From Sphingorhabdus sp. (GTDB lineage: Bacteria; Pseudomonadota; Alphaproteobacteria; Sphingomonadales; Sphingomonadaceae): DNA of 64,000 nucleotides. The stretch covers positions 10,592 to 74,591 of the forward strand of contig NZ_JBIIMC010000008.1 of assembly GCF_044338195.1 (NCBI RefSeq), read 5' to 3'. Of the stretch, positions 1-64,000 are shown piece after piece. Below the pieces are notes generated by a model. That model had not been told where the DNA came from and searched no databases. It was given only the letters and a program-made list of their open reading frames with translations. A program made the position numbers and the translations under genes. How positions within the stretch are numbered: the stretch's first letter is position 1; each line of letters begins with the position of its first letter.

Positions 1-121
1 CCTCAATCCAAGTCATCCGACTTATCCAAGCACGCGCGATGTTGCGCACCTCTGCCCACGCTGCAGGCCGGTTATGCAACATGTCGATAACAATATTGGT
101 GTCGAAAAAGCGCTCGCTCAC
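1..121 (-). CDS. vapC: PIN-domain (VapC-like) toxin, 5' part only; runs off the window start
   Basis: Manual translation from GTG at 121 gives MSERFFDTNIVIDMLHNRPAAWAEVRNIARAWISRMTWIE. DTN is the PIN beta-1 motif and the later (S)xxTxxE pattern fits. The GTGA start overlaps the antitoxin stop. Not in the ORF track. Confidence 0.85.
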   Translation of the reverse strand, partial: MSERFFDTNIVIDMLHNRPAAWAEVRNIARAWISRMTWIE

Positions 122-390
122 GCAGCACTGCGTTTCTTTTTGGCCGGAGCAACGTCGCTGACGTCCGGCCATTCATCGCGCAACTGCCGCTCATACTCTA
201 GGCCATCGACCGTCGAGCCATGCCGCTCCCAAAGACCAAAATATTTCTCGAAGCCCTCTTTGTGACTTTCAGCGCGATATGCCTCCACCGCCTCGCGCAA
301 AACCGCCGCGCGGGACTTGCCCTGCTCGGCAGCAAGTTGGTCGAGCCATTTGATGTCTTCATCAGGCAGATCGGCGAGGATACGAGTCAT
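118..390 (-). CDS. Ribbon-helix-helix (CopG/VapB-like) antitoxin
   Basis: 90 aa; RHH pattern MTRILADLPDEDIKWLDQLAAEQGKSRAAVLREAV; translationally coupled to the PIN gene. Confidence 0.85.
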   Translation of the reverse strand: MTRILADLPDEDIKWLDQLAAEQGKSRAAVLREAVEAYRAESHKEGFEKYFGLWERHGSTVDGLEYERQLRDEWPDVSDVAPAKKKRSAA

Positions 391-420
391 GATATATTGA
401 TATCATATCATGATATCATG
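388..420. promoter_or_regulatory. Likely autoregulatory operator of the TA operon
   Basis: Repeated TGATAT/TGATATCA units, including a perfect 12-bp palindrome CATGATATCATG at 409-420, directly upstream of the antitoxin ATG. Confidence 0.6.
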
Positions 421-472
421 TCAATGCAATGATAAGGAATTTGGGCACTTGCCCTTTGACGTCAAGCATCGC

Positions 473-1816
473 TCACTTCCCCTCCTTCTTCTTCCGCATC
501 GCATCGTGAAAACGGTCCGCCCAGCCTGGCTTTACCAGTTGCTCAGCGCGGACCATGCGGAGTTCACCGTCGGCGACGTCGCGTGATACGGCGCTGCCTG
601 CCGCGACAATCGCATCGCGGCCGATTTTGACTGGCGCGATGAGGGCGCTGTTAGAGCCGATGAAAGCGCCTTCGCCAATCACCGTCTGATATTTGAAATA
701 GCCGTCATAATTGCAGGTAATCGTGCCCGCGCCGATATTTGCGCCTGCACCGATGGTCGCATCGCCAAGGTAAGTGAGATGATTGGCCTTCGCACCCTTG
801 CCAAGATGCGCTTTCTTGGTTTCGACGAAATTGCCGATCTTGGCTTTTTCTTCCAGCACCGTTCCGGGCCGCAACCGCGCAAATGGGCCGACTTCACAAC
901 CGCTGGCGATCTGCGCGCCTTCAATATGGCTGTTCGCGCGAATTTTGACGTTATCAGCGATGCGCACGCCGGGACCAAAAAAGACATTAGGTTCAATCAG
1001 CACATCGCGGCCAATTTGCGTGTCCCATGCGAACCAGACAGTGTCCGGCGCGATCAGCGTCGCCCCGTCATCCATCGCCTGCACGCGGCGGCGCTTTTGC
1101 CATTCGGCCTCCATCTCGGCCAATTGTGCGCGGCTGTTGATGCCTGCAACATCAAAGGGATCCGTGGTGACTGCAACGCAAACACGGCCATCGGCGTTCG
1201 CAATGTTAACGATGTCGGTGAGATAATATTCCTTCTGCGCATTGTCGTCCGTCACGCGGTCGAGCAAGCCGAACAGATCGCGTGACTTGACCGCCATCAG
1301 GCCGGAATTGGACAGCTTCACCGCCTTTTCAGCTTCGGTTGCGTCCTTCTGTTCGACCATTTTAACGATGCGGCCATCTTCGACAATCACACGTCCATAG
1401 CCCGTTGGATTCTCCGGCTCGAACGCCAATACAACCACGGCAGGCGCGTCGGCGGCGTTCAGTCTTTCGACCATCGCCTGCATTGTTGCCGTCGGCACGA
1501 ACGGAACATCGCCGTAGAGAATGAGGACATCGCCATCAAAGCCAGCCAGCGCGCCTTGCGCCTGCTGCACGGCATGGCCTGTTCCATGTTGCGGTTCTTG
1601 CACCGCCAATTCTGCGGACCCGGCCAAGGCGGCTTCAAGCTGTTCCTTGCCACTGCCGACCACCACAATTTTTTTGGCAGGACTTAAGGCATCAACCGAC
1701 GCCATCAGGTGCATCAGCATTGGCCGGCTGGCGATAGGATGCAGGACCTTGTGCAAGTCGGATTTCATGCGAGTGCCCTTGCCCGCGGCAAGGATGATGG
1801 CAGCTAATTCAGTCAT
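473..1816 (-). CDS. glmU: Bifunctional UDP-GlcNAc pyrophosphorylase / GlcN-1-P acetyltransferase
   Basis: ILAAGKGTRMKS motif, C-terminal hexapeptide repeats, GAGTITCNYDG. Start set at MTELAA rather than the ORF-track extension. Confidence 0.97.
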   Translation of the reverse strand: MTELAAIILAAGKGTRMKSDLHKVLHPIASRPMLMHLMASVDALSPAKKIVVVGSGKEQLEAALAGSAELAVQEPQHGTGHAVQQAQGALAGFDGDVLILYGDVPFVPTATMQAMVERLNAADAPAVVVLAFEPENPTGYGRVIVEDGRIVKMVEQKDATEAEKAVKLSNSGLMAVKSRDLFGLLDRVTDDNAQKEYYLTDIVNIANADGRVCVAVTTDPFDVAGINSRAQLAEMEAEWQKRRRVQAMDDGATLIAPDTVWFAWDTQIGRDVLIEPNVFFGPGVRIADNVKIRANSHIEGAQIASGCEVGPFARLRPGTVLEEKAKIGNFVETKKAHLGKGAKANHLTYLGDATIGAGANIGAGTITCNYDGYFKYQTVIGEGAFIGSNSALIAPVKIGRDAIVAAGSAVSRDVADGELRMVRAEQLVKPGWADRFHDAMRKKKEGK

Positions 1817-1877
1817 GTGCAGTGTCATGCCAGCAAATTGTTGCGGTTTCCAGAACTTGCAGCCATTTGGGAGCGAT

Positions 1878-2549
1878 ATGACAAAAATTCCTTTCGACAT
1901 CATCGGCTTCGACCTTGACGGCACGTTAGTGGATACCAGCGGCGACCTGACTGCCGCGGTCAACCATGTCCTCACCAGCGTCGGCAGACCCGCGCTTTTG
2001 GCCGAAACGGTCAAGCAACATATCGGCGGCGGGGCAAAGCTGATGTTGCAACAGGGGTTGGAGGCAACAGGCGGCGTTCCCGATGGCGATTTCAAACCGC
2101 TCTATCGCCAGATGTTGGCTTATTATGAAGCCAATGTGTCGGTCCACAGTCGGCCTTTTGACGGTGCGCTGAAATTGCTGGATGAATTGGACGCGATGGG
2201 CGTCCGTTATGCCGTAGTGACCAACAAGTTTGAGAGCCTGGCGGTCAAGCTGCTGAACGACCTGAACCTTGCACATCGCATGGGCTGCATTTTGGGCGCG
2301 GACACGTTGGGCAAGGAAAATGCCAAACCATCCGGCGCGCCGATCTTTGAAATGGTCAAAAGATGCGGCGGCGGACGTGCGGCCTATATTGGCGATTCCA
2401 TCTACGACATCATGGCCGCGAAAAATGCCGATGTCCCGAGTGTGGCCGTGAGCTTTGGTTTCCTGCACGGGCCAGTGGAGGATATGGGCGCAGATGCCAT
2501 CATTGACCATTTTGATGATCTGATCGCGGCTTTGCGAAACCTCTCCTGA
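1878..2549 (+). CDS. gph: HAD-family phosphatase (phosphoglycolate phosphatase-like)
   Basis: FDLDGTLVDT (motif I), VVTNK, KP and YIGDS motifs. Confidence 0.88.
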   Translation: MTKIPFDIIGFDLDGTLVDTSGDLTAAVNHVLTSVGRPALLAETVKQHIGGGAKLMLQQGLEATGGVPDGDFKPLYRQMLAYYEANVSVHSRPFDGALKLLDELDAMGVRYAVVTNKFESLAVKLLNDLNLAHRMGCILGADTLGKENAKPSGAPIFEMVKRCGGGRAAYIGDSIYDIMAAKNADVPSVAVSFGFLHGPVEDMGADAIIDHFDDLIAALRNLS

Positions 2550-2675
2550 TCAAATGTCCGTTATTTGATCGGCGATGCTTGCACGCAAAAACTGCGTCTA
2601 TATGTGGGACAATGTAACCGGTAATAGCGCACAAGGGACTGCCGCCGATCAGGCTGACATGGACGGGTTAATAAA

Positions 2676-3917
2676 TTGAACAGTTGGTTTTCTCCCCGCG
2701 TAATCTTTGCCTTTGGCCTTGCTTTTGTTGGCGCCGTTTTTGCAGGGCAAATGATTGGCGTCGCCGAACGTATCCTAATTGTGTTGGTATCCATGCTGAT
2801 TGCTTTGTTCGTCGTGGCCGAAGGGCATGACCAGGATGAAGCCGTTATCGATACGCCGCGGTCAGACGAACCGCCAGCGATCGATGCTGCCTCAATCACA
2901 TCGCACCCCCAGTTGCAGGCGTTCATCGATGCATCAACCGATGCGATATTGATGGTGGAAAACGCACGCGTAACGGCTGCGAATGTGGTCGCGTTGCGCT
3001 TATTAGGTAGCAATATTGTTGGTCAGAATGTCCGAATGGCATTTCGGCATGCCGGTGCAATTGAGCGGCTGTCTGATCCGGATGCCCAGCACAGCGGCCA
3101 CCCCATAAAGTTAACAGGCATCGGTCAGAAAAACCAGTTGTGGGAAATGCGTATCCAGATGATGGGACCCGGACAGAAGATTGTCCATTTGGCCGACCGC
3201 AGTGGCACACAAGCCGCCGAAAAGATGCGCGTTGATTTCGTTGCCAATGCCAGCCACGAACTGTTGACGCCGCTCGCTGCAGTTAAAGGGTTCATCGAAA
3301 CATTGGACGATCCCGCTGCTGGCGAAGACCCAGCCACGCGCAGTCGATTCTTGGGCATCATGGCGACAGAAACCGATCGCATGCAGGCGCTGGTGCGCGA
3401 CCTTATGTCGCTTAGCCGCATTGAAGCCGAAAAATATGATCCGCCGCAAACGCCCGTCGATTTTGCCCAAATCGTGCTGGAAACCGTAGACCAGCTTCGC
3501 AATAGTCAAAAGGACCGCGGCGCAGACATTTCTCTCGACATCACCGCGGATTTACCTGCAGTGATTGGCGACGCGGGCCAATTGCGGCAGCTTGCCAATA
3601 ATATTCTGAACAACGCCATGAAATATGGAAAAGACGGTACTCCAGTTCTGGTCTCGCTTATTTCATCGCGATCTGGCGCCATGCTGAACTTCGCAGTTGC
3701 GGATGAAGGCGACGGAATTGCGCCCGAACATTTACCGCGGCTGACGGAACGTTTTTATCGCGTCGATTCGGGGCGCAGTCGGCTGGTTGGCGGCACGGGT
3801 CTGGGGCTTAGCCTGGTGAAACATATTGTGGACCGGCACCGCGGCCATCTGGAAATCCGCAGCACTGTGGGAAAAGGCACCACGGTATCGATTCTGCTTC
3901 CCGTTTCACCGGCATGA
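2676..3917 (+). CDS. phoR: Phosphate regulon sensor histidine kinase
   Basis: DFVANASHELLTPL H-box, NAMKY N-box, DEGDGI and GGTGLGLS G-boxes; first gene of the pst/pho block. Confidence 0.93.
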   Translation: MNSWFSPRVIFAFGLAFVGAVFAGQMIGVAERILIVLVSMLIALFVVAEGHDQDEAVIDTPRSDEPPAIDAASITSHPQLQAFIDASTDAILMVENARVTAANVVALRLLGSNIVGQNVRMAFRHAGAIERLSDPDAQHSGHPIKLTGIGQKNQLWEMRIQMMGPGQKIVHLADRSGTQAAEKMRVDFVANASHELLTPLAAVKGFIETLDDPAAGEDPATRSRFLGIMATETDRMQALVRDLMSLSRIEAEKYDPPQTPVDFAQIVLETVDQLRNSQKDRGADISLDITADLPAVIGDAGQLRQLANNILNNAMKYGKDGTPVLVSLISSRSGAMLNFAVADEGDGIAPEHLPRLTERFYRVDSGRSRLVGGTGLGLSLVKHIVDRHRGHLEIRSTVGKGTTVSILLPVSPA

Positions 3918-3919
3918 CC

Positions 3920-3946
3920 GTCACAATAGTGTAACACAAGAGTCAT
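3920..3946 (+). promoter_or_regulatory. Three-unit pho box upstream of pstS
   Basis: GTCAC (3920), GTAAC (3931), GTCAT (3942): exact 11-bp periodicity, matching the PhoB repeat. Confidence 0.8.
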
Positions 3947-4009
3947 TTATCAGCCATCTGCGGCGTCTAATGGACCCGGGAGCGCAGTTCGATCTGTGCC
4001 GAATCCACT

Positions 4010-5077
4010 ATGGGGACAACAGTTATGATTAAGAAAATTTCACTTGTTGCCATCAGCGCGCTCGCGCTTGCGGCATGTAATGACCAGGCAAGCACGGGTG
4101 GGGCCGCTGGCGGCTCGCGTCAGGAAATCCGCATTGTGGGTTCATCGACGGTATTTCCATTCGCAAAGGCCGCATCTGAAGCGTTCGCTAAAGCCGATCC
4201 TTCACGCAAATCACCTGTTCTGGAATCGACCGGAACCGGCGGCGGAATTGAACAATTCTGCAAAGGCGTTGGCGCAGAGACACCAGACATCGCAAATGCT
4301 TCACGTCGCATGAAGAAGAGCGAATTCGAAAATTGCCAGAAGAATGGCGTTAAGGACATTATCGAAGTTCAGGTTGGCATTGACGGTCTGGCGCTTGCAC
4401 AGTCAAACAAGGGCACCAAGTTCGAATTGTCGACCGCTGATGTCTACAAGGCACTCGCAGCCAACCCGTTTGGTAAGCCACAGACTGCAAAGCTTTGGTC
4501 GGACGTAAACCCGTCGCTGCCTAAATTGCCAATCTCGGTATATGGCCCGCCAACGACATCCGGCACACGCGATTCATTCCATGAGCTGATCATGGAAGCC
4601 GGTTGCAAATCCGACGCGGCAACCAAGGCGTTGAAGGACACCGACGAAGACAAGTATAAAGCAATTTGCACCGAAATCCGCACCGATGGCGCTTTCAAGG
4701 AGCAAGGCGAAAACGACAACCTGATCGTGCAGAAGCTCGATTCCAACCCCAACATGGTTGGCATCTTTGGCTACAGCTACATGGAAGAAAATGCATCCAA
4801 GGTACACGGCATCGTGATGAACGGCGTCAACCCGACAGTCGCGACGATTTCGGACGGTAGCTACCCCGGTGCGCGCAAGATGTTCATCTATGTCAAGAAA
4901 GCCCACATCGGTAAAATTCCTGGCATTAAGGAATTTATTGTCGAGTTTCTTAAGGGTGGCGCAGTTGGCGGATATCTGACCAAATTGGGCATGATTGCAT
5001 CGACTGAAGCAGACTATAAAGCGGCAAACGAAGCTGCAAACAGCCTCAATCCCATGACGGGCGCAGATTTGAAATAA
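4010..5077 (+). CDS. pstS: Phosphate ABC transporter substrate-binding lipoprotein (likely start ~4025)
   Basis: Lipobox LALAAC; IVGSSTV, STGTGGG and SGTRDSF motifs. Confidence 0.95.
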   Translation: MGTTVMIKKISLVAISALALAACNDQASTGGAAGGSRQEIRIVGSSTVFPFAKAASEAFAKADPSRKSPVLESTGTGGGIEQFCKGVGAETPDIANASRRMKKSEFENCQKNGVKDIIEVQVGIDGLALAQSNKGTKFELSTADVYKALAANPFGKPQTAKLWSDVNPSLPKLPISVYGPPTTSGTRDSFHELIMEAGCKSDAATKALKDTDEDKYKAICTEIRTDGAFKEQGENDNLIVQKLDSNPNMVGIFGYSYMEENASKVHGIVMNGVNPTVATISDGSYPGARKMFIYVKKAHIGKIPGIKEFIVEFLKGGAVGGYLTKLGMIASTEADYKAANEAANSLNPMTGADLK

Positions 5078-5101
5078 AACTGCAACAATCATCGCGTCTA
5101 T

Positions 5102-5135
5102 GGGCCTGGATCGAATCTCTATTTGATCCGGGCCC
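5102..5135 (+). other. Intercistronic stem-loop after pstS (mRNA stabiliser or partial terminator)
   Basis: 15-bp arms GGGCCTGGATCGAAT / ATTTGATCCGGGCCC (two G-U pairs); no U-tract. Confidence 0.6.
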
Positions 5136-5203
5136 ATTGTTATTTTGGGTTGTTTTTCGTCGGTTTTCGGCCAATTTTGGTCCATGGGAGCAATGTTAAG
5201 TTT

Positions 5204-6592
5204 ATGACCGGAACGGCTTTGCTCTTCCTTGTCCTTGGTCTCGGCCTCATTGGCTGGATCGTTGGGCGTGCCCGCGCGTCGGGTTTCGTCCGCAAGGCAA
5301 AGGGCGGCCCGCGCGGAACTGTGAACAGCCTGCCTTATTATCACGGTTGGTTTGTTGCGATTTGTGCCGTTGCGCCTGCGCTGATGTTCATGGTCATTTG
5401 GCAGTCGCTTTCGCCATCGCTGGTCACCAATATGGTGCTGTCGGCACCGATCGCCGCTGAATTGCCACAAGACACCTTTGCCCGCGCAGCCATATTGTCT
5501 GAAGCACGCGCCATAGCGCAGGGTTTTCAAGCAACCGCATTTCAGGACATGAGCGACAAGCTTGTTCCTTTATACAAAGGCGCTTTGTCATATTATAAGT
5601 GGCTCGGCGTCGCCGCGACATTGTTGTTGTTGTTCGCTGGCTGCGCTTTTGCATTTACCCGTCTGAAACCGGACTTTCGCGCGCGCAGTAAAGTCGAACG
5701 CGTCATTATGTTCGGGCTGCTTGTCGCATCGCTGATCGCCATCATCACCACGCTTGGTATATTTGCATCGCTGATATTCGAGACTTGGCGCTTCTTCTCA
5801 ATGGTGTCGCCAGTTGAGTTCCTGTTCGGAACCGACTGGAACCCAAAATCGGTTATCACGCCGGGCGCGGATAATGGCTATGGCGCCATACCATTATTCT
5901 GGGGCACGATTTTCATTGGCGCGATTATCGCGATGATCGTTGCGATCCCGCTGGGTCTGATGAGCGCCATCTTCCTGACGCAATATGCATCCTTCACTGT
6001 CCGTAAGTGGATGAAGCCGATTCTGGAAATCCTCGCTGGCGTGCCCACCGTGGTATATGGCTATTTTGCGGCCTTAACCGTGGCGCCCGCCGTGCGTGAC
6101 TTTGCGGTCATGCTGGGTGTTAGCAACGCAGCATCTGATAACGCGCTTGCCGCGGGTATCGTCATGGGCGTGATGATTATTCCATTGGTATCGTCCATGT
6201 CGGATGACAGCATTGCCGCAGTTCCCAGCGCGATGCGCGATGGCAGTCTGGCCATGGGTGCGACCAAGAGCGAAACGATTAAAAAAGTGCTGTTGCCCGC
6301 CGCACTTCCGGGCGTGGTCGGGGGCATATTGCTCGCCGTCAGCCGCGCGATTGGCGAAACCATGATTGTGGTGATGGCCGCAGGCTACACCGCGAACCTG
6401 ACTGCAAATCCGTTTGACACGATCACCACCATTACCGTTCAGATCGTCGCGCTTTTGACGGGCGATCAGGATTTTGGCAGCCCGCACACGCTTGCCGCGT
6501 TCGCGCTTGGCCTCACATTGTTCGTAACAACATTCTTCCTCAACTATGCCGCGCTGCGCGTGGTCAAAAAATATCGGGAAGCATATGAATAA
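5204..6592 (+). CDS. pstC: Phosphate ABC transporter permease
   Basis: KPILEILAGVPTVVYG; RAIGETMIVVMAAG; start set at MTGTALL. Confidence 0.95.
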   Translation: MTGTALLFLVLGLGLIGWIVGRARASGFVRKAKGGPRGTVNSLPYYHGWFVAICAVAPALMFMVIWQSLSPSLVTNMVLSAPIAAELPQDTFARAAILSEARAIAQGFQATAFQDMSDKLVPLYKGALSYYKWLGVAATLLLLFAGCAFAFTRLKPDFRARSKVERVIMFGLLVASLIAIITTLGIFASLIFETWRFFSMVSPVEFLFGTDWNPKSVITPGADNGYGAIPLFWGTIFIGAIIAMIVAIPLGLMSAIFLTQYASFTVRKWMKPILEILAGVPTVVYGYFAALTVAPAVRDFAVMLGVSNAASDNALAAGIVMGVMIIPLVSSMSDDSIAAVPSAMRDGSLAMGATKSETIKKVLLPAALPGVVGGILLAVSRAIGETMIVVMAAGYTANLTANPFDTITTITVQIVALLTGDQDFGSPHTLAAFALGLTLFVTTFFLNYAALRVVKKYREAYE

Positions 6593-7850
6593 AGCCGTCA
6601 TCGACCCAAGCCCGACCGACTGGAACGGGCCGATCATGCAAAAGCGTATTGCCAGCCGTTATGCGGCTGAGCGCCGCTTTAAAGCGATGGGCTTTATTGC
6701 GGTCGCGCTATCGACGCTTTTCCTTGCGTTTCTGTTGTTCACCATGCTTGGCCAAGGCCTGCGTGGCTTTCAGCGCACAGAACTCGCGGTGGAGTTTGAT
6801 TTTCCGGCACTCACCTCTGGCGCGACTGCTGCGTCAGTCACTGGTCCAAATGCCGATGCGGCCTTGAATTCGATGGACATTCCCGGCCTCGTCGAATTGG
6901 CTGTTGGGCAACAATATGCTGGCTTGGGCGACAGCCTACTGACATCCGCCGCGGCAGCAAATGTGCGGCAGATGTTGATAGACAATCCAGAATTGGTGAC
7001 GTCCAAACAAACGCTTTGGTTGCCAGCGGATTCCCGATTGGACGTGGCATTCAAACGCCAAGGCGAGCCAGCAGCGGAAAAGACGGTTGCTGCGCTCTCT
7101 GAAAAGGATGCTTTGCGCACGGGCTTTAACTGGACATTCCTAACGGGTGCAGATGCGACAGACCCATCTGCGGTTGGCATTTGGGCCGCGTTCAAGGGGT
7201 CGCTGATGACGATGGCGATTACCCTGTTGCTCGCCTTTCCCGTCGGCGTCCTCGCAGCATTATATTTGGAAGAATATGCGCCGAAAAACAGACTGACGGA
7301 CATGATTGAAGTGTCCATCAACAACCTCGCCGCTGTTCCGTCGATCATCTTTGGTCTTTTGGGGCTCGCGGTGTTTCTCTCCATTTTCGGCATGCCGCGA
7401 TCATCCGCATTGGTGGGCGGGTTAACACTCGCGCTGATGACAATGCCCGTCATCGTCATTGCCGGCCGCAACGCCGTCAAATCCGTGCCGCCGTCGATCC
7501 GCGAAGCGGCATTAGGTATCGGCGCGTCACCGGTCCAAGTCGTTTTCCACCATGTACTGCCGCTTGCCCTCCCCGGTATCCTAACGGGCACCATCATCGG
7601 TATGGCACGTGCCCTTGGGGAAACGGCGCCACTGCTGATGATCGGCATGCGCGCCTTCATTCCCGCGGCGCCAGAAGGCTTTACAGACGCTGCAACGGCA
7701 TTGCCGGTGCAAATTTACCTGTGGTCGGATGAAGTCAATCAGGGCTTTGTCGAAAAAACCAGTGCAGCAATCATTGTGTTGCTGATATTCCTGTTGGGAA
7801 TGAACGCGTTGGCCATTTATCTTCGCAACCGTTTTGAAACGCGGTGGTGA
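6585..7850 (+). CDS. pstA: Phosphate ABC transporter permease
   Basis: NLAAVPSIIFGLLG, REAALGIGA, ARALGETAPL; ATG overlaps the end of pstC. Confidence 0.95.
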   Translation: MNKAVIDPSPTDWNGPIMQKRIASRYAAERRFKAMGFIAVALSTLFLAFLLFTMLGQGLRGFQRTELAVEFDFPALTSGATAASVTGPNADAALNSMDIPGLVELAVGQQYAGLGDSLLTSAAAANVRQMLIDNPELVTSKQTLWLPADSRLDVAFKRQGEPAAEKTVAALSEKDALRTGFNWTFLTGADATDPSAVGIWAAFKGSLMTMAITLLLAFPVGVLAALYLEEYAPKNRLTDMIEVSINNLAAVPSIIFGLLGLAVFLSIFGMPRSSALVGGLTLALMTMPVIVIAGRNAVKSVPPSIREAALGIGASPVQVVFHHVLPLALPGILTGTIIGMARALGETAPLLMIGMRAFIPAAPEGFTDAATALPVQIYLWSDEVNQGFVEKTSAAIIVLLIFLLGMNALAIYLRNRFETRW

Positions 7851-7853
7851 TTT

Positions 7854-8648
7854 ATGAACAAAAAGGACGTTAATGTGGGCGCAACCCCCGGAAATCCGAA
7901 AATATCCACGCGCAATGTGAATGTTTTTTATGGCGATAAACAAGCGATAAACAACGTATCCATTGACGTCGACCGCGAAAATGTGACTGCCTTCATTGGC
8001 CCGTCGGGCTGTGGTAAGTCGACCTTCCTGCGGTCACTTAACCGCATGAACGACACCGTGATTGGTGCACGCGTCGAAGGCGAGATTTTGCTCGATGGGC
8101 AAGACATCTACGCATCATCGATGGACGTCGTACAATTGCGCGCCCGCGTTGGCATGGTTTTCCAGAAACCAAATCCGTTTCCCAAATCCATTTATGACAA
8201 TGTTGCTTATGGCCCGCGGATCCACGGGCTGGCGAGCGGCAAGGCAGAACTGGACCAGATCGTGGAAGGCTCACTGACACGGGCCGGTTTGTGGACCGAG
8301 GTCAAGGATCGGCTGAACGAAAGCGGTACTGCGCTCTCCGGCGGTCAGCAGCAGCGTCTCTGTATTGCCCGCGCCATTGCCGTTGATCCCGAAGTCATTT
8401 TGATGGACGAACCTTGTTCGGCGCTCGATCCCATCGCGACAGCGCGGATTGAGGAGTTAATTCACGACCTGCGCGGAAAATATGCTATTATCATCGTAAC
8501 GCATAATATGCAGCAGGCGGCGCGTGTGTCACAACGCACCGCATTCTTCCATTTGGGCAATCTCATTGAATTTGGTGAGACATCCGAGATATTTACCAAT
8601 CCACGCGAAGACCGCACCAAGGATTATATTACAGGCCGCTACGGTTAG
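7854..8648 (+). CDS. pstB: Phosphate ABC transporter ATPase
   Basis: [42 protein letters not shown]. Confidence 0.97.
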
Positions 8649-8659
8649 GAATTAATAGC

Positions 8660-9331
8660 ATGAGCACAGGCACAAGGCACACCATTAGCGCGTTTGACGA
8701 TGACATGGACGAAATCCGTGGCCTCATCGCCGAGATGGGTGCGCGCGCCGAGACTGCGGTCGTTGCAGCCATGAAAGCGTTATCGGAACATGACGTCGAA
8801 CTGGCAGCCTCCGTTCGTGCCGAAGACAAAGTGATCGACACTCTTGAGACCGACGTCGAACGCTTGGTTGTGCGCACCATTGCCCTACGCGCGCCGATGG
8901 CCGACGATTTGCGTGAGCTTATCGCCGCACTCAAAATGTCTGCGGTTATTGAACGCATTGGTGACTACGCGAAAAACATCGCCAAGCGTGTTCCGAAGAT
9001 GGAAGGCAAAATTCACGCCTCCGCAAAAGAACAGCTGGGCCGCATGGGTGAAATCGTTGTCGAAATGATCCGCACCGCCATGGATGCTTATGCAAAGCGT
9101 GACATTGATCTGGCCCGTGCAGTGACCATTCGTGACGACGACGTTGACCAGCTTAACAAAGATCTGTTCGTCGACTTTGTCGCATATGTGGCGAAAAACC
9201 CCAAAAATGCGACGGAAGTCGCCCATCTGCTTTTTACGGCCAAAAATCTGGAGCGGATTGGAGACCATACCACCACCGTTGCCCAGATGATTTACTTTAC
9301 CGAAACGGGTGAAAACCTGCCCGACGCTTAA
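8660..9331 (+). CDS. phoU: Phosphate signalling complex protein
   Basis: Two ERIGD repeats; position in the pst operon. Confidence 0.95.
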   Translation: MSTGTRHTISAFDDDMDEIRGLIAEMGARAETAVVAAMKALSEHDVELAASVRAEDKVIDTLETDVERLVVRTIALRAPMADDLRELIAALKMSAVIERIGDYAKNIAKRVPKMEGKIHASAKEQLGRMGEIVVEMIRTAMDAYAKRDIDLARAVTIRDDDVDQLNKDLFVDFVAYVAKNPKNATEVAHLLFTAKNLERIGDHTTTVAQMIYFTETGENLPDA

Positions 9332-9344
9332 CGCGGAGAGACAT

Positions 9345-10040
9345 ATGCCCAAGGCGCAATTGCTGTTGGTTGAAGACGATAGTGCTCTGGCCGAGCTGGT
9401 GCGCTGGCATTTTGAACGCGAGGATTTCGACGTTCAGCATACCGGGGACGGTGAAGAAGCGCTGCTGATGGCCAAAGAACGCACGCCCGATCTGGTTTTG
9501 CTGGATTGGATGTTGGAGAATCTGTCGGGCATCGAAGTGTGTCGGCAATTACGCAAAGCGGACAACACCGCCAATGTGCCAATCATCATGTTGACGGCTC
9601 GCGGTGAAGAAGACGACCGTATTCGCGGACTTGAAATCGGCGCTGATGATTATGTCACCAAGCCTTTTTCACCACGCGAATTGGTTGCCCGTGCAAAGGC
9701 CGTTCTACGCAGGGTCCGTCCCGCGCTGGCAGGCGAAGCGCTGCGCTTTGGTGACGTCGAAATGGATACGGTCGCGCACAAGGTAAAACGTGGCGGAAAA
9801 CAGGTTCCGCTTGGGCCAACCGAATACCGGTTGCTGAAGCATTTCCTCGAATATCCGGGCCATGTATTCTCGCGTGAGCGCCTTTTGGACAGTGTCTGGG
9901 GCCATGACAGCGATATCGAGATCCGCACCGTGGACGTCCACATCCGCCGCTTGCGCAAAGCCCTAAATGAGGGCTTTGACAGCGATATCATCCGGACGGT
10001 GCGCTCGGCAGGCTATTCGCTTGATCAGGACGCGGTTTAG
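9345..10040 (+). CDS. phoB: Phosphate regulon response regulator
   Basis: Receiver domain (LLVEDD, LLDWML) plus OmpR-type wHTH (RTVDVHIRRLRK, IRTVRSAGY). Confidence 0.96.
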   Translation: MPKAQLLLVEDDSALAELVRWHFEREDFDVQHTGDGEEALLMAKERTPDLVLLDWMLENLSGIEVCRQLRKADNTANVPIIMLTARGEEDDRIRGLEIGADDYVTKPFSPRELVARAKAVLRRVRPALAGEALRFGDVEMDTVAHKVKRGGKQVPLGPTEYRLLKHFLEYPGHVFSRERLLDSVWGHDSDIEIRTVDVHIRRLRKALNEGFDSDIIRTVRSAGYSLDQDAV

Positions 10041-11551
10041 AACTCCAACTGCATCCGCGCGGCAAGTACATCAACCGAATAGTCGCGCTTATCAATAGCC
10101 TGCGTTGACAGTGGGTCAACGGTCGCGGCCAACGGACCGCCTTCGACATTGACGCGGCCATAGTTCAGCATGAAGCGAATATAATCGATTGGGTACCAGT
10201 TCAGAGCGAGCAAATAGCTTGTCTGCGTACCGCCCCGTCCAAGCCGCGCATTGAGCGCAGCGAGACTATTGCTGCCCGTCGCAAAGTTGTTCGTCACACC
10301 GTTTTTCAAAGCGTTGCTATCCAGATCCAGATAATCATAGCGTGCCGCAATTTGGAACGCGCCCAGGCCCTTTTTGTCGATTGGCTTCAGTACCTTGGTA
10401 CGCGCCCATGCACCGTCTTTGTAACCGCGGGTTTCGCCGGTCAGGAAATAGCCAGCTTCGGCATACATGCCAAAAAAGCTTGGATCGCCATTTGGTGTGA
10501 CCGCACTGTTGCCGCCAGCAAAACTGTTCAATCCCGTTGCAATGTCACCCGCACGATAGGCACTTACTTTGGTCCATTGGCCTTCGCCGGCAAAATAAAA
10601 TCCGGGGAAGATAGCCGCCAATTCTAAACCGACAATTCGATCGCTCTTGGCGGCGAAGCTTCCGGTGTCGACAAATCGTACGTCGGTAAGCTGTGTGTTC
10701 GGCCGCGCGCGATATCGGGCAAGCTGGTTAGTCGACGGCGCATTTGTGGAAACCGACGCCGTTCCATTGTTGTTGGATGCAAATTCGCGCTGCTGAATGG
10801 TTGCGCCGAAGTGCAGCTGGCCGCCGAACGCCTTTGGTGCATAGGTCAGCCGTCCCGCGCCAATCCAGCCGTCATTGTCGAACGAGTTGTCAATCGTATG
10901 GCCAGCAAACAAGCCAACTTCCGCGCGGAGCACATTATCAGAATCATGCCACGCAACTGCGCCGCCAAGGCGACGGCTGTTTAAAAACGCGTCATTGAAT
11001 GCAGCCCGCTCAGTAAAGCTGGCGTTGTTGGAACTGGTGATTTGCTCCATCCCGTTCAGCGATTCAAAATTGCCAATCCGAACGCTGATCGGTGCATTGC
11101 TTGGATTGTAGCTGAGGAACGTATCACCAAAGGCAACATTGCCGCCCGCAAAGTCGGCCTCGACCTTATATCCGAAACCGCCGGGCATATTGCCTTCGGC
11201 ACCAAGGCGAACGCGCCGAACGCGGCTATTGAAACCCAGATTGCGGTTGACCGCATAATCGCTGGGAACGCTTACATAGCCTGTGTCATAATGAATGCGT
11301 CCACGCGGCTTGAACGTCCAACCGCCTTGACCGCTGGTCTCGGGTCCGCCCTTCCATTTTACCTCTGCTACAGGCTTTTTCTCGACCGCATCAACCTTTG
11401 CCGAAATCGCGGCCAGTTGTGTCTTAAGCGCCGCAACTTCCGCACGCAGCGACTCAACCTCAGATGTGCTGTCCTGCGCATAGGCTGGAAACGCGACACA
11501 TGCCGCTGTTACCAATGCTGTAGTTGCAAACCATTTTTTTGCGGCGGTCAT
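10037..11551 (-). CDS. OprO/OprP-family phosphate-selective porin
   Basis: Signal peptide, coiled-coil N-terminus, beta-strand pattern, Arg-rich RVRRVRLG, C-terminal Phe; pho boxes upstream. Confidence 0.85.
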   Translation of the reverse strand: MTAAKKWFATTALVTAACVAFPAYAQDSTSEVESLRAEVAALKTQLAAISAKVDAVEKKPVAEVKWKGGPETSGQGGWTFKPRGRIHYDTGYVSVPSDYAVNRNLGFNSRVRRVRLGAEGNMPGGFGYKVEADFAGGNVAFGDTFLSYNPSNAPISVRIGNFESLNGMEQITSSNNASFTERAAFNDAFLNSRRLGGAVAWHDSDNVLRAEVGLFAGHTIDNSFDNDGWIGAGRLTYAPKAFGGQLHFGATIQQREFASNNNGTASVSTNAPSTNQLARYRARPNTQLTDVRFVDTGSFAAKSDRIVGLELAAIFPGFYFAGEGQWTKVSAYRAGDIATGLNSFAGGNSAVTPNGDPSFFGMYAEAGYFLTGETRGYKDGAWARTKVLKPIDKKGLGAFQIAARYDYLDLDSNALKNGVTNNFATGSNSLAALNARLGRGGTQTSYLLALNWYPIDYIRFMLNYGRVNVEGGPLAATVDPLSTQAIDKRDYSVDVLAARMQLEF

Positions 11552-11572
11552 AATATTATCCTTGTTTCAATG

Positions 11573-11632
11573 GTGACGCCTAGACAGCAATTTTATGTCT
11601 TGCGCATGACAGCATTATTTCTCTTTTATGAC
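11573..11632 (-). promoter_or_regulatory. Pho-box array upstream of the porin
   Basis: On the minus strand GTCAT (11632), GTCAT (11610), GACAT (11599) and GTCAC (11577) all fall in the same 11-bp phase. Confidence 0.75.
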
Positions 11633-11732
11633 ATGCACCCCAACTTGCTTTACGCTTGCGTCAAGTTGCTGCTCATGCCAAGGCACAGCGTGTTTCGGCG
11701 GCTTGGTTCGCCCCTGATTATGGAGATATAAT

Positions 11733-12635
11733 ATGACCATCAGTTTTAAAGACAAAGTCGCTATTGTGACCGGTGCAGGCGGTGGATTGGGTAAGGCCTA
11801 TGCGCTTGAACTCGCCAAGCGCGGTGCAAAAGTGGTGGTTAATGATTTGGGCGGCGCGCGCGATGGCACGGGCACATCCGACGCAGCGGCTCAGGTTGTC
11901 GAACAGATCAAGTCAGCTGGCGGCGAAGCTATGGCCAATGGCGGCAGCGTCACTGAATATGAGCAAATGGTCGAAATGGTCGCCAAAGCGAAAGAAGCAT
12001 GGGGCGGCGTGCATGTGTTGATCAACAATGCCGGCATCCTGCGCGACAAGAGCTTTGCCAAAATGGATATGCCCGATTTCAATCTGGTGCTTCAGGTTCA
12101 TGTCATGGGATCGGCAAACTGCACCAAGGCGGTTTGGGATACAATGCGCGATCAGGCCTATGGCCGCATCTTGATGACCACATCGTCAACCGGTCTGTAC
12201 GGCAATTTCGGCCAAGCCAATTATGGCGCGGCGAAGCTTGGATTAGCTGGATTCACCAAGACGCTTCACCTTGAAGGCGCAAAATACAACGTGCGCGTCA
12301 ATTCGCTCGCACCTGTTGCAGGCACGCGCATGACCGAAGATATTTTCCCAGAAGGCCTGTTCGAACAGTTCACGCCGGAAAATGTTGTCCCAGCCGCATT
12401 GTATCTGGTCAGCGAAGATGCGCCAACGAACATGATCATCGGCGCAGGCGGTGGCGGCTATCACGCAGCCTATGTCACAATGACCCCAGGCGTCGCCCTT
12501 CGTCCAGAAGACCGCAGCGTCGAAGGCTTTGCTGCGGCGTGGGACAAGATTATCGACCGCACGGGTGAAACCGTACCACAGTCAGGCGGCGAGCAATCCA
12601 TCGCCGTGATGAAGGCGCTTCAAGCACTCGGCTAA
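11733..12635 (+). CDS. SDR family oxidoreductase (3-hydroxyacyl-CoA dehydrogenase/MFE-2-like)
   Basis: TGAGGGLG, NNAGILRD, YGAAK motifs. Confidence 0.9.
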   Translation: MTISFKDKVAIVTGAGGGLGKAYALELAKRGAKVVVNDLGGARDGTGTSDAAAQVVEQIKSAGGEAMANGGSVTEYEQMVEMVAKAKEAWGGVHVLINNAGILRDKSFAKMDMPDFNLVLQVHVMGSANCTKAVWDTMRDQAYGRILMTTSSTGLYGNFGQANYGAAKLGLAGFTKTLHLEGAKYNVRVNSLAPVAGTRMTEDIFPEGLFEQFTPENVVPAALYLVSEDAPTNMIIGAGGGGYHAAYVTMTPGVALRPEDRSVEGFAAAWDKIIDRTGETVPQSGGEQSIAVMKALQALG

Positions 12636-12654
12636 TGCCCTTCACAATGTTTCG

Positions 12655-12685
12655 AAAGAGCCCGGTCATTGGCCGGGCTTTTTTT
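12655..12685. terminator. Intrinsic terminator between convergent genes
   Basis: AGCCCGG...CCGGGCT stem followed by a T-run, with an A-rich 5' flank. Confidence 0.75.
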
Positions 12686-13028
12686 ATGCGTCGACGAGTT
12701 TCATGAGCTTTCGTTCGACCGGAGCAAGGACAGGGCCAAGGTCATGCCCGCGTTTCAAAATTGCGCCACCTTCGCCGACCAATGCCCACATGCCTTGGCG
12801 GTTACGCAATGCTGGTCGCTTTTCAATGCGATATTCCGGTCGCTCGGTGGCACGCCGAAACGCACTGAATACGGCAGCATCGCGGCCAAGATCGATGGCA
12901 TAATCGCGCCAGTTACCCGCCGCGACCATCCGCCCGTACAGATTGAGAATCTGGGTTAGTTCGCCTTTGTCGAAACCAATCTGGTTGAGCCGATTGGTTA
13001 TGGGAAAAGGCGTAATGATTGCGCTCAA
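12684..13028 (-). CDS. DUF2794-like conserved alphaproteobacterial protein
   Basis: [24 protein letters not shown]...PEYRIEKRP pattern, recognised from memory. Confidence 0.75.
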
Positions 13029-13747
13029 CTGGCCTTGCTTCCCTTGCTCGCACGGCGCTTTACTGGCGTCGCCACGGGCGTTCCATCACGCTCGGCCATC
13101 AGTTCGGCGATACGTTTGCGCAGGGTTTCAATTTCGCACTGCATGATCTCAAGACTTTGCGTGGTTGGGTCGAACATCTCGCGGCATGGTGTTCCATAAG
13201 GCATGAAGTCACGTGCATAGGTTTCGGCCTGGACCAATGTCGAGCGCGCCTTTTGACCAATCATCGTTGCGCCAGCTGGCACGTCGTCCGTCACCACGGC
13301 AGCAGCGCCAATGCGCGCGCGCTCGCCCACGGTGATGGGGCCAAGGATCTGCGCACCCGATCCAATGATAACATCGTCCAATATTGTGGGGTGCCGTTTG
13401 CCCGCCATCCCGTTCGTCGGATTGGTGCCGCCCAAGGTGACGTTCTGGTACATGGTGACATTGTCGCCAATTTCGGCCGTTTCACCAATCACGCTGAAGC
13501 CATGATCGAGGAAGAAATTGCTGCCAATCTTGGCGCCGGGGTGGATGTCTATGCCCGTTAGAAACCGGGCGAAATGGTTCACCAACCGCGCGAGAAAGAA
13601 CATCTGGCCGAGGAACAGCCAATGGGCGACACGGTGATAACCCACGGCCCATACGCCGGGGTACAGCAAGATTTCCCAGCGCGAGCGCGGCGCAGGATCA
13701 CGTTCCTTGATCGAGTCGAGATATTCGATGAGATTGGAAATGAACAT
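13025..13747 (-). CDS. cysE: Serine O-acetyltransferase (CysE/EpsC-type)
   Basis: [20 protein letters not shown]...KRHPT, hexapeptide repeats; start set at MFISNL. Confidence 0.9.
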
Positions 13748-13853
13748 AGATGACCCTGACGTCCCGTATGGGACCATTGAGCATTTAAGCTAAAACTTTC
13801 AAACCGGCATTTCCAGCAAACTATGAACCTTTTCGCTAAATATTGCTGGAATC

Positions 13854-13868
13854 ATCGGTAAAAACGAT
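13854..13868. promoter_or_regulatory. LysR/OxyR-type site
   Basis: ATCG-N7-CGAT dyad in the divergent cysE-oxyR intergenic region. Confidence 0.5.
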
Positions 13869-13901
13869 TATATGGCCCATAATAATAAACGGGGTCGATT
13901 T

Positions 13902-14807
13902 ATGAGCACCTATCTTCCAACGCTGAAGCAGCTGCAATATCTGGTCGCGCTTCAGGAGCATGGCCATTTCGGTAAAGCGGCGGAGTCGTGCTTTGTTACG
14001 CAGTCCACGCTGTCCGCGGGGATACGCGAGCTGGAGTCGCTGCTTGGCCTGATGCTCGTGGAACGCACGCGGCGCGTCGTCCGCTTTACGCCACTGGGTA
14101 ACAAGATGGTGACCAAGGCGCACCGCATCTTGCGGGAGGCGGAAGAGCTCGCCGAAATGGCCCGTTCCGCAGGCAAGCCCCTGGCGGACGATTTGCGCAT
14201 GAGCGTTATCCCCACAATTGCGCCGTTCCTGTTGCCCAAATTGCTACCGGCATTGCGCAAGAAATATCCCGATTTGAAGTTGTACCTGCGGGAGGAAGCC
14301 AGCGCAGCGGCGGTCGAAGCCTTGCATCATGGTCAGGTCGACTGTGTCCTGCTGGCGCTTCCTTTCCCGGCGGGCGATGTCGAAAAAGCGCACCTGTTTA
14401 ACGACGCATTATATGTTGCCTTTCCATTGGATGATCCGCGCGACCCACCCGAAAGCATTGAACCTGCGCTGATCGACGAAAACAGGCTTTTGTTATTGGT
14501 CGATGGCCATTGCTTGAAGGACCATGCCCTGGCTGCCTGTAACAGGCCGGAACTGCGCGCCACAGCCATGATGCTGGGGACATCGCTGCACACGCTTGTG
14601 CAGATGGTGGACAATGGCTTGGGCCTAACGATCATTCCCGAGATGGCCGTAACGGCAGGGCTATTGAACGGAACCGATGTTCAGGCACGGCCGTTGAATG
14701 CGGACCATGCGACGCGCGAAATTGCGCTGATTTGGCGAACCAACAGCCCGCGCCGTGAGGAGTTTGAGTTGCTTGCGGAGTCCCTGCGGGAATTGCACAT
14801 AACGTAA
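13902..14807 (+). CDS. oxyR: Hydrogen-peroxide-sensing LysR regulator
   Basis: LysR HTH (HFGKAAESCFVTQSTLS) and DGHCLKDHALAAC with two Cys nine residues apart, the OxyR C199/C208 pattern. Confidence 0.85.
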   Translation: MSTYLPTLKQLQYLVALQEHGHFGKAAESCFVTQSTLSAGIRELESLLGLMLVERTRRVVRFTPLGNKMVTKAHRILREAEELAEMARSAGKPLADDLRMSVIPTIAPFLLPKLLPALRKKYPDLKLYLREEASAAAVEALHHGQVDCVLLALPFPAGDVEKAHLFNDALYVAFPLDDPRDPPESIEPALIDENRLLLLVDGHCLKDHALAACNRPELRATAMMLGTSLHTLVQMVDNGLGLTIIPEMAVTAGLLNGTDVQARPLNADHATREIALIWRTNSPRREEFELLAESLRELHIT

Positions 14808-14830
14808 GCGCTGAACCGCGCCCGGAGCCG

Positions 14831-15271
14831 TTAGGCCCAGCGTGAAGACCGGTCGTCGTCGCTGGATTTGGCATCAACCCAGACGGACGTGCCATCTGCA
14901 TAATGCTCTTTCTTCCAAAATGGCGCGTCTGTTTTCAGGCGATCAATGAGAAACGCCGTCGCCTCAAGTGCGTCTGCCCTGTGCCGCGACGCTGCGCCGA
15001 CAACGACCACGGGCTCGCCCACCGCAACGCGTCCAATCCGGTGCACAATCGCCGCGCCAAGCAATGCCCAGCGGGTAAAGGCTTCATCGATTAACCGCAT
15101 CAGGCTTGCTTCCGTCATGCCGGGATAATGCTCCAGCTCAATCGCGGTTACGCCGCCATCGTCCCGCGATATGCCGGTGAAACTGGACACAGCGCCGCCC
15201 CCCAAATCACTTAGGCCCGCCAGCGCAACCTCCGCGCTGATCGGCTCGTCGCTGATGACGACGCGCTTCAT
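14831..15271 (-). CDS. moaE: Molybdopterin synthase catalytic subunit
   Basis: LEHYPGM, HRIG, HRADA, LKTDAPFWKKE. Confidence 0.95.
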   Translation of the reverse strand: MKRVVISDEPISAEVALAGLSDLGGGAVSSFTGISRDDGGVTAIELEHYPGMTEASLMRLIDEAFTRWALLGAAIVHRIGRVAVGEPVVVVGAASRHRADALEATAFLIDRLKTDAPFWKKEHYADGTSVWVDAKSSDDDRSSRWA

Positions 15272-15519
15272 CCGCCGGTCACTGGCGGGAAAATTGCAAG
15301 CTCATGTGCATCGCCAAGCGCGGCGTCCAACGGCACCATAGCTTGGTCCAAAGCAAAACGAAGCCGCGCCTTATCTTGAAAGGCCAGCGCGTGGCCGGGT
15401 GACTGACCGGCGAGCCAGTCAATGGTGTCATTGATATTGCGCACATGTGCCGGCAGATCACATGTTTCGGAGGCGACACCAATGGCCTCGCGCACCGCCG
15501 CAAAATAGACCAGCCTCAT
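15268..15519 (-). CDS. moaD: Molybdopterin synthase sulfur carrier
   Basis: YFAAVRE N-terminus; C-terminal FPPVTGG. Confidence 0.95.
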   Translation of the reverse strand: MRLVYFAAVREAIGVASETCDLPAHVRNINDTIDWLAGQSPGHALAFQDKARLRFALDQAMVPLDAALGDAHELAIFPPVTGG

Positions 15520-15523
15520 CTGG

Positions 15524-16096
15524 TCAATCCATATGCTTGATGCCGACGCGCAGATAATCCCAGCCGGTAATCATCGTCAGCGCCGCGGCGATCCACAGCA
15601 GCGCCAGTGCGGCTTGCTTCAGCAATATCCAATCAGGCAAAGCGCCCGCCAAAATGACGCCGCCAAGCGAAACAAGTTGAAACGTCGTCTTCCATTTGGC
15701 GAGTTTCGAAACAGGCACAGAAATCTGCAGGCCAGCCAAAAATTCGCGCAGGCCCGATACGATCATTTCACGCAGTAAAATGATGAGGGCCGCAATGACA
15801 TGCCAACCGTCGACATCGCGCGTGAACACCAGCATCAAAATGACTGCGGCGACCATGATCTTATCGGCGATGGGATCAAGGAAAACGCCCAATTTCGATA
15901 CTGTTCCCTGCGCCCGCGCAAGATAGCCATCGAAATAATCGGTAATCCCCATCAGGCAGTACAATATGAATGCGAAGCCATAATCCAGTGGCACCGGCTG
16001 AATGCCTATCTGCTTGGCGCCGGGCCACAGCAAAAAGACGAGGATGGGCACAGCAAGAATGCGCGACAAGGTCAGGAGGTTGGGTAAGCTAAGCAT
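15524..16096 (-). CDS. pgsA: CDP-diacylglycerol-glycerol-3-phosphate 3-phosphatidyltransferase
   Basis: LPNLLTLSR; TDYFDGYLAR...GVFLDPIADK CDP-alcohol motif; pgsA-moaD-moaE order. Confidence 0.93.
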   Translation of the reverse strand: MLSLPNLLTLSRILAVPILVFLLWPGAKQIGIQPVPLDYGFAFILYCLMGITDYFDGYLARAQGTVSKLGVFLDPIADKIMVAAVILMLVFTRDVDGWHVIAALIILLREMIVSGLREFLAGLQISVPVSKLAKWKTTFQLVSLGGVILAGALPDWILLKQAALALLWIAAALTMITGWDYLRVGIKHMD

Positions 16097-16213
16097 CCTA
16101 TCACAATAGCGCGATGTGCCAGCAAAATCACGCGGCTATTTCACCGTCACATGAAATGCGCTTTGCCATGATAGGGCTGGAACGCTAAGGCTCCGATACC
16201 GTCCGCATGGGAA

Positions 16214-17509
16214 GTGCAAAAACCAATGGCCACGACAATGTCCCTGTTGAACAAGCGCAGATTTTTGCCGCTTTTCGTCACGCAGTTTCTGAATGCCTTC
16301 AACGACAATTTTTACAAAATGGCCATGGTCATTTTGGTGACGTACGAAATCTATTCGGACCCGACCCAAGAAGCGAATTTTAACGCCATCGCGGGCGCGC
16401 TGTTCATATTACCCTTTTTCCTGTTTTCCGCGCTTGCGGGGCAATTGGCCGACACCATCGAAAAGACGCGGGTCATTCGGATGGTAAAGACAGCTGAGAT
16501 TTTTATCATGATCTTCGGTGCAGCGGGTATCTACCTGCACAACATACCGATGATGCTCGTCGCATTGTTCGCAATGGGCGTGCATTCCACCTTCTTTGGC
16601 CCGATTAAATATGCGATTTTGCCCCAGCATCTGAAAGAAGACGAGGTTTTGGGCGGAACGGGCCTTGTCGAAGCCGGGACCTATCTCGCCATCTTGGGTG
16701 GGACGATTGCGGGCGGGATCATTCCCGGAAAGATTGCCGGCGTAGGGATTATCATCGTTGCCATCATCGGACGCGTGACCGCGCAATCTGTTCCCCTTGC
16801 ACCGCCCGAAAGCGATGCGCCAACGGCAAAAATGGACTGGAATATCTTTCGCAGCAGCTGGCGTCTGGTGCGCGACACCATGCACATACCCCGCCTGTTT
16901 TTGGCGATCGTCGCAATCAGCTTTTTCTGGGGTGTAGGCGCTGTGCTTGGGTCAATTTTCCCGCCTATGGTCAAAAACGCGATCGGTGGCGACAATACTG
17001 TCGCAACCTTGTTTACCGCGTTTTTCTCGATCGGCATTGCCATCGGCTCAGTCGCCGTCAACCGCCTGTTGAATGGCACAGTGTCCGCCAAATATGCGCC
17101 GATTTCAGTCATCGTCATGGGCCTGTTTGTCTTGGATCTGTGGTGGACGGTCAGCCACTGGCAACCTATCGGGCCAGAGCTGATGAATTGGTGGCAGTTT
17201 CTGACGCTAGGCTATGGCGAACGCATGATTGTCGATCTTCTTGGTATTTCCATCGCCGGGGGTATGTTTGTCGTCCCGCTCTACGCGTTTCTGACAACTA
17301 CGGTTGCAAAGTCACAAACCGCCCGCACCATTGCCGCCAATAACATCGTGAATTCCGGCGCAATGGTGATCGGTGCTGTCATTTACAGCCTTCTGGTCAG
17401 CGCAGGTGTGAGCATTCCCGACACGCTGTTCATGATTGCTGCGGCCTGCCTTGTTTCGGCATGGATTTCGTGGAAGCTGCACAAGGCGAGCGACCCCGTC
17501 GCCGCCTAA
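16214..17509 (+). CDS. MFS transporter, LplT/Aas-like
   Basis: RRFLPLFVTQFLNAFNDN, FFGPIKYAILPQHL, IAANNIVN; about 12 hydrophobic segments. Confidence 0.8.
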   Translation: MQKPMATTMSLLNKRRFLPLFVTQFLNAFNDNFYKMAMVILVTYEIYSDPTQEANFNAIAGALFILPFFLFSALAGQLADTIEKTRVIRMVKTAEIFIMIFGAAGIYLHNIPMMLVALFAMGVHSTFFGPIKYAILPQHLKEDEVLGGTGLVEAGTYLAILGGTIAGGIIPGKIAGVGIIIVAIIGRVTAQSVPLAPPESDAPTAKMDWNIFRSSWRLVRDTMHIPRLFLAIVAISFFWGVGAVLGSIFPPMVKNAIGGDNTVATLFTAFFSIGIAIGSVAVNRLLNGTVSAKYAPISVIVMGLFVLDLWWTVSHWQPIGPELMNWWQFLTLGYGERMIVDLLGISIAGGMFVVPLYAFLTTTVAKSQTARTIAANNIVNSGAMVIGAVIYSLLVSAGVSIPDTLFMIAAACLVSAWISWKLHKASDPVAA

Positions 17510-17512
17510 AAG

Positions 17513-17704
17513 TCAGGCGATAAAGCTCGTTATTGAGACAAAAAACGCACTGAAGCTGAGCATAAACAAATGCGTATCTTCCTTGCGCCACCACGATATG
17601 GGGCGTGGCGCGATGACGGCGTGCGTCATCTGTGGTGGGGGAAGCATCCGCCGAAGGGGGTGGCGGGCAGCTTCGTTGTGACCGACTAATCTTCGTTTCA
17701 TCAT
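17513..17704 (-). CDS. Small protein with one C-terminal transmembrane helix
   Basis: 63 aa in a gene-free gap; basic N-terminus, WWRKED, then hydrophobic LFMLSFSAFFVSITSFIA. Confidence 0.55.
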   Translation of the reverse strand: MMKRRLVGHNEAARHPLRRMLPPPQMTHAVIAPRPISWWRKEDTHLFMLSFSAFFVSITSFIA

Positions 17705-17713
17705 GATCGGACG

Positions 17714-17816
17714 TTAACGTTCTGTTAGGCATAATGGCCATGCCAAAAGATGGTTAAGCGGCGACCCACGTTCGACTGTCCCGATCTGCGACAGTTATTG
17801 ACGCCTTTTTAACCAT
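17714..17816. promoter_or_regulatory. Cluster of CtrA-like sites
   Basis: TTAA-N7-TTAG at 17714-17728, plus TTAACCAT half-sites at 17750-17757 (minus) and 17809-17816 (plus). Confidence 0.5.
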
Positions 17817-17887
17817 ATTCCGCAGCGCGGGTTGGCGGCCTGCCACTGGCTCTGTTAGGATGCATGCAACAAACAGGAGTTCTCTTG

Positions 17888-18862
17888 ATGGAAAGAGCAG
17901 CACAAATTCGGCAAACCGGTGGGCCGGACGTTATTGAATGGACGGACGTTGAATTGGCAGAGCCCGGTCCGGGTGAAGTCCGCATGCGCAATCTGGCCGT
18001 GGGCCTGAACTTCATTGACACCTATCATCGTGGCGGCCTGTATCCGATGGCGCTGCCCTCTGGCCTGGGTATGGAGGCGGCGGGCGTGATTGAGGCGGTG
18101 GGAGACGGCGTGACCGACTGGCGCGTTGGCGACCGCGTCGCCACTTTTGGCCCAAGCATCGGTGCCTATGCGACCGCGCGCAATATTGCCGCACATGGCC
18201 TATTTTCGGTACCAGACGACATCAGCGACGAAATTGCGGCGGCGGGCTTGCTCAAGGGCTGCACCACGGAGTTTCTTGTCGAACGCTGTGCCAAGGTTCA
18301 GCCCAAATGGGACATATTGGTGCACGCAGCGGCGGGCGGCGTCGGACTGTTGCTTGTGCAGTGGCTAAAGCATGTTGGTGCCCGCGTCATCGGGACAGTC
18401 AGCACCGATGAAAAGGCGGCTCTGGCACGCGCGGCGGGGGCCGACCATGTCATTCTATATGGCAAAGAAGATGTCGCCGCGCAGGTGCGCGAACTGACGG
18501 ACGGCAAAGGCGTGGAAGTGACATTCGATGGTGTTGGCCGCGACACATGGGAAACATCGCTGAACGCAACTGCGCGGCGCGGCCTTATCGTCAGCTATGG
18601 CAATGCGAGCGGGCCGGTGACGGGTGTCAACCTTGGCACTTTAGCGCAAAAAGGTTCGCTCTACGTCTCGCGCCCCACCTTGTTCGATTATTATCACAAC
18701 GCCGCAGAGCGGGCAGCAGGCGCGGAATATGTGTTCGACATGTTCCGCCAAGGCATCATCGATATCACGATAGGCCACCGCTACGCGCTGGAAGACGTTG
18801 CACAGGCCCACCGCGATCTTGAAGGGCGGAAAACAGTTGGTTCTTCCATATTGATTCCCTGA
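17888..18862 (+). CDS. qor: NADPH:quinone oxidoreductase (zeta-crystallin family)
   Basis: GLNFIDTYHRGG, GMEAAG, HAAAGGVG, G.NASG motifs. Confidence 0.9.
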   Translation: MERAAQIRQTGGPDVIEWTDVELAEPGPGEVRMRNLAVGLNFIDTYHRGGLYPMALPSGLGMEAAGVIEAVGDGVTDWRVGDRVATFGPSIGAYATARNIAAHGLFSVPDDISDEIAAAGLLKGCTTEFLVERCAKVQPKWDILVHAAAGGVGLLLVQWLKHVGARVIGTVSTDEKAALARAAGADHVILYGKEDVAAQVRELTDGKGVEVTFDGVGRDTWETSLNATARRGLIVSYGNASGPVTGVNLGTLAQKGSLYVSRPTLFDYYHNAAERAAGAEYVFDMFRQGIIDITIGHRYALEDVAQAHRDLEGRKTVGSSILIP

Positions 18863-18906
18863 CAATTCACAGCAAGGTTAATTTCGGACAATATTGAGGG
18901 GGATTT

Positions 18907-19629
18907 ATGGAACTTAAGGGCAAGACCGCATTGGTCACGGGCGGGACCGATGGCATCGGTCTGGAAATAGCACGCCAAATGATGGCGAAAGGCGCCAACG
19001 TCATCGTCTGTGGTCGCCGCGACGACGTGCTTGCTTCGGCACGACAAGAAGGATTGGAAGCCATTCAGGCAGACCTTTCCACCGCGTCGGGTTGCGCGGA
19101 GCTTGCTGCCACGCTCGCAGGACGCGAGCTGGACATCCTGATCAACAACGCTGGGATGAGCGGTAATTTCGGTCCCGGCGAGCCGCTGGATCTGGCGCTC
19201 ACCGATCAGGCGATCTTCCTGAACCTCAACGCGCCGTTGCACCTGATTGGCCACTTGTTGCCCGGCTTGCTTAAGCGGCCCGAGGCATCGATTGTGAATG
19301 TCACCTCAGGCCTTGCCATTGCCCCGCGCGCCGGTGGCCCAGTCTATTGCGCGACCAAAGCGGGCCTCAGAAGCTTTACCCAATCGCTGCGGCACAATCT
19401 ACGCGATACCAAGGTTCATGTTATCGAGGCATTGCCGCCGGTGGTGGACACCGCAATGACGCGCGGCCGCGTGAATGGCAAAAAGATGTCGGCAAAGGAA
19501 TGTGCCGCAGAAATCATTGATGCCATTGCGACAAACGCGCCCGAGGCGAATGTCGGCATGGTGAAGCTGCTTCGGCTTGTATATTCGATATCGCCCGCAC
19601 TTGCGCAGCGGATCATGATCAGATTCTGA
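18907..19629 (+). CDS. SDR family oxidoreductase (DltE-like)
   Basis: TGGTDGIG, NNAG, YCATKAGLRSFT. Confidence 0.88.
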   Translation: MELKGKTALVTGGTDGIGLEIARQMMAKGANVIVCGRRDDVLASARQEGLEAIQADLSTASGCAELAATLAGRELDILINNAGMSGNFGPGEPLDLALTDQAIFLNLNAPLHLIGHLLPGLLKRPEASIVNVTSGLAIAPRAGGPVYCATKAGLRSFTQSLRHNLRDTKVHVIEALPPVVDTAMTRGRVNGKKMSAKECAAEIIDAIATNAPEANVGMVKLLRLVYSISPALAQRIMIRF

Positions 19630-19691
19630 TTGTCAGCGATGCCGCATCACACGGCGGAGCAACGGATTTCAAGCTGTCTGAGTAAATATGG

Positions 19692-19775
19692 TGGTGCCCC
19701 AGGCCCGACTCGAACGGGCACTCCTTTCGGAACAGGATTTTGAATCCAGCGCGTCTACCATTCCACCACTGGGGC
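19692..19775 (-). tRNA. tRNA-Leu (anticodon CAA)
   Basis: The reverse complement folds as a class II tRNA: GCCCCAG acceptor start, TGGTAGAC D-arm, loop TTCAAAA, long variable arm, GTTCGAGTC T-loop, encoded CCA. Confidence 0.93.
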
Positions 19776-19849
19776 ACATCTTCGTCAGGACGAACCCGTT
19801 GAAGCGGAGGCTCCTCTAACCGAGCCTCCGCCCCGATGCAAGCGCATCC

Positions 19850-21271
19850 TTATTTCTTAAGTTCCTTAGCGAGTGTCTTCAGCGTCGCTTTGCCATAAGG
19901 CGCCTTGAATCCGCCAATTCCAGCAACATCGACGCCGGTCTGACGATAGACCGCACGCATATGGCTGAAGGTTTTGAACCCGTCTGCGCCGTGATAATTG
20001 CCCATGCCGGACGGCCCGACTCCACCAAAGGGCAGATCTTCCATCGCATTGTGGAAGACGACGTCGTTGATCGTTACGCCGCCAGAGACGGTCCGCGACA
20101 ACACGCGTTCTTCTTCGGCTTTGTCCGTTCCGAAATAATATAGACCAAGCGGACGATCATGCGCGTTCACATAATCAATCGCCTCATCCATCGACGAATA
20201 GGTCATGACGGGCAGAATCGGCCCGAAGATTTCTTCCTGCATCACCTTCATGTCGTCGGTGACATTGCGGACAATCGTCAGCGGCATTTTGTTGCCGTTT
20301 GATCCGACAAAATCCTCATCCGCAGGGTTGATTTCGATGAGTTCAGCCCCCTTTTCACGCGCATCGTCCAGATAGCCCTGAAGCCGCTCATAATTTCGGC
20401 CATTCACAACCGATGTATAATCGTCATTGTGCAGCAAAGTGGGATATTGCGCGATTGCGCCGGCCTTCACCGCTGCGATGACATCATGCTCTTGGTCGTC
20501 GGGAACCATCAAATAATCAGGCGCTAGGCAGATTTGGCCCGCGTTCATCATCTTGCCCAGGGCAATACGCTCGCCGGCCTTTTTCGTGTCCGCACTTCGG
20601 CCAATGATGGTCGGTGATTTGCCGCCAAGTTCAAGCGTCACGGGCACGAGATTGTCCGCTGCAGCGCGCATGATATGCTTGCCCACGCCCGTCGCGCCAG
20701 TGAATATCATATGGTCGAATGCCAGCTTTGAAAACGCCATGCCAACTTCAGCGCCGCCTGTGAAAACGGCCATTTCCTCTTCAGCGAAATATTGTGGCAC
20801 GAGCTCTTCGAACAACGCCGACACGCGCTCGGTGAATTCGGATGGCTTGATCATCGCGCGGTTACCCGCGGCGAGAATACCCGCCATCGGGACCATCACC
20901 ATGCCAACGGGGAAGTTCCATGGCGCAACGACGCCAACGACACCCTTTGGTTGGTACACGACTTCGGCCTTGGCACCCAGCAGACCAAGCGGGAAAGTTG
21001 GCTTGCGCTTTTCACCTTTGGCCCAGCTTTCAAAATGCTTCTTGGCATGCTTCATCGCGCTCACAGACGGCATGATGTCCGTTAGCAGCGTTTGTTCGCG
21101 GCTACGATGACCGAAATCAGCAGAAACGGCCTTTGCAAAATCCTCCGCATGATCGATCAGCATCGCAATCGCGCGGTCGATACGGTCGCGGCGGACCGAC
21201 ATCGATTCTGGCATAGCTGCGGTAAATGCTGCGCGCTGCTTTTCGAGCACTGTCTGCATATTTGCGGTCAT
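19850..21271 (-). CDS. Aldehyde dehydrogenase, coniferyl/fatty aldehyde (CalB/ALDH3-like)
   Basis: PWNFP, FTGATGVG, LELGGKSP, NAGQICLAPD, EEIFGP; start set at MTANMQ with a purine-rich SD. Confidence 0.9.
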   Translation of the reverse strand: MTANMQTVLEKQRAAFTAAMPESMSVRRDRIDRAIAMLIDHAEDFAKAVSADFGHRSREQTLLTDIMPSVSAMKHAKKHFESWAKGEKRKPTFPLGLLGAKAEVVYQPKGVVGVVAPWNFPVGMVMVPMAGILAAGNRAMIKPSEFTERVSALFEELVPQYFAEEEMAVFTGGAEVGMAFSKLAFDHMIFTGATGVGKHIMRAAADNLVPVTLELGGKSPTIIGRSADTKKAGERIALGKMMNAGQICLAPDYLMVPDDQEHDVIAAVKAGAIAQYPTLLHNDDYTSVVNGRNYERLQGYLDDAREKGAELIEINPADEDFVGSNGNKMPLTIVRNVTDDMKVMQEEIFGPILPVMTYSSMDEAIDYVNAHDRPLGLYYFGTDKAEEERVLSRTVSGGVTINDVVFHNAMEDLPFGGVGPSGMGNYHGADGFKTFSHMRAVYRQTGVDVAGIGGFKAPYGKATLKTLAKELKK

Positions 21272-21390
21272 TTTCTCTCTCCCTTTAACCAGTTGATGAA
21301 TTGCTAGCGTGAAGCGTTGCAAATGAAAACCATTTTGGCGTATCCACATATCCAACATGCACAAAGCATGACGCGTATATTGGAGAGAAC

Positions 21391-23127
21391 ATGATCGAGG
21401 CCGGTAAAAAGTGGACACCACCTGCGGGTTGGCCCGTCATGACGCGAGATCAGGTAAAGGATGCATTATGTGCACCTGGCATGCCGTTCGAAATGGAAAC
21501 GGTCGAGATTGAAGGCGTGCCAACGCGCGTCTGGAAAAACGCACTACCCAATCTCGCGGTACTGGCCGCCCACGCCAATGCGTCATTCGGTGACCGCGAA
21601 TTTGTGGTGTATGAGGATGAGCGCGTCACCTACGCCGCTTGGTACCGCGCGGTCGCGACACTCGCCCATGCGCTGCAAGAACGTGGCGTGAAAAAGGGCG
21701 ACCGCGTGGCCCTCGCCATGCGCAACCTGCCTGAATGGCCAGTCGCCTTTTTTGCCGCCGCAGTGACAGGCGCGATCGTCGTGCCGTTAAACGCATGGTG
21801 GACAGGCGAAGAGCTTGCCTTTGGTTTGGCCGATTCGGGTGCAGCGGTTCTGATCTGCGACGCAGAACGCTGGGACCGCATATCGCCCTATAAAGCAGAG
21901 ATGCCGGCGCTCGCGCATGTCATGGTCGCACGCGCGGGTGCAGCGGCAATGGCGCAGCCCGCCATCACGCTCGAAAGCATCATTGGCAGCCCCAAAAATT
22001 ACGCCGATTTGGCTGACCTGCCATTGCCTGATGTCGCGATTGCGCCAGATGACGCGGCCACCATTTTCTACACCAGCGGGACGACGGGCAAGCCAAAGGG
22101 CGCCTTGGGTTCGCATCGCAACCTGCTGACCAATGGCTTTTCCAGCGCCTATTCCGGCGCTGCGACTGTATTGCGCCGTGGTGAGCCTCTACCCGAACCT
22201 AGCATTAGGGCGAGCCTGCTTGTCATTCCGATGTTCCATGTCACCGCTTGTTCGGCGTCGATGATTCCGACGATTCAAGCAGGGCACAAGATCGTGCTCC
22301 TCCACAAATGGGATACGGTGAAGGCATTCGAAATTATCGAACGCGAAAAGATCAACGCCACGGGCGGCGTGCCGTTCATCGCTTGGCAGTTAATCGAGCA
22401 CCCCGACCGCGCAAAATATGACCTCAGCTCAATCGACGCGATCAGCTATGGCGGTGCACCATCCGCGCCAGAGCTCGTCAGCAAGATTTACGAAATATTC
22501 GGCGCATTCCCCGGCAATGGCTGGGGCATGACCGAAACAATGGCGACCGTCACCTCGCACGTTGCCGAAGATTATCTGAATCGCCCCGACAGCTGTGGCC
22601 CGGCGGTTGCAGTCTCGGACGTGAAAATCATGTCAGAGGATGGATCGACCGAATTGCCTGTTGGTGAAGTTGGCGAATTGTGGGCGCGTGGTCCGCAAAT
22701 CGTCAAAGGCTATTGGAACCGTCCCGACGCCACCGCAGAAACATTTGTCGATGGCTGGGTGCGCACAGGCGATCTTGCCCGCGTCGATGACGAAGGCTTC
22801 TGCTTCATCGTTGATCGCGCCAAAGACATGATCATTCGCGGCGGCGAGAATATCTATTCGTCTGAAGTCGAAAATATCTTGTACGAACATCCCGCGGTTA
22901 CCGATGCGGCACTGATTGGCATTCCGCACCAGACACTCGGCGAAGAACCCGCCGCTGTGGTCCATCTGGCACCCGGCATGACGGCAAGCGAGGATGAACT
23001 GCGCGAATATGTCAGCGCGCGATTGGCAAAATTCAAAGTGCCCGTGAAGATCATCTTCACGCAGGATACCCTGCCGCGCAACGCGAATGGCAAAATCCTG
23101 AAACGCGATTTGAAGGCCTTGTTCTAA
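21391..23127 (+). CDS. Long-chain acyl-CoA synthetase (class I adenylate-forming)
   Basis: FYTSGTTGKPKG, GWGMTET, RTGD, RGGENIYS, NGKILKR. Confidence 0.92.
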   Translation: MIEAGKKWTPPAGWPVMTRDQVKDALCAPGMPFEMETVEIEGVPTRVWKNALPNLAVLAAHANASFGDREFVVYEDERVTYAAWYRAVATLAHALQERGVKKGDRVALAMRNLPEWPVAFFAAAVTGAIVVPLNAWWTGEELAFGLADSGAAVLICDAERWDRISPYKAEMPALAHVMVARAGAAAMAQPAITLESIIGSPKNYADLADLPLPDVAIAPDDAATIFYTSGTTGKPKGALGSHRNLLTNGFSSAYSGAATVLRRGEPLPEPSIRASLLVIPMFHVTACSASMIPTIQAGHKIVLLHKWDTVKAFEIIEREKINATGGVPFIAWQLIEHPDRAKYDLSSIDAISYGGAPSAPELVSKIYEIFGAFPGNGWGMTETMATVTSHVAEDYLNRPDSCGPAVAVSDVKIMSEDGSTELPVGEVGELWARGPQIVKGYWNRPDATAETFVDGWVRTGDLARVDDEGFCFIVDRAKDMIIRGGENIYSSEVENILYEHPAVTDAALIGIPHQTLGEEPAAVVHLAPGMTASEDELREYVSARLAKFKVPVKIIFTQDTLPRNANGKILKRDLKALF

Positions 23128-23210
23128 CGCAGCAAACAGGGCTGATTCACATTTGTTTTTGATGCTGCGCCGCCCTATAAGGCGGCAAATCAAAATCAAA
23201 GGAATCTCCC

Positions 23211-24398
23211 ATGCGCAACGCCGATCCTGTCGTCATCCTGTCCTACGCCCGCACCCCAATGGGGGCCATGCAAGGGGCGTTGGCTGACGTTTCTGCGACC
23301 GACCTTGGCGCAACTGCGGTGAAAGCAGCCGTTGAACGCGCTGGCGTCGACGCCGCGGCGATTGAGCGCATCTACATGGGTTGTGTGTTGCCAGCAGGCC
23401 TCGGCCAAGCCCCTGCCCGTCAGGCCGCGATTAAAGCGGGCCTGCCCAAATCTGTGCAAGCAACGACGGTGAACAAGGTATGCGGTTCGGGCATGCAGAC
23501 CGTCATCATGGGCAGCGAGGCACTCGCCGCTGGTTCAGTCGATTATGTCATCGCCGGCGGCATGGAAAGCATGACCAACGCGCCCTATTTGCTGAAAAAG
23601 CATCGCAGTGGCGCGCGCATTGGGCATGACACCGCCTACGACCATATGTTCCTCGATGGACTTGAAGACGCATATGAAGCTGGCCGCGCCATGGGCACGT
23701 TCGCGCAAGACACCGCGAACGATTATCAGCTGACGCGCGAAGCACAGGATGCTTACGCCCTTGAATCGCTGCGCCGCGCGCAAAGCGCAATTGCAGACGG
23801 CGCGTTTAAGGCGGAAATCGTTCCGGTGACCGTTGCCACACGTAAGGGCGACGTCATCGTCGACACCGACGAACAACCCGGCAAAGGCATGCCCGACAAG
23901 ATTCCAACGCTCAAGCCAGCCTTTGCGAAGGACGGCACGATCACGGCCGCCACCAGCTCATCGATTTCAGATGGCGCCGCTGCGCTTGTGCTCACGCGCC
24001 AATCGGTCGCCGACGCCAATGGGCAAAAACCGATTGCGCGTATCGTCGCGCACGCCGCGCACGCGCAGGAGCCATCGGCATTCACCACCGCTCCGGTCGG
24101 TGCTATCAACGCATGCTTGGCCAAGGCTGGCTGGACCATCGCCGACGTTGACCTGTTCGAAGTGAATGAAGCATTTGCTTGCGTGGCGATGTTTGCGATG
24201 CACGATCTGGGCATAACGCATGACAAGATTAACGTTCATGGCGGCGCCACGGCATTGGGCCATCCCATTGGTGCATCGGGTGCCCGGATTATCACAACCT
24301 TGGTCGCCGCGCTTCAGCGCCATGGCAAGAAACGCGGCCTGGCATCGCTGTGCATTGGCGGTGGCGAAGCGACTGCTTTGGCGATCGAGCTTATTTGA
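23211..24398 (+). CDS. Acetyl-CoA C-acyltransferase (thiolase)
   Basis: NKVCGSG, NEAF, GHPIGASG, CIGGG. Confidence 0.95.
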   Translation: MRNADPVVILSYARTPMGAMQGALADVSATDLGATAVKAAVERAGVDAAAIERIYMGCVLPAGLGQAPARQAAIKAGLPKSVQATTVNKVCGSGMQTVIMGSEALAAGSVDYVIAGGMESMTNAPYLLKKHRSGARIGHDTAYDHMFLDGLEDAYEAGRAMGTFAQDTANDYQLTREAQDAYALESLRRAQSAIADGAFKAEIVPVTVATRKGDVIVDTDEQPGKGMPDKIPTLKPAFAKDGTITAATSSSISDGAAALVLTRQSVADANGQKPIARIVAHAAHAQEPSAFTTAPVGAINACLAKAGWTIADVDLFEVNEAFACVAMFAMHDLGITHDKINVHGGATALGHPIGASGARIITTLVAALQRHGKKRGLASLCIGGGEATALAIELI

Positions 24399-24480
24399 TC
24401 GATACAATTTGCGACGTTTGGGCCGTCGGAGAAATCCGGCGACCCTTTGTTTTTTGCCGCGTGCAGGTTAAGCATGCGCC

Positions 24481-25146
24481 ATGAATATCGTCTTCGTCCT
24501 CTTCGACAATGTCACGCAACTCGATTTCACAGGGCCGGTGCAATTCCTCTCGCGAATACCGGGCGCGGATGTTCATGTCGTCAGCAAAACGGGTGCGGCG
24601 GTCACCACCGATAGCGGCTTTTCCATTCTGCCGCGATCCAGCTTCGCAGACTGCCCGCAGGCGGACATAATCTGCGTGCCGGGCGGCCATGGTGTCCGCG
24701 ACGCGATTGCTGACGCGCAGATCGTCGATTTCGTCCGCACGCAAGCACGCGGAGCGCAATATGTCACCAGCGTGTGCACCGGAGCATTCATATTGGGCGC
24801 GGCCAATTTGCTGCACGGCAAAGAAGCCACATGCCACTGGGCTTACACGCATTTGTTGCCGATGTTTGGCGCAACACATCGCCCCGCGCGCGTTGTCCGC
24901 GATGGCAATTTGGTGACTGCAGGCGGCGTCACGTCGGGCATCGACTTCGCGCTTGAACTGATTTCAGACATTGCAGGCGAAGATGTTGCACGCACCATCC
25001 AGCTCGCGCTCGAATATGATCCGGCACCCCCATTTAGCGGCGGAACGCCAGCGAATGCACCTGATGCAATACTAACAAACCTCCGCGCACAGGTTTATGA
25101 AAAGGCGGCAACCGAGATGGAAAGCGTCATAAAAAAGATAATTTAA
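24481..25146 (+). CDS. DJ-1/PfpI family protein (isonitrile hydratase InhA-like)
   Basis: TQLDFTGP, SVCTG (catalytic Cys), GGVTSGIDF. Confidence 0.85.
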   Translation: MNIVFVLFDNVTQLDFTGPVQFLSRIPGADVHVVSKTGAAVTTDSGFSILPRSSFADCPQADIICVPGGHGVRDAIADAQIVDFVRTQARGAQYVTSVCTGAFILGAANLLHGKEATCHWAYTHLLPMFGATHRPARVVRDGNLVTAGGVTSGIDFALELISDIAGEDVARTIQLALEYDPAPPFSGGTPANAPDAILTNLRAQVYEKAATEMESVIKKII

Positions 25147-25216
25147 CCCCTCAGTTAAATTCCCACTGGACGAAGCCTATTCAAGGGCATAGCCTTTCCG
25201 TCGAGGGGGGAAAAAT

Positions 25217-27409
25217 ATGATGAATAAGCTTTGGTTCGCAGCCGCATTTGCTGGCGCGACATTATTATTGGGTTCGTGCCAAAAGGTAGCGGGCCCGACC
25301 GATGTACCCGCATTCGCTAAGATTAACGGTGATTATTTGAAAACCGGTGGCGATGGCTCAAACTGGGCGATGACCGGTTTCAATTATAATGAGCAACGGC
25401 ACAGCCCGCTTACCCAAATTAACGACAGCAATGTGCAGGATTTGGGCGTTGCCTGGTTCGCTGACTTGCCCGATGCGCGCGGCCAAGAAGCAACACCCGT
25501 GGTTGTCGACGGCAAAATGTTTATCTCGACCGCCTGGTCCAAAGTATTCTCTTATGACGCCAAAACCGGCAAACCATTGTGGAGCTTCGATCCCGAAGTC
25601 GACAAAGCGCGCGGGGTCAAAGCCTGCTGCGACGTGGTCAACCGCGGCGTTGCTTTCTGGAAAGGTAGCGTTTTTGTCGGAACCATCGACGGACGTTTGA
25701 TTTCCTTGGACGCCACCACGGGCAAGCAATTGTGGAGTGTTCAAACGCTTGACCTCAAATCCAACGGCACCATCACAGGCGTGCCACGGGTCGTAAAGGA
25801 CAAGGTGGTTATTGGCTTTGGCGGCGCAGAGTTCGGCGCGCGCGGTTATGTGACCGCATATGACGCCGCGACCGGCAAACAGGCATGGCGTTTTTACACC
25901 ACACCCAATCCCAAGGGCGAGCCTGACAATGCCGCGAGCGACAAGATCTTAAAAACAGCGGCAACCAAAACATGGAGTTCCAAGCCCAAAAAGGGTGACT
26001 GGCGCGAAAGTGGCGGCGGCGGTACCGTGTGGGACGCAATAGTTTATGATGCTGAACTCGACCAATTGTACCTTGGCGTCGGCAACGGAAATCCGTGGAA
26101 CCATGGTATTCGTTCCAATGGCGAGGGCGACAATCTGTTCCTGTCATCCATCGTCGCGCTCAAACCCGACACGGGCGAATATGTCTGGCATTATCAGGAA
26201 ACGCCAGCCGAAAGCTGGGATTACACTGCGACCCAGCCCATCATATTGGCAACCGAAACCCGCGGCGGCAAAGAACGCAAAGTTCTGTACCACGCGCCGA
26301 AGAACGGGTTTTTCTTCACCATTGATCGCATGAACGGCAAGTTGTTGTCAGCAAACCCGTTCATCGACGGCATTACCTGGGCAACCGGCTATGACTTGAA
26401 AACGGGGCGGCCAATCGAAAACCCTGCCGCGCGGTATGAAAAAACCGGCAAGCTTTATTTGGCGAACCCTTCGGCGCTGGGTGCGCATAACTGGCACCCG
26501 ATGAGCTTTAACCCCGCAACGGGATTGGTCTACATTCCCGCATTGTACATTGGCGGCGCGTATCTGCCGCCGGTTGCGCCAAACGAACAAGAGCGCAAGC
26601 CGTTAGGCTTCAACGTGGGCGGCGCGATGGCAACGGCCGACCTTCCCGATGACATCAATTTCGTGAAGGCTGTGAAAGCGGCCACGACCGGAAAGCTTGT
26701 CGCCTTCGACCCCAAGACCGGCAAAGCAAAATGGACGGTCGATCACCCCGCCTCATGGAATGGCGGGACGATGACCACAGCCGGAAATCTGGTTTTCCAA
26801 GGGACGGCAATGGGCGAGTTCCGCGCTTATGCTGCGGATAGCGGCAAGCAATTGTTGAACCTTAACGTACAGTCTGGCGTGTTGTCCGGCCCATCGACCT
26901 ATACGGTGGACGGCGAACAATATGTCGCCTTCCTGACCAGCAAGGGCGGGGCGTTTCCGCTTGTTTCGGGTTATGCAGGTTCCACCAGCGCTGCGGTTCC
27001 CAACATCCCCCGCCTGATCGTTCTGAAGCTGGGCGGAAAAACAGCCTTGCCACCCGTGCCGAAAGCGCCAGCCTATGTGTGGGCGCCACCAGCGCAATTC
27101 GGTACGCCAGCAGATATCGCTGCGGGGGGATCGAATTTCCAACGCTATTGCCTCGTCTGCCACGGACCCGGCGCGGTCGGGAACGGCGTGCTGCCGGACC
27201 TGCGTAAATCTGGCGTGATTGCGGATGCCGCCACTTGGAAATCGGTTGTGATTGACGGCATATTGAAGGGCAATGGCATGGTCAGCTTTAGCAGCGTGTT
27301 AACACCGAAAGAAGCCGAGCAAATGCGCGCTTATGTTGTCAGCCGCGCACATTATGCAAAGGCAAATGATGCGGCGTTAAGCGGTGGCGCAAAAAAGGCA
27401 GCAAAGTAA
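25217..27409 (+). CDS. Type II quinohemoprotein (PQQ/heme c) alcohol dehydrogenase, lipoprotein
   Basis: Lipobox LLGSC, vicinal ACCDVVNRG, Trp-docking repeats, WDYTATQ, C-terminal CLVCH heme site. Confidence 0.92.
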   Translation: MMNKLWFAAAFAGATLLLGSCQKVAGPTDVPAFAKINGDYLKTGGDGSNWAMTGFNYNEQRHSPLTQINDSNVQDLGVAWFADLPDARGQEATPVVVDGKMFISTAWSKVFSYDAKTGKPLWSFDPEVDKARGVKACCDVVNRGVAFWKGSVFVGTIDGRLISLDATTGKQLWSVQTLDLKSNGTITGVPRVVKDKVVIGFGGAEFGARGYVTAYDAATGKQAWRFYTTPNPKGEPDNAASDKILKTAATKTWSSKPKKGDWRESGGGGTVWDAIVYDAELDQLYLGVGNGNPWNHGIRSNGEGDNLFLSSIVALKPDTGEYVWHYQETPAESWDYTATQPIILATETRGGKERKVLYHAPKNGFFFTIDRMNGKLLSANPFIDGITWATGYDLKTGRPIENPAARYEKTGKLYLANPSALGAHNWHPMSFNPATGLVYIPALYIGGAYLPPVAPNEQERKPLGFNVGGAMATADLPDDINFVKAVKAATTGKLVAFDPKTGKAKWTVDHPASWNGGTMTTAGNLVFQGTAMGEFRAYAADSGKQLLNLNVQSGVLSGPSTYTVDGEQYVAFLTSKGGAFPLVSGYAGSTSAAVPNIPRLIVLKLGGKTALPPVPKAPAYVWAPPAQFGTPADIAAGGSNFQRYCLVCHGPGAVGNGVLPDLRKSGVIADAATWKSVVIDGILKGNGMVSFSSVLTPKEAEQMRAYVVSRAHYAKANDAALSGGAKKAAK

Positions 27410-27417
27410 AAAACTGC

Positions 27418-27458
27418 TGCCCATGAATCTGGCATCTGCCTAAAATTTAGGCAGATGC
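27418..27458. promoter_or_regulatory. Tandem NtrC-type enhancer sites for glnBA
   Basis: Two TGC-N11-GCA sites (27418-27434 and 27437-27453); the second lies within a perfect 13-bp inverted repeat (27432-27458). Confidence 0.65.
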
Positions 27459-27505
27459 TATTGGCCAAACGGCCCAAAATAACGCGTTTTGGTGTTGGTC
27501 AATTT

Positions 27506-27521
27506 TGGCACGATACTTGAT
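27506..27521 (+). promoter_or_regulatory. Sigma54 (-24/-12) promoter of glnBA
   Basis: TGGCACG-ATAC-TTGA: GG-N10-GA, one base off the GG-N10-GC consensus, downstream of NtrC-like sites. Confidence 0.6.
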
Positions 27522-27529
27522 ATGCTTAA

Positions 27530-27922
<393 letters not shown>

Positions 27923-27969
27923 AAAAATCCAAAATATCCAAAAAAGACAAGCCAAAGAAGGAAAGCAGA

Positions 27970-29382
27970 ATGGGTACCTCAGCTAAGGACATTATCAAGC
28001 GCATCAAGGATGAAGAGATCGAGTGGGTCGATGTCCGTTTCACCGATCCCAAGGGCAAATGGCAGCATCTGACGATGTGCGCTGGCGTGATCGGCGAAGA
28101 CGAGTTGGAAGACGGCTTGATGTTTGACGGTTCGTCCATCGAAGGCTGGAAAGCCATCAACGAATCCGACATGATCCTGAAGCCTGATCTTGATGCCGTG
28201 TACGTAGATCCATTCTCCGCCACGCCCATGATGATCATCTTCTGCGATATCGTCGAGCCATCAACGGGCGAGCTGTACAGCCGCGACCCGCGCTCGACCG
28301 CAAAGCGCGCTGAAGCATATTTGAAAACCACAGGCATCGGCGACACCGTATATGTCGGTCCAGAAGCCGAGTTTTTCATGTTCGACGATGTGCGTTTCGA
28401 AAACAGCTACAACACGTCATATTACAAGATCGACGATATTGAGCTGCCAACGAACACCGGCACGAAATATGAAGGCGGCAATATGGGCCATCGCCCCCGC
28501 GCAAAGGGTGGTTATTTCCCAGTCGCGCCCGTCGACAGCGCAGTGGACATCCGTGGCGAAATGGTTTCGACCATGCTCGAAATGGGTCTGCCTTGCGACA
28601 AGCATCACCATGAAGTTGCCGCAGCCCAGCATGAGCTTGGCCTGACTTTCGGTACGCTGACTCAGACCGCTGACCGTATGCAGATCTACAAATATGTCGT
28701 GCATCAGGTCGCACATGCATATGGCAAGACCGCAACGTTCATGCCGAAGCCAATCAAGGAAGACAATGGTTCGGGTATGCACACCCACCTGTCGATCTGG
28801 GAAGGCAAGACCCCGCTTTTCGCAGGTGACGGCTATGCCGGTCTTTCGGACATGTGCCTGTATTTCATCGGCGGCATCATCAAGCATGCCAAGGCCGTGA
28901 ACGCATTCACAAACCCAACAACAAACAGCTACAAGCGTTTGGTGCCCGGTTACGAAGCGCCTGTGTTGCTCGCCTATTCGGCGCGCAACCGCTCAGCTTC
29001 ATGCCGTATTCCATATGGAGCAGGTGCCAAGGCCAAGCGCGTTGAAGTCCGCTTCCCTGACGCAATGGCGAACCCATATCTGTGCTATGCGGCTTTGTTC
29101 ATGGCTGGCCTCGACGGCATTCAGAACAAGATCCACCCTGGCGATGCCATGGACAAGAACCTGTACGACTTGCCACCAGCAGAGCTTGCTGAAGTGCCAA
29201 CTGTAGCCGGTTCGCTGCGTGAAGCTTTGGATTGCCTGGCCGCGGATCACGACTTCCTGTTGAAGGGTGACGTGTTCTCGAAGGACCAAATTGACAGCTA
29301 TATCGAATTGAAGATGGAAGACGTCGCCCGTTGGGAAATGACGCCAAGCCCAGTCGAATTCGACATGTACTACAGCTACTGA
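27970..29382 (+). CDS. glnA: Glutamine synthetase type I
   Basis: [31 protein letters not shown] adenylylation site. Confidence 0.98.
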
Positions 29383-29406
29383 TCCCACGCATCGGATCAT
29401 TAGCTT

Positions 29407-29441
29407 AAGGCCCGGCGGTTGGGGGACTGCCGGGCCTTTTT
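29407..29441 (+). terminator. Intrinsic terminator after glnA
   Basis: AAGGCCCGGCGGT / ACTGCCGGGCCTT stem followed by a T-run. Confidence 0.85.
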
Positions 29442-29521
29442 ATTTGTGTTTAGTCATTGCGTCCCTGACGCCATGTCTTATCGAGGCGGCTCGTGAGCCG
29501 CCGTGACAGCAGATGCGCAGA

Positions 29522-30187
29522 TTAAAGCCCGGCCTCTACTGCAATGCGAATAGCGTCGGCCGTACTCGCTGCGCCCAAGCGGTCCATTAACAACGCACGG
29601 TGCATTTTGACCGTTTGCTCGCTGAGCCCAAGCCGGAAGGCGATTTGCTTGTTCAAGTGGCCAAGCGCCATTTCGGCCAAAACCTCGCGCTGCCGCCGCG
29701 ACAATGCCTTCACCGCCGCCGCTGCCGCAACATGGCGGCTCTCGTAAGACGCTGGCGCGCTGGGCTCAAGTTCCACCTGAGAGCCAAGAAAGAACTCAAG
29801 CTCACCATTTTCGTCAAACAACGGCGCGACCAGCACTGCATTGCGAAAGGGTGTGCCATCGCGTTTGTAGTTCAAAATTTCGACCATGACCGGGGCATGA
29901 CGTTGAACGCCATTGCTAATCGTGTCGGTTAACCACGGCTCCGTTGCTGGACCGGCCAAAAATTTGCAGTTTCGCCCAATGATTTCATGTTCCGAATAGC
30001 CCGTCAGTTCAACAAACGCAGCATTACAGGCGATGATGGGATTACCGTTTTGACGCGGGTCGCTTATCACGGACGCTATCGGGCTATTCGCGATCAGCGC
30101 GTCTAGTTTCTCGTTAGACCGTCCCAAAACGTCCAAATTACAGTGCCTCCCGCGTACCCCCCATAGGCGCATTTCAGCGTTAACCAT
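29522..30187 (-). CDS. LOV-HTH (LuxR-type) blue-light-activated transcription factor, EL222-like; true start uncertain
   Basis: LOV motifs GRNCKFLAG (photoactive Cys74), [11 protein letters not shown] and FLGSQ (Gln137); C-terminal LSRRQREV...[19 protein letters not shown]...RIAVEAGL, closely matching my recollection of EL222. Confidence 0.93.
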
Positions 30188-30321
30188 TATATGTGCCAGT
30201 TCCGCGATGTCGAGAGCAATATCACAAAAACATGGTATAAAGGTTAGGTTGTTGTCCCCGGGTCAGCGTTTAAGAAAAATGCCCCGACATCCGAAATGAT
30301 GTCGTAAAGGGGGAGAATAAC

Positions 30322-31068
30322 GTGGAAAATCTAACTTTTGGCCAATATTCATTGGTCTATAATGCATTCTCATTTACATTTGCCACCATGGCAGCAGCAA
30401 CGCTGTTTTTGTGGCTCGGCCGCTCGCAAGTGGGCCCAGCATACAAGACAGCGCTCACCATTTCCGGCTTGGTTACCGCCATTGCCGCATATCACTATTT
30501 CCGTATTTTCGAGAGCTGGGAAGGCGCATATTCCGTTAAAGACGGCATAGTGACCGCAAGCGGCTATGCGTTTAACGATGCCTATCGTTATGTCGACTGG
30601 TTGCTCACGGTGCCATTGCTTCTCATCGAACTCATCCTCGTGATGCGTCTGAGCCAGGAAGAAACCGTCTCGAAGTCGTTCAAGCTTGGCGGCGCAGCGG
30701 CATTGATGATCATCTTGGGTTACCCAGGTGAAATCGCAACGGACATTCCAACCCGCGTATTGTGGGGCACATTGTCGGCAATCCCGTTTGTCTACATCAT
30801 GTGGCAGCTGTTCGCCGGCCTCGGTGCATCGATCAACAACCAACCAGAAAATGTACGTGAATTGGTGAAGAAGGCACGTTTACTGACCTTCGCATCATGG
30901 GGTTTCTACCCGATCGTATATATGATCCCGTACACCAATCTGAGCGGTTCGGACGTAACCGTTGGCGTACAAGTTGGCTACACAATCGCCGATTTGATCG
31001 CAAAGGCTGGCGTTGGCGTCTTGATCTACATGATCGCCGTGCGCAAGTCGCAAGCCGAATATGGCTAA
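30322..31068 (+). CDS. Microbial rhodopsin, xanthorhodopsin/actinorhodopsin-type, DTE outward proton pump
   Basis: Seven hydrophobic segments; YHYFRIF (His58), RYVDWLLTVPLLLIE (D92/T96/E103), GYPGE, WGFYPIVY, DLIAK (D224, retinal Lys228); GTG start with GGGGAG SD. Confidence 0.95.
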   Translation: MENLTFGQYSLVYNAFSFTFATMAAATLFLWLGRSQVGPAYKTALTISGLVTAIAAYHYFRIFESWEGAYSVKDGIVTASGYAFNDAYRYVDWLLTVPLLLIELILVMRLSQEETVSKSFKLGGAAALMIILGYPGEIATDIPTRVLWGTLSAIPFVYIMWQLFAGLGASINNQPENVRELVKKARLLTFASWGFYPIVYMIPYTNLSGSDVTVGVQVGYTIADLIAKAGVGVLIYMIAVRKSQAEYG

Positions 31069-31090
31069 GGCCTCCGGATAAACACTGGAC

Positions 31091-31112
31091 GTACGCCGCT
31101 CCGGCGGCGTAC
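31091..31112 (+). other. GC-rich hairpin between the rhodopsin gene and blh
   Basis: GTACGCCGC-TCCG-GCGGCGTAC, perfect 9-bp stem, no U-tract. Confidence 0.6.
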
Positions 31113-31120
31113 ATTCCTGT

Positions 31121-32029
31121 ATGAATATAATTTTATATCCGCATTCTGCAGGCGCAACATTTTCAAAAATGTTGCGCCTGTTTGCGTTACCGGCAGCGAC
31201 CTTGCTGCTGATTGCCGCAGACCGCCTTCTGGGCGGCATGGACAGTGTTGAGGCTAATATGTTGGCTGCTCTGGCCATCGTCCTTGCAGGCATTCCCCAC
31301 GGCACGCTGGATGTCGAAATAGCCGCCGCCCATTTTGGGCAGAATGGGCTCGCCGGCAGGGCCAAGATTATCGGCGGCTATGTGGGATGCGCCGCCGCTA
31401 TGGTCGTTTTATGGCTGCAGCTGCCGGAACTGGCGCTCATTTCATTCCTGCTCATCTCAATTGTGCATTTCAGCCGTGACTGGCGTGGCGGCGTTGATCC
31501 GTTTCTGGCCATGATGGTGGGGTGGGCATTGGTCGCCTTGCCTGCGCTGGCCAGCCCTGACGATGTCGCCATGATATTCGCCGCGCTAACGGGCAACCAA
31601 AACGGCACCGTGATCGCCGCGTTGCTCGGCGCGGCATCGGTCCCTGCGGCGCTGGGCAGCCTTGTCTTTGCCTATTGGGCGTTCCGGCATGAGGATGCGC
31701 AAAGCGCGCTTGAAGTACTCGCCTGCATCACCGCCGCTTTGTTCCTGCCGCCGCTCGTGGCATTTGCCGTTTTCTTTTGCGGGTTGCACTCCCCGCGACA
31801 TATGGCGGACGCGTTACGCGAAACAGGTGGTCTGTCCAAATTCAAAAAGGCAGCCATTGTCGCCGCCGTGTCCGCGCTTTCATTAGGGTTAGGCGTATTG
31901 ATGTTCCTGTACCAAGGCGACGTCCCTTCGGACATGGGCATTGTCCGGTCTGCGTTCATTCTGATATCAACGTTGACGGTGCCGCATTTCATCCTTGAAC
32001 ACATCCTTGCGAAAAAGCCGGCCGCATAA
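31121..32029 (+). CDS. blh: Brp/Blh beta-carotene 15,15'-dioxygenase (retinal synthesis); likely start ~31169
   Basis: GIPHGTLD, SIVHF, LHSPRH and LTVPH motifs; multi-TM; immediately downstream of the rhodopsin gene. Confidence 0.92.
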   Translation: MNIILYPHSAGATFSKMLRLFALPAATLLLIAADRLLGGMDSVEANMLAALAIVLAGIPHGTLDVEIAAAHFGQNGLAGRAKIIGGYVGCAAAMVVLWLQLPELALISFLLISIVHFSRDWRGGVDPFLAMMVGWALVALPALASPDDVAMIFAALTGNQNGTVIAALLGAASVPAALGSLVFAYWAFRHEDAQSALEVLACITAALFLPPLVAFAVFFCGLHSPRHMADALRETGGLSKFKKAAIVAAVSALSLGLGVLMFLYQGDVPSDMGIVRSAFILISTLTVPHFILEHILAKKPAA

Positions 32030-32101
32030 GTTCCGCATCAACACCCTTGCCCGAACGCACAAAGCGCGGCACATCATGGCTATAGTCTTCAGGAGTATGT
32101 C

Positions 32102-33418
32102 ATGAAATTCCAAGCCCTGTCTTTGATGAGCAGCGTTGCGCTCTTGGCGCTTTCAACGCCGGCTTTTGCCCAGCTTTCAAAGCCCGAAGCCAAGATGGCC
32201 GCAACCGTTGACGCGGAATATGAACGCTCGGTTGCCTTGCTTGAACGGATGGTCAACCAGAATTCGGGAACGATGAATTTCGCAGGCGTCAAAACCGTCG
32301 GCGATATGATGCGTGCTGAGCTCGAACCGCTTGGCTTCAAGGTTGCATGGCTCGATATGGCCAAGGCTGGGCGCGCAGGGCACCTGGTCGCGACAAAGGC
32401 GGGCAAGAAGGGCACAAAGAAGCTTTTACTGATTGCGCATCTCGACACTGTCTTTGAGGCCGATAGCCCTTTCCAAAAATTCGTCCGTCGTGGTGACCAA
32501 GCTGTTGGCCCCGGTGCGGGTGACGACAAGGGCGGCATGGTCGTTATCGTGTCGGCGTTGCGCGCCATGCAGGCCGCAGGCACGCTGAAGGACGCGCATA
32601 TAGAAATTCATATGACGGGAGATGAAGAGGACGCAGGCGACCCCATCGAGATTACCCGCGCGCCGTTGATTGCTGCCGGAAAGACCGCGGACGTCGCACT
32701 CGATTTCGAAGGCCTGTCGATTGAGGATGGCAAGGATATGGGCGTTATCGCCCGCCGGTCGTCGAACAGTTGGAAGTTGGAGGTTTCCGGCGTCACCGGA
32801 CATAGCTCTCTAATCTTTGATTCCACATATGGCGATGGCGCAGCGTTTGAACTGGCGCGCATAATCCATCAATTCCGCACAGAGCTGCCTGAGCCGAACC
32901 TGACGTTCAACGTCGGGTTGATTGCAGCGGGGCAAGAGGCAAGCTTCGACAATGACGGCGTCCGCGCAAGTGCCAAAGGAAAGACCAACATCATTCCGGG
33001 CATAGCCATAGCGCGCGGTGACTTCCGGACCTTATCCGAAGACCAAAGTGCGCGGGTCCGGCAGAAGATGCAGGCCATCGTGTCGGCATCTGCACCAAAG
33101 ACCAGCGCCAAGATTAGCTTTGACCCCGGCGGCTATCCCGCGATGGCGCCAACAGAGGGCAACAAGGCGTTGTTGGCGCAACTGAATGTTGTAAACCGGG
33201 ATCTGGGACTGGATGCCCAACCGCCGCTCAACCCGTTGAAACGTGGCGCAGGAGACATCAGCTTCGTCGCCAATGACGTCGACGGTCTCGTCGGCCTTGG
33301 CGTCTATAGCAAAGGCGACCACGCCCCCGGGGAGACCGTCGACCTTGCCAGCATCAAGCGTCAGGCAAAGCGTGCAGCCATCCTGATGAGCCGGCTGTCG
33401 CAGGAAAAGGCGATGTGA
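32102..33418 (+). CDS. Secreted M20/M25/M40 metallopeptidase (glutamate carboxypeptidase-like)
   Basis: Signal peptide; AHLDTV, GAGDDKGG, GDEE, GDH metal ligands. Confidence 0.88.
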   Translation: MKFQALSLMSSVALLALSTPAFAQLSKPEAKMAATVDAEYERSVALLERMVNQNSGTMNFAGVKTVGDMMRAELEPLGFKVAWLDMAKAGRAGHLVATKAGKKGTKKLLLIAHLDTVFEADSPFQKFVRRGDQAVGPGAGDDKGGMVVIVSALRAMQAAGTLKDAHIEIHMTGDEEDAGDPIEITRAPLIAAGKTADVALDFEGLSIEDGKDMGVIARRSSNSWKLEVSGVTGHSSLIFDSTYGDGAAFELARIIHQFRTELPEPNLTFNVGLIAAGQEASFDNDGVRASAKGKTNIIPGIAIARGDFRTLSEDQSARVRQKMQAIVSASAPKTSAKISFDPGGYPAMAPTEGNKALLAQLNVVNRDLGLDAQPPLNPLKRGAGDISFVANDVDGLVGLGVYSKGDHAPGETVDLASIKRQAKRAAILMSRLSQEKAM

Positions 33419-33448
33419 CTGGGAACTGCAGTTTGATTATCTGATCAG

Positions 33449-33521
33449 TCGGCATCCTGAACTTGTTTCAGGATAATGTTCAACGTTGGTTGGTTATCCT
33501 GAAACAAGTTCAGGATGACGA
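33449..33521. repeat. REP/REPIN-like nested inverted repeat
   Basis: Perfect 24-bp arms CATCCTGAACTTGTTTCAGGATAA (33453-33476) and its reverse complement (33494-33517), 17-nt spacer; each arm is itself an imperfect palindrome. Confidence 0.75.
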
Positions 33522-33574
33522 GCGGCTTGGTGTTCAGGTTATACGGCGCACCACTCGAGGTTTCAGCAGACAAT

Positions 33575-33607
33575 AAAAAAGGCGGCGCATTTCTGCACCG
33601 CCTTTTT
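33575..33607. terminator. Bidirectional intrinsic terminator
   Basis: AAAAAGGCGG...CCGCCTTTTT with A/T runs on both sides, between convergent operons. Confidence 0.8.
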
Positions 33608-33636
33608 AAATGTCGTATCAACGGAAGGTTCGGTAA

Positions 33637-34092
33637 CTACCGACCCTCACGCGAAGCCTTGCCGAAGACGCGGTATTGTTCGTTGCCGACAAAACCGAAT
33701 TTCGAAATGCCACTACGCTTTACAGAGACCAGGGCCTTATCAACGGTGTCATATGGCGCCGTTGGGGCTGGTTGGAACTGAAGCTCGGGCTCCGGATTCA
33801 TGGACGTCGTCCGGACCAGATACTGCTCCATCTGCTGAATCGAAACCGGCGTGCCATTCCACTGAATTGCGCTGTTCGGAAGAATGATGATCTTGTTAAT
33901 AACAGGATCGATCGGAACTTCCGGTGGTGGCGCATTTGGATCATTGACCGGAAGGTCGATGTTTACGGCGTGCGAAACCGGGGGGATGGTGATCATCAGC
34001 ATGATGAGGAGAACGAGCATAACGTCGATTAACGGCGTTGTGTTCATTTCCATCATCGGCTGGCCATCATCGTTACCGCCACTCATTGCCAT
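33637..34092 (-). CDS. exbD: ExbD/TolR biopolymer transporter
   Basis: MNTTPLIDVMLVLLIM; C-terminal FGFV. Confidence 0.92.
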   Translation of the reverse strand: MAMSGGNDDGQPMMEMNTTPLIDVMLVLLIMLMITIPPVSHAVNIDLPVNDPNAPPPEVPIDPVINKIIILPNSAIQWNGTPVSIQQMEQYLVRTTSMNPEPELQFQPAPTAPYDTVDKALVSVKRSGISKFGFVGNEQYRVFGKASREGR

Positions 34093-34113
34093 GATGATTG
34101 CTCCTTAAATAAC

Positions 34114-34656
34114 TTACTGCACGTTCGCGGTTTCGAACGGCGATGAAATGAAGCCAACACGCGCAAAACCGGCCATCTGCATGGTGTAAATTGCACCACC
34201 GATGCATCGATAAGGCGTGTTGATATCACCACGGATGTGCGCCTCTGGCAGCATGTCAGGCTCGATAAGACCAGCGGCAGCGGCTTCTGGGCCACCGAGC
34301 TTTTCAAATTCTGCCTTCAAATGCTTCGCCGCGCGATCCACCAACTCGGTTGAATCAACAGGCGTTACGTTCCAGTAAATGCGGCACTCGCCATTCGGGT
34401 TTGCACCTTGGTAAGCGGGGTCACCGGGATCACGACCACCGACATCGGTTGTTGTCACCGACAAAAGAACGTTTTCACGCTTTGCCTTTGTTGGTTCGAA
34501 CTTGATGACCGGAATGTCCATCTTCACTGTCTGGATAGCGACAGGAATTGCGATGAGGAATACGATGAGGAGCACCAGCATGACGTCGACGAGCGGCGTC
34601 GTGTTGATGTCAGACATTGGCGTATCATCGCCGCCGCCTCCTGAACTGATTGCCAT
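34114..34656 (-). CDS. exbD: ExbD/TolR biopolymer transporter
   Basis: INTTPLVDVMLVLLIVF; AHIRGD; ARVGFIS. Confidence 0.92.
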   Translation of the reverse strand: MAISSGGGGDDTPMSDINTTPLVDVMLVLLIVFLIAIPVAIQTVKMDIPVIKFEPTKAKRENVLLSVTTTDVGGRDPGDPAYQGANPNGECRIYWNVTPVDSTELVDRAAKHLKAEFEKLGGPEAAAAGLIEPDMLPEAHIRGDINTPYRCIGGAIYTMQMAGFARVGFISSPFETANVQ

Positions 34657-34748
34657 TGGCCAATCCTCTCTAAATAAATTGGGTCAAAAATGGAGCGCCA
34701 GCGGATGCTGGCGTATGGGCCGCGCCGAAACGCGGCCCTAACCCAATA

Positions 34749-35510
34749 TTACTTCTTAACTGCAGCTGGTGCTGGCTTACCAGCTGGTGCAGCGGCAGGA
34801 ACAGCAGGCTTAACGCGGCCGCCCGAAGAGATGTAACCAAGCACATCGTTCGAGAAGGTCGAAAGGCTACGTGCGATTGTCTTGTTACGTGCCTGAAGCC
34901 AGTTGTACGCAAGAACGGCAGGAACAGCAACGAACAGACCAATTGCGGTCATGATCAGTGCTTCACCAACTGGACCAGCGATCTTACCAATGTCAGCCTG
35001 ACCTGCGATACCGATTTTGATCAGCGCCGAGTAAATGCCGATGACCGTACCGAGCAGACCAACGAAAGGAGCCGTTGCACCAACCGTTGCGAGGAACGGA
35101 AGGCCGCCCGCTAGCTTGTTGTTGATGGAATCTTCCGAACGGGCCATTGCGCCGTGCAGCCAATCATGGGCTTCGATAGGGTCGGTCAAAAGGCTGTGCT
35201 GCTTTTGAGCGGCGATGCCATCATCAACGACTTGACGATATGCACTGTTCTTATCGAGCTTTGCAGCGCCTTCTTCAAGCGTTGCAGCGCGCCAGAATTG
35301 TGCACGGACGTCCTTGTACTGGTTCAAAACCTTCTGCTGTTCAAAAAGCTTCGTGAACATGATGTAGAACGAGAAGACAGACATGATGACCATGACGATG
35401 AAAATCGACCATGAAATCGGGCCACCTTCGTTAAGCGCAGGGATAAGACCGAATTGTGCGGCCACATCTGGGTTTGCGGCGCCGGCCGCAGTCAGAAACA
35501 AAATCGACAT
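34749..35510 (-). CDS. exbB: ExbB/TolQ/MotA proton channel
   Basis: LATVGATAPFVGLLGTVIGI; GEALIMTAIGLFVAVPAV. Confidence 0.93.
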   Translation of the reverse strand: MSILFLTAAGAANPDVAAQFGLIPALNEGGPISWSIFIVMVIMSVFSFYIMFTKLFEQQKVLNQYKDVRAQFWRAATLEEGAAKLDKNSAYRQVVDDGIAAQKQHSLLTDPIEAHDWLHGAMARSEDSINNKLAGGLPFLATVGATAPFVGLLGTVIGIYSALIKIGIAGQADIGKIAGPVGEALIMTAIGLFVAVPAVLAYNWLQARNKTIARSLSTFSNDVLGYISSGGRVKPAVPAAAPAGKPAPAAVKK

Positions 35511-35591
35511 TTTAACTACCTCTCAAAAAATAGAACTATCTAGTAAAAAAGACCCGGAACCAAGGCTCCCCCTTTTACCGGGCCAGAAAAA

Positions 35592-36239
35592 TTATTTCGG
35601 TATCTGCCACTTGATGCGGCTAGAATACGAACCTTGAACTTTTTCGCCATTACGAACGGCAGGTTCAAAGCGCGCACGACGCTTCACGTTGGTGCAGGTT
35701 GCCGCATCCAGATCCGCATGGCCGCTTGACTGCGTAACTTGGCAATCAATGACACGACCATCAACGCCGATAGTAATGCGGAACGCGGTTGTACCCTCAC
35801 GCTCCTGCTGCAACGCACGCGACGGATAGTCATTCGTGTTTGCCCAGTTGCTTGGGTTGCCCCGTGGCTTCGCTTCAGCGGTAGGACCTGCTGGCGGCGG
35901 CGGCGGCGCTGGTGGCGCAGCTGTCGGTACAATTGGAGCCGCAGGTGGCGGCGTATCAACTGTGCGAACCGTTGGCGGTGGTGTCACCGTAACAACCATT
36001 GGCGGAGGCGAAACGACCGGAGGCTCGATTTGCTTCTCTGGTTCTGGTGGTGGTTCTTCTTCTTCGGGTGGTTCTTCTTCTTTCACGTCGACCACGGTCA
36101 TCTTTTCCTTGATCGAGACGACCGCATCATATGCGAGGCCAGTCACCAAGGCATAACCGAGGAAAGCGTGAAGAAGGAGTACAATGACGACAGAAACCAA
36201 ACGGTTTGTGCTCATCCCATCTTGATCAGCATATGCCAT
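35592..36239 (-). CDS. tonB: Energy transducer TonB
   Basis: N-terminal TM with His, EP/PP-rich linker, YPSRALQQEREG C-terminal domain. Confidence 0.92.
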   Translation of the reverse strand: MAYADQDGMSTNRLVSVVIVLLLHAFLGYALVTGLAYDAVVSIKEKMTVVDVKEEEPPEEEEPPPEPEKQIEPPVVSPPPMVVTVTPPPTVRTVDTPPPAAPIVPTAAPPAPPPPPAGPTAEAKPRGNPSNWANTNDYPSRALQQEREGTTAFRITIGVDGRVIDCQVTQSSGHADLDAATCTNVKRRARFEPAVRNGEKVQGSYSSRIKWQIPK

Positions 36240-36493
36240 GCGGAAACAACTCTCCTACCTTCAAAACAAAATAGTACACTAAGGGCGCACATTTCACCGT
36301 GACCCAAAGTACCCTCGCGATATCGAAATCTATCTTTTTTTTTGCTCGATTCATCGACGCATTAGCCAACCCTAACAGGCCAAGCAATCCGGATTCTGCG
36401 ATTCAGACGCAATTCATGGACAGGTTCACATTATGCTACAATGTGATACACGTAAAACTGGCGACGGATGCCGGTTTCAGGAAGGGTTATTTA

Positions 36494-37348
36494 ATGCGAA
36501 TTTCGCAAGTGAAAGTGATTTTATGCTTGGTTTTGATGGGTTTGGGCAATGCTGCATCTGCCCAACCCGTGGCCACCCTGCCACCCGCACTTGCCATTGA
36601 AGCCGAAACGGCGAGTTATTCGGATATTGCCGATTTGGTCGTCATATCGCCTCTGATCACTGATGTTACTGTCCGCAAAGCTGCTAAAGTTGCCCCGGAA
36701 CAAGCCATTGGCGTACCCACATCTCTACAACGCATGCTGATCGAAGCGGATGTTATGGCGTTGATTCGCGGCGAAGGCGGCATTGCAGACCGCGTCCGCT
36801 TTGTGCTGGATGTGCCCAAGGATGCGAAGGGCAAAGTGCCCAAATTGAAAAAACAGCGGTGGTTTCTATTTGGCAGCCCCGTTGCGGGCCGAACGGCCGA
36901 AATCCGGTTGTCGCGACCCAACGCGCTCGCGAATTTTAGCCCGGCAAATGATGCTTTGGTCCGCCGAATCACGCAGGAGGCTGTCCTGCGCGATGCACCG
37001 CAGCGCATCATAGGTGTCGCCAGTGCTTTCCATAGCCCTGGCACAGTGCTCGGTGAAGGCGAAACACAGATTTTCCTGAAGACCGAAAAGGACCAGCCAG
37101 TGTCTCTTACGGTTCTTAGTAGGCCGAATGAGCAAAAACAGTGGGCGGTATCGACCGCTGAAGTGATTGATTCGTCTGCAACCGCGCCGGAACGATTCAC
37201 GCTGCTATGGTATCGCCTAGCCTGTGGCCTACCGCGCAGCCTTCCCACCGACCGCATCGAAACAGCGCGCGATGAAGACGCTGCGCGCGCGCAAGCTGAC
37301 TATACATTTGTTATCGATGCGCTTGGGCCATGTGGCCGTAAGCGTTAG
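36494..37348 (+). CDS. Exported hypothetical protein
   Basis: Sec signal (ASA-Q), plausible coding composition, divergent from tonB; no family recognised. Confidence 0.75.
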   Translation: MRISQVKVILCLVLMGLGNAASAQPVATLPPALAIEAETASYSDIADLVVISPLITDVTVRKAAKVAPEQAIGVPTSLQRMLIEADVMALIRGEGGIADRVRFVLDVPKDAKGKVPKLKKQRWFLFGSPVAGRTAEIRLSRPNALANFSPANDALVRRITQEAVLRDAPQRIIGVASAFHSPGTVLGEGETQIFLKTEKDQPVSLTVLSRPNEQKQWAVSTAEVIDSSATAPERFTLLWYRLACGLPRSLPTDRIETARDEDAARAQADYTFVIDALGPCGRKR

Positions 37349-37379
37349 GGACTGCAAATCGGGTTCGACGCCGCCGCGC

Positions 37380-37961
37380 TCACCGCGATGCGCCGGGCAC
37401 CCACATGATATCACCACCGCGCGTCGAATTGATCAGGCGGCACAGCACGAACAAATAGTCCGACAGGCGGTTGATGTAGTTCAACGCCTGCGGATTTATC
37501 GAAACGTCCAGCGATGCCGCAACCAGCGCCCGTTCGGCACGACGTGAAATGGCGCGCGCCATATGCATATGCGCTGCTGCCAAGCTACCGCCCGGCAAAA
37601 TGAAACTGGTCAACGGCGGAAGCTGCTCGTTGGCTTTATCAATAGCCGCCTCAAGCCATTCAACTTGAGACGACACAATCCGCAATTCCATCGGCGATGG
37701 TTCAAAACTTTCGCCGGGCGTTGCGATATCGGCACCCAGATCAAACAGGTCATTCTGGATACGCCGCAATTCCGCGACCAAAGGCGTTTCGCCCTCGTCC
37801 GCCGCAAGCGCCTGAACCGCTACGCCGAGCGCGCTGTTGGTTTCATCGACTTCGCCGATGGCGTGTAAACGCGCATTGGTCTTTGACGCGCGCGAACCAT
37901 CGACGAGGCCAGTAGTCCCGTCATCACCCGTGCGTGTGTAAATCTTGTTGAGCTTGACCAT
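37380..37961 (-). CDS. pduO: PduO-type cob(I)alamin adenosyltransferase
   Basis: MVKLNKIYTRTGDDGTT, FILPGG, RRAER, YINRLSDYLF. Confidence 0.93.
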   Translation of the reverse strand: MVKLNKIYTRTGDDGTTGLVDGSRASKTNARLHAIGEVDETNSALGVAVQALAADEGETPLVAELRRIQNDLFDLGADIATPGESFEPSPMELRIVSSQVEWLEAAIDKANEQLPPLTSFILPGGSLAAAHMHMARAISRRAERALVAASLDVSINPQALNYINRLSDYLFVLCRLINSTRGGDIMWVPGASR

Positions 37962-37977
37962 GTCGGATGCCGCCCGC

Positions 37978-38205
37978 TTATTGCGAGCCGGCGACCACGA
38001 CGAGCACAGCAAGCAAAACGATCGTAATTGCCTGCCATTTGACGCGGGCAAACATCATCTTGTTCTGCACTGTGAGCGATTTGGGCAGCCCCGCTTCGTC
38101 AACATCTGCTGGTCGCAAATTGGCGAACGCATGAAGGCCACGGATAAGTGCAAATGCCACAGCACCAGCAGCGCCAATGGTGAGGAGAACCAACAAAATA
38201 GTCAT
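37978..38205 (-). CDS. HIG1-like twin-TM small protein
   Basis: Two hydrophobic helices flanking NKMMFARVKWQ. Confidence 0.8.
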   Translation of the reverse strand: MTILLVLLTIGAAGAVAFALIRGLHAFANLRPADVDEAGLPKSLTVQNKMMFARVKWQAITIVLLAVLVVVAGSQ

Positions 38206-38248
38206 CGGGAGAAATCCTTGTCCGGGGCCAATACCCCGCTGCGCCTAT

Positions 38249-39091
38249 TTAGGCGTGAGATAACGAGATTCCAAGCGGTAGCGTTCCCTGACGCAAATTA
38301 TTAATAAGTCCATCGCCGCATTCGCCCGCCAATCGCCGGTCCGACAGCGCAGGTGAGGATTTGCTCTTCGCCAGTTTTTCGCCGCTCGCGTCCAACAACA
38401 GCGGATGGTGCCAGTATATGGGTTCCGGCAAATCCAACAGTTTCTGCAACAGCCTGTGGATCGCAGTATATCCGAAAAGGTCTTGGCCCCGCACGACATG
38501 CGACACCCCATCTGCAGCATCATCAATCGTCGCAGCCAGATGGTAAGATGCCGGCGCATCTTTGCGCCACAGAACAACATCGCCAAATGCCATGGGGTCC
38601 GCAAATTGCGGTCCTGCCGCCAAATCGACCCAATGCAACAGCCCCGATTGCGCCACCGCTTTGGCCATATCAATCCGCAAGCTGTGCGGCACAGAAGGGT
38701 CAATGTCGCTGTCCCGGCACGTTCCGGGATAATGGGGGCCATCTGGACCATGCGGCACCGGCTTGTGCTTGAGCGCATTGGCAATATCGCTTCGCGTACA
38801 GATGCAGCGGTATAGCAGCCCGTCCGCGATCAACCGGTCACGCGCCGCCTCATATCTTGCAATGTTCTGCGATTGAAATTGCACAGCGCCGTCATGATGA
38901 AGCCCAAGCCAGTCCATATCCGACAGTATCGCCGCGACATGCTCGGCACGGCTGCGTGTTCCGTCAATATCTTCAATCCGCAGGTGGAACTGACCATTCA
39001 AAGCACGCGCAAAATCATGTGCGCATAATGCCGAAAAGGCATGCCCCAGATGCAAGCGCCCATTGGGACTCGGCGCGAACCGCGTCACCAC
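38249..39091 (-). CDS. gluQ: Glutamyl-Q tRNA(Asp) synthetase
   Basis: TRFAPSPNGRLHLGH, LRIEDID, C.CTRSD, VRGQDL, KLAKS; no anticodon domain. GTG start inferred. Confidence 0.92.
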   Translation of the reverse strand: MVTRFAPSPNGRLHLGHAFSALCAHDFARALNGQFHLRIEDIDGTRSRAEHVAAILSDMDWLGLHHDGAVQFQSQNIARYEAARDRLIADGLLYRCICTRSDIANALKHKPVPHGPDGPHYPGTCRDSDIDPSVPHSLRIDMAKAVAQSGLLHWVDLAAGPQFADPMAFGDVVLWRKDAPASYHLAATIDDAADGVSHVVRGQDLFGYTAIHRLLQKLLDLPEPIYWHHPLLLDASGEKLAKSKSSPALSDRRLAGECGDGLINNLRQGTLPLGISLSHA

Positions 39092-39295
39092 TGCGCCATC
39101 ATATTGCGGCAGCGCAGGCAGATATTGCTTCAAAAAGTCATCCGCGCTCAAAAAACATATCCCCAAAAAATACCATATGCTGTGCCTTTGCCCTCTTGAC
39201 GTCACCATATGTGCAAATAGGTTGATGACTGTCAGATTGCTGTAACGTTGATACGCTTAAAGCATGTATGACATAAAGGGAGTAGGGTTCGACTT

Positions 39296-39880
39296 ATGTT
39301 GCATACCGGAACTTTCGAAGCAGCGGGCCGCGCAAGGCACCCGGAAAACTGCCCGGCATTGGTGCTCAACGCCGATTACACGCCGTTGAGCTATTATCCA
39401 TTGAGCTTATGGCCATGGCAAGCCGCCATTAAGGCGGTGTTCCTCGACAAGGTCGACATCGTTTCCAACTATGATCGGCATGTCCATAGTCCAAGGCTGG
39501 ACATGAAAATCCCGTCGGTCATCGCGCTGCGCCAATATGTGAAGCCATCAGAATATCCTGCATTCACCCGCTTCAACTTGTTCCTGCGTGACAAGTTTGA
39601 ATGCCAATATTGCGGATCGGGCGACAATCTGACCTTTGACCATATCGTTCCGCGCCGTTTGGGCGGCATCACGAGCTGGGAAAATGTCACAACGGCATGC
39701 CTACATTGCAACCTGAAAAAAGGTGGCCGCACGCCAAAGCAAGCGCATATGCAGCTGAACATGGCCGCCATCCGCCCCACCAGCTGGCAATTGCAGGATA
39801 GGGGCCGTGCTTTCCCGCCGAACCATCTGCACGAAACATGGCACGACTGGTTATATTGGGATATTGAGCTGCAGGGTTAA
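39296..39880 (+). CDS. HNH endonuclease (McrA-like)
   Basis: LVLNADY, CQYCG, TFDHIVPRRLGG, ACLHCNLKKG. Confidence 0.9.
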   Translation: MLHTGTFEAAGRARHPENCPALVLNADYTPLSYYPLSLWPWQAAIKAVFLDKVDIVSNYDRHVHSPRLDMKIPSVIALRQYVKPSEYPAFTRFNLFLRDKFECQYCGSGDNLTFDHIVPRRLGGITSWENVTTACLHCNLKKGGRTPKQAHMQLNMAAIRPTSWQLQDRGRAFPPNHLHETWHDWLYWDIELQG

Positions 39881-39882
39881 AC

Positions 39883-40422
39883 TTAATCGGTAACCGTCAG
39901 CGCAGGCACCGCCCGCGCGGCATCTTCAGGCGTAATTCCCGGCGGTGGCGCAGCAGCGATACGTTCTTCACCGCGCATAACGCGTCCGGCCCGTTTGATC
40001 GCGTCGCGTAGCCGTGGATACACGCCGCAACGGCACAAATTCGTAATCGCCGCGTCGATTTCTTCATCGGTTGGGTTGCTGCTTTTCTTCAGCAACACCG
40101 CGCCCGCCATGATGATACCCGGAATGCAAAAGCCGCATTGCGGCACATTGCTGGCGACAAACGCCTGTTGCAGCGGATGGCTACGATCACGGCTGAGGCC
40201 TTCGATCGTCGTGACAAAACGTCCTTCGGCTTCGGCAATCGTGACGAGGCAAGACCGTATCGCCTCCCCGTCGACTTCCACAATGCACGCGCCGCAATCG
40301 CCATTGCCGCAACCATATTTGGTTCCGGTCAAGTTCGACGCATCACGCAAAGCCCACAAAAGCGGGGTTTGCGGATCCATTTTATACTGGACCGGGCGAT
40401 CATTGACGGTGAATTTGGTCAT
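39883..40422 (-). CDS. (2Fe-2S)-binding small subunit, IorA/CoxS family
   Basis: GTKYGCGNGDCGAC, QCGFC, NLCRC. Confidence 0.92.
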   Translation of the reverse strand: MTKFTVNDRPVQYKMDPQTPLLWALRDASNLTGTKYGCGNGDCGACIVEVDGEAIRSCLVTIAEAEGRFVTTIEGLSRDRSHPLQQAFVASNVPQCGFCIPGIIMAGAVLLKKSSNPTDEEIDAAITNLCRCGVYPRLRDAIKRAGRVMRGEERIAAAPPPGITPEDAARAVPALTVTD

Positions 40423-40520
40423 GCAGCCCCATTATAGCCATGCGGAACGCGTTTCAGCATCTTATTTGAGACCCTGAAACACAGTCACCAACGGAGAACA
40501 GCATTCAGGGGGCGGAGTGA

Positions 40521-41285
40521 TTAATCCCGCCAGCTTTTATCGATCTGGTCAACCTTGCGCACCATTGCATCAAATTCAACGCGGCCCGAACCGCCCGGAG
40601 GTGATGCCATATACAGGTCGCGCTGGTGCACGGCGATGACCTCAGGCGGCACTGTAATGGCCTTGCCCATTTGCATCGTTGCAATCTGTTGCTCGCACGC
40701 CCGCTGGAGCGCCCAATACTTTATAAACGCATCGGGCAATGTCTTGCCCATCACGACAGGACCGTGATTTTTGAGCATCAATATCCGCTTGTCGCCCAGA
40801 TTTTGGACCAATCGCGTGCCTTCTTCCTCGCGCACCGTTACGCCCTCGAAATCATGATAGGCCAGCTGGCCCATGAAATTGCAGGCGTAGAAATTGATTG
40901 GCTGCAATCCGCCCTCAAGGCTGCACACAGCAACCGTGGCAGTTGTGTGTGTATGGATAATGGCATGGGCATCAGGCAAAGTGCGATGGAACAGGCTATG
41001 CTGAACGAAACCGGCCTTATTGACATGCCATGGGTTGTCGGCATCAATCTTGTTGCCATCAATGTCGATCTTAATCAGGCTCGACGCGGTAATTTCGCCG
41101 AAATGCATGCCATAAGGGTTGATCAAAAAAGCGCCGTCTTCGTCAGGCACCTTCACCGTAATATGGTTAAACACCAGTTCGTCCCAACCGAACATCGAAA
41201 ATATCCGATAGCAGGCGGCAAGCTCCTGACGGGCGGTCCATTCGGCTTCGCTATATTTGCTGTTCGACTTCAATTGGGTTGCCAT
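40521..41285 (-). CDS. Class II aldolase/adducin family protein
   Basis: FNHIT, HTHT, LKNHG metal motifs; start set at MATQLK. Confidence 0.9.
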   Translation of the reverse strand: MATQLKSNSKYSEAEWTARQELAACYRIFSMFGWDELVFNHITVKVPDEDGAFLINPYGMHFGEITASSLIKIDIDGNKIDADNPWHVNKAGFVQHSLFHRTLPDAHAIIHTHTTATVAVCSLEGGLQPINFYACNFMGQLAYHDFEGVTVREEEGTRLVQNLGDKRILMLKNHGPVVMGKTLPDAFIKYWALQRACEQQIATMQMGKAITVPPEVIAVHQRDLYMASPPGGSGRVEFDAMVRKVDQIDKSWRD

Positions 41286-41543
41286 GCGCACTCTCCTGAT
41301 CATTCGTTGCGTTGCTTTATGAAACGAACATTGCACGAGGGCAAGGGGCTGGGCGCAGCAAAAAGGCCAACGGATTTTCTCTGCGCTCATGGTTAAAAGC
41401 GCCATTTTCGCTTGATATTTAGGGGCGACCTAGTTAGGGGCCACGACAACACGCCGCCTGTGAACGCGGCGATTTTCGTTTTTAGCCTTTCAAAGTGGCC
41501 GTTTTAAGCCATTTTGCCGATTCGATGCGGAGTTGAGTTTTTT

Positions 41544-41750
41544 ATGCAGATCATGGTTCGCGACAATAATGTTGATCAAGCCCTACGCGCGCTCAAGAAG
41601 AAGCTGCAGCGTGAAGGCGTGTATCGCGAAATGAAGCTGCGTCGTCACTTCGAAAAGCCGTCGGAAAAGCGCGCGCGTGAAAAGGCAGCTGCTGTTCGTC
41701 GCGCCCGCAAGATGGAGCGCAAGCAGCAGGAACGTGACGGCGCGAAATAA
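41544..41750 (+). CDS. rpsU: 30S ribosomal protein S21
   Basis: [25 protein letters not shown]...FEKPSEKR. Confidence 0.97.
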
Positions 41751-41772
41751 GCGTCTGCGACCCGCAACAAGG

Positions 41773-41798
41773 AAGGCGCCTTTTACGGCGCTTTTTTT
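41773..41798 (+). terminator. Intrinsic terminator after rpsU
   Basis: GCGCC...GGCGC stem followed by a T7 run. Confidence 0.75.
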
Positions 41799-41854
41799 GT
41801 GTCTGGAATCCCTGCTAGTTTCTGCTAGTCACCGCGCAACTTAGCCAACAGGAA

Positions 41855-42484
41855 ATGTGTATGTCCGTAACTGCCGTCCCGATTCTTCCGCTCAAAAAAG
41901 GCACGATGACCAAATATTGGGCCGCGATTGCGCTCGTACTCGCTGCCGGTGGCGGTTTGGCATATTGGGGCACAAGCGACGTGCGGCAGGAATATGGCGA
42001 TATCGTCACCACGCCGTCAGGATTGCGTTACAAGATTATCCAAACCGGCGAAGGCAAGTCGCCGACCGACAATGATGTCGTGCTCGTCAGCTACACAGGC
42101 ATGTTGAAAGACGGCACTGTTTTCGACCAAAATCCTCAGGCTGGCTTTCCAGTTACTGGCGTTGTGCCCGGCTTTTCAGAAGGCCTTAAAATCATGCAGC
42201 GCGGTGGCAAATATCGCCTGTGGATTCCGGCCGAGCTTGGCTATGGCCCCGAAGATCAGCGTAATCCGCAAACCGGCCAAGTCGCCATCCCCGGCGGTAG
42301 CGAGCTAACCTTTGATGTCGAACTGTTAGAGTTCAAATCACGCGCAGAAATCGAAGCCATGCAAAAGCAAATGCAGGAAATGCAACAGCAGCAAGGTGGA
42401 CAGGCCAGCGGCGCACCGCAGGGCCTACCTCCCGAAATCCAGGCACAAATTGATGCACAGATGCGGGCCCAACAGGGTCAATAA
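41855..42484 (+). CDS. FKBP-type peptidyl-prolyl isomerase
   Basis: TPSGLRY, YTGMLKDGTVFD, IPAELGYG, LTFDVELL; N-terminal TM and Q-rich tail. Confidence 0.92.
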   Translation: MCMSVTAVPILPLKKGTMTKYWAAIALVLAAGGGLAYWGTSDVRQEYGDIVTTPSGLRYKIIQTGEGKSPTDNDVVLVSYTGMLKDGTVFDQNPQAGFPVTGVVPGFSEGLKIMQRGGKYRLWIPAELGYGPEDQRNPQTGQVAIPGGSELTFDVELLEFKSRAEIEAMQKQMQEMQQQQGGQASGAPQGLPPEIQAQIDAQMRAQQGQ

Positions 42485-42605
42485 TGCCGCCCCGAAAGCA
42501 CCCAATAGCTACGGATGCTATCGGGAATTGCTTAATATAGCCCGCGATTAAGGGTGAACTGAAATCCTTGAACGGCAGTTGTCAGCTTGGCAGCCAGCCT
42601 GTAGG

Positions 42606-43616
42606 ATGTCGTTTGCAAGCGGTTATGACCGGAAAGTTCCAACGTTGAGCATCACCAATATCGTCGCAATCGCCCTTTTATCGGGGACCCCGCAGCTTCC
42701 GCCTGTGGTAGAGCCAGTTATTGCATTGGAAACTGCTGACGCACCCACACCTACGCCCGAGCAGGGTACCACAGCCACGGTGCCGCCATCCACAGACGGA
42801 GCAGAGGTTCCGTCGCAATCTCCGAATACACAAAACCCCGTCGGACCGGTTACACCGGTTGCTGCCGAAAAGGACACGATCGTTGTTACCGCAAATCAGG
42901 GACCCCCGCGAGGCGACCCTATTGCGGTCGTGAATGAAGTCTCCTTCGTCGCGGTACAGTCGGTCGATAAAGCCATTATCGCACCGATCGCGTACGGGTA
43001 TCGAGATGGATTACCCGCCCCGATCCGCGACGGCTTGCATAATGTTCTAAACAACTTGGACGAACCCATCGTCTTTGTTAATTTTCTGCTCCAGTTCAAA
43101 ATTGGGAAAGCCGCTGAAACCGTCGGTCGATTTGCCATCAACTCAACCATCGGCGTTGCCGGGCTTTTTGATTTCGCTAAAAAGCATCCCATCAACCTGC
43201 CACGCCGCTCCAATGGCCTCGCAGATACCTTGGGATATTATGGCGTCGGCCCTGGACCCTATTTATATCTGCCTTTAATTGGGTCGACCACCGTTCGTGA
43301 TGTTCTCGGGCGCGTCGTTGATCTTTCGCTTTTACCAGCCGCAGTTGGCAAGCCATTTAGCAATCCCATTGTCTCGGCCACCAAAGGTGCGCTCTCCTCG
43401 ATTGACGACCGTGTCGAAAATGATGTGATTTTGACCCGGGTGCAGGAAAGCGGAAATCCGTATGCGGCAATGCGCGAATATTATCTGAAGAAGCGCCAAG
43501 CGGAGATTGATGTTCTGAAAGGCAAAAGAGCCGACGCGAACATAGATCTCAACGAATTGGAGTTTCTGGACTCGTTACCAGCGCCCACGAAACAGCCCCG
43601 CGTACCGAAATCCTAA
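42606..43616 (+). CDS. mlaA: MlaA/VacJ family protein (start 42606 ATG or 42645 TTG)
   Basis: RFAINSTIGVAGLFD, DTLGYYGVGPGPYLYLPLIGSTTVRD, PYAAMREYYL. Confidence 0.88.
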   Translation: MSFASGYDRKVPTLSITNIVAIALLSGTPQLPPVVEPVIALETADAPTPTPEQGTTATVPPSTDGAEVPSQSPNTQNPVGPVTPVAAEKDTIVVTANQGPPRGDPIAVVNEVSFVAVQSVDKAIIAPIAYGYRDGLPAPIRDGLHNVLNNLDEPIVFVNFLLQFKIGKAAETVGRFAINSTIGVAGLFDFAKKHPINLPRRSNGLADTLGYYGVGPGPYLYLPLIGSTTVRDVLGRVVDLSLLPAAVGKPFSNPIVSATKGALSSIDDRVENDVILTRVQESGNPYAAMREYYLKKRQAEIDVLKGKRADANIDLNELEFLDSLPAPTKQPRVPKS

Positions 43617-43641
43617 TAAATGGCGCAGCGGCATCGCTACT

Positions 43642-44904
43642 CTAGAGCGTGGCGAAAAACACAATCGTTGCCACTGCCATAACCCCCGTTGCGATCCATC
43701 CGGTAATGGTCGCGCGGCGTCCCAATGTCAGCCGCCCCATCGCGCGCGGGTTGCGCACGATAAGCATCATCATCACCATTAACGGCGCCGCAAGCACGCC
43801 ATTGACGACAGCGGCCCAATATAACGCACGCGCCGGGTCAATGCCGACATACTGCAACGACACGCCAAGTAAGGTTGTCACCGCTATCGTCCCGTAAAAC
43901 AGACGCGCCTTGGTTGGCTTGGCATCAAGGCTTCCCGCCATACCAAACATTTCCGTAACGGCATAAGCGGCCGACCCGGCAAGCACGGGCACCGCAAGCA
44001 ATCCGGTTCCGATGATACCCAGCGCGAATAACGCAAAGGCAAAATTTCCAGCAATAGGCCGCAATGCTTCGGCCGCCTGCGCCGACGTTTCGATATCTCG
44101 GATACCATTGGCATGCAGCGTCGCGGCCGTCGCAAATACAATGGCCAGCGAGACGATCGAGCTGAACGCCATGCCCGTCAGCGTGTCGATACGGATGCGC
44201 TTAAGTTCAGGCCCGGCTTCCTTGGGCGTGATGCACAGCGGTTTTACCTTATGCCGCCTCTGCTCTTCAATCTCTTGTCCCGCCTGCCAAAAAAACAAAT
44301 AAGGGCTAATAGTGGTCCCCAATATCGCAACGACGGCTGTGGCGTACGCGCCGGTCCATTCAATGCGCGGAACAACCAGAGAGGTCAGCGCCTCTCCCCA
44401 AGGCACCTGCGCCACAATGACGACGGCAACATAAGCGAAGAGCGACAGCGTCGCCCATTTGAGCACCGCGGCATAGCGCTCATAGGATAGCGCCACTTCA
44501 ACGGTGATGCAAAAGACCCCGAACAATAATGTGTAAAGGCCGATTGGCCCACCGATCAGTAGCCCCACAGCAGCACCCATCGCCGCCAGATCGGCCCCAA
44601 GATTAACGATATTGGCGATGAGCAGCAGGCCGACCATGAGCACCAGCAATGGCCGGGGATAATGTCGGCGCATATTGCGCGCGATACCTGCCCCGGTAAC
44701 GCGCCCGATTTCAGCCGCGACTTCTTGAATCGCGACCATCAATGGGAAGCTGAACAAAAACGTCCAGCTCAACCCATAACCAAATTGCGCGCCAACTTGG
44801 CTGTGCGTGCCGATGCCCGACGGATCGTCATCCGCAGCGCCCGTTACCAGGCCGGGACCGAGGCGTGAGAGGAAGCTTGTGCTCGGTTTTTTATCGGTTC
44901 GCAT
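43642..44904 (-). CDS. NRAMP-like divalent cation transporter
   Basis: LGPGLVTGAADDDPSGI, GTTISPYLFFWQ; about 11 TM segments. Confidence 0.85.
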   Translation of the reverse strand: MRTDKKPSTSFLSRLGPGLVTGAADDDPSGIGTHSQVGAQFGYGLSWTFLFSFPLMVAIQEVAAEIGRVTGAGIARNMRRHYPRPLLVLMVGLLLIANIVNLGADLAAMGAAVGLLIGGPIGLYTLLFGVFCITVEVALSYERYAAVLKWATLSLFAYVAVVIVAQVPWGEALTSLVVPRIEWTGAYATAVVAILGTTISPYLFFWQAGQEIEEQRRHKVKPLCITPKEAGPELKRIRIDTLTGMAFSSIVSLAIVFATAATLHANGIRDIETSAQAAEALRPIAGNFAFALFALGIIGTGLLAVPVLAGSAAYAVTEMFGMAGSLDAKPTKARLFYGTIAVTTLLGVSLQYVGIDPARALYWAAVVNGVLAAPLMVMMMLIVRNPRAMGRLTLGRRATITGWIATGVMAVATIVFFATL

Positions 44905-44981
44905 TGCTGCCGATAACAGGCCGACATGAGGTCAATGTCAACAACGCTATATGATGCGGAAAGTTGAAGGCTGCTGAAAAG

Positions 44982-46508
44982 CTAGCCTGCGTTTTCCAAC
45001 AATCCCTCGTCCTTGATCCGCTTTTGCCAATAAGCCGGGGCCAGTTGATGCACATTGTTGCCGTCGCTGTCGACCGCGACGGTGACGGGGAAGTCTTGCA
45101 CTTCAAATTCGTAAATTGCTTCCATGCCCAGATCTTCGAAACCGACGACCTTGCTGCCCTTGATGGCGCGTGCCACCAAATAGGCGGCACCGCCAACGGC
45201 CATGAGATATGCGCTCTTGTGCTTGGCGATGGCTTGTGTTGCCGCCGGACCGCGTTCCGCCTTACCAACGCAGGCCAGCAAGCCCTGCTCCAGCATCATG
45301 TCCATGAACTTGTCCATGCGCGTAGCCGTCGTCGGGCCAGCGGGACCAACAATCTCCTCGCCCACCGGATCGACTGGGCCAACATAATAAATCATCCGCC
45401 CTTTAAAACTGACGGGCAGCTCTTCGCCTTTCGCCAGCATGTCGGCGATGCGCTTGTGCGCGGCATCCCGCCCGGTCAGCATCTTGCCATTTAACAACAA
45501 ACGGTCGCCTTGTTTCCAGCTGGCAACGGTTTCGGGGGTCAGCGCGTCCAAATCCACGCGGATCGCGGCTGTATCAGGCTTCCAATCTACCTTTGGCCAT
45601 TCGTCCAGCTTCGGCGCCTCCAGATAGGCAGGGCCCGACCCGTTCAGCGTGAAATGCGCATGACGCGTCGCCGCGCAGTTGGGAATCATCGCCACCGGCT
45701 TGCCCGCGGCATGACATGGCGCATCCATAATTTTCACGTCAAGGATGGTCGAGAGCCCGCCAAGCCCCTGCGCGCCGATACCCAACGCGTTGACCTTGTC
45801 AAAAATCTCAATGCGCATGGCCTCAATATCATTTTGCGGACCGCGTGCTTTTAGCGGCCCCATGTCGATAGGCTCCATCAACGCTTGCTTGGCAAGCAAG
45901 ACGCAATGTTCCGCGGTCCCGCCGATGCCAATGCCCAGCATTCCGGGCGGGCACCAGCCAGCACCCATTTGCGGCAACATTTCAACGACCCAATCGACGA
46001 TATTGTCTGACGGGTTCATCATCTTGAACTTTGACTTGTTCTCGCTGCCGCCGCCCTTTGCCGCAACATCCACCGAAACTTTTGAACCGGCTACCATTTC
46101 GACATGCAGGACGCAGGGCGTGTTATCTTTGGTGTTACGCCGCGTGAAAGCAGGGTCGGCGAGTACTGAAGCCCGCAATTTGTTTTCAGGGTGCAGATAT
46201 GCACGGCGCACGCCTTCGTCGATCACCTCCTGAAGCGACGCAGACGTGTCCTCAAGCCGGCAATCCATTCCCCATTTGACGAAAACATTGACGATACCCG
46301 TGTCCTGACAAATGGGTCGATGCCCTTCGGCGCACATCCGGCTGTTGGTTAAGATCTGGGCGATCGCATCTTTCGCCGCTGGTGACTGTTCCGCCGTATA
46401 TGCATCACCCAATGCCCGGATATAATCCATCGGGTGAAAATAGCTGATATATTGCAGCGCGTCGGCGACGCTGTCGATCAAATCGGAATTGCGGATGGTG
46501 ACGGTCAT
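44982..46508 (-). CDS. fumA: Class I (Fe-S) fumarate hydratase
   Basis: RPICQDTG, KGGGSEN, GWCPPG, GPTTATRM, GKAERG; start set at MTVTIR. Confidence 0.93.
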   Translation of the reverse strand: MTVTIRNSDLIDSVADALQYISYFHPMDYIRALGDAYTAEQSPAAKDAIAQILTNSRMCAEGHRPICQDTGIVNVFVKWGMDCRLEDTSASLQEVIDEGVRRAYLHPENKLRASVLADPAFTRRNTKDNTPCVLHVEMVAGSKVSVDVAAKGGGSENKSKFKMMNPSDNIVDWVVEMLPQMGAGWCPPGMLGIGIGGTAEHCVLLAKQALMEPIDMGPLKARGPQNDIEAMRIEIFDKVNALGIGAQGLGGLSTILDVKIMDAPCHAAGKPVAMIPNCAATRHAHFTLNGSGPAYLEAPKLDEWPKVDWKPDTAAIRVDLDALTPETVASWKQGDRLLLNGKMLTGRDAAHKRIADMLAKGEELPVSFKGRMIYYVGPVDPVGEEIVGPAGPTTATRMDKFMDMMLEQGLLACVGKAERGPAATQAIAKHKSAYLMAVGGAAYLVARAIKGSKVVGFEDLGMEAIYEFEVQDFPVTVAVDSDGNNVHQLAPAYWQKRIKDEGLLENAG

Positions 46509-46869
46509 ATAAGGCCCCGGGCTGGATAGAACCCCCACGCCATTAACGTCCCGGGGGACTGATACAAGCATCATTCTGACCGGCTGAATCAATATTAGCG
46601 AACGAGCGATGCGCCGGTCACATTTGTCCCGTCTGGATGATGCGGTGGCCCGGTTTCTGTCCACAAAATGCAGCGCGCAAGATTGGGTTCATTTTGACAA
46701 CAGAATTATTTTCAATTCATCATTTTCCATCTTGCGCCTTCAGCAACACTTAGAACGTCCACGCGTCGCTACCTTTTGCCGGCCGACATGTGCGATGAAT
46801 GGAATCAGAATAGCGACGAATTGAAAGGTTAATTTACAATTTACCCCCTTGCGTCTGAAAATGAATAAG

Positions 46870-46917
46870 GCACTATAGGTAGCGGTTGGCCATAGGGGGC
46901 ATTACCACAATTTGTGC
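46870..46917 (+). promoter_or_regulatory. Tandem NrdR boxes
   Basis: GCACTATAGGTAGCGG (46870) and TTACCACAATTTGTGC (46902) resemble acaCwAtATaTwGtgt, lie 32 bp apart and sit upstream of nrdA. Confidence 0.65.
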
Positions 46918-47149
46918 TTTGAGCTGCAGATGCGATTCTGCGATCGGGGGAGGTTTTTTCCGTCGATAAGCTGGGGACAAGTGAAAATATAACCCCTGAC
47001 GTGGTCAAAAAATGCTAACAGGGAGTTTCGCGCCCTGAGTCGAACAATATGGGAACACGCGTTCCCGACAGATATTTGAACTGGTCGCTGGCCGCCGGAA
47101 AACCGGCATCCAGTTTCGGGTCGCCGCAATGAATGGAGCAACGGGTTAA

Positions 47150-49096
47150 ATGGATTTCAGGGATACAGGCCAAGGGGCCGACGATATGACCGCAATGATG
47201 ACTGATATGCTTGAAAAAGTTGCTACCGAAGCTGTTAAGGTTGAGGCCGAGGCCAAGCCGGCTGACGACAAGAAAGCCGCGTCGAGCAAATCCGTTGACG
47301 AGCGCCGTTTCAGCGTTGTGACGGATTCGTCGCGCGACGCCCTGCTGACCGAATTTGGCAAGGACACGCTGCAAGACCGTTATTTGTTGCCGGGCGAAAG
47401 CTATCAGGACCTGTTTGCCCGCGTTGCGTCGGCATATGCGGACGATCAGGATCATGCCCAGCGGCTCTATGACTATATCTCGCGCCTTTGGTTCATGCCG
47501 GCAACGCCAGTGCTGTCAAACGGCGGAACTGGACGCGGTCTTCCTATCAGCTGCTATCTGAACAGCGTCGACGACAGCCTGGAAGGCATCGTCAACACAT
47601 GGAACGAAAACGTCTGGCTCGCATCACGCGGCGGCGGCATTGGCACCTATTGGGGCAATGTGCGAGGCATCGGCGAGCCTGTTGGCCTCAATGGCAAGAC
47701 CAGCGGCATCATTCCGTTTGTCCGCGTCATGGACAGCCTTACGCTCGCAATCTCGCAAGGTTCGCTGCGTCGTGGTTCGGCCGCGTGCTATCTCGATGTC
47801 AGCCATCCTGAAATCGAAGAGTTCCTCGAAATCCGCAAGCCATCTGGCGACTTTAACCGCAAGGCGCTGAACCTGCACCATGGCGTGTTGCTGTCGGACG
47901 AATTCATGGAAGCCGTCCGCGCCGGTGAAGAGTTCAACCTGCGTTCGCCCAAAACCGGCGAAGTGCGCAGCACGGTTGATGCACGTTCGTTGTTCCAGAA
48001 GCTGGTGGAAACCCGTCTTGCCACTGGCGAGCCGTACATCATCTTCAGCGACACCGTGAACAACGCGATGCCCAAGCATCACCGCGATCTTGGGCTGAAA
48101 GTGTCGACGTCCAATCTTTGCAGCGAAATCACCTTGCCAACGGGTCATGACCATTTGGGTAATGACCGGACGGCGGTCTGCTGTCTGTCGTCGCTCAATC
48201 TCGAAACTTGGGATGAGTGGAACGGCGACAAGGCCTTTATCGAAGACGTCATGCGCATGCTCGACAACGTGCTTCAGGACTTTATCGACCGCGCGCCGGA
48301 CGAAATGTCGCGCGCCAAATATTCGGCCAGCCGTGAACGTTCGGTTGGTTTGGGCGTTATGGGCTATCACAGCTTCCTGCAGTCACGCGGCGTTGGCTTT
48401 GAAAGCGCGCTTGCCAAATCTTGGAACATGAAGTTCTTCAAACATATCCGGGCACAGGTTGATGAGGCGTCGATGATGCTGGCCAATGAGCGTGGGGCCT
48501 GCCCTGATGCTGAGGAAATGGGCGTTATGGAGCGCTTTTCCTGCAAAATGGCGATTGCGCCTACCGCGTCGATTTCGATCATCTGCGGCGGCACCAGCGC
48601 GTGTATTGAGCCGATTCCGGCGAATATTTACACGCACAAGACGCTTTCGGGCAGCTTCATCGTGAAGAATCCGTATCTGGAAAAGCTGCTGCAGGAAAAG
48701 GCGAAGGATTCGACCAATGTGTGGAACAGCATCCTTGAAAAGGGCGGCTCGGTCCAACATCTCGACTTCTTGACGCCAGAGGAGAAGGACACGTTCAAGA
48801 CCAGCTTTGAAATCGACCAGCGTTGGTTGATCGAACTGGCCGCGGACCGCACGCCATATATCGATCAGGCGACCTCGCTGAACCTGTACATCCCCGCTGA
48901 CGTGGAAAAATGGGACCTTCTCATGCTCCACTTCCGCGCATGGGAATTGGGCGTAAAATCGCTATATTATCTGCGTTCGAAGAGCATTCAGCGCGCTGGC
49001 TTTGCCGGCGGGGTGGAGGCGGACAACACCGCCGAACTGCCCGTGATGGAACTCGCCGCGCAAACCGATTACGAAGAGTGCCTCGCCTGCCAATAA
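47150..49096 (+). CDS. nrdA: Class I ribonucleotide reductase alpha subunit (no ATP cone)
   Basis: PISCYL, SNLCSEI (thiyl Cys), IAPTASIS, KSLYYLR, C-terminal ECLACQ. Confidence 0.95.
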   Translation: MDFRDTGQGADDMTAMMTDMLEKVATEAVKVEAEAKPADDKKAASSKSVDERRFSVVTDSSRDALLTEFGKDTLQDRYLLPGESYQDLFARVASAYADDQDHAQRLYDYISRLWFMPATPVLSNGGTGRGLPISCYLNSVDDSLEGIVNTWNENVWLASRGGGIGTYWGNVRGIGEPVGLNGKTSGIIPFVRVMDSLTLAISQGSLRRGSAACYLDVSHPEIEEFLEIRKPSGDFNRKALNLHHGVLLSDEFMEAVRAGEEFNLRSPKTGEVRSTVDARSLFQKLVETRLATGEPYIIFSDTVNNAMPKHHRDLGLKVSTSNLCSEITLPTGHDHLGNDRTAVCCLSSLNLETWDEWNGDKAFIEDVMRMLDNVLQDFIDRAPDEMSRAKYSASRERSVGLGVMGYHSFLQSRGVGFESALAKSWNMKFFKHIRAQVDEASMMLANERGACPDAEEMGVMERFSCKMAIAPTASISIICGGTSACIEPIPANIYTHKTLSGSFIVKNPYLEKLLQEKAKDSTNVWNSILEKGGSVQHLDFLTPEEKDTFKTSFEIDQRWLIELAADRTPYIDQATSLNLYIPADVEKWDLLMLHFRAWELGVKSLYYLRSKSIQRAGFAGGVEADNTAELPVMELAAQTDYEECLACQ

Positions 49097-49152
49097 GGCA
49101 CAAAGGGACACCATAGACCGTATTGAACAGTTAAAGACCCAAGGAAACCGAC

Positions 49153-50205
49153 ATGTCATTGTTACAAGCACGCAATAGCTACAAGCCTTTTGAATATCCT
49201 TGGGCCTATGACTTTTGGAAACGCCAACAGCAGATCCATTGGCTGCCCGAAGAAGTGCCCTTGGGCGAAGATTGCCGCGATTGGGCGCAGAAGCTTTCGG
49301 ACCACGAACGCAACCTGCTCACGCAAATCTTCCGCTTCTTCACCCAAGCCGATATCGAGGTGCAGAATTGCTACCACGAAAATTACGGCCGCGTGTTCAA
49401 ACCGACCGAAGTGAAGATGATGCTGACCGCGTTTTCCAACATGGAAACCGTCCACGTCGCGGCATACAGCCACTTGCTTGACACCATCGGCATGCCCGAG
49501 TCCGAATATTCCGCCTTCCTCGAATATGAAGAAATGGCGGCGAAGGTCGATTATATCCACCAATTCGGCGTCGACACCGACGAAGACATTGCCCGCACAT
49601 TGGCCATGTTCGGCGGCTTTACCGAAGGGCTGCAACTGTTCGCATCCTTCGCGATGCTGATGAACTTCCCGCGCTTCAACAAGATGAAGGGCATGGGGCA
49701 AATCGTATCCTGGTCGGTCCGCGACGAATCGCTGCACTGCGAAGGCATTACCAAGCTGTTCCACGCATTTTGTGCAGAGCGCGGCTGCCTCACCAAGTCG
49801 GTGAAGGAAGACATTATCGATTGCTGCCAAAAGGTTGTCCGTTTGGAAGACGCGTTCATCGACCTTGCGTTCGAAATGGGCCCCGTCCCCGGCATGACCG
49901 CCAAGGAAATCAAACGCTACATCCGCTACATCGCCGATTGGCGTTTGGGCCAGCTTGGCCTGCCCGCCATCTACATGGTCGAAGACCACCCGCTGCCATG
50001 GCTCGCGCCATTGTTGAACGGCGTCGAGCACGCCAACTTCTTCGAAACCCGCGCGACCGAGTATAGCAAGGCGTCGACCCGCGGCGATTGGGGCCAAGTG
50101 TGGGACAGCTTTGACAATCGCAAGAAAAAGATCATCGGCATTGAACCCATCGCCGAAAATGACGGCGTCGATATGTTCGAACAAGCCGGGGTCGCCGCGG
50201 AATAA
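49153..50205 (+). CDS. nrdB: Class I ribonucleotide reductase beta subunit
   Basis: FFTQAD, ETVH..AY (radical Tyr), TEG, DESLH, NFFE.R.TEY. Confidence 0.96.
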   Translation: MSLLQARNSYKPFEYPWAYDFWKRQQQIHWLPEEVPLGEDCRDWAQKLSDHERNLLTQIFRFFTQADIEVQNCYHENYGRVFKPTEVKMMLTAFSNMETVHVAAYSHLLDTIGMPESEYSAFLEYEEMAAKVDYIHQFGVDTDEDIARTLAMFGGFTEGLQLFASFAMLMNFPRFNKMKGMGQIVSWSVRDESLHCEGITKLFHAFCAERGCLTKSVKEDIIDCCQKVVRLEDAFIDLAFEMGPVPGMTAKEIKRYIRYIADWRLGQLGLPAIYMVEDHPLPWLAPLLNGVEHANFFETRATEYSKASTRGDWGQVWDSFDNRKKKIIGIEPIAENDGVDMFEQAGVAAE

Positions 50206-50222
50206 TCCGCCACCCGTCGCCT

Positions 50223-50261
50223 GTCGTCAGGATGGAAACCACGCCGTTTCCACCTGACGAC
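50223..50261. other. Long stem-loop after nrdB
   Basis: GTCGTCAGG(A)TGGAAAC / GTTTCCACCTGACGAC, 16-bp stem with one bulge, no U-tract. Confidence 0.6.
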
Positions 50262-50582
50262 CGCGACCCATATATTCCATAGATAGATAGATGCGAAGCG
50301 ACGGCGCCTGACGCCGATCGCTATAAGGTCGTGCGCGCAATTGGGGCGGGGGGCGCGTCACGGACTATGCCATTGGCAATGCTGTGGACAACTGCCAAAA
50401 TGGACTATAAAACTCTCATATTGGTTTGATTTTGTATTTTTGGGCGATATGTTGGGGGCATGGCCAGCCGACAAAAATGACGGCGTAGAAACGTTCGAAT
50501 AGGCTGGGGTTGCTGCGGGCCAAGGCTTAACCGTGACGTAGTTTCAAATTGTACGGTTCAATCTGAGATCAGGGGTTTAAGT

Positions 50583-51410
50583 ATGCCTTCAGCCGGTTTG
50601 TCACTTGTTGGCTTCATGGATAGAGATCAAGCAATTTCCCATTTGCGCGAAGCTTGCATTCCGCCAGATCCATCGGATCAAGCGCTAGAAGCTGAATGGA
50701 TGGCTGCGCGCGCAAAGCTTGGTGCCCAGATCGACAGAGCTGGCACTCCCGAGATTTTGGATCTTCCGATAGAAGCGCAAACCCACATGAACAGCGTGGC
50801 AGCTGGCTGGCCGGCGTTTTTTGCTCAAGGTAATGCGGAGTTTAAACTAGTTGAGATAGCTCCACTTCTTGCATTTCAATTTACTGTTGATGGCCAGCGC
50901 AGTGGTCATCATTGTGGACCGTTTAGCTCGCCCCCTACGTTGGATGAGCTACTAAACTGCTGCATTCCAATAGCGAACGTGGAAGAGCAATTGCACTCCC
51001 AGCAACAGCCCCAATCCATTGTTGTCAAAGCCAAGAGCCTGAACGTGCGGTTGCTGGCCCAAGGAATGCTGGCGCCAGGCATTTTTGGGATTCATATTGG
51101 GCTTGGATTGCCGTTTGTTCATGTCGTAAGATACAATGGGAAATGTTACCTGCATAATGGCTTTCACCGAACATACGGTGCCGCAATTAAGGAGGCGACA
51201 CACATTCCGTGCTATATTCGCGACGTTAGCGATGCTGCTGCTGCCGGCATCAAAGCGGACGGCACAACATTTTCGCAAAATCTACTCGAATCTAGCGAAG
51301 CTCCTACGCTTGCACATTTCATCCACGATCGGGCGCATTCCGTAATTCTTCGCTCAACCACTAGAATTTTACATATTAGCTGGGCCGAATACGGAATGTA
51401 CGACGAATAA
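50583..51410 (+). CDS. Hypothetical protein with a ParB/sulfiredoxin-like catalytic motif
   Basis: 275 aa with AGGGG SD; PFVHVVRYNGKCYLHNGFHRTYGA...IPCYI resembles the ParB-N/Srx P-h-h-V...Y-h-h-DG-x-HR-x-x-A...hP-h-h pattern. Confidence 0.65.
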   Translation: MPSAGLSLVGFMDRDQAISHLREACIPPDPSDQALEAEWMAARAKLGAQIDRAGTPEILDLPIEAQTHMNSVAAGWPAFFAQGNAEFKLVEIAPLLAFQFTVDGQRSGHHCGPFSSPPTLDELLNCCIPIANVEEQLHSQQQPQSIVVKAKSLNVRLLAQGMLAPGIFGIHIGLGLPFVHVVRYNGKCYLHNGFHRTYGAAIKEATHIPCYIRDVSDAAAAGIKADGTTFSQNLLESSEAPTLAHFIHDRAHSVILRSTTRILHISWAEYGMYDE

Positions 51411-51599
51411 TTAGACGCGAAGCGCGTACGACAGGGTAAAGTTGTGGCTTGTACCCGAAGCTACGGCTGGCGGCGAAGAGTCCGGTGCAGGATTTCGTAC
51501 AACCATTTCACTATCTGCACGGAAACGGGTGCCATTGCTTGACACGCTCGCACGAACGGTACGCTGTGCGTGACGATGCTCGTTCTTCTCTAATGCCAT
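51411..51599 (-). CDS. Small hypothetical protein (62 aa)
   Basis: AGGAG SD 7 nt upstream of the ATG at 51599; MALEKNEHRHAQ...FTLSYALRV; stop abuts the stop of the convergent ORF. Confidence 0.5.
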   Translation of the reverse strand: MALEKNEHRHAQRTVRASVSSNGTRFRADSEMVVRNPAPDSSPPAVASGTSHNFTLSYALRV

Positions 51600-52012
51600 G
51601 CGAAATCTCCTAGTACCTTCAATAAAACAGCAGCAAACTAAGCTGTCAAGTTTGAGGCGCTTTCTGCCTTTCATCGAAACATTGACATAAACGACTGAAC
51701 GAATCACTAACAAATATATGTTCTGTAGGAAATAGGTGGCTAATATACTCATTCGACAGGCTTAAAATTTGCGAGTGCAGGTACGTTGCGAGCGTCACAC
51801 CGTTCTTTTTACATGGCTCGCGACTCGCTTCTCAACAGCGTTGCCCAGTTAGCGACGCTGACCTTTTTGAGCGCCTTTACACGCTGCTGAACCAGCACAG
51901 CTGCACTTAGGATAGTCGAGCCATGCTGTCCTCCCTGGCCGCAATGACGATGGTATCGCGTGTGAACCAAATACCCGCTACTAACACCCCCTTACCCACC
52001 CACACATCCCTC

Positions 52013-52312
52013 ATGAACCTGCCTACCCTCCTCACCCTCCCCAATGCCCTTGGCCTGTTTGCGCTGGTCAATCTGTGGACGTTCATGCTGTTCGGTTTTG
52101 ACAAGGTTCGTGCCGCGCGGGGGTCATCGCGGGTGTCCGAGGGGGCGTTGCTGGCTTGGGCGTTTTTTGGGGGTACCATCGGCGCTTATGCCGGCCGTGC
52201 ATTGTTCCGGCACAAGACGCGCAAGCAGCCTTTTTCCAGCCACCTGCACCAGACTGCGATCCTGCAGGGCTTTGCCGTCGCGCTGGTGGGGGGCTGGATG
52301 CTGGCGGGGTAG
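52013..52312 (+). CDS. DUF1294 family membrane protein
   Basis: FGFDKVRA...RVSE..L......GGTIGA......FRHKTRKQPF. Confidence 0.88.
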   Translation: MNLPTLLTLPNALGLFALVNLWTFMLFGFDKVRAARGSSRVSEGALLAWAFFGGTIGAYAGRALFRHKTRKQPFSSHLHQTAILQGFAVALVGGWMLAG

Positions 52313-53341
52313 TTACGGCTCCGTCGCCTTCCCCTTGCGTTTCCAATTCGACTTGCGCTTGCGTTTCGGCACCTCGTCCGTTGGCGCCTCCAGCTTTCGC
52401 AGCGCGTCTGGCTGCGCCCAATAAAGTAGCTCGGCCCCGGTGTTGCTCCAGTGCGATTCTCCTTCCTGAAACGGCACAAATTCCGTCACCATGTCGGGCG
52501 GAACCAATTCGCCGTGATAGGGGGAGGTGTTTTTGCCCGTCGGGGCATAAATTTGGTCGGGATCATCGACCATCAACGCGAGTGCATCATCGCCGCCGCG
52601 CTCAATAACCTCCCCTGCGGCGCGGTAGCGGGCGGCGCATGCCTCCAACGCGGCGGTGATGGCGGCCTGCGCCTCGGCGTCCAGCTCTATCCCTTCAAAA
52701 TTCTCCAGCGTGCGGGCTGCGTCGTCGATGTTGGCGGCGCTGCCCGTGCCGTTGATGCCATTGCCGGTGATAACGGTGCGCACGGTGGTGGTGCTGGCCT
52801 CTGCCGCCGCTATGCTGCCGCCTGCGCCGCTGCCCGCTTCGCCGCTCCCCACGCCACTGCCCACGCCACTGCTTGTCCCCGCCTGTGCCCGGCTGCTGAA
52901 ATAGTTGATCGTGGTGCGCTTGCCGTTCGCATCCTGCCCATAATGGCGCAGGCAGAACATCAGCAGCCGGTCGTTGCGTTTGCGCCGGTACCCCATCAAC
53001 TTGCCCTTTTCAAAGACGGGGATCATCTCCCCCTCAATCGCGCGTTCAAAGGCGATGTCCTTTAACTTCTGCACCCCGAAATCGAGCGCGGCATTCCACG
53101 CGGCGCGAAACTCCTCCGCGCCTTTTTGCCGGCGCAGATAATAGACACCCTCCAACGACATGTTGACGATGGCCGTCGCGCGCGAGACGCAGCCGGTGTC
53201 GGCCAACGCCTCAATAAATCCGCGCTGCCGCTCCGGCGTCCAGCCATCATGGCGGTATCGCAGCGGCACGGGGGTGAAATCAGGCAAAGGCGCGCGGTTT
53301 TCGCGGGGGACGGGGACTTTGTTACGCATGACTGGCTCCAT
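52313..53341 (-). CDS. Hypothetical HTH protein resembling phage terminase small subunits
   Basis: DGWTPERQRGFIEALADTGCVSRA...F..AW..AL......L...A.ERA.EG...SDRLL-like segment (NDRLLMFCL); G/S/A linker; basic tail. Confidence 0.6.
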   Translation of the reverse strand: MEPVMRNKVPVPRENRAPLPDFTPVPLRYRHDGWTPERQRGFIEALADTGCVSRATAIVNMSLEGVYYLRRQKGAEEFRAAWNAALDFGVQKLKDIAFERAIEGEMIPVFEKGKLMGYRRKRNDRLLMFCLRHYGQDANGKRTTINYFSSRAQAGTSSGVGSGVGSGEAGSGAGGSIAAAEASTTTVRTVITGNGINGTGSAANIDDAARTLENFEGIELDAEAQAAITAALEACAARYRAAGEVIERGGDDALALMVDDPDQIYAPTGKNTSPYHGELVPPDMVTEFVPFQEGESHWSNTGAELLYWAQPDALRKLEAPTDEVPKRKRKSNWKRKGKATEP

Positions 53342-53470
53342 TTCAAAAAACGGAGGCGATTATGAACCATATAGGTTCGTGTAGGAAAATGGTTTTTGGG
53401 GGGTGGGGGGCTGGCTGCGGCGCCCTATGCGCGGCTTGCGTCGTCCCCTGCTTTTCGGCATGGGCGGCGT

Positions 53471-53803
53471 ATGTCCGAACATAGCAACCCCGATACCGCC
53501 TTCAAAATATTCACCGCCGCGCAATGGGCGCAGTTTGAAGCCGACGGCGTCTTTCACGGGGCGCCGGTTGATCTGGCGGATGGCTATATTCATTTGTCGG
53601 CGACCGATCAGCTGCAGGGCACGTTGGACAAGCATTTTGCCGGACAAGACGGCCTGGTGATCGCCGAAGTGAACCTGGCCCAGCTGGGTGAGAGCATCAT
53701 CTGGGAAGAATCGCGCGGCGGTGCGCTGTTCCCGCATATTTATGGGCCGTTGCCGATGGGCGCGATTATTGGCTTTTTTGATGCAGATCAAAGCATGACC
53801 TGA
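53471..53803 (+). CDS. DUF952 family protein
   Basis: YKI-like FKIF, APVDLADGYIHLS, WEESRGGALFPHIYGPL. Confidence 0.9.
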   Translation: MSEHSNPDTAFKIFTAAQWAQFEADGVFHGAPVDLADGYIHLSATDQLQGTLDKHFAGQDGLVIAEVNLAQLGESIIWEESRGGALFPHIYGPLPMGAIIGFFDADQSMT

Positions 53804-53844
53804 TTGCGCGGTGCATACAGGGTTCCTCAATATAGGAGCCTGAT

Positions 53845-53949
53845 ATGGACGTTTTTCAAATTCCCGCCGTCGCCTTGTTCATCGGCATGCTCGCATCCTT
53901 TGCCGTGGTGATGATTTACGCCAGCGTCGGCGAAGCCATCACGCCTTAA
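53845..53949 (+). CDS. 34-aa single-TM microprotein
   Basis: AGGAG SD, then MDVFQIPAVALFIGMLASFAVVMIYASVGEAITP*; fills an intergenic gap; below the ORF-track size cutoff. Confidence 0.6.
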   Translation: MDVFQIPAVALFIGMLASFAVVMIYASVGEAITP

Positions 53950-53998
53950 AGGCCCATCACATGCGATGCGGCGGGCGCGGGCGCTATGGCCTTCGCGG

Positions 53999-55150
53999 TC
54001 AAAGCTGCTTTTCGTAGATGCGGTACACCTTGTTGATTTTGCCGTTAATCGCCTCACCCACCGATCGCATCGGGCCATTATCGTCAAGGACCCAGCCGAA
54101 TTCACCGCGGCTCGCGCCAAATTGGCTGGTGGACGCGTCGCGAATGAGCGAAACCATCATGAACGCCAATTGGCTTGCCATGCGGGTCGACTGCAGCTTT
54201 TTCATCACGCCCATCAACGGCACGCGCATCGTGCGGACCTTTGGCGCGCGCAGCCACCACAACAGCTTCGCCCAGTTGAACGGGAACAGGCTGCCGCCGA
54301 ATTGACCGATTTTTTCGTTGATGTCGGGCCATGTCATCATGAAGGCGACGGGTTCCCCATCGACCTCCGCAATGCGGATCAGGTCGTTAAAAACGATGGG
54401 TTTTAACTGCTTTCCGGTATGCGCGACTTCGGCATCGGTGATCGGCACAAATCCCCAATTCCCGCTCCACGCGTCGTTCAATATGGACAGGATTAACGCG
54501 GCTTCCGCGTCAAAATTATCCTTGTTCACCTTGCGAATGACAATGCGTTCATTGCGCTCGCCCGACGCGACAATGCGTTCCACCAGCGGCGGAAACGGTA
54601 CATCAATCGGGATTTGATAGGTGTAGAGGTCTTTGATGCCGGCATAGCCCGCCGCCTCAATCCACCCGCCATAGGCTGCGTTATGATAGCCCATCAGTAC
54701 GGTGGATGGATGGTCATGGCCATCGATCAACACGCCCGGTTCTTCCCAGATGGACAGGCTCAGCGGCCCAAGCGCGCGCGCCATGTTTTTGCTGCGCAGC
54801 CAATCTTCAGCCGTCGAAATCAGCAGTTTTCCGATGGCTTCATCTTCCGCCTCAAAAAATCCCCAATTGCCGACGCCGGGGCCCATGCCTTGCTCTGGCG
54901 GCTGTTTCAGCGCGAGAAAATCCAAATGCGCGGATATCCGGCCAACAACTTTCCCGTCCTTTTCCGCGAGAAAAAGCTGCGCCTCACCATGTTCGAACCA
55001 TGGGTTCTTGCCGGGCGTAATGGTCGCCATCACATCGCTTTTCAACGGCGGAACCCAGTTGGGATCATGCGCATAAAGCCGGAACGGCAGGTCAATAAAG
55101 GCGCGTTTGTCTGCCTTGGTTACAACCGGCCGAATGATGATGTCTGTCAT
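53999..55150 (-). CDS. GNAT-fold N-acyltransferase, probable bacterial ceramide synthase (bCerS)
   Basis: Tandem GNAT pattern (VGRISA, NWGFFEA, WNGNWGF-like WSGNWGFVP, WVLDDNGPM); next to lptG/lptF and spt, as in Caulobacter. Confidence 0.78.
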   Translation of the reverse strand: MTDIIIRPVVTKADKRAFIDLPFRLYAHDPNWVPPLKSDVMATITPGKNPWFEHGEAQLFLAEKDGKVVGRISAHLDFLALKQPPEQGMGPGVGNWGFFEAEDEAIGKLLISTAEDWLRSKNMARALGPLSLSIWEEPGVLIDGHDHPSTVLMGYHNAAYGGWIEAAGYAGIKDLYTYQIPIDVPFPPLVERIVASGERNERIVIRKVNKDNFDAEAALILSILNDAWSGNWGFVPITDAEVAHTGKQLKPIVFNDLIRIAEVDGEPVAFMMTWPDINEKIGQFGGSLFPFNWAKLLWWLRAPKVRTMRVPLMGVMKKLQSTRMASQLAFMMVSLIRDASTSQFGASRGEFGWVLDDNGPMRSVGEAINGKINKVYRIYEKQL

Positions 55151-55191
55151 AGTGAATTCCCGAAACGCATTTTTATGTGCCCAAAGCCGCT

Positions 55192-56280
55192 TTATTCTTC
55201 GGTGCGGATAAGCACCGTTTCGCCGATCAGCAAAAACAGCAAAAACGGCCCCCATGCGGCAATCCAGGGCGGATAAGCGCCCAGATTGCCCATCGCCAAG
55301 GCAAAGTTATCGGCCACGAAATAGGTAAAGCCAAGCGCCATGCCCAGCACCGCGCGCACGAACAAAGCGCCCGAGCGGGCAAGGCCAAAGGCGGCGACCG
55401 CAGCCAGCAAGGGCATTAACAAGGTCGACAAAGGCCCTGCCAGCTTGTGCCACAATATGCCTTCCAGATTGTCGGTGCGGCGACCGGCAGCGCGCAGATC
55501 GTCAATGGCGCGCATCAATGGCAAGAAGGCAAGGCTGTCTCCGTCAACCTTGATGACGTTGAACCGAGCGGGCGTGATGCCTTTGCCGATCACAAGATTG
55601 GTCACCTGCTTCTGTTCGGTGGTCGCAACGTCAAATGTCTCCGCATTTTCAAGCAGCCATGCATTGTCCACATAACGGGCATTTGGCGCCGTAATCACCT
55701 GACGCAAACCGCCATTGGCGCGCAAATAGACGCGGACATTATCGAGGACGATATTGTCGCCCGATCCCAGCACCCTGCCTGCATTGATAAGGTCGCCGCC
55801 TTCGCGGACCCACACATTGTTGCGCGGGTCACTATCGGGGGCTATCGCGCCATATTCGGCATCCTTCCAAACTTTAAGCTTTTGCGTATTCGGCGCGACG
55901 ACAACGTCGTTAAACACGAACGAAATAAGCGCGACGCCCAAGCTGGCGACAAACATGGGCGCAAGAATTTGGTGCGCGGACAATCCCGCCGCCTTCATCG
56001 CCACCACTTCGCTGTTCTGGCTGAGCGTCGCGAAGGTGATTAACGTCCCCAACAGCACCGAAAAGGGCAGAAAACGGGCAATAATTTGCGGTGCGCGCAT
56101 CGTTACATAGCGCAACACATCGCCCTGATCATTTCCGGGGACCGCCAATATCTTGCCACTTTCACCCAGCAGATCGAGCGTCATCAACACCAGCACAAGC
56201 ATCATCAACACCGCAAAGCTGCGCACGACAAACAGCCGGGCCATGTACATTGTAATGTTGCGCGAGGGGAAGAAATGCAT
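55192..56280 (-). CDS. lptG: LptG-family permease
   Basis: PFSVLLGTL...SEVVAMKAAGLS, WVREG, LGAYPPWIAAWGP. Confidence 0.9.
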   Translation of the reverse strand: MHFFPSRNITMYMARLFVVRSFAVLMMLVLVLMTLDLLGESGKILAVPGNDQGDVLRYVTMRAPQIIARFLPFSVLLGTLITFATLSQNSEVVAMKAAGLSAHQILAPMFVASLGVALISFVFNDVVVAPNTQKLKVWKDAEYGAIAPDSDPRNNVWVREGGDLINAGRVLGSGDNIVLDNVRVYLRANGGLRQVITAPNARYVDNAWLLENAETFDVATTEQKQVTNLVIGKGITPARFNVIKVDGDSLAFLPLMRAIDDLRAAGRRTDNLEGILWHKLAGPLSTLLMPLLAAVAAFGLARSGALFVRAVLGMALGFTYFVADNFALAMGNLGAYPPWIAAWGPFLLFLLIGETVLIRTEE

Positions 56281-56283
56281 GGG

Positions 56284-57522
56284 TTATGACCCCTCTTGCG
56301 GCACAGGCATGCCAATGGTGGCCAGCCGCGATTTTCGGCCCCAGCGGAACAGTTTCTTGAACCATTTACCGGCTTTGGTCGCGAAGACCTCCAGTGCGCC
56401 GATGGGCTGACCACCGGGCACATGCGCGATCACATGATACATCCAGATGATGAGCGCGGCGAACAGCACAAATGGCACCCACAATGCGATAAACGGATCA
56501 ACAATGCCCATGGCACCGACGCTTTCGGCATATTCATTTATCTTATGATAGGTCACGACCATCACGATCGATAAAAAGACGCCAAGCGCGGATGTCGACC
56601 GTTTCGGCGGTATCGCCAGCGCCAATGCCAGCAATGGCAGCAGGAGCATCATCGCCACCTCAACAAGGCGGAAATGGAAATTAGCCCACGCACTGTCGCG
56701 TTCCGACGCAGGCCTTTGCGCATCATTTCCAATCTGCACCAATTCTGTAATCAAATACTCGCGGTCTTTGCCGCCACGCGACCGAAAACTTTCAATTTGC
56801 GGAAGCGGGATGGGGACGTCATGACTGGTGAAACTGAGCACGCGCGGTGATTTATAATTGGGCGCGTCATGCACCAGCGTACCTTTTTCTAAGCGCAGCA
56901 ATATCGTGTCCGGATCGTCGGTACGCAAAAACTGCCCCTTTTCAGCCGTAACGGCGATGGACTGTCCATTGTTGCTTTGCGCGTACACAAACATGCCAGA
57001 CAGGGCGTTGCCATTGTTCCGGCTTTCATCGATGCGCATGGTCAAATTTTTGCCAACATTGTTGAATTCGCCGACCCGGACCTTTGCACCAAAGGCGCCT
57101 GAACGCAGTTCGAAGCGGAGCTCTTCATAGAGATAGCGCGCGCTGGGCTGAACAAATCCGACAATAGCAAAATTGACCGTAGCCAGCGCGATGGCCAGCA
57201 GGAATGGGACGCGCAACAGCCGAAGATAGCTCATCCCCACCGCGCGGAAAATGTCGAGTTCGGACGATGTCGCGAGCTTGCGGAACGCCAGCAATATACC
57301 CAGCAACAGCCCGATTGGGATGCCGAGCGATAGATATTCGGGTATCAGATTTGCGAGCATGCGCCAGACCACGCTGACCGGCCCGCCCTCTGCGGCGACG
57401 AAGTCAAACAGGGTCAACATCTTGTCCAGCAGCAGCAATGATGCCGCGATTGCGAGCGTCGCCAGCAGCGGCAACATCACAAGCCGGAAGATATATCGGT
57501 CGGTGGCAGTAAGAAATTTCAA
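56284..57522 (-). CDS. lptF: LptF-family permease
   Basis: DRYIFR, PEYLSLGIP, SSELDIFRAVG, LAIPPKRS. Confidence 0.9.
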   Translation of the reverse strand: MKFLTATDRYIFRLVMLPLLATLAIAASLLLLDKMLTLFDFVAAEGGPVSVVWRMLANLIPEYLSLGIPIGLLLGILLAFRKLATSSELDIFRAVGMSYLRLLRVPFLLAIALATVNFAIVGFVQPSARYLYEELRFELRSGAFGAKVRVGEFNNVGKNLTMRIDESRNNGNALSGMFVYAQSNNGQSIAVTAEKGQFLRTDDPDTILLRLEKGTLVHDAPNYKSPRVLSFTSHDVPIPLPQIESFRSRGGKDREYLITELVQIGNDAQRPASERDSAWANFHFRLVEVAMMLLLPLLALALAIPPKRSTSALGVFLSIVMVVTYHKINEYAESVGAMGIVDPFIALWVPFVLFAALIIWMYHVIAHVPGGQPIGALEVFATKAGKWFKKLFRWGRKSRLATIGMPVPQEGS

Positions 57523-57649
57523 CTTATGGTCGCCCTGTCACCCTAATTTGGCCGCAAACTGACCCGATAGACGCTTACAGGTTCAGGGGCAATATATCGA
57601 TGGTATCGTTGTGAAGTGATACCGGATTTGCTGTTCCAGGAGTTTTGAG

Positions 57650-58126
57650 ATGCATATATATTCGGTTCTTATATCCGCCACAGCATTGGCGCTCCTATCG
57701 GGCGCCGCTGCCGCAAGCGAGGAAATAAGCAATGATTTGTCGCGCTGCGCCGCGGGCAAGGGCCCCGCTGTGCTGGTGAACGTGCAGGGCGTGAAGGAAG
57801 CGAGAGGCAATGTTCGCGTGCAATCTTATGTCGCAACGCCCGGCACTTGGCTGGCCAAAGGCCGCTGGCTGCACCGCATCGAAAGCCGCGCAAGCGCAGG
57901 AAATATGAGCTTTTGCCTGCCCGTCCCTTCCGAAGGGAAATATGGCATTGCTGTGCGCCATGACCGGAATGGAAATGGTAAAACGGACTTCACGCAGGAT
58001 GGGGGCGGCTTTTCCAATAACCCCAGCGTGAGCATATTGAATTTGGGCAAGCCGTCGGTCAGCAAAGTCGCATTCGACGTAGGCCCCGGTGTCACGCGGA
58101 TCACCATCAACCTGAAATATATGTGA
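57650..58126 (+). CDS. DUF2141 family exported protein
   Basis: Signal peptide; YGIAVRHDRNGNGK...GGGFSNNP. Confidence 0.85.
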   Translation: MHIYSVLISATALALLSGAAAASEEISNDLSRCAAGKGPAVLVNVQGVKEARGNVRVQSYVATPGTWLAKGRWLHRIESRASAGNMSFCLPVPSEGKYGIAVRHDRNGNGKTDFTQDGGGFSNNPSVSILNLGKPSVSKVAFDVGPGVTRITINLKYM

Positions 58127-58136
58127 AGGTAATGAT

Positions 58137-59108
58137 TTGGCTTTAGTCGCGCTTCTTTCGAACCCCAATTCAACCGGCAACAGGTCGTTGTTGCCGGCGG
58201 TTCGAAACTATTGCGCGAAAAATCCCGATATATTCCATTACGAAGTCGAAGAGATTGGCCAGATCGCCAAAGCGCTGGAAATGATTGCCCGCGTGAAGCC
58301 AAAGGTGCTCGTGATCAATGGCGGCGATGGCACCGTGCAGTCCGCTTTGACCGAACTATATCATGGTGGACATTTTGAAGGGTCCCCGCCGCCCGTCGCG
58401 GTGCTGCCCAATGGTAAGACCAACCTGATTGCGCTCGATTTGGGCGCTGAAGGTGACCCGTTGGAGGCGCTGGCGCGTATCATCGACGTCGCAAAGGGTG
58501 ATCTTTCCGAACATATCGTTGTCCGCGAACTGATTGCGTTAAGCGATGGCAGCGAAGGCGCGCGTCCGGTTCTGGGCATGTTCTTGGGCGGCGCGGGCCT
58601 TGCCGAAACGATCCTATATTGCCGCCACAAAATCTATCCATTGGGATTGCCCAATGGCCTAAGCCATTTCCTGACATTCATCGCCGTTATGTTTTCAGCA
58701 TTTGTTCGGGTGAAGGCAAGTTTCCTGCCGAAACGATCAAAGCCCGTCAGCATATCCTTTATCCGCAATGGCGAATTGCAGGGCACATTTTCGATCCTGA
58801 TCGTCACGACGCTGGAAAAGCTATTGCTTGGTGGACAGGCCGGCAAAACCAAACAGCGTGGTTTGATGAAATTTATGGCCGTTGACCAAACGCCATGGGC
58901 GATGCTGAAAATGATCGCGGCATCATTGCGCGGCAAATTGGGACAGACGCCCACAAGCGGTGTCCATTTCCAGCAAGGCGATGTCATCCGCATTGATAGC
59001 GAACGAAGCAGCGTCGTCTTGGATGGCGAAGTGTTCGAGGCGTATCGCGGTAGCCCGATCGTGCTTCGGTCAACGCCGCCTGTCCCTTTCCTGAAAATCG
59101 CTGCTTAA
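58137..59108 (+). CDS. Diacylglycerol/sphingosine kinase family protein, probable ceramide kinase (CpgB-like)
   Basis: LSNPNS, INGGDGT, LPNGKTNLIA, LDGE; located in the spt cluster. Confidence 0.8.
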   Translation: MALVALLSNPNSTGNRSLLPAVRNYCAKNPDIFHYEVEEIGQIAKALEMIARVKPKVLVINGGDGTVQSALTELYHGGHFEGSPPPVAVLPNGKTNLIALDLGAEGDPLEALARIIDVAKGDLSEHIVVRELIALSDGSEGARPVLGMFLGGAGLAETILYCRHKIYPLGLPNGLSHFLTFIAVMFSAFVRVKASFLPKRSKPVSISFIRNGELQGTFSILIVTTLEKLLLGGQAGKTKQRGLMKFMAVDQTPWAMLKMIAASLRGKLGQTPTSGVHFQQGDVIRIDSERSSVVLDGEVFEAYRGSPIVLRSTPPVPFLKIAA

Positions 59109-59140
59109 CAAGCGGCAACGGAAACGGTTAAGGCGCACAG

Positions 59141-60064
59141 ATGCTTTCGCTGACCCAGCTTGTGGCCGAGGAATTGGCCATACCCGCGCAACAGGGCGCG
59201 AGCGAATTCGCGGCGCATATCGCCGCGCAATATGGCCCGGCAGCGCGCGCTGTTCTATTCTACGGATCGTGCCTGCGGTCGGAACAGCTAGAGGGCGAAA
59301 TGCTCGACTTCTACCTCATCGTGTCCGATTACCAAGCCGCTTATGGACGCGGTTGGCTCGCCACATGGAACCGCCGCCTGCCGCCCAATGTATTTCCGTT
59401 TCAACATGGCAATCTGATTGCAAAGGTGGCTATTTTAAGCGAAGCGGACTTTCACCTCCTCAACCGCCCGGCGGCATCGGCGGTGTCGGTTTGGGCCCGT
59501 TTTGCCCAGCCATCGCGCCTCGTCTGGTGCGCGGATGAAGACGCACGGCAGTCTGCCATTCTCGCGATATCGGGTGCGGCCCCGACTTTGCTGAATGCGG
59601 CACTGGCATTTGCAGAACGCGAAGCTGATGTGCTCGACCTTTGGCAGGCGGGATTCCACATGACCTATGGCGCGGAGCTCCGCGCGGAACGCAAGGACCG
59701 GCCATCGTCGGTGATTGCGTTTGACCCCAATCGCTACGTCCGCTTTGGCCAAGCGGCATTGCAGTGCACGGCGATCGCCAATGACGTGCGCGGCGACAAA
59801 ATAGTTATCTTGCCCGACCCCGATGGCCACATCGTTCAAGAAAAACGCCGTTGGCCTGCACTGCGTCGACGTGGGAAGTTGCTGACCGTTGCGCGGCTGG
59901 CAAAGGCGGCGTTCACCTATGCCGGCGGCATTGATTATCTGGCGTGGAAGATAAACCGCCACGCCGGCACGCAAATCAACATACGCCCGTGGCAGCGCAA
60001 ATGGCCCCTGATCGCGGCGTTGTTTCTGGTGCCCAAGCTTTTGGCAAAGGGCGCCGTGCGTTAA
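59141..60064 (+). CDS. Nucleotidyltransferase-fold protein, Tam41-like (CpgC-like)
   Basis: LFYGS...MLDFYLIV and K.AILSE.DF...WARFAQP echo the Tam41 motifs; lies between the kinase and spt. Confidence 0.6.
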   Translation: MLSLTQLVAEELAIPAQQGASEFAAHIAAQYGPAARAVLFYGSCLRSEQLEGEMLDFYLIVSDYQAAYGRGWLATWNRRLPPNVFPFQHGNLIAKVAILSEADFHLLNRPAASAVSVWARFAQPSRLVWCADEDARQSAILAISGAAPTLLNAALAFAEREADVLDLWQAGFHMTYGAELRAERKDRPSSVIAFDPNRYVRFGQAALQCTAIANDVRGDKIVILPDPDGHIVQEKRRWPALRRRGKLLTVARLAKAAFTYAGGIDYLAWKINRHAGTQINIRPWQRKWPLIAALFLVPKLLAKGAVR

Positions 60065-60102
60065 AGCCTATTTTTACGCGGCACGAAAAGCGCGCGTCGC
60101 GG

Positions 60103-61302
60103 TCAAATAATCCCGACGGCCTTGCCCGCGCGTTCGAAGCGGCTGAGGATATCGGCAACCTGTTCGCTGCTATGTTCGGCGCATAAAGAACAGCGCAGCA
60201 ATGTCATGCCAGCGGGCGTCGCGGGCGGACGGGCGAGGTTTACATATAGGCCGTTTTCAAGAAGCGCAGCCCACATCATCGCGCCTTTTTCCAAATCGGG
60301 CATGATCACCGCGATGATCGCGCTTTGCGCATCGGGCGTGCCGAGTTTGAAACCAAGATCGCGCAGGCCCTGATGCAGATTTCTGGAGTTTTCCCACAAA
60401 TGCGCACGCTTGTTGCCATTGTGCATCAACTTGCGAATACTCGCCGCCGAACATGCGACGACCGCTGGTGGCAATGACGCCGTGAACACATAAGGGCGGC
60501 AGACAAGCCGCATGATTTCAAATTTCGGATGGTTCGAAACGCAGAAGCCACCGACGGTTCCGACCGATTTGGAGAACGTACCGATGACGAAATCGACATC
60601 GTCCAACACGCCCTGCTCTTCGGCCACGCCGCGGCCATTTTTGCCGATAAAGCCCATCGAATGCGCTTCGTCGACAAGGATCATGGCGCCGGCTTCCTTA
60701 GAAACGCGGATCATTTCCTTCAGCGGCGCAACATCGCCCAGCATCGAATAGACACCTTCAAGCACGACAAGCTTGCCCGCGTCGGCGGGCAGGCGCTTCA
60801 GTCGCTTTTCCAGCGCCTCGACGTCATTATGGCGGAAGGCCACGATTTCGGCATCGCCCATTTTGCAGCCATCATAGATCGACGCATGGCTGTCGATATC
60901 GAGAATGATATAATCGCCCTTGCCCGCAATCGTGCTGATGATGCCAAGGTTCGCCTGATAGCCCGTGGAAAAGACCATCGCATGGTCCATTCCGTAAAAT
61001 TCCTTCAACGCGTCTTCGCATTCCTTATGGCCCTGAAATGTGCCGTTCAGAACGCGGCTGCCGGTCGTGCCAGCGCCAAATTCGTCCAAAGCCTGCTTGC
61101 CCGCGGCGATGACATCATCGTCAAAGGTCATGCCCATATAATTATAGGTGCCAAGCAAGATGGTTTCCTTGCCATTCACGACAGCAACGGTCGGCGATTT
61201 CACCTCTTCCATCACAAGGCTGAACGGGTCTTTTACGCCCGTGGCCAGCAAGCCTTCACGTTGCCCAATCAGGTCATCAAATTTGGAGAATAAGTCAGTC
61301 AT
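60103..61302 (-). CDS. spt: Serine palmitoyltransferase
   Basis: GTYNYMG, GSRVLNGT, DEAHSMG, GTFSKS (PLP Lys); adjacent ACP gene. Confidence 0.9.
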   Translation of the reverse strand: MTDLFSKFDDLIGQREGLLATGVKDPFSLVMEEVKSPTVAVVNGKETILLGTYNYMGMTFDDDVIAAGKQALDEFGAGTTGSRVLNGTFQGHKECEDALKEFYGMDHAMVFSTGYQANLGIISTIAGKGDYIILDIDSHASIYDGCKMGDAEIVAFRHNDVEALEKRLKRLPADAGKLVVLEGVYSMLGDVAPLKEMIRVSKEAGAMILVDEAHSMGFIGKNGRGVAEEQGVLDDVDFVIGTFSKSVGTVGGFCVSNHPKFEIMRLVCRPYVFTASLPPAVVACSAASIRKLMHNGNKRAHLWENSRNLHQGLRDLGFKLGTPDAQSAIIAVIMPDLEKGAMMWAALLENGLYVNLARPPATPAGMTLLRCSLCAEHSSEQVADILSRFERAGKAVGII

Positions 61303-61337
61303 GCACGTCTTCCGTTAAAATCAGGCGTCCGTTTGAA

Positions 61338-61583
61338 TTAGGCTGCGGTCAGCTTGGTAACCGCGTCGACCAGTTGGCCGACATTTTCGATTTCTGCCTG
61401 TAAATTCATGCTGATGATGATGTCAAAGCTGTCTTCGACTTCAGCAACAAAATCCATGACGGTCAGGCTGTCCCATTCCAAATCACCTGCAAAAGTGGTG
61501 GTCTCGCCAACCTCGACACCTTTTTTGTTAAATGGCTCAATCAGGCCCTTTAGGCGATCAAACATTTCGCTGCGGTCGGTCAT
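61338..61583 (-). CDS. Acyl carrier protein dedicated to Spt
   Basis: DLEWDSL phosphopantetheine Ser; acidic 81 aa. Confidence 0.9.
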   Translation of the reverse strand: MTDRSEMFDRLKGLIEPFNKKGVEVGETTTFAGDLEWDSLTVMDFVAEVEDSFDIIISMNLQAEIENVGQLVDAVTKLTAA

Positions 61584-61673
61584 ATGTACATCCTCAAATT
61601 ATGTGACGGGCAATGCGCCATATGGGCGCGCTATGGCAAGCGAATAAGGCAGTATGAGGGCAAAGCCATGCGC

Positions 61674-62582
61674 CTACATCCACCCTTGCGCGCGATACCA
61701 GCTTGCGGTGTCTTTCAACCCCTTGGGCGTTGCTATTTCTGGCGTCCAAAGCTGGGGCCCTGGCGCAGCATCGCGATTGATGGTCCAGTCGGGGTGCGCC
61801 AGATAATTGGCGCGGTCGGGCGTCAGCTTCGCCTTTGCACCGCGAACCGTTCGGTCGGCCCATCCGGCAAATTTCAACAGAAACGCAGGCGCGTGCACCG
61901 TCGTGATATCGCGCCCGACCGCAGCGCCAATGGCCTTGGCAAAGCCGGCGTGGCTCCACCCGCCTGCCGTTCCGTCATCTGCCTCAAACACGCATTTCGA
62001 GACATCGTCCGCCGACAGCAAAGTCACCAGCAAGCGGGCGAGGTCGTCGACATGAATGACCGAGACCCTGCCCCGCGGCGGCAACAATGCCCATCCCTTG
62101 GCGGCGATGCGGAACATATCGAACATTTCGGTGTCGCCGGGGCCGTACACACCGGGCGGACGAATGACGGTCCAGTCGAGCGATGATGTGCGCACAAGCG
62201 CTTCTGCCGTGGCCTTGCTCGCGCCATACATCGAAAGCTCCGGATGGCGCGCAGCAAGCGAGGAGACGCAAACAAAACGGCTGATGCCAGCCAATTGGGC
62301 AGCGGCGAGGATATGGGCTGTGCCGGTCACATTCCCGCTCTCGAAGCCAGCCGCGTCGGGCGCGTTAACGACGCCTGCGACATGCAAAACGGCATCGGCG
62401 CCTTTGCACAATTCGGTGAGGCTTGCCGTATCGCTTAGGCTGCCATGAACCCAACTGACTCCGGCTTTTTTGTGCTGGTCCCGCCGCGTCAGCGCGCGGA
62501 CATGCCAACCAGCGGCAATCAACCGATCCAGCGTGATCCGTCCGACAAAACCCGTCGCTCCGGTTAGCGCGACTGTTTTCAC
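61674..62582 (-). CDS. Atypical SDR/epimerase, probable ceramide reductase (CerR-like)
   Basis: TGATGFVG, YGASK, RPPGVYGPGD; directly upstream of acp-spt. Confidence 0.75.
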   Translation of the reverse strand: MKTVALTGATGFVGRITLDRLIAAGWHVRALTRRDQHKKAGVSWVHGSLSDTASLTELCKGADAVLHVAGVVNAPDAAGFESGNVTGTAHILAAAQLAGISRFVCVSSLAARHPELSMYGASKATAEALVRTSSLDWTVIRPPGVYGPGDTEMFDMFRIAAKGWALLPPRGRVSVIHVDDLARLLVTLLSADDVSKCVFEADDGTAGGWSHAGFAKAIGAAVGRDITTVHAPAFLLKFAGWADRTVRGAKAKLTPDRANYLAHPDWTINRDAAPGPQLWTPEIATPKGLKDTASWYRAQGWM

Positions 62583-63709
62583 AAAAGGACCAACTGGTCG
62601 CGGTGGACAAGTACGGAGCGGGGCACGGTGCCCAAAATATCCGCCAATTCACTAGAACGATGGCCGCAAATGCGGGCAGCATCGACCGCATCATATTCGC
62701 AAAGGCCGCGCGCGACCGCAACGCCGTCATCATCACTGATGTCGATGACGTCGCCGCGTTTAAACTCACCCTCCACCGACAAGGCGCCAGCGGGCAACAA
62801 GCTACTGCCCGATATGAGCGCTTGGATGGCGCCAGCATCGATGCGGATGCGGCCCTTGACCGTCAGCCGACCGCCCAACCAGCTCTTGCGCGCGGAACCG
62901 CCGTCGCGCGGTGCAAAAAAGGTCGAAGGCCCACCCGCTTCAAGTGCGGCAAGCGGGTGATCGCGAAGGCCGGAGGCGATAACCAGTCCGATGCCTGCGC
63001 GGGTTGCAATATCGGCGGCATCCAGCTTGGACGCCATACCGCCCGACCCCATGCCAGAGGATGAACCCTCCGCCACCATGACGCGGACGCGGCCGTCAAT
63101 TTTTTCGATACTCCGCAACAATGTCGCACCCGGCAAATGTGGCGCGCGGTCGAAAAGGCCATCGACATCCGACAGCAAAATCACCCCGCTGGCGCCAGCC
63201 GCCTGCGCAACGCGTGCGGCCAACCGGTCATTGTCGCCAAAGCGGATTTCTTCGGTGGCGACGCTGTCATTTTCATTGATGACGGGAACGGCCCCTGCAC
63301 CCAACAGACGATCCAGCGTCGCGGCAATGTTCAAATAGCGGCGGCGATCCTCCAGATCATCCAGCGTCACGAGCATTTGCGCCGCAGCAAGCGACTGCGC
63401 GTCGAGCAGCTCTGCCCAGATGCCCGACAGCACAATTTGCCCAACAGATGCCGCAGCCTGCGCATCGGCGAGGCTGCTGCGGCCGCCTTTTTCAAAACCC
63501 AGACGGCGCGCACCCAATGCAATCGCGCCGGAGGTGACGATAACGATGCGCTGCCCGGCCTTGTGCCGCGCGCCGATATCCGCAACGAGCGTTTCCAACC
63601 ATTGCCGCCGCACATTCCCGTCAGGCTGCACCAGCAGCGACGATCCGACCTTGACCACCAACAGCGGGCAAGATGTCGGCAAGAATGCGGCGTTCAGATC
63701 GGCGACCAT
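62579..63709 (-). CDS. proB: Glutamate 5-kinase
   Basis: VVKVGSS, VTSGA, PVINEND, FGDNDRL, GSGGMASK, PUA domain. Confidence 0.96.
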   Translation of the reverse strand: MVADLNAAFLPTSCPLLVVKVGSSLLVQPDGNVRRQWLETLVADIGARHKAGQRIVIVTSGAIALGARRLGFEKGGRSSLADAQAAASVGQIVLSGIWAELLDAQSLAAAQMLVTLDDLEDRRRYLNIAATLDRLLGAGAVPVINENDSVATEEIRFGDNDRLAARVAQAAGASGVILLSDVDGLFDRAPHLPGATLLRSIEKIDGRVRVMVAEGSSSGMGSGGMASKLDAADIATRAGIGLVIASGLRDHPLAALEAGGPSTFFAPRDGGSARKSWLGGRLTVKGRIRIDAGAIQALISGSSLLPAGALSVEGEFKRGDVIDISDDDGVAVARGLCEYDAVDAARICGHRSSELADILGTVPRSVLVHRDQLVLL

Positions 63710-64000
63710 GTCCCGTCCTCGGAGATGCCATCGGCCTTTGCGCCTTCAATCCCGCTTTTGGCGGGCAGCGCTTCCAAGATCCGGTCGAGCACAAGATCAA
63801 CGCCCTGCCCCGTTGCACCGGAAATGGATATCACGTCCAACGCACCGGCTGCCTGCAATTGCTCGGCAATGTCGGCCATCAATTCGGGATCAAGCAAGTC
63901 GCCCTTGTTAAGCGCCACAATCTGCGGCTTTTCATCCAATGCTGCGCCATATTCGCTCAATTCGTCACACACGATATGCCACGCGGCGATGGGATCATCC
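63694..64000 (-). CDS. obgE: GTPase Obg, 3' part only
   Basis: EL..YG..L.EKPQIVALNKGD (G4) and ISGATGQG (G5); obg-proB order. Confidence 0.9.
   Translation of the reverse strand, partial: DDPIAAWHIVCDELSEYGAALDEKPQIVALNKGDLLDPELMADIAEQLQAAGALDVISISGATGQGVDLVLDRILEALPAKSGIEGAKADGISEDGTWSPI

Follow-up and report, generated by a model that had tools for sequence, protein, structure and literature searches.

Locus architecture

The 64-kb stretch of DNA analyzed here, referred to as the window, carries a freshwater Sphingorhabdus locus in which a LOV-LuxR/HTH gene lies back-to-back with a rhodopsin gene and blh (Table 1). An earlier sequence-only reading had placed a LOV-LuxR-HTH gene divergent from a DTE rhodopsin gene and blh, in a block between the glnA terminator and an unrelated peptidase that held no crt genes, and our analysis recovered every one of these features in its place, both flanks included. 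The crt genes are found on another contig (C21) of the same genome, where crtY (TIGR01790, 310 bits), a crtI-like gene, crtB (SQS_PSY), and a gene for a crtZ-like hydroxylase constitute a beta-carotene supply.

Table 1. Positions of genes and of proposed regulatory features at the rhodopsin locus (window coordinates).
Feature	Position	Strand	Details
Intrinsic terminator downstream of glnA, marking the left edge of the cassette	29407-29438	+	14-bp stem with 9 GC pairs, then TTTATTT
One-component LOV-LuxR/HTH gene, EL222 clade	29522-30187	-	221 aa; PAS_9 5.7e-15, GerE 9.2e-17
LOV gene promoter, sigma-70-type (predicted)	30186-30213	-	TCGACA-16-TATAAT; 11/12 consensus
LOV-HTH/rhodopsin intergenic gap	30188-30321		134 bp
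Conserved box	30231-30251	+	CATGGTATAAAGGTTAGGTTG; proposed LOV-HTH operator core inside
Proposed operator core	30234-30245	+	GGTATAAAGGTT, 12 bp; EL222 consensus register, both C positions changed
Weak rhodopsin promoter (predicted)	30249-30276	+	-35 TTGTTG (30249-30254), 16-nt spacer, -10 TAAGAA (30271-30276)
5' UTR hairpin	30285-30304	+	CGACATC-CGAAAT-GATGTCG, just before Shine-Dalgarno GGGGGAG (30309-30315)
Xanthorhodopsin-family light-driven proton pump (predicted)	30322-31068	+	GTG start; Bac_rhodopsin (PF01036) 135 bits, 3e-39
Hairpin between rhodopsin and blh	31091-31112	+	GTACGCCGC-TCCG-GCGGCGTAC, 8 nt before blh start; lacks a T-run
blh, Brp/Blh beta-carotene 15,15'-dioxygenase (makes retinal)	31121-32029	+	TIGR03753 158.4 bits; PF15461 135 bits
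M20 peptidase, marking the right edge of the cassette and belonging to the conserved backbone	32102-33418	+	Peptidase_M20 and M20_dimer

The glnB-glnA...M20 backbone is kept in one genus-mate, in which an ORF read as aldehyde-dehydrogenase-sized replaces the cassette. There is no clean empty site, because three of the four cassette-free genus-mates also lack the M20 neighbor and the fourth has this other ORF in the interval, and the stretch between glnA and M20 is a variable insertion spot. Proteorhodopsin and xanthorhodopsin cassettes consist of an opsin gene and blh, with or without crtEIBY, and spread by lateral transfer. The window resembles them in presenting a compact opsin-blh unit inserted in a conserved backbone and absent or replaced in genus-mates but differs from them in carrying its own photoreceptor-regulator, and we infer that the block is best explained as a self-contained, light-gated rhodopsin photosystem cassette.

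The rhodopsin and blh genes

The assignment of a DTE rhodopsin in the earlier reading is borne out by the D-T-E triad seen in RYVDWLLTVPLLLIE, the Schiff-base Lys in ADLIAKAG, and the Bac_rhodopsin match, with transport itself predicted. The best solved relatives of the protein are psXR (9wfa, 271 bits), XR (3ddl, 262 bits), and GR (6nwd, 262 bits), and its DWLLTVPLLLIE and ADLIAK segments align with those of XR and psXR. A classic proteorhodopsin identity was rejected on the basis of these 262-271 bits, as compared with only ~83 bits to green proteorhodopsin. The antenna-site Gly is kept, its LWG aligning with the LWG of XR, and we take this residue to be the carotenoid-antenna residue of XR. 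The green-tuning position is occupied by Leu.

The TIGR03753 match of the blh product spans profile positions 2-259 of 260, for a cut-off of 95.25 bits. The gap between the rhodopsin gene and blh is 52 nt long, no promoter-like site was found by the scan inside it, and blh is probably co-transcribed with the rhodopsin gene. The stem of the hairpin in this gap is kept in relatives despite changes on both sides (GTGCGTCGC/GCGATGTAC, GCTGCAC/GTGCAGC, and GGCGGGGCGC/GCGCTCCGCC), and the hairpin probably sets the ratio of rhodopsin to Blh.

The predicted LOV-HTH photoreceptor

The product of the divergent gene aligns with EL222 (8a5r/3p7n) at 245 bits over residues 31-221, that is, through its last residue, with the GerE domain at residues 161-216 of the same polypeptide as the LOV domain. 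In the tree, EL222 and the window protein share a 37-row clade (support 100/99), and with this and the bit score, the description "EL222-like" given by the sequence-only reading holds. A second LOV-HTH paralogue in the same genome is placed outside the EL222 clade. EL222 of Erythrobacter litoralis HTCC2594 (3p7n, 8a5r) has the same LOV-Jalpha-HTH architecture and length as the window protein and shares with it most of the recognition helix and the adduct Cys motif (GRNCKFL in the window protein, where GRNCKFLAG aligns with GRNCRFLAG of EL222). The two systems differ in that Gln191 (codon 29617-29615) takes the place of the EL222 Lys (SE-K-TVKMHR) in the recognition helix and in that the window has no RGNCYWWRGNCY site.

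The adduct Cys (codon 29968-29966) is residue 74 in the 221-aa model, in agreement with the Cys74 of the earlier reading, but this numbering would become Cys69 with the probable true start, ATG 30172, which gives a protein of 216 aa. The annotated ATG at 30187 falls within the near-consensus -10 of the gene's own promoter. This promoter is the only promoter-like site returned by a consensus scan of 29350-32150, and from it we predict constitutive transcription of the gene and an mRNA with almost no leader.

Conservation of the LOV-HTH/rhodopsin linkage

Across 76 informative loci from Sphingomonadales and Caulobacterales, a LOV-HTH gene lies within 400 nt of the rhodopsin gene in 57, in divergent (32 loci) or co-directional (25 loci) orientation, and the genera with an adjacent LOV gene comprise Sphingorhabdus, Novosphingobium, Sphingomonas, Sandarakinorhabdus, Brevundimonas, and Caulobacter. 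The synteny search that the sequence-only reading had proposed therefore reveals a linkage conserved across two orders and in both gene orientations. Among the rhodopsin-bearing genomes, LOV-HTH adjoins the rhodopsin gene in 7 of 16 within a 301-genome sample of the order and in 40 of 55 within Sphingomonas. This adjacency is far beyond chance.

The proposed operator box and the predicted rhodopsin promoter

The conserved box in the intergenic gap ends in the -35 region of the weak rhodopsin promoter, and its proposed operator core stops 3 nt before the -35 hexamer. The rhodopsin start site is predicted at ~30283, leaving a predicted 5' UTR of ~39 nt, and the center of the operator core falls at ~-43.5 from this start site and at ~-60.5 from the predicted LOV start site. 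Across 39 distinct promoters, box positions 1-8 are conserved at 87-97%, and the TTG of the -35 (100%) and the TA of the -10 (87%) keep a fixed spacing with the box, while the spacer is just 33-72% conserved. The window's box is asymmetric, its left half invariant and its right half degenerate. A scan of the 2.2-Mb genome with a 21-nt PWM returned the rhodopsin box as the sole strong match, with a score of 34 vs 17.4 for the next. The rhodopsin promoter scores below the threshold of the consensus scan, as compared with 11/12 for the LOV promoter, which is as expected of an activator-dependent promoter. The predicted geometry would resemble that at the luxI lux box and at the engineered EL222 promoter PBLind (PMC5001607), where a dimeric LuxR-type HTH occupies a symmetric site centered ~42-45 bp ahead of the start and beside a weak -35. 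The predicted center would also suit a class II, lux-box-like promoter, in which the operator is expected at ~41-45 bp from the start, adjoining a poor -35. The differences are that the window's site is asymmetric and that the signal would be light, sensed by a LOV domain fused to the HTH, whereas LuxR responds to an autoinducer.

Downstream of the predicted start site, relatives carry a stem at the same place in the 5' UTR with differing sequences, and the 5' UTR hairpin is probably an RNA 5' stem-loop. Sequestration of the Shine-Dalgarno by this hairpin was rejected (pairing probability 0.57, against 0.65 for shuffled sequences; p = 0.43). Folding of the short UTRs with RNAalifold yielded no consensus structure, and Rfam returned nothing significant in 29300-32200 or in the Sphingomonas leaders. 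A regulon search with core-only patterns (31 Gln-type and 34 canonical matches) and with the extended palindrome gave background-like, mostly intragenic matches, and the crtY upstream region, read by eye, showed no box.

Co-change of the recognition residue and the proposed operator

The experimentally derived EL222 consensus is RGNCYWWRGNCY (quoted in PMC10521638), with GGCCTAAAGGCC as a canonical site. The exact consensus has no match across the 64-kb window, and the box GGTATAAAGGTT departs from it by two mismatches at its two best-defined positions. Because the exact consensus is absent, a plain "EL222 site" at this locus was rejected, and a variant box is favored. At the sister locus L070, which encodes a Lys-type protein, the exact consensus AGTCTAAAGTCC stands at the same promoter position, in register with the window's box.

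This pattern extends to the other loci, which can be divided by the residue at the position of Gln191. Among the Lys-type loci, 20 of 27 have the exact EL222 consensus in the 320 nt that precede the rhodopsin gene, as opposed to 1 of 32 among the Gln type and 0 of 15 where no LOV gene is adjacent. The density of sites in the Lys-type loci is 2.31/kb upstream vs 0.053/kb elsewhere in the same loci, a 44-fold enrichment, and these sites form the 20-bp palindrome ATACGGCCTAAAGGCCGTAT. The Gln-type operators carry A at half-site position 4 in all nine distinct sites, C does not occur at their position 11, and all 33 Gln-type proteins form one clade in the tree. The Lys/Gln position matches that of Lys179 in DosR. 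Lys179 of DosR is a base-contacting residue (PMC4082495). The changes in the recognition residue and in the operator go back to a single evolutionary event, so that their covariation is suggestive, not statistical.

Comparison with Sphingomonas glacialis AAP5

The pairing of a LOV gene with a rhodopsin is not new in principle, as it has already been proposed for S. glacialis AAP5, where Kopejtka et al. (2020 mSystems, PMC7762795; 2022 PNAS, PMC9897461) regarded the EL222-like gene adjoining the rhodopsin operon as its likely regulator. RNA-seq of AAP5 identified the xanthorhodopsin operon as the most light-induced locus, with the LOV gene constitutive, and the published figures place the start at -185, followed by an 86-nt leader with a stop at -99 (PMC9897461). 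The leader RNA was reported in the dark too, light governing read-through (PMC9897461), so that simple light-activated initiation may be an incomplete description, at least in AAP5. As in the window, an EL222-like LOV-HTH gene adjoins a xanthorhodopsin-blh operon in AAP5, and the crt genes lie elsewhere. The Sphingomonas layout differs in its upstream, co-directional LOV gene, Lys-type helix, and canonical operator, as opposed to the divergent gene, Gln-type helix, and changed operator of the window, and in a structured leader of ~86 nt with ~99 nt more before the rhodopsin gene, where the window has its ~39-nt predicted 5' UTR and no such leader.

We compared the geometry with that of AAP5 through distances conserved in AAP5-like loci. 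In 15 of 18 fetched Sphingomonas upstream regions, the center of the putative operator lies at a constant 44.5-45.5 nt before the conserved leader, which begins at -183 to -188 in 7 of those 15; the best fits to the AAP5 figures are L116 (-188 to -101) and L123 (-184 to -99). Judged from these distances, the operator-leader spacing in Sphingomonas matches the published start site. The AAP5 papers identified no operator and contain no genetics or binding assays, and, as far as the literature searched shows, the proposed operator, the geometry around it, and the switch from Lys to Gln are apparently new.

Alternative explanations

The first alternative to light-dependent activation is that LOV-HTH binds the box with another logic, as a light-dependent repressor or autoregulator or in combination with a step after initiation, of the kind suggested for AAP5. 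We consider this unlikely, although the box does sit between two divergent promoters, its proposed operator core being at ~-60.5 relative to the predicted LOV start and coinciding in part with a possible second LOV promoter built on the conserved GATATT, with CAATATC, 13 nt upstream of the box, conserved across the group. Moreover, EL222 can repress when its site is placed in a core promoter (PMC5001607), and the AAP5 data were read as constitutive initiation with light-dependent read-through (PMC9897461). Against this logic, the proposed operator leaves a 3-nt gap to the -35 of the weak promoter and does not lie over the -10 or the start site, Sphingomonas shows the ~-44 spacing again, there relative to a mapped start site, and the homologous AAP5 operon is light-induced, not repressed (PMC9897461). 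The window also has no leader terminator, its hairpin carrying no plus-strand T-run.

A second alternative would explain the adjacency as mere co-transfer of "light genes," with LOV-HTH acting on other targets such as photo-oxidative stress or carotenoids and the box serving another factor or plain promoter architecture. In the 301-genome sample of the order, most Sphingomonadales EL222-like LOV-HTH genes do reside in rhodopsin-free genomes, the variable insertion spot between glnA and M20 would suit such transfer, and S. wooponensis-like relatives, from which the adjacent LOV gene has been lost and which carry no Gln-type copy at another site, still keep much of the box. This explanation is nevertheless improbable in our assessment, given that the type of box tracks the recognition residue of the neighboring protein, that the Lys-type box is the experimentally derived EL222 consensus at 44-fold enrichment, and that the PWM scan found no second such site in the genome.

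The reading of TGGTATAAA (30233-30241) as the extended -10 of a constitutive rhodopsin promoter, with the dyad CGACATC-N6-GATGTCG as a protein operator, draws on the likeness of TGnTATAAA to TGnTATAAT, on the perfect dyad, and on a third GATGTCG at 30206-30212, but it was rejected as very improbable, since the supposedly invariant -7 T is present in just 1 of 39 sequences, the invariant TTG and fixed-distance TA are left unexplained, L070 has an exact EL222 site and no TG-n-TA there, the third GATGTCG shares bases with the -35 of the LOV promoter, and the dyad varies in sequence while keeping its pairing in relatives and so behaves as an RNA stem.

Proposed mechanism and significance

The most likely mechanism, which we regard as probable from the sequence patterns described above, is that LOV-HTH turns on the rhodopsin-blh operon in the light, acting as a LuxR-type activator. 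Transcription of the LOV-HTH gene would start at a promoter of its own, which is near consensus and probably constitutive, and under blue light, an FMN-Cys adduct would free the HTH domain and allow the protein to dimerize, as EL222 does. The dimer would then bind the 12-bp operator, abutting the poor -35 and centered at ~-43.5, and would bring in RNA polymerase as LuxR does at the lux box, switching on a single transcript for the xanthorhodopsin-type pump and Blh, the latter cleaving to retinal the beta-carotene made through the crtYIB genes on the other contig. The core proposal of the sequence-only reading, namely, direct control of the rhodopsin-blh operon by LOV-HTH, is thus supported by the conserved linkage, the consensus sites in 20 of 27 Lys-type loci, the variant box, and the induction in AAP5, from which we infer the regulation and its sign. 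Counting against it are the two mismatches of the box to the EL222 consensus, the box retained in LOV-less relatives, the dark-made leader of AAP5, and the second LOV-HTH paralogue in the genome. A limited competition with the carotenoid pathway, as that reading suggested, may be a rationale for such control. For the family as a whole, we put forward more tentatively, at somewhat less than even likelihood, that the native, ancestral job of EL222-type proteins is to switch on rhodopsin photosystems from a lux-box-like operator and that the window's clade is a natural re-specified switch, in which the change from Lys to Gln191 is paired with that from a GGCCT-type to a GGTAT-type operator. If this holds, the protein and its operator make a ready-made, orthogonal blue-light pair, and a single site in the divergent layout could act on the two promoters, at ~-43.5 for the pump and ~-60.5 for the sensor.

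Rhodopsin genes are light-induced in several bacteria, for few of which a regulator of the response is known. EL222 is among the most widely used optogenetic transcription factors, and its natural role is poorly defined. Since the general idea has been published for S. glacialis AAP5, the gain made here lies in mechanistic detail and breadth and not in a new concept. The locus and its relatives offer a defined 12-bp site, a defined promoter distance, and a predicted specificity residue, which together make for a concrete and cheap test. Cultured strains serve as natural controls: Sphingorhabdus profundilacus IMCC26285 (locus L031) shares the window's layout, and S. wooponensis 03SU3-P naturally lacks the LOV gene, its locus (L009) having a TTGACA -35. 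If the proposed mechanism is true, the window's protein and operator might provide an orthogonal blue-light switch. The EL222 family would also gain a physiological target, and the mechanism would explain how streamlined freshwater bacteria avoid opsin and retinal synthesis in the dark.

Genes of the cassette and conservation of their linkage

The source genome (2.2 Mb, 98.8% complete) belongs to a freshwater Sphingorhabdus; a 100% identical rhodopsin occurs in metagenome-assembled genomes from Lake Mendota. An ORF check of the window recovered all the ORFs named in the sequence-only reading, with matching coordinates, and the carotenoid genes (crtY, crtI, a LOG-like gene, crtB and a crtZ-like hydroxylase) were indeed found outside the cassette, all on contig C21 of the same genome. 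In that cluster, a LOG/"lysine decarboxylase"-family gene lies between crtI and crtB (L087 8593-9174). The EL222 alignment of the LOV-HTH protein runs from residue 31 through the last residue (245 bits), and its adduct-Cys motif is GRNCKFLAG. The solved structures closest to the rhodopsin are the xanthorhodopsins psXR and XR and Gloeobacter rhodopsin (262-271 bits, against ~83 bits for proteorhodopsin), and the Gly of the carotenoid-antenna window is retained. An M20 peptidase gene forms the right edge of the cassette.

Features of the LOV-HTH/rhodopsin-blh cassette in the window
Feature	Position	Strand	Remarks
glnA terminator	29407-29438		strong; left edge of cassette
LOV-HTH	29522-30187	minus	PAS_9 and GerE domains
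LOV promoter	-10 at 30186-30191	minus	near-perfect, TCGACA-16-TATAAT
Candidate operator box	30231-30251		CATGGTATAAAGGTTAGGTTG
Predicted weak rhodopsin promoter	-35 30249-30254; -10 30271-30276		TTGTTG; TAAGAA; conserved TTG and TA
Hairpin at predicted 5' end of rhodopsin mRNA	30285-30304		20 nt, perfect 7-bp stem
Rhodopsin	30322-31068	plus	Bac_rhodopsin, D-T-E triad, Schiff-base Lys
Hairpin between rhodopsin stop and blh start	31091-31112		9-bp stem
blh, Brp/Blh dioxygenase	31121-32029	plus	score far over curated cut-off

The linkage, for which the sequence-only reading had proposed a synteny search across Sphingomonadales, proved strongly conserved. Among 80 public loci encoding the closest rhodopsins, 76 were informative after exclusion of those cut at a contig end, and 57 of these carry a LOV-HTH homologue within 400 nt of the rhodopsin, either as a divergent pair (32 loci; Sphingorhabdus, Novosphingobium and other Sphingomonadales) or upstream and co-directional (25 loci; Sphingomonas, Sandarakinorhabdus, Brevundimonas and Caulobacter). 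Of 55 Sphingomonas genomes that encode the rhodopsin, 40 have the LOV gene directly upstream. Even sampling of Sphingomonadales (301 genomes) gave 16 with a rhodopsin of the same type, seven of them with an adjoining LOV gene, and most carriers of an EL222-like gene in this sample have no rhodopsin at all. With 1-3 of these genes in a genome of 2-4 Mb, adjacency by chance is roughly estimated, rather than computed, at about one in a thousand. The glnA-M20 peptidase interval is a variable insertion spot; a genus-mate lacking the cassette (L109, G261:C1:994000-1004000) has there an ORF that is aldehyde-dehydrogenase-like by size only.

A candidate EL222-type operator and its altered form in the window

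The EL222 consensus site is RGNCYWWRGNCY in the passage of PMC10521638 that quotes Rivera-Cancel 2012. Where the adjacent LOV protein retains the EL222 recognition helix LSE-K-TVKMHR (Lys-type loci), 20 of 27 loci have the exact consensus in the 320 nt that precede the rhodopsin, a density of 2.31/kb versus 0.053/kb in the remainder of those loci; the complete site is a 20-bp palindrome, ATACGGCCT-AA-AGGCCGTAT. It was found upstream of the rhodopsin in 1/32 loci of the window's type and 0/15 loci without an adjacent LOV gene.

No exact consensus match exists within the 64-kb window. Its clade shares a box whose core, GGTATAAAGGTT, is in register with the consensus; half-site position 4 is A in all nine distinct variants, and position 11 is never C. 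Gln replaces the recognition-helix Lys in all 33 proteins of this LOV clade (Gln191 in the window). The sister locus L070, of divergent layout, retains Lys and carries the exact consensus AGTCTAAAGTCC at the equivalent position before the same -35. Gln191 stands at the counterpart of DosR Lys179. That Lys is one of three base-contacting residues in DosR's LuxR-type domain (PMC4082495). Pairing Lys-to-Gln with a C:G-to-A:T operator change is chemically sensible; because the replacement is a single event on the LOV-HTH tree, the pairing is a consistent observation and not statistical proof.

Promoter geometry and leader structures

Comparison of 39 distinct promoters from the window's group showed 87-100% conservation in the box, an invariant TTG immediately 3' of it and, 16 bases past the TTG, a TA with 87% conservation. 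A weak rhodopsin promoter was assigned because TTG and TA are kept around an unconserved spacer; the consensus promoter scanner did not score it. Its -35 and -10 would place the operator centre near -43.5, the same position as the sites of LuxR-type and class II activators. ATG 30187, annotated as the start of the LOV gene, falls inside the -10 of the LOV promoter, so the protein probably begins at ATG 30172; that start gives an almost leaderless mRNA.

As an outside check, the LOV-rhodopsin gap was compared in 18 Sphingomonas genomes. A conserved structured leader of 81-95 nt is present in 15 of them, and its distance from the operator centre upstream holds steady at 44.5-45.5 nt. Two of the other three have an operator-like site with leader blocks undetected (doubtful in L112; in L118, GGCACAAAGTCC, identical to its neighbours'). 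Seven of the 15 leaders begin between -183 and -188, and the best matches to Sphingomonas glacialis AAP5, whose xanthorhodopsin operon is light-induced, span -188 to -101 (L116) and -184 to -99 (L123). The published AAP5 figures are a start site at -185, a leader of 86 nt and a stop at -99 (PMC9897461), and this agreement shows AAP5 to have the common LOV-upstream layout. The Sphingomonas leader corresponds to that 86-nt leader. It sits between the EL222-type operator/promoter and xanthorhodopsin in L116 (G626:C1:387450-387950) and 14 further loci within L110-L127, is closed by a 13-bp stem (GTCGCCACAGCGGC...GCTGCTGTGGCGAC) in which some pairs are compensatory, and has no match in Rfam. According to the AAP5 authors, leader RNA is also plentiful in darkness and light alters read-through (PMC9897461); this would follow from a leader RNA so stable that it masks light-dependent initiation, or from an additional step in AAP5.

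Of the two hairpins in the window, the one before the rhodopsin has an equivalent stem of different sequence in relatives and is terminator-like by score on the minus strand. Sequestration of the Shine-Dalgarno sequence by it was rejected, as the ribosome-binding site is hidden no more than in shuffled sequence. The second, kept in relatives via compensatory changes, has no T-run and so probably serves to adjust the rhodopsin:Blh ratio or to shield the rhodopsin message.

Relatives lacking the cassette LOV gene

In S. wooponensis 03SU3-P (L009 4374-6000), the place of the LOV gene is taken by a 352-aa repeat protein that is rich in Gly, Tyr and Asp and has a signal-like N-terminus, and L012, L014 and L016 likewise lack the LOV gene. 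All four loci have the consensus TTGACA as rhodopsin -35 rather than TTGTTG, which fits recent LOV loss with a promoter-up change and suggests that light gating was lost naturally. These relatives have only the other LOV-HTH paralogue type, yet most of the box survives, which leaves room for another factor acting there. In the source genome, the second paralogue (C47:64416-64991; L088 6414-7052, minus strand; 54% identity, helix LSEKTVQMHR) is located downstream of an EPSP-synthase-family gene and also occurs in genus-mates, among them ones that lack the cassette LOV gene.

Relation to the AAP5 proposal

Whether the arrangement was already described had been left undecided; it has been in part, as a published proposal for AAP5. 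In the xanthorhodopsin cluster of this strain, Kopejtka et al. described a "blue-light-activated" gene (PMC7762795), and they later found the operon to be the most light-induced locus, with the LOV gene, its proposed regulator, constitutive (PMC9897461). Their papers report neither a binding site nor genetics or binding assays, and full-text literature searches found no follow-up. The idea that the LOV protein directly turns on rhodopsin-blh in light is therefore a published yet unproven proposal for a related organism. LOV control of rhodopsin-blh is supported by the conserved linkage, the matching operator and a promoter geometry anchored on the published AAP5 start site; from these we infer binding by the window's LOV-HTH, its light dependence and the sign of regulation. 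The window differs from the AAP5 type in its divergent layout, Gln-type helix, changed operator and lack of a structured leader, having just the 20-nt hairpin. The operator and its placement, together with the Lys-to-Gln/operator switch, appear to be new within the literature searched. A PWM scan of the source genome found no second site for the window's box and, if the light-switch model is true, the regulon of this LOV-HTH would be essentially limited to the cassette.

Follow-up and report, generated by a model that had tools for sequence, protein, structure and literature searches.

The nine genes between positions 53,999 and 62,582 of the window, the 64,000-nucleotide stretch of Sphingorhabdus sp. 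DNA analysed here, show by sequence the form that the Caulobacter sphingolipid locus CC_1154-CC_1164 usually takes in Sphingomonadales, and the block appears largely ordinary. As a whole it is best explained as a sphingomonad locus for ceramide synthesis and for head-group addition by CpgB and CpgC, with export by LptFG; we put the probability of this reading at roughly 0.8, in the light of published work on such systems (PMC9393093, PMC10331486, PMC11324152, PMC12275187, bioRxiv 10.64898/2026.04.12.717747). An earlier note on this DNA had proposed that the block yields ceramide 1-phosphate or CDP-ceramide for a different, unlinked transferase. Its interpretation is partly supported.

Gene content and order of the block

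The predicted genes, with the evidence for each assignment, are as follows.

53999..55150, minus strand: bCerS, a CC_1154-type, GNAT-like ceramide synthase (match to P. luteola CerS, weak PF00583, N-terminus of relatives)
55192..56280, minus strand: lptG-type permease (TIGR04408, 309 bits; cut-off 240)
56284..57522, minus strand: lptF-type permease (TIGR04407, 234.7 bits; cut-off 230)
57650..58126, plus strand: secreted DUF2141 protein (PF09912, E 2.7e-22; signal peptide)
58137..59108, plus strand: cpgB orthologue, DAGK_cat kinase (PF00781, E 4.5e-14; GGDG motif)
59141..60064, plus strand: cpgC orthologue, 307 aa, Tam41-like (family profile and fold)
60103..61302, minus strand: spt, serine palmitoyltransferase (NF047603, 793.5 bits; cut-off 670)
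61338..61583, minus strand: acp, an acpR-type dedicated acyl carrier protein (PF00550, position beside spt)
61674..62582, minus strand: cerR-type NAD(P)-dependent reductase, extended SDR (PF13460 and PF01370, position beside acp/spt)

All nine genes listed in the earlier note are thus present, and none of their products is a CDP-alcohol phosphotransferase, of the cpgA type or any other, an AMP-binding (acyl-ACP) synthetase or a glycosyltransferase, as the note had said. Intergenic gaps are at most 128 nt, which leaves no space for a further gene in the block. A promoter and terminator scan returned sites no more numerous than expected by chance.

Orthology to the Caulobacter genes was assessed by using published P. 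luteola orthologues as queries against all ORFs of the genome. In the P. luteola reference locus the genes stand in the order published for FOB45_16290-16340; the CpgC cluster of this reference includes QEU29244.1. The bCerS protein matches the FOB45_16305-type CerS orthologue with 263 bits; its ORF is open to 55255, and N-terminal alignment shows that relatives share the ATG at 55150, which is probably the true start and gives 383 aa. Spt was found in 146 of the 151 genomes sampled from the order. The earlier note was right that the acyl-ACP synthetase lies outside the block, but the gene is merely unlinked: an AasR orthologue is encoded on contig C19 (C19:25070-26809; 552 bits, E 7.7e-166 against P. 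luteola AasR). Together with this AasR, Spt, AcpR, CerR and bCerS would produce (dihydro)ceramide.

Three adjoining units, cerS through lptG and lptF, DUF2141-cpgB-cpgC, and spt-acp (with cerR and AasR), retain this layout in 17 of 20 loci sampled across Sphingomonadales, so the arrangement is not due to chance. In the same sample lptF keeps its place in 19 loci, cpgC is adjacent to cpgB in all 20 (here directly downstream), and the DUF2141 gene lies beside the kinase-cpgC pair in 19, directly preceding the kinase in 17; the positions of acp beside spt and of cerR beside acp/spt are conserved as well. The synteny agrees with S2 Table of Olea-Ozuna et al. 2024 (PMC11324152), in which Zymomonas mobilis ZM4 (ZMO1390-ZMO1400) and Sphingomonas wittichii RW1 (Swit_3897-3908) have the gene order seen here. 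The ceramide genes are packed more tightly here than those of Z. mobilis, with which this organism shares the absence of CC_1159, CC_1157 and a true CC_1152; here, as for that species, CPG is predicted and CPG2 is not.

In Caulobacter crescentus, CC_1152-CC_1168 comprises spt, acpR, cerR, aasR, bcerS, lptF2/G2/C2 and cpgA-D, and the products are CPG and CPG2. Orthologues of spt, acpR, cerR, bcerS, lptF2, lptG2, cpgB and cpgC form one block here. Outside it, the genome also carries aasR, a CC_1153-like nucleotidyltransferase, a CC_1166-like flippase, a TagF-family gene resembling CC_1167 and an lptC-like gene. Unlike Caulobacter, this organism has no cpgA (CC_1159), cpgD (CC_1152), HIT gene (CC_1157) or CC_1158. 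The cluster itself is one more organism for an already published picture.

The kinase and the Tam41-like protein

The kinase carries INGGDGTV, which includes the GGDG motif (cf. PMC10331486), and has no CxxxCxxC motif. It matches P. luteola CpgB with 93 bits, at low identity, and is the sole such gene in the genome. We assign it on this basis as the cpgB orthologue, a predicted ceramide kinase that would convert ceramide to ceramide 1-phosphate, an activity demonstrated for the Caulobacter enzyme.

The 307-aa protein encoded next to it matches P. luteola CpgC with 165 bits. Alone, it has no Pfam match even at E 10, and a single-sequence PDB search is also empty. The profile of its family matches the Tam41 structure 6ig2 (E 3.9e-6), and PF09139 matches 11 of 61 relatives (best E 3.3e-6). 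Its AF2 model has a pLDDT of 95, and the top five Foldseek matches of this model are the Tam41 entries 7ecd, 6ig4 and 6ig2 (E 1.6e-9 to 4.5e-8, TM 0.47-0.61). The link to Tam41 is visible only by family profile and fold comparison. With the Tam41/Mmp37 CDP-diacylglycerol synthase the protein shares a common fold over nearly its full length, and the conserved motifs YGS...D, K, R-F-x-x-P and E/D-x-R...E align, at an identity of about 13%. The PF00781 and CpgB matches of the kinase and the Tam41 profile and fold of its neighbour support the view that a ceramide kinase and a Tam41-like nucleotidyltransferase are among its products. What the note called a nucleotidyltransferase-fold protein is, however, a CpgC orthologue and not a CpgD-like enzyme.

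The substrate of Tam41 is phosphatidate, whereas the substrate of CpgC indicated by genetics is ceramide 1-phosphate. CpgC would convert ceramide 1-phosphate, probably to an NDP-activated ceramide; the most likely route would be from ceramide 1-phosphate and NTP to NDP-ceramide. One could instead envision the two enzymes acting on glycerolipids, from DAG through PA to CDP-DAG, given that Caulobacter CpgB phosphorylates DAG in vitro (PMC10331486) and that Tam41 produces CDP-DAG (PMC7018664). We regard this as very improbable. The genome encodes a canonical CdsA bearing the CDS signature, so the housekeeping role of CDP-DAG synthase does not fall to cpgC; in 17 of the 20 loci cpgB and cpgC are placed between lptFG and spt; and deletion of cpgB in Caulobacter removes ceramide phosphate and leaves PA unchanged.

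Completion of the head group

Genetic studies in Caulobacter show that cpgB and cpgC are both needed for the first phosphoglycerate, that is, for the conversion of ceramide to CPG (PMC9393093, PMC11324152). The description of the block as having no head-group transferase is therefore misleading, as it contains both. Downstream of CpgC, NDP-ceramide would combine with glycerate or phosphoglycerate to give ceramide phosphoglycerate or a close analogue.

The earlier note had held that cpgA and cpgD orthologues elsewhere would speak against its proposal. A search of all ORFs of the 98.8%-complete genome finds none: the best match to P. luteola CpgA is PssA (20 bits), and the best match to CpgD, the CTP:phosphoglycerate cytidylyltransferase, is a MurU-like gene (29 bits). 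Reference cpgA encodes a CDP-alcohol phosphotransferase of about 390 aa, and the three PF01066 genes of this genome are PgsA-like, PssA-like and of a third, 200-aa type. At E 1e-8, cpgA was found in none of four genomes of the window's genus. Two candidates were rejected. The MurU-like nucleotidyltransferase, on contig C26, has MurU as its own best PDB match (E 2.7e-29), and the DUF2141 gene, which occupies the cpgA position of Caulobacter and P. luteola, is ruled out as cpgA because CC_1159 is a PF01066 protein. With neither cpgA nor cpgD in the genome, CPG2 is not expected by the Caulobacter route, and a second phosphoglycerate would not be added by the known route.

The pair cpgB-cpgC without cpgA or cpgD is the prevailing state in Sphingomonadales. 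We found cpgC in 99 of 151 sampled genomes of the order and true cpgA in 15, none of them in the window's genus; 84 of the 99 cpgC-positive genomes have no cpgA, and mono-phospho ceramide lipids may thus be widespread in these LPS-less bacteria. A phospho-sphingolipid is not as foreign to sphingomonads as the note supposed, since Olea-Ozuna et al. 2024 had already predicted CPG and CPG2 for S. wittichii and CPG only for Z. mobilis (PMC11324152, section 9, S2 Table).

In its strong form, the earlier proposal is that the block stops at ceramide 1-phosphate or CDP-ceramide and that an unlinked transferase finishes a phospho-sphingolipid other than CPG or CPG2. Such a product could be ceramide phosphoglycerol; alternatively, a nucleotidyltransferase-HAD-TagF-like module on contig C39 could add a phospho-polyol or phospho-glycerate extension of teichoic-acid type. 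Chemically, it makes sense for a nucleotide-activated ceramide to be completed by a different enzyme, but the idea is not new: an NDP-activated ceramide and "another so-far unknown gene" acting after CC_1161 are a hypothesis in the conclusions of Olea-Ozuna et al. (PMC11324152), who allow that a further enzyme may be needed at this point. The genome's want of cpgA and cpgD agrees with the strong form, as does a Z. mobilis glucuronosyltransferase mutant that reportedly accumulates ceramide-phospho-glycerol, according to a citation in S1 Text of PMC11324152. Against it, cpgB and cpgC are the only Caulobacter cluster genes whose loss abolishes CPG, and a further candidate partner, the genome's third CDP-alcohol phosphotransferase (C18:1612-2214), was discarded as a general one since its distribution does not follow that of cpgC: it occurs in 22 of the 151 genomes, two of which are cpgC-negative. 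This gene is missing from most cpgC-positive genomes.

Contig C39 holds a CC_1153-like nucleotidyltransferase (C39:34630-35517; 119 bits against the P. luteola protein), a HAD phosphatase, a TagF-like transferase and a flippase. In raw counts, which are not corrected for phylogeny, the nucleotidyltransferase occurs in 84 of the 151 genomes, 83 of them cpgC-positive and the exception 64% complete, and the TagF-like gene in 40, all cpgC-positive. In other genomes, genes of these four kinds sit directly beside cpgB-cpgC or cpgA/cpgD, with TagF-like and nucleotidyltransferase genes fused into cpg clusters. Their co-occurrence with cpgC and their place beside cpg genes elsewhere make the C39 genes candidates for the unlinked transferase, and comparative genomics in this way narrows the candidates for the step after CpgC to the nucleotidyltransferase, the HAD phosphatase and the TagF-like protein. 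The phylogenetic profile of the HAD gene is not clean, and a second paralogue exists. As a universal condensing enzyme or general partner of CpgC, the TagF-like gene was rejected: a profile search also recovers it in just 40 of the 99 cpgC-positive genomes, which weighs against the strong form. Overall, we consider the strong form unlikely and favour the reading in which CpgB and CpgC install the first phosphoglycerate.

The C39 arrangement resembles the TagD/TagF logic of wall teichoic acid, in which a cytidylyltransferase is paired with a CDP-glycerol glycerophosphotransferase; on C39 a nucleotidyltransferase gene is accompanied by genes for a Glyphos_transf-family protein and a flippase, and the analogy was drawn for CPG2 by the CpgD paper itself. 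Family membership is marginal, however (PF04464, 22.9 bits against a cut-off of 22.1). A single-sequence PDB search with the TagF-like protein returned no match, and a 12-sequence profile gave weak matches to Cps3D (E 0.0025) and TarL (E 0.0099). Unlike TagD/TagF, the C39 module has a HAD phosphatase attached, which some genomes encode as a fusion with the nucleotidyltransferase, and its acceptor would be a sphingolipid. CC_1167, the Caulobacter TagF-like gene, is "probably unrelated" according to Olea-Ozuna et al. (PMC11324152). CC_1153 is required in Caulobacter for CPG2 and not for CPG, which, given the coupling of its relatives to cpgC in cpgA-less genomes, counts against our preferred reading. 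By association, the C39 module probably contributes additional parts of the head group, either supplying or attaching them. We propose only tentatively that in sphingomonads without cpgA and cpgD a C39-type module completes the head group by extending ceramide phosphate with phospho-glycerate or phospho-glycerol in the manner of teichoic acid, with export by the sole LptFG pair and DUF2141 as a periplasmic accessory.

Export and the DUF2141 gene

The lptF and lptG genes of the block are the only such pair in the genome and are embedded in sphingolipid genes. No LpxC is encoded in the 98.8%-complete genome. The absence of LpxC and the presence of a single pair, two differences from Caulobacter, together with the sphingolipid genes around that pair, indicate that the LptFG cargo is not LPS. 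From gene content and context, lptF/lptG presumably encode an LptG2-like sphingolipid exporter, as in the Caulobacter LptF2/G2 work (bioRxiv 10.64898/2026.04.12.717747), and finished sphingolipids would probably leave by this route, with the DUF2141 protein as an accessory.

Which lipid forms the bulk of that cargo is a separate matter, compatible with our preferred reading of the locus. It could be the classical glucuronosyl-ceramide, the product of an unlinked GT4 enzyme, which would then be the main outer-membrane lipid and chief LptFG cargo, leaving the phospho-branch minor; sphingomonads are known for GSL-1. The genome has six GT4-family genes elsewhere, in Z. mobilis and S. yanoikuyae the Cer-GlcAT genes lie apart from spt (PMC13318209), and the absence of LpxC fits as well. 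Retention of DUF2141-cpgB-cpgC beside lptFG across the order speaks for a phospho-lipid of more than negligible importance, and we see the chances of a glucuronosyl-ceramide majority as evenly balanced.

The DUF2141 gene opens the DUF2141-cpgB-cpgC operon. The model of its product is a generic beta-sandwich (pLDDT 67) with no PDB match below E 1e-3, and the protein may be a conserved secreted accessory, perhaps in sphingolipid transport. Although conserved beside lptFG, the gene is absent from published gene tables, which skip Swit_3904 and ZMO1392 between cpgB and lptF; by synteny with the locus described here, these are presumably the DUF2141 gene.

Gene content of the sphingolipid block

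The source genome, in which the window is contig C52, measures 2.20 Mb and is 98.8% complete; the nearest relatives of its proteins carry the name Sphingorhabdus. Exactly nine genes occupy window positions 53999-62582, as the earlier note had listed them, with intergenic gaps of at most 128 nt. We also confirm that CDP-alcohol phosphotransferases, AMP-binding synthetases and glycosyltransferases are all absent from the nine.

Genes of the block (window 53999-62582)
bCerS-like GNAT protein; conserved start probably at 55150, not 55255
lptG; TIGR04408, 309 bits
lptF; TIGR04407, 234.7 bits
DUF2141 protein; signal peptide
58137-59108 (+), kinase (cpgB); DAGK_cat with a GGDG motif
59141-60064 (+), 307-aa protein (cpgC); no Pfam match of its own
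spt; NF047603, 793 bits
acp; small ACP
cerR; extended-SDR reductase

The glutamate 5-kinase gene proB (window 62579-63709 (-); TIGR01027, 354 bits) shares 4 nt with the start of cerR and has the same direction as cerR-acp-spt; it also adjoins cerR in three relatives (L020, L022, L028). A PgsA-like CDP-alcohol phosphatidyltransferase (window 15524-16135 (-); PF01066, 107 bits) lies 38 kb from the sphingolipid block.

The block had been read as a ceramide cluster without a head-group transferase, whose ceramide 1-phosphate or CDP-ceramide would be finished by an unlinked enzyme. That reading holds in part: cpgA and cpgD are indeed missing from the genome, but cpgB and cpgC, both published head-group genes, lie inside the block. 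The literature already predicts phospho-sphingolipids for sphingomonads, and the idea of an NDP-ceramide is itself in print (PMC11324152). What remains new is the overlooked DUF2141 gene and the association of a nucleotidyltransferase-HAD-TagF-like module with cpgC.

Head-group genes and the Tam41-like protein CpgC

In Caulobacter, CC_1160 (CpgB) is a ceramide kinase (PMC10331486). CC_1161 (CpgC) is required for conversion of ceramide 1-phosphate to ceramide phosphoglycerate (CPG), and addition of the second phosphoglycerate, yielding CPG2, requires the PF01066 CDP-alcohol phosphotransferase CpgA (CC_1159), the CTP:phosphoglycerate cytidylyltransferase CpgD (CC_1152) and CC_1153 (PMC9393093; PMC11324152; PMC12275187). 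The Pseudomonas luteola cluster, which has been mapped to Caulobacter gene by gene (S2F Table, PMC11324152), stood in for the Caulobacter sequences as our reference for orthology. Its CpgC 90%-identity cluster includes the published QEU29244.1, and the reference loci L012/L013 keep the published gene order. The P. luteola proteins were compared by phmmer with every ORF of the window's genome.

Best matches of P. luteola queries in the window's genome
CerS: window gene, 263 bits
CpgB: window gene, 93 bits
CpgC: window gene, 165 bits
AasR: C19:25070-26809, 552 bits
CC_1153-like: C39:34630-35517, 119 bits
CpgA: PssA-like gene only, 20 bits
CpgD: MurU-like gene only, 29 bits
HIT: zero matches

The genome-wide search for cpgA and cpgD proposed in the earlier note thus returned no orthologue of either. 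The MurU-like gene was rejected as cpgD, its top PDB match being MurU, and a six-frame search found cpgA neither in this genome nor in the three others of the genus. A third, putative CDP-alcohol phosphotransferase of 200 aa (contig C18:1612-2214, equal to L003 1420-2022) is flanked by a YceD-like gene on one side and a pyridine-nucleotide disulphide oxidoreductase on the other, and is found in only 22/151 genomes of the order. Its presence does not track cpgC, and we discarded it as the general partner of CpgC.

Several lines of evidence relate CpgC to Tam41. A profile of its 61-sequence family matched Schizosaccharomyces pombe Tam41 (6ig2, E 3.9e-6) and a Firmicutes Tam41 (7ecd), and 11 of the 61 relatives match PF09139. 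The AlphaFold model (pLDDT 95) has Tam41 structures as its top five PDB matches (E 1.6e-9 to 4.5e-8, TM <=0.61). Residues Y41, G42, D56, K95, R120, Q123, P124, E179, R181 and E183 are invariant in the family, and the invariant residues align with the Tam41 motifs YGS...D, KY, RFQKP and D-I-R...E. Because the genome encodes a canonical CdsA, the housekeeping role of CDP-DAG synthase does not fall to the 307-aa protein. The most likely activity of CpgC is NTP-dependent activation of ceramide 1-phosphate, which has already been published as a hypothesis (PMC11324152).

An unlinked module associated with cpgC

A second sphingolipid-related locus lies outside the window, on contig C39 of the same genome (C39:31046-39792). 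It begins with lptC-like, lptA-like, lptB and rpoN genes, which are followed by five more.

Genes after rpoN on C39, in order
CC_1153-like nucleotidyltransferase
HAD phosphatase; PF12710
TagF-like protein; Glyphos_transf, marginal (22.9 bits, cut-off 22.1)
Polysacc_synt flippase
esterase

Cps3D (E 0.0025) and TarL (E 0.0099), both TagF-like polymerases, are the two best PDB matches of a 12-sequence profile of the TagF-like family. The first four module genes (nucleotidyltransferase to flippase) are again found together across sixteen other loci; module genes adjoin cpgB-cpgC in L042, L046, L047 and L048, and cpgA, cpgD and HIT in L048-L051. In two loci the nucleotidyltransferase and HAD phosphatase are fused in one protein of 552-570 aa beside the TagF-like gene (L052 4347-6005 (-); L053 3617-5329 (-)). 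The nucleotidyltransferase is present in 84/151 genomes, 83 of which have cpgC (Fisher 8e-25, kinship ignored), and the sole exception is only 64% complete. Of the 99 cpgC-positive genomes, 40 have the TagF-like gene; all 52 cpgC-negative genomes lack it. By this association, the C39 module is a concrete candidate for the "unlinked transferase" of the earlier note. The TagF-like gene cannot be the general partner of CpgC, because 59 cpgC-positive genomes are without it.

Layout across the order, export and DUF2141

Of 20 cpgC loci drawn from across the order (cpgC identity 34%-94%), 17 share one arrangement: [cerS..lptG lptF] and [DUF2141-kinase-cpgC] diverge, and [DUF2141-kinase-cpgC] and [spt acp (cerR, AasR)] converge. 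The published gene orders of Sphingomonas wittichii (Swit_3897-3908) and Zymomonas mobilis (ZMO1390-1400) are the same. In the sample of 151 genomes of the order, Spt is present in 146 (130/130 of the high-quality ones), cpgC in 99 and true cpgA (>190 bits) in 15; cpgB-cpgC without cpgA is therefore the majority state. Z. mobilis has this state, and CPG but not CPG2 was predicted for it (Olea-Ozuna et al., PMC11324152).

The genome has only one LptF/LptG pair, embedded among the sphingolipid genes, and it lacks LpxC. Sphingolipid transport in Caulobacter reportedly depends on LptF2/G2/C2 paralogues (bioRxiv 10.64898/2026.04.12.717747); here, the single pair would presumably carry out this transport. 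The DUF2141 product, a secreted protein with a beta-sandwich fold, contains the invariant loop HD-N-NG-D...DGGGFSNN; its model, of mediocre quality, gave no specific structural match. Bacteroides LptZ, which is associated with the Lpt machinery, has a C-terminal DUF2141 domain that may serve as a lead to the role of this protein. The genes in the DUF2141 position, Swit_3904 and ZMO1392, are skipped in the published gene tables, and DUF2141 is nowhere mentioned in that paper (PMC11324152). The sole DUF2141 paralogue in the genome is at C21:31456-31929 (36 bits); in Sphingomonadales, a DUF2141 gene adjoining crtG has been described (PMC5989583).

Several relatives carry, between cerS and lptG, a fatty-acid desaturase/hydroxylase-like membrane protein with histidine boxes HELTH, HSLHH and HALHH (L022 14260-15375, L023 4135-5328, L024 4270-5409), which is absent from that position in the window. 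Some genera of the same family have a divergent kinase-cpgC-like pair (~35% identity) with DUF2141 genes, apart from spt and lptFG (L036 in genome G074, L037 in G037), which could represent a second module subtype.
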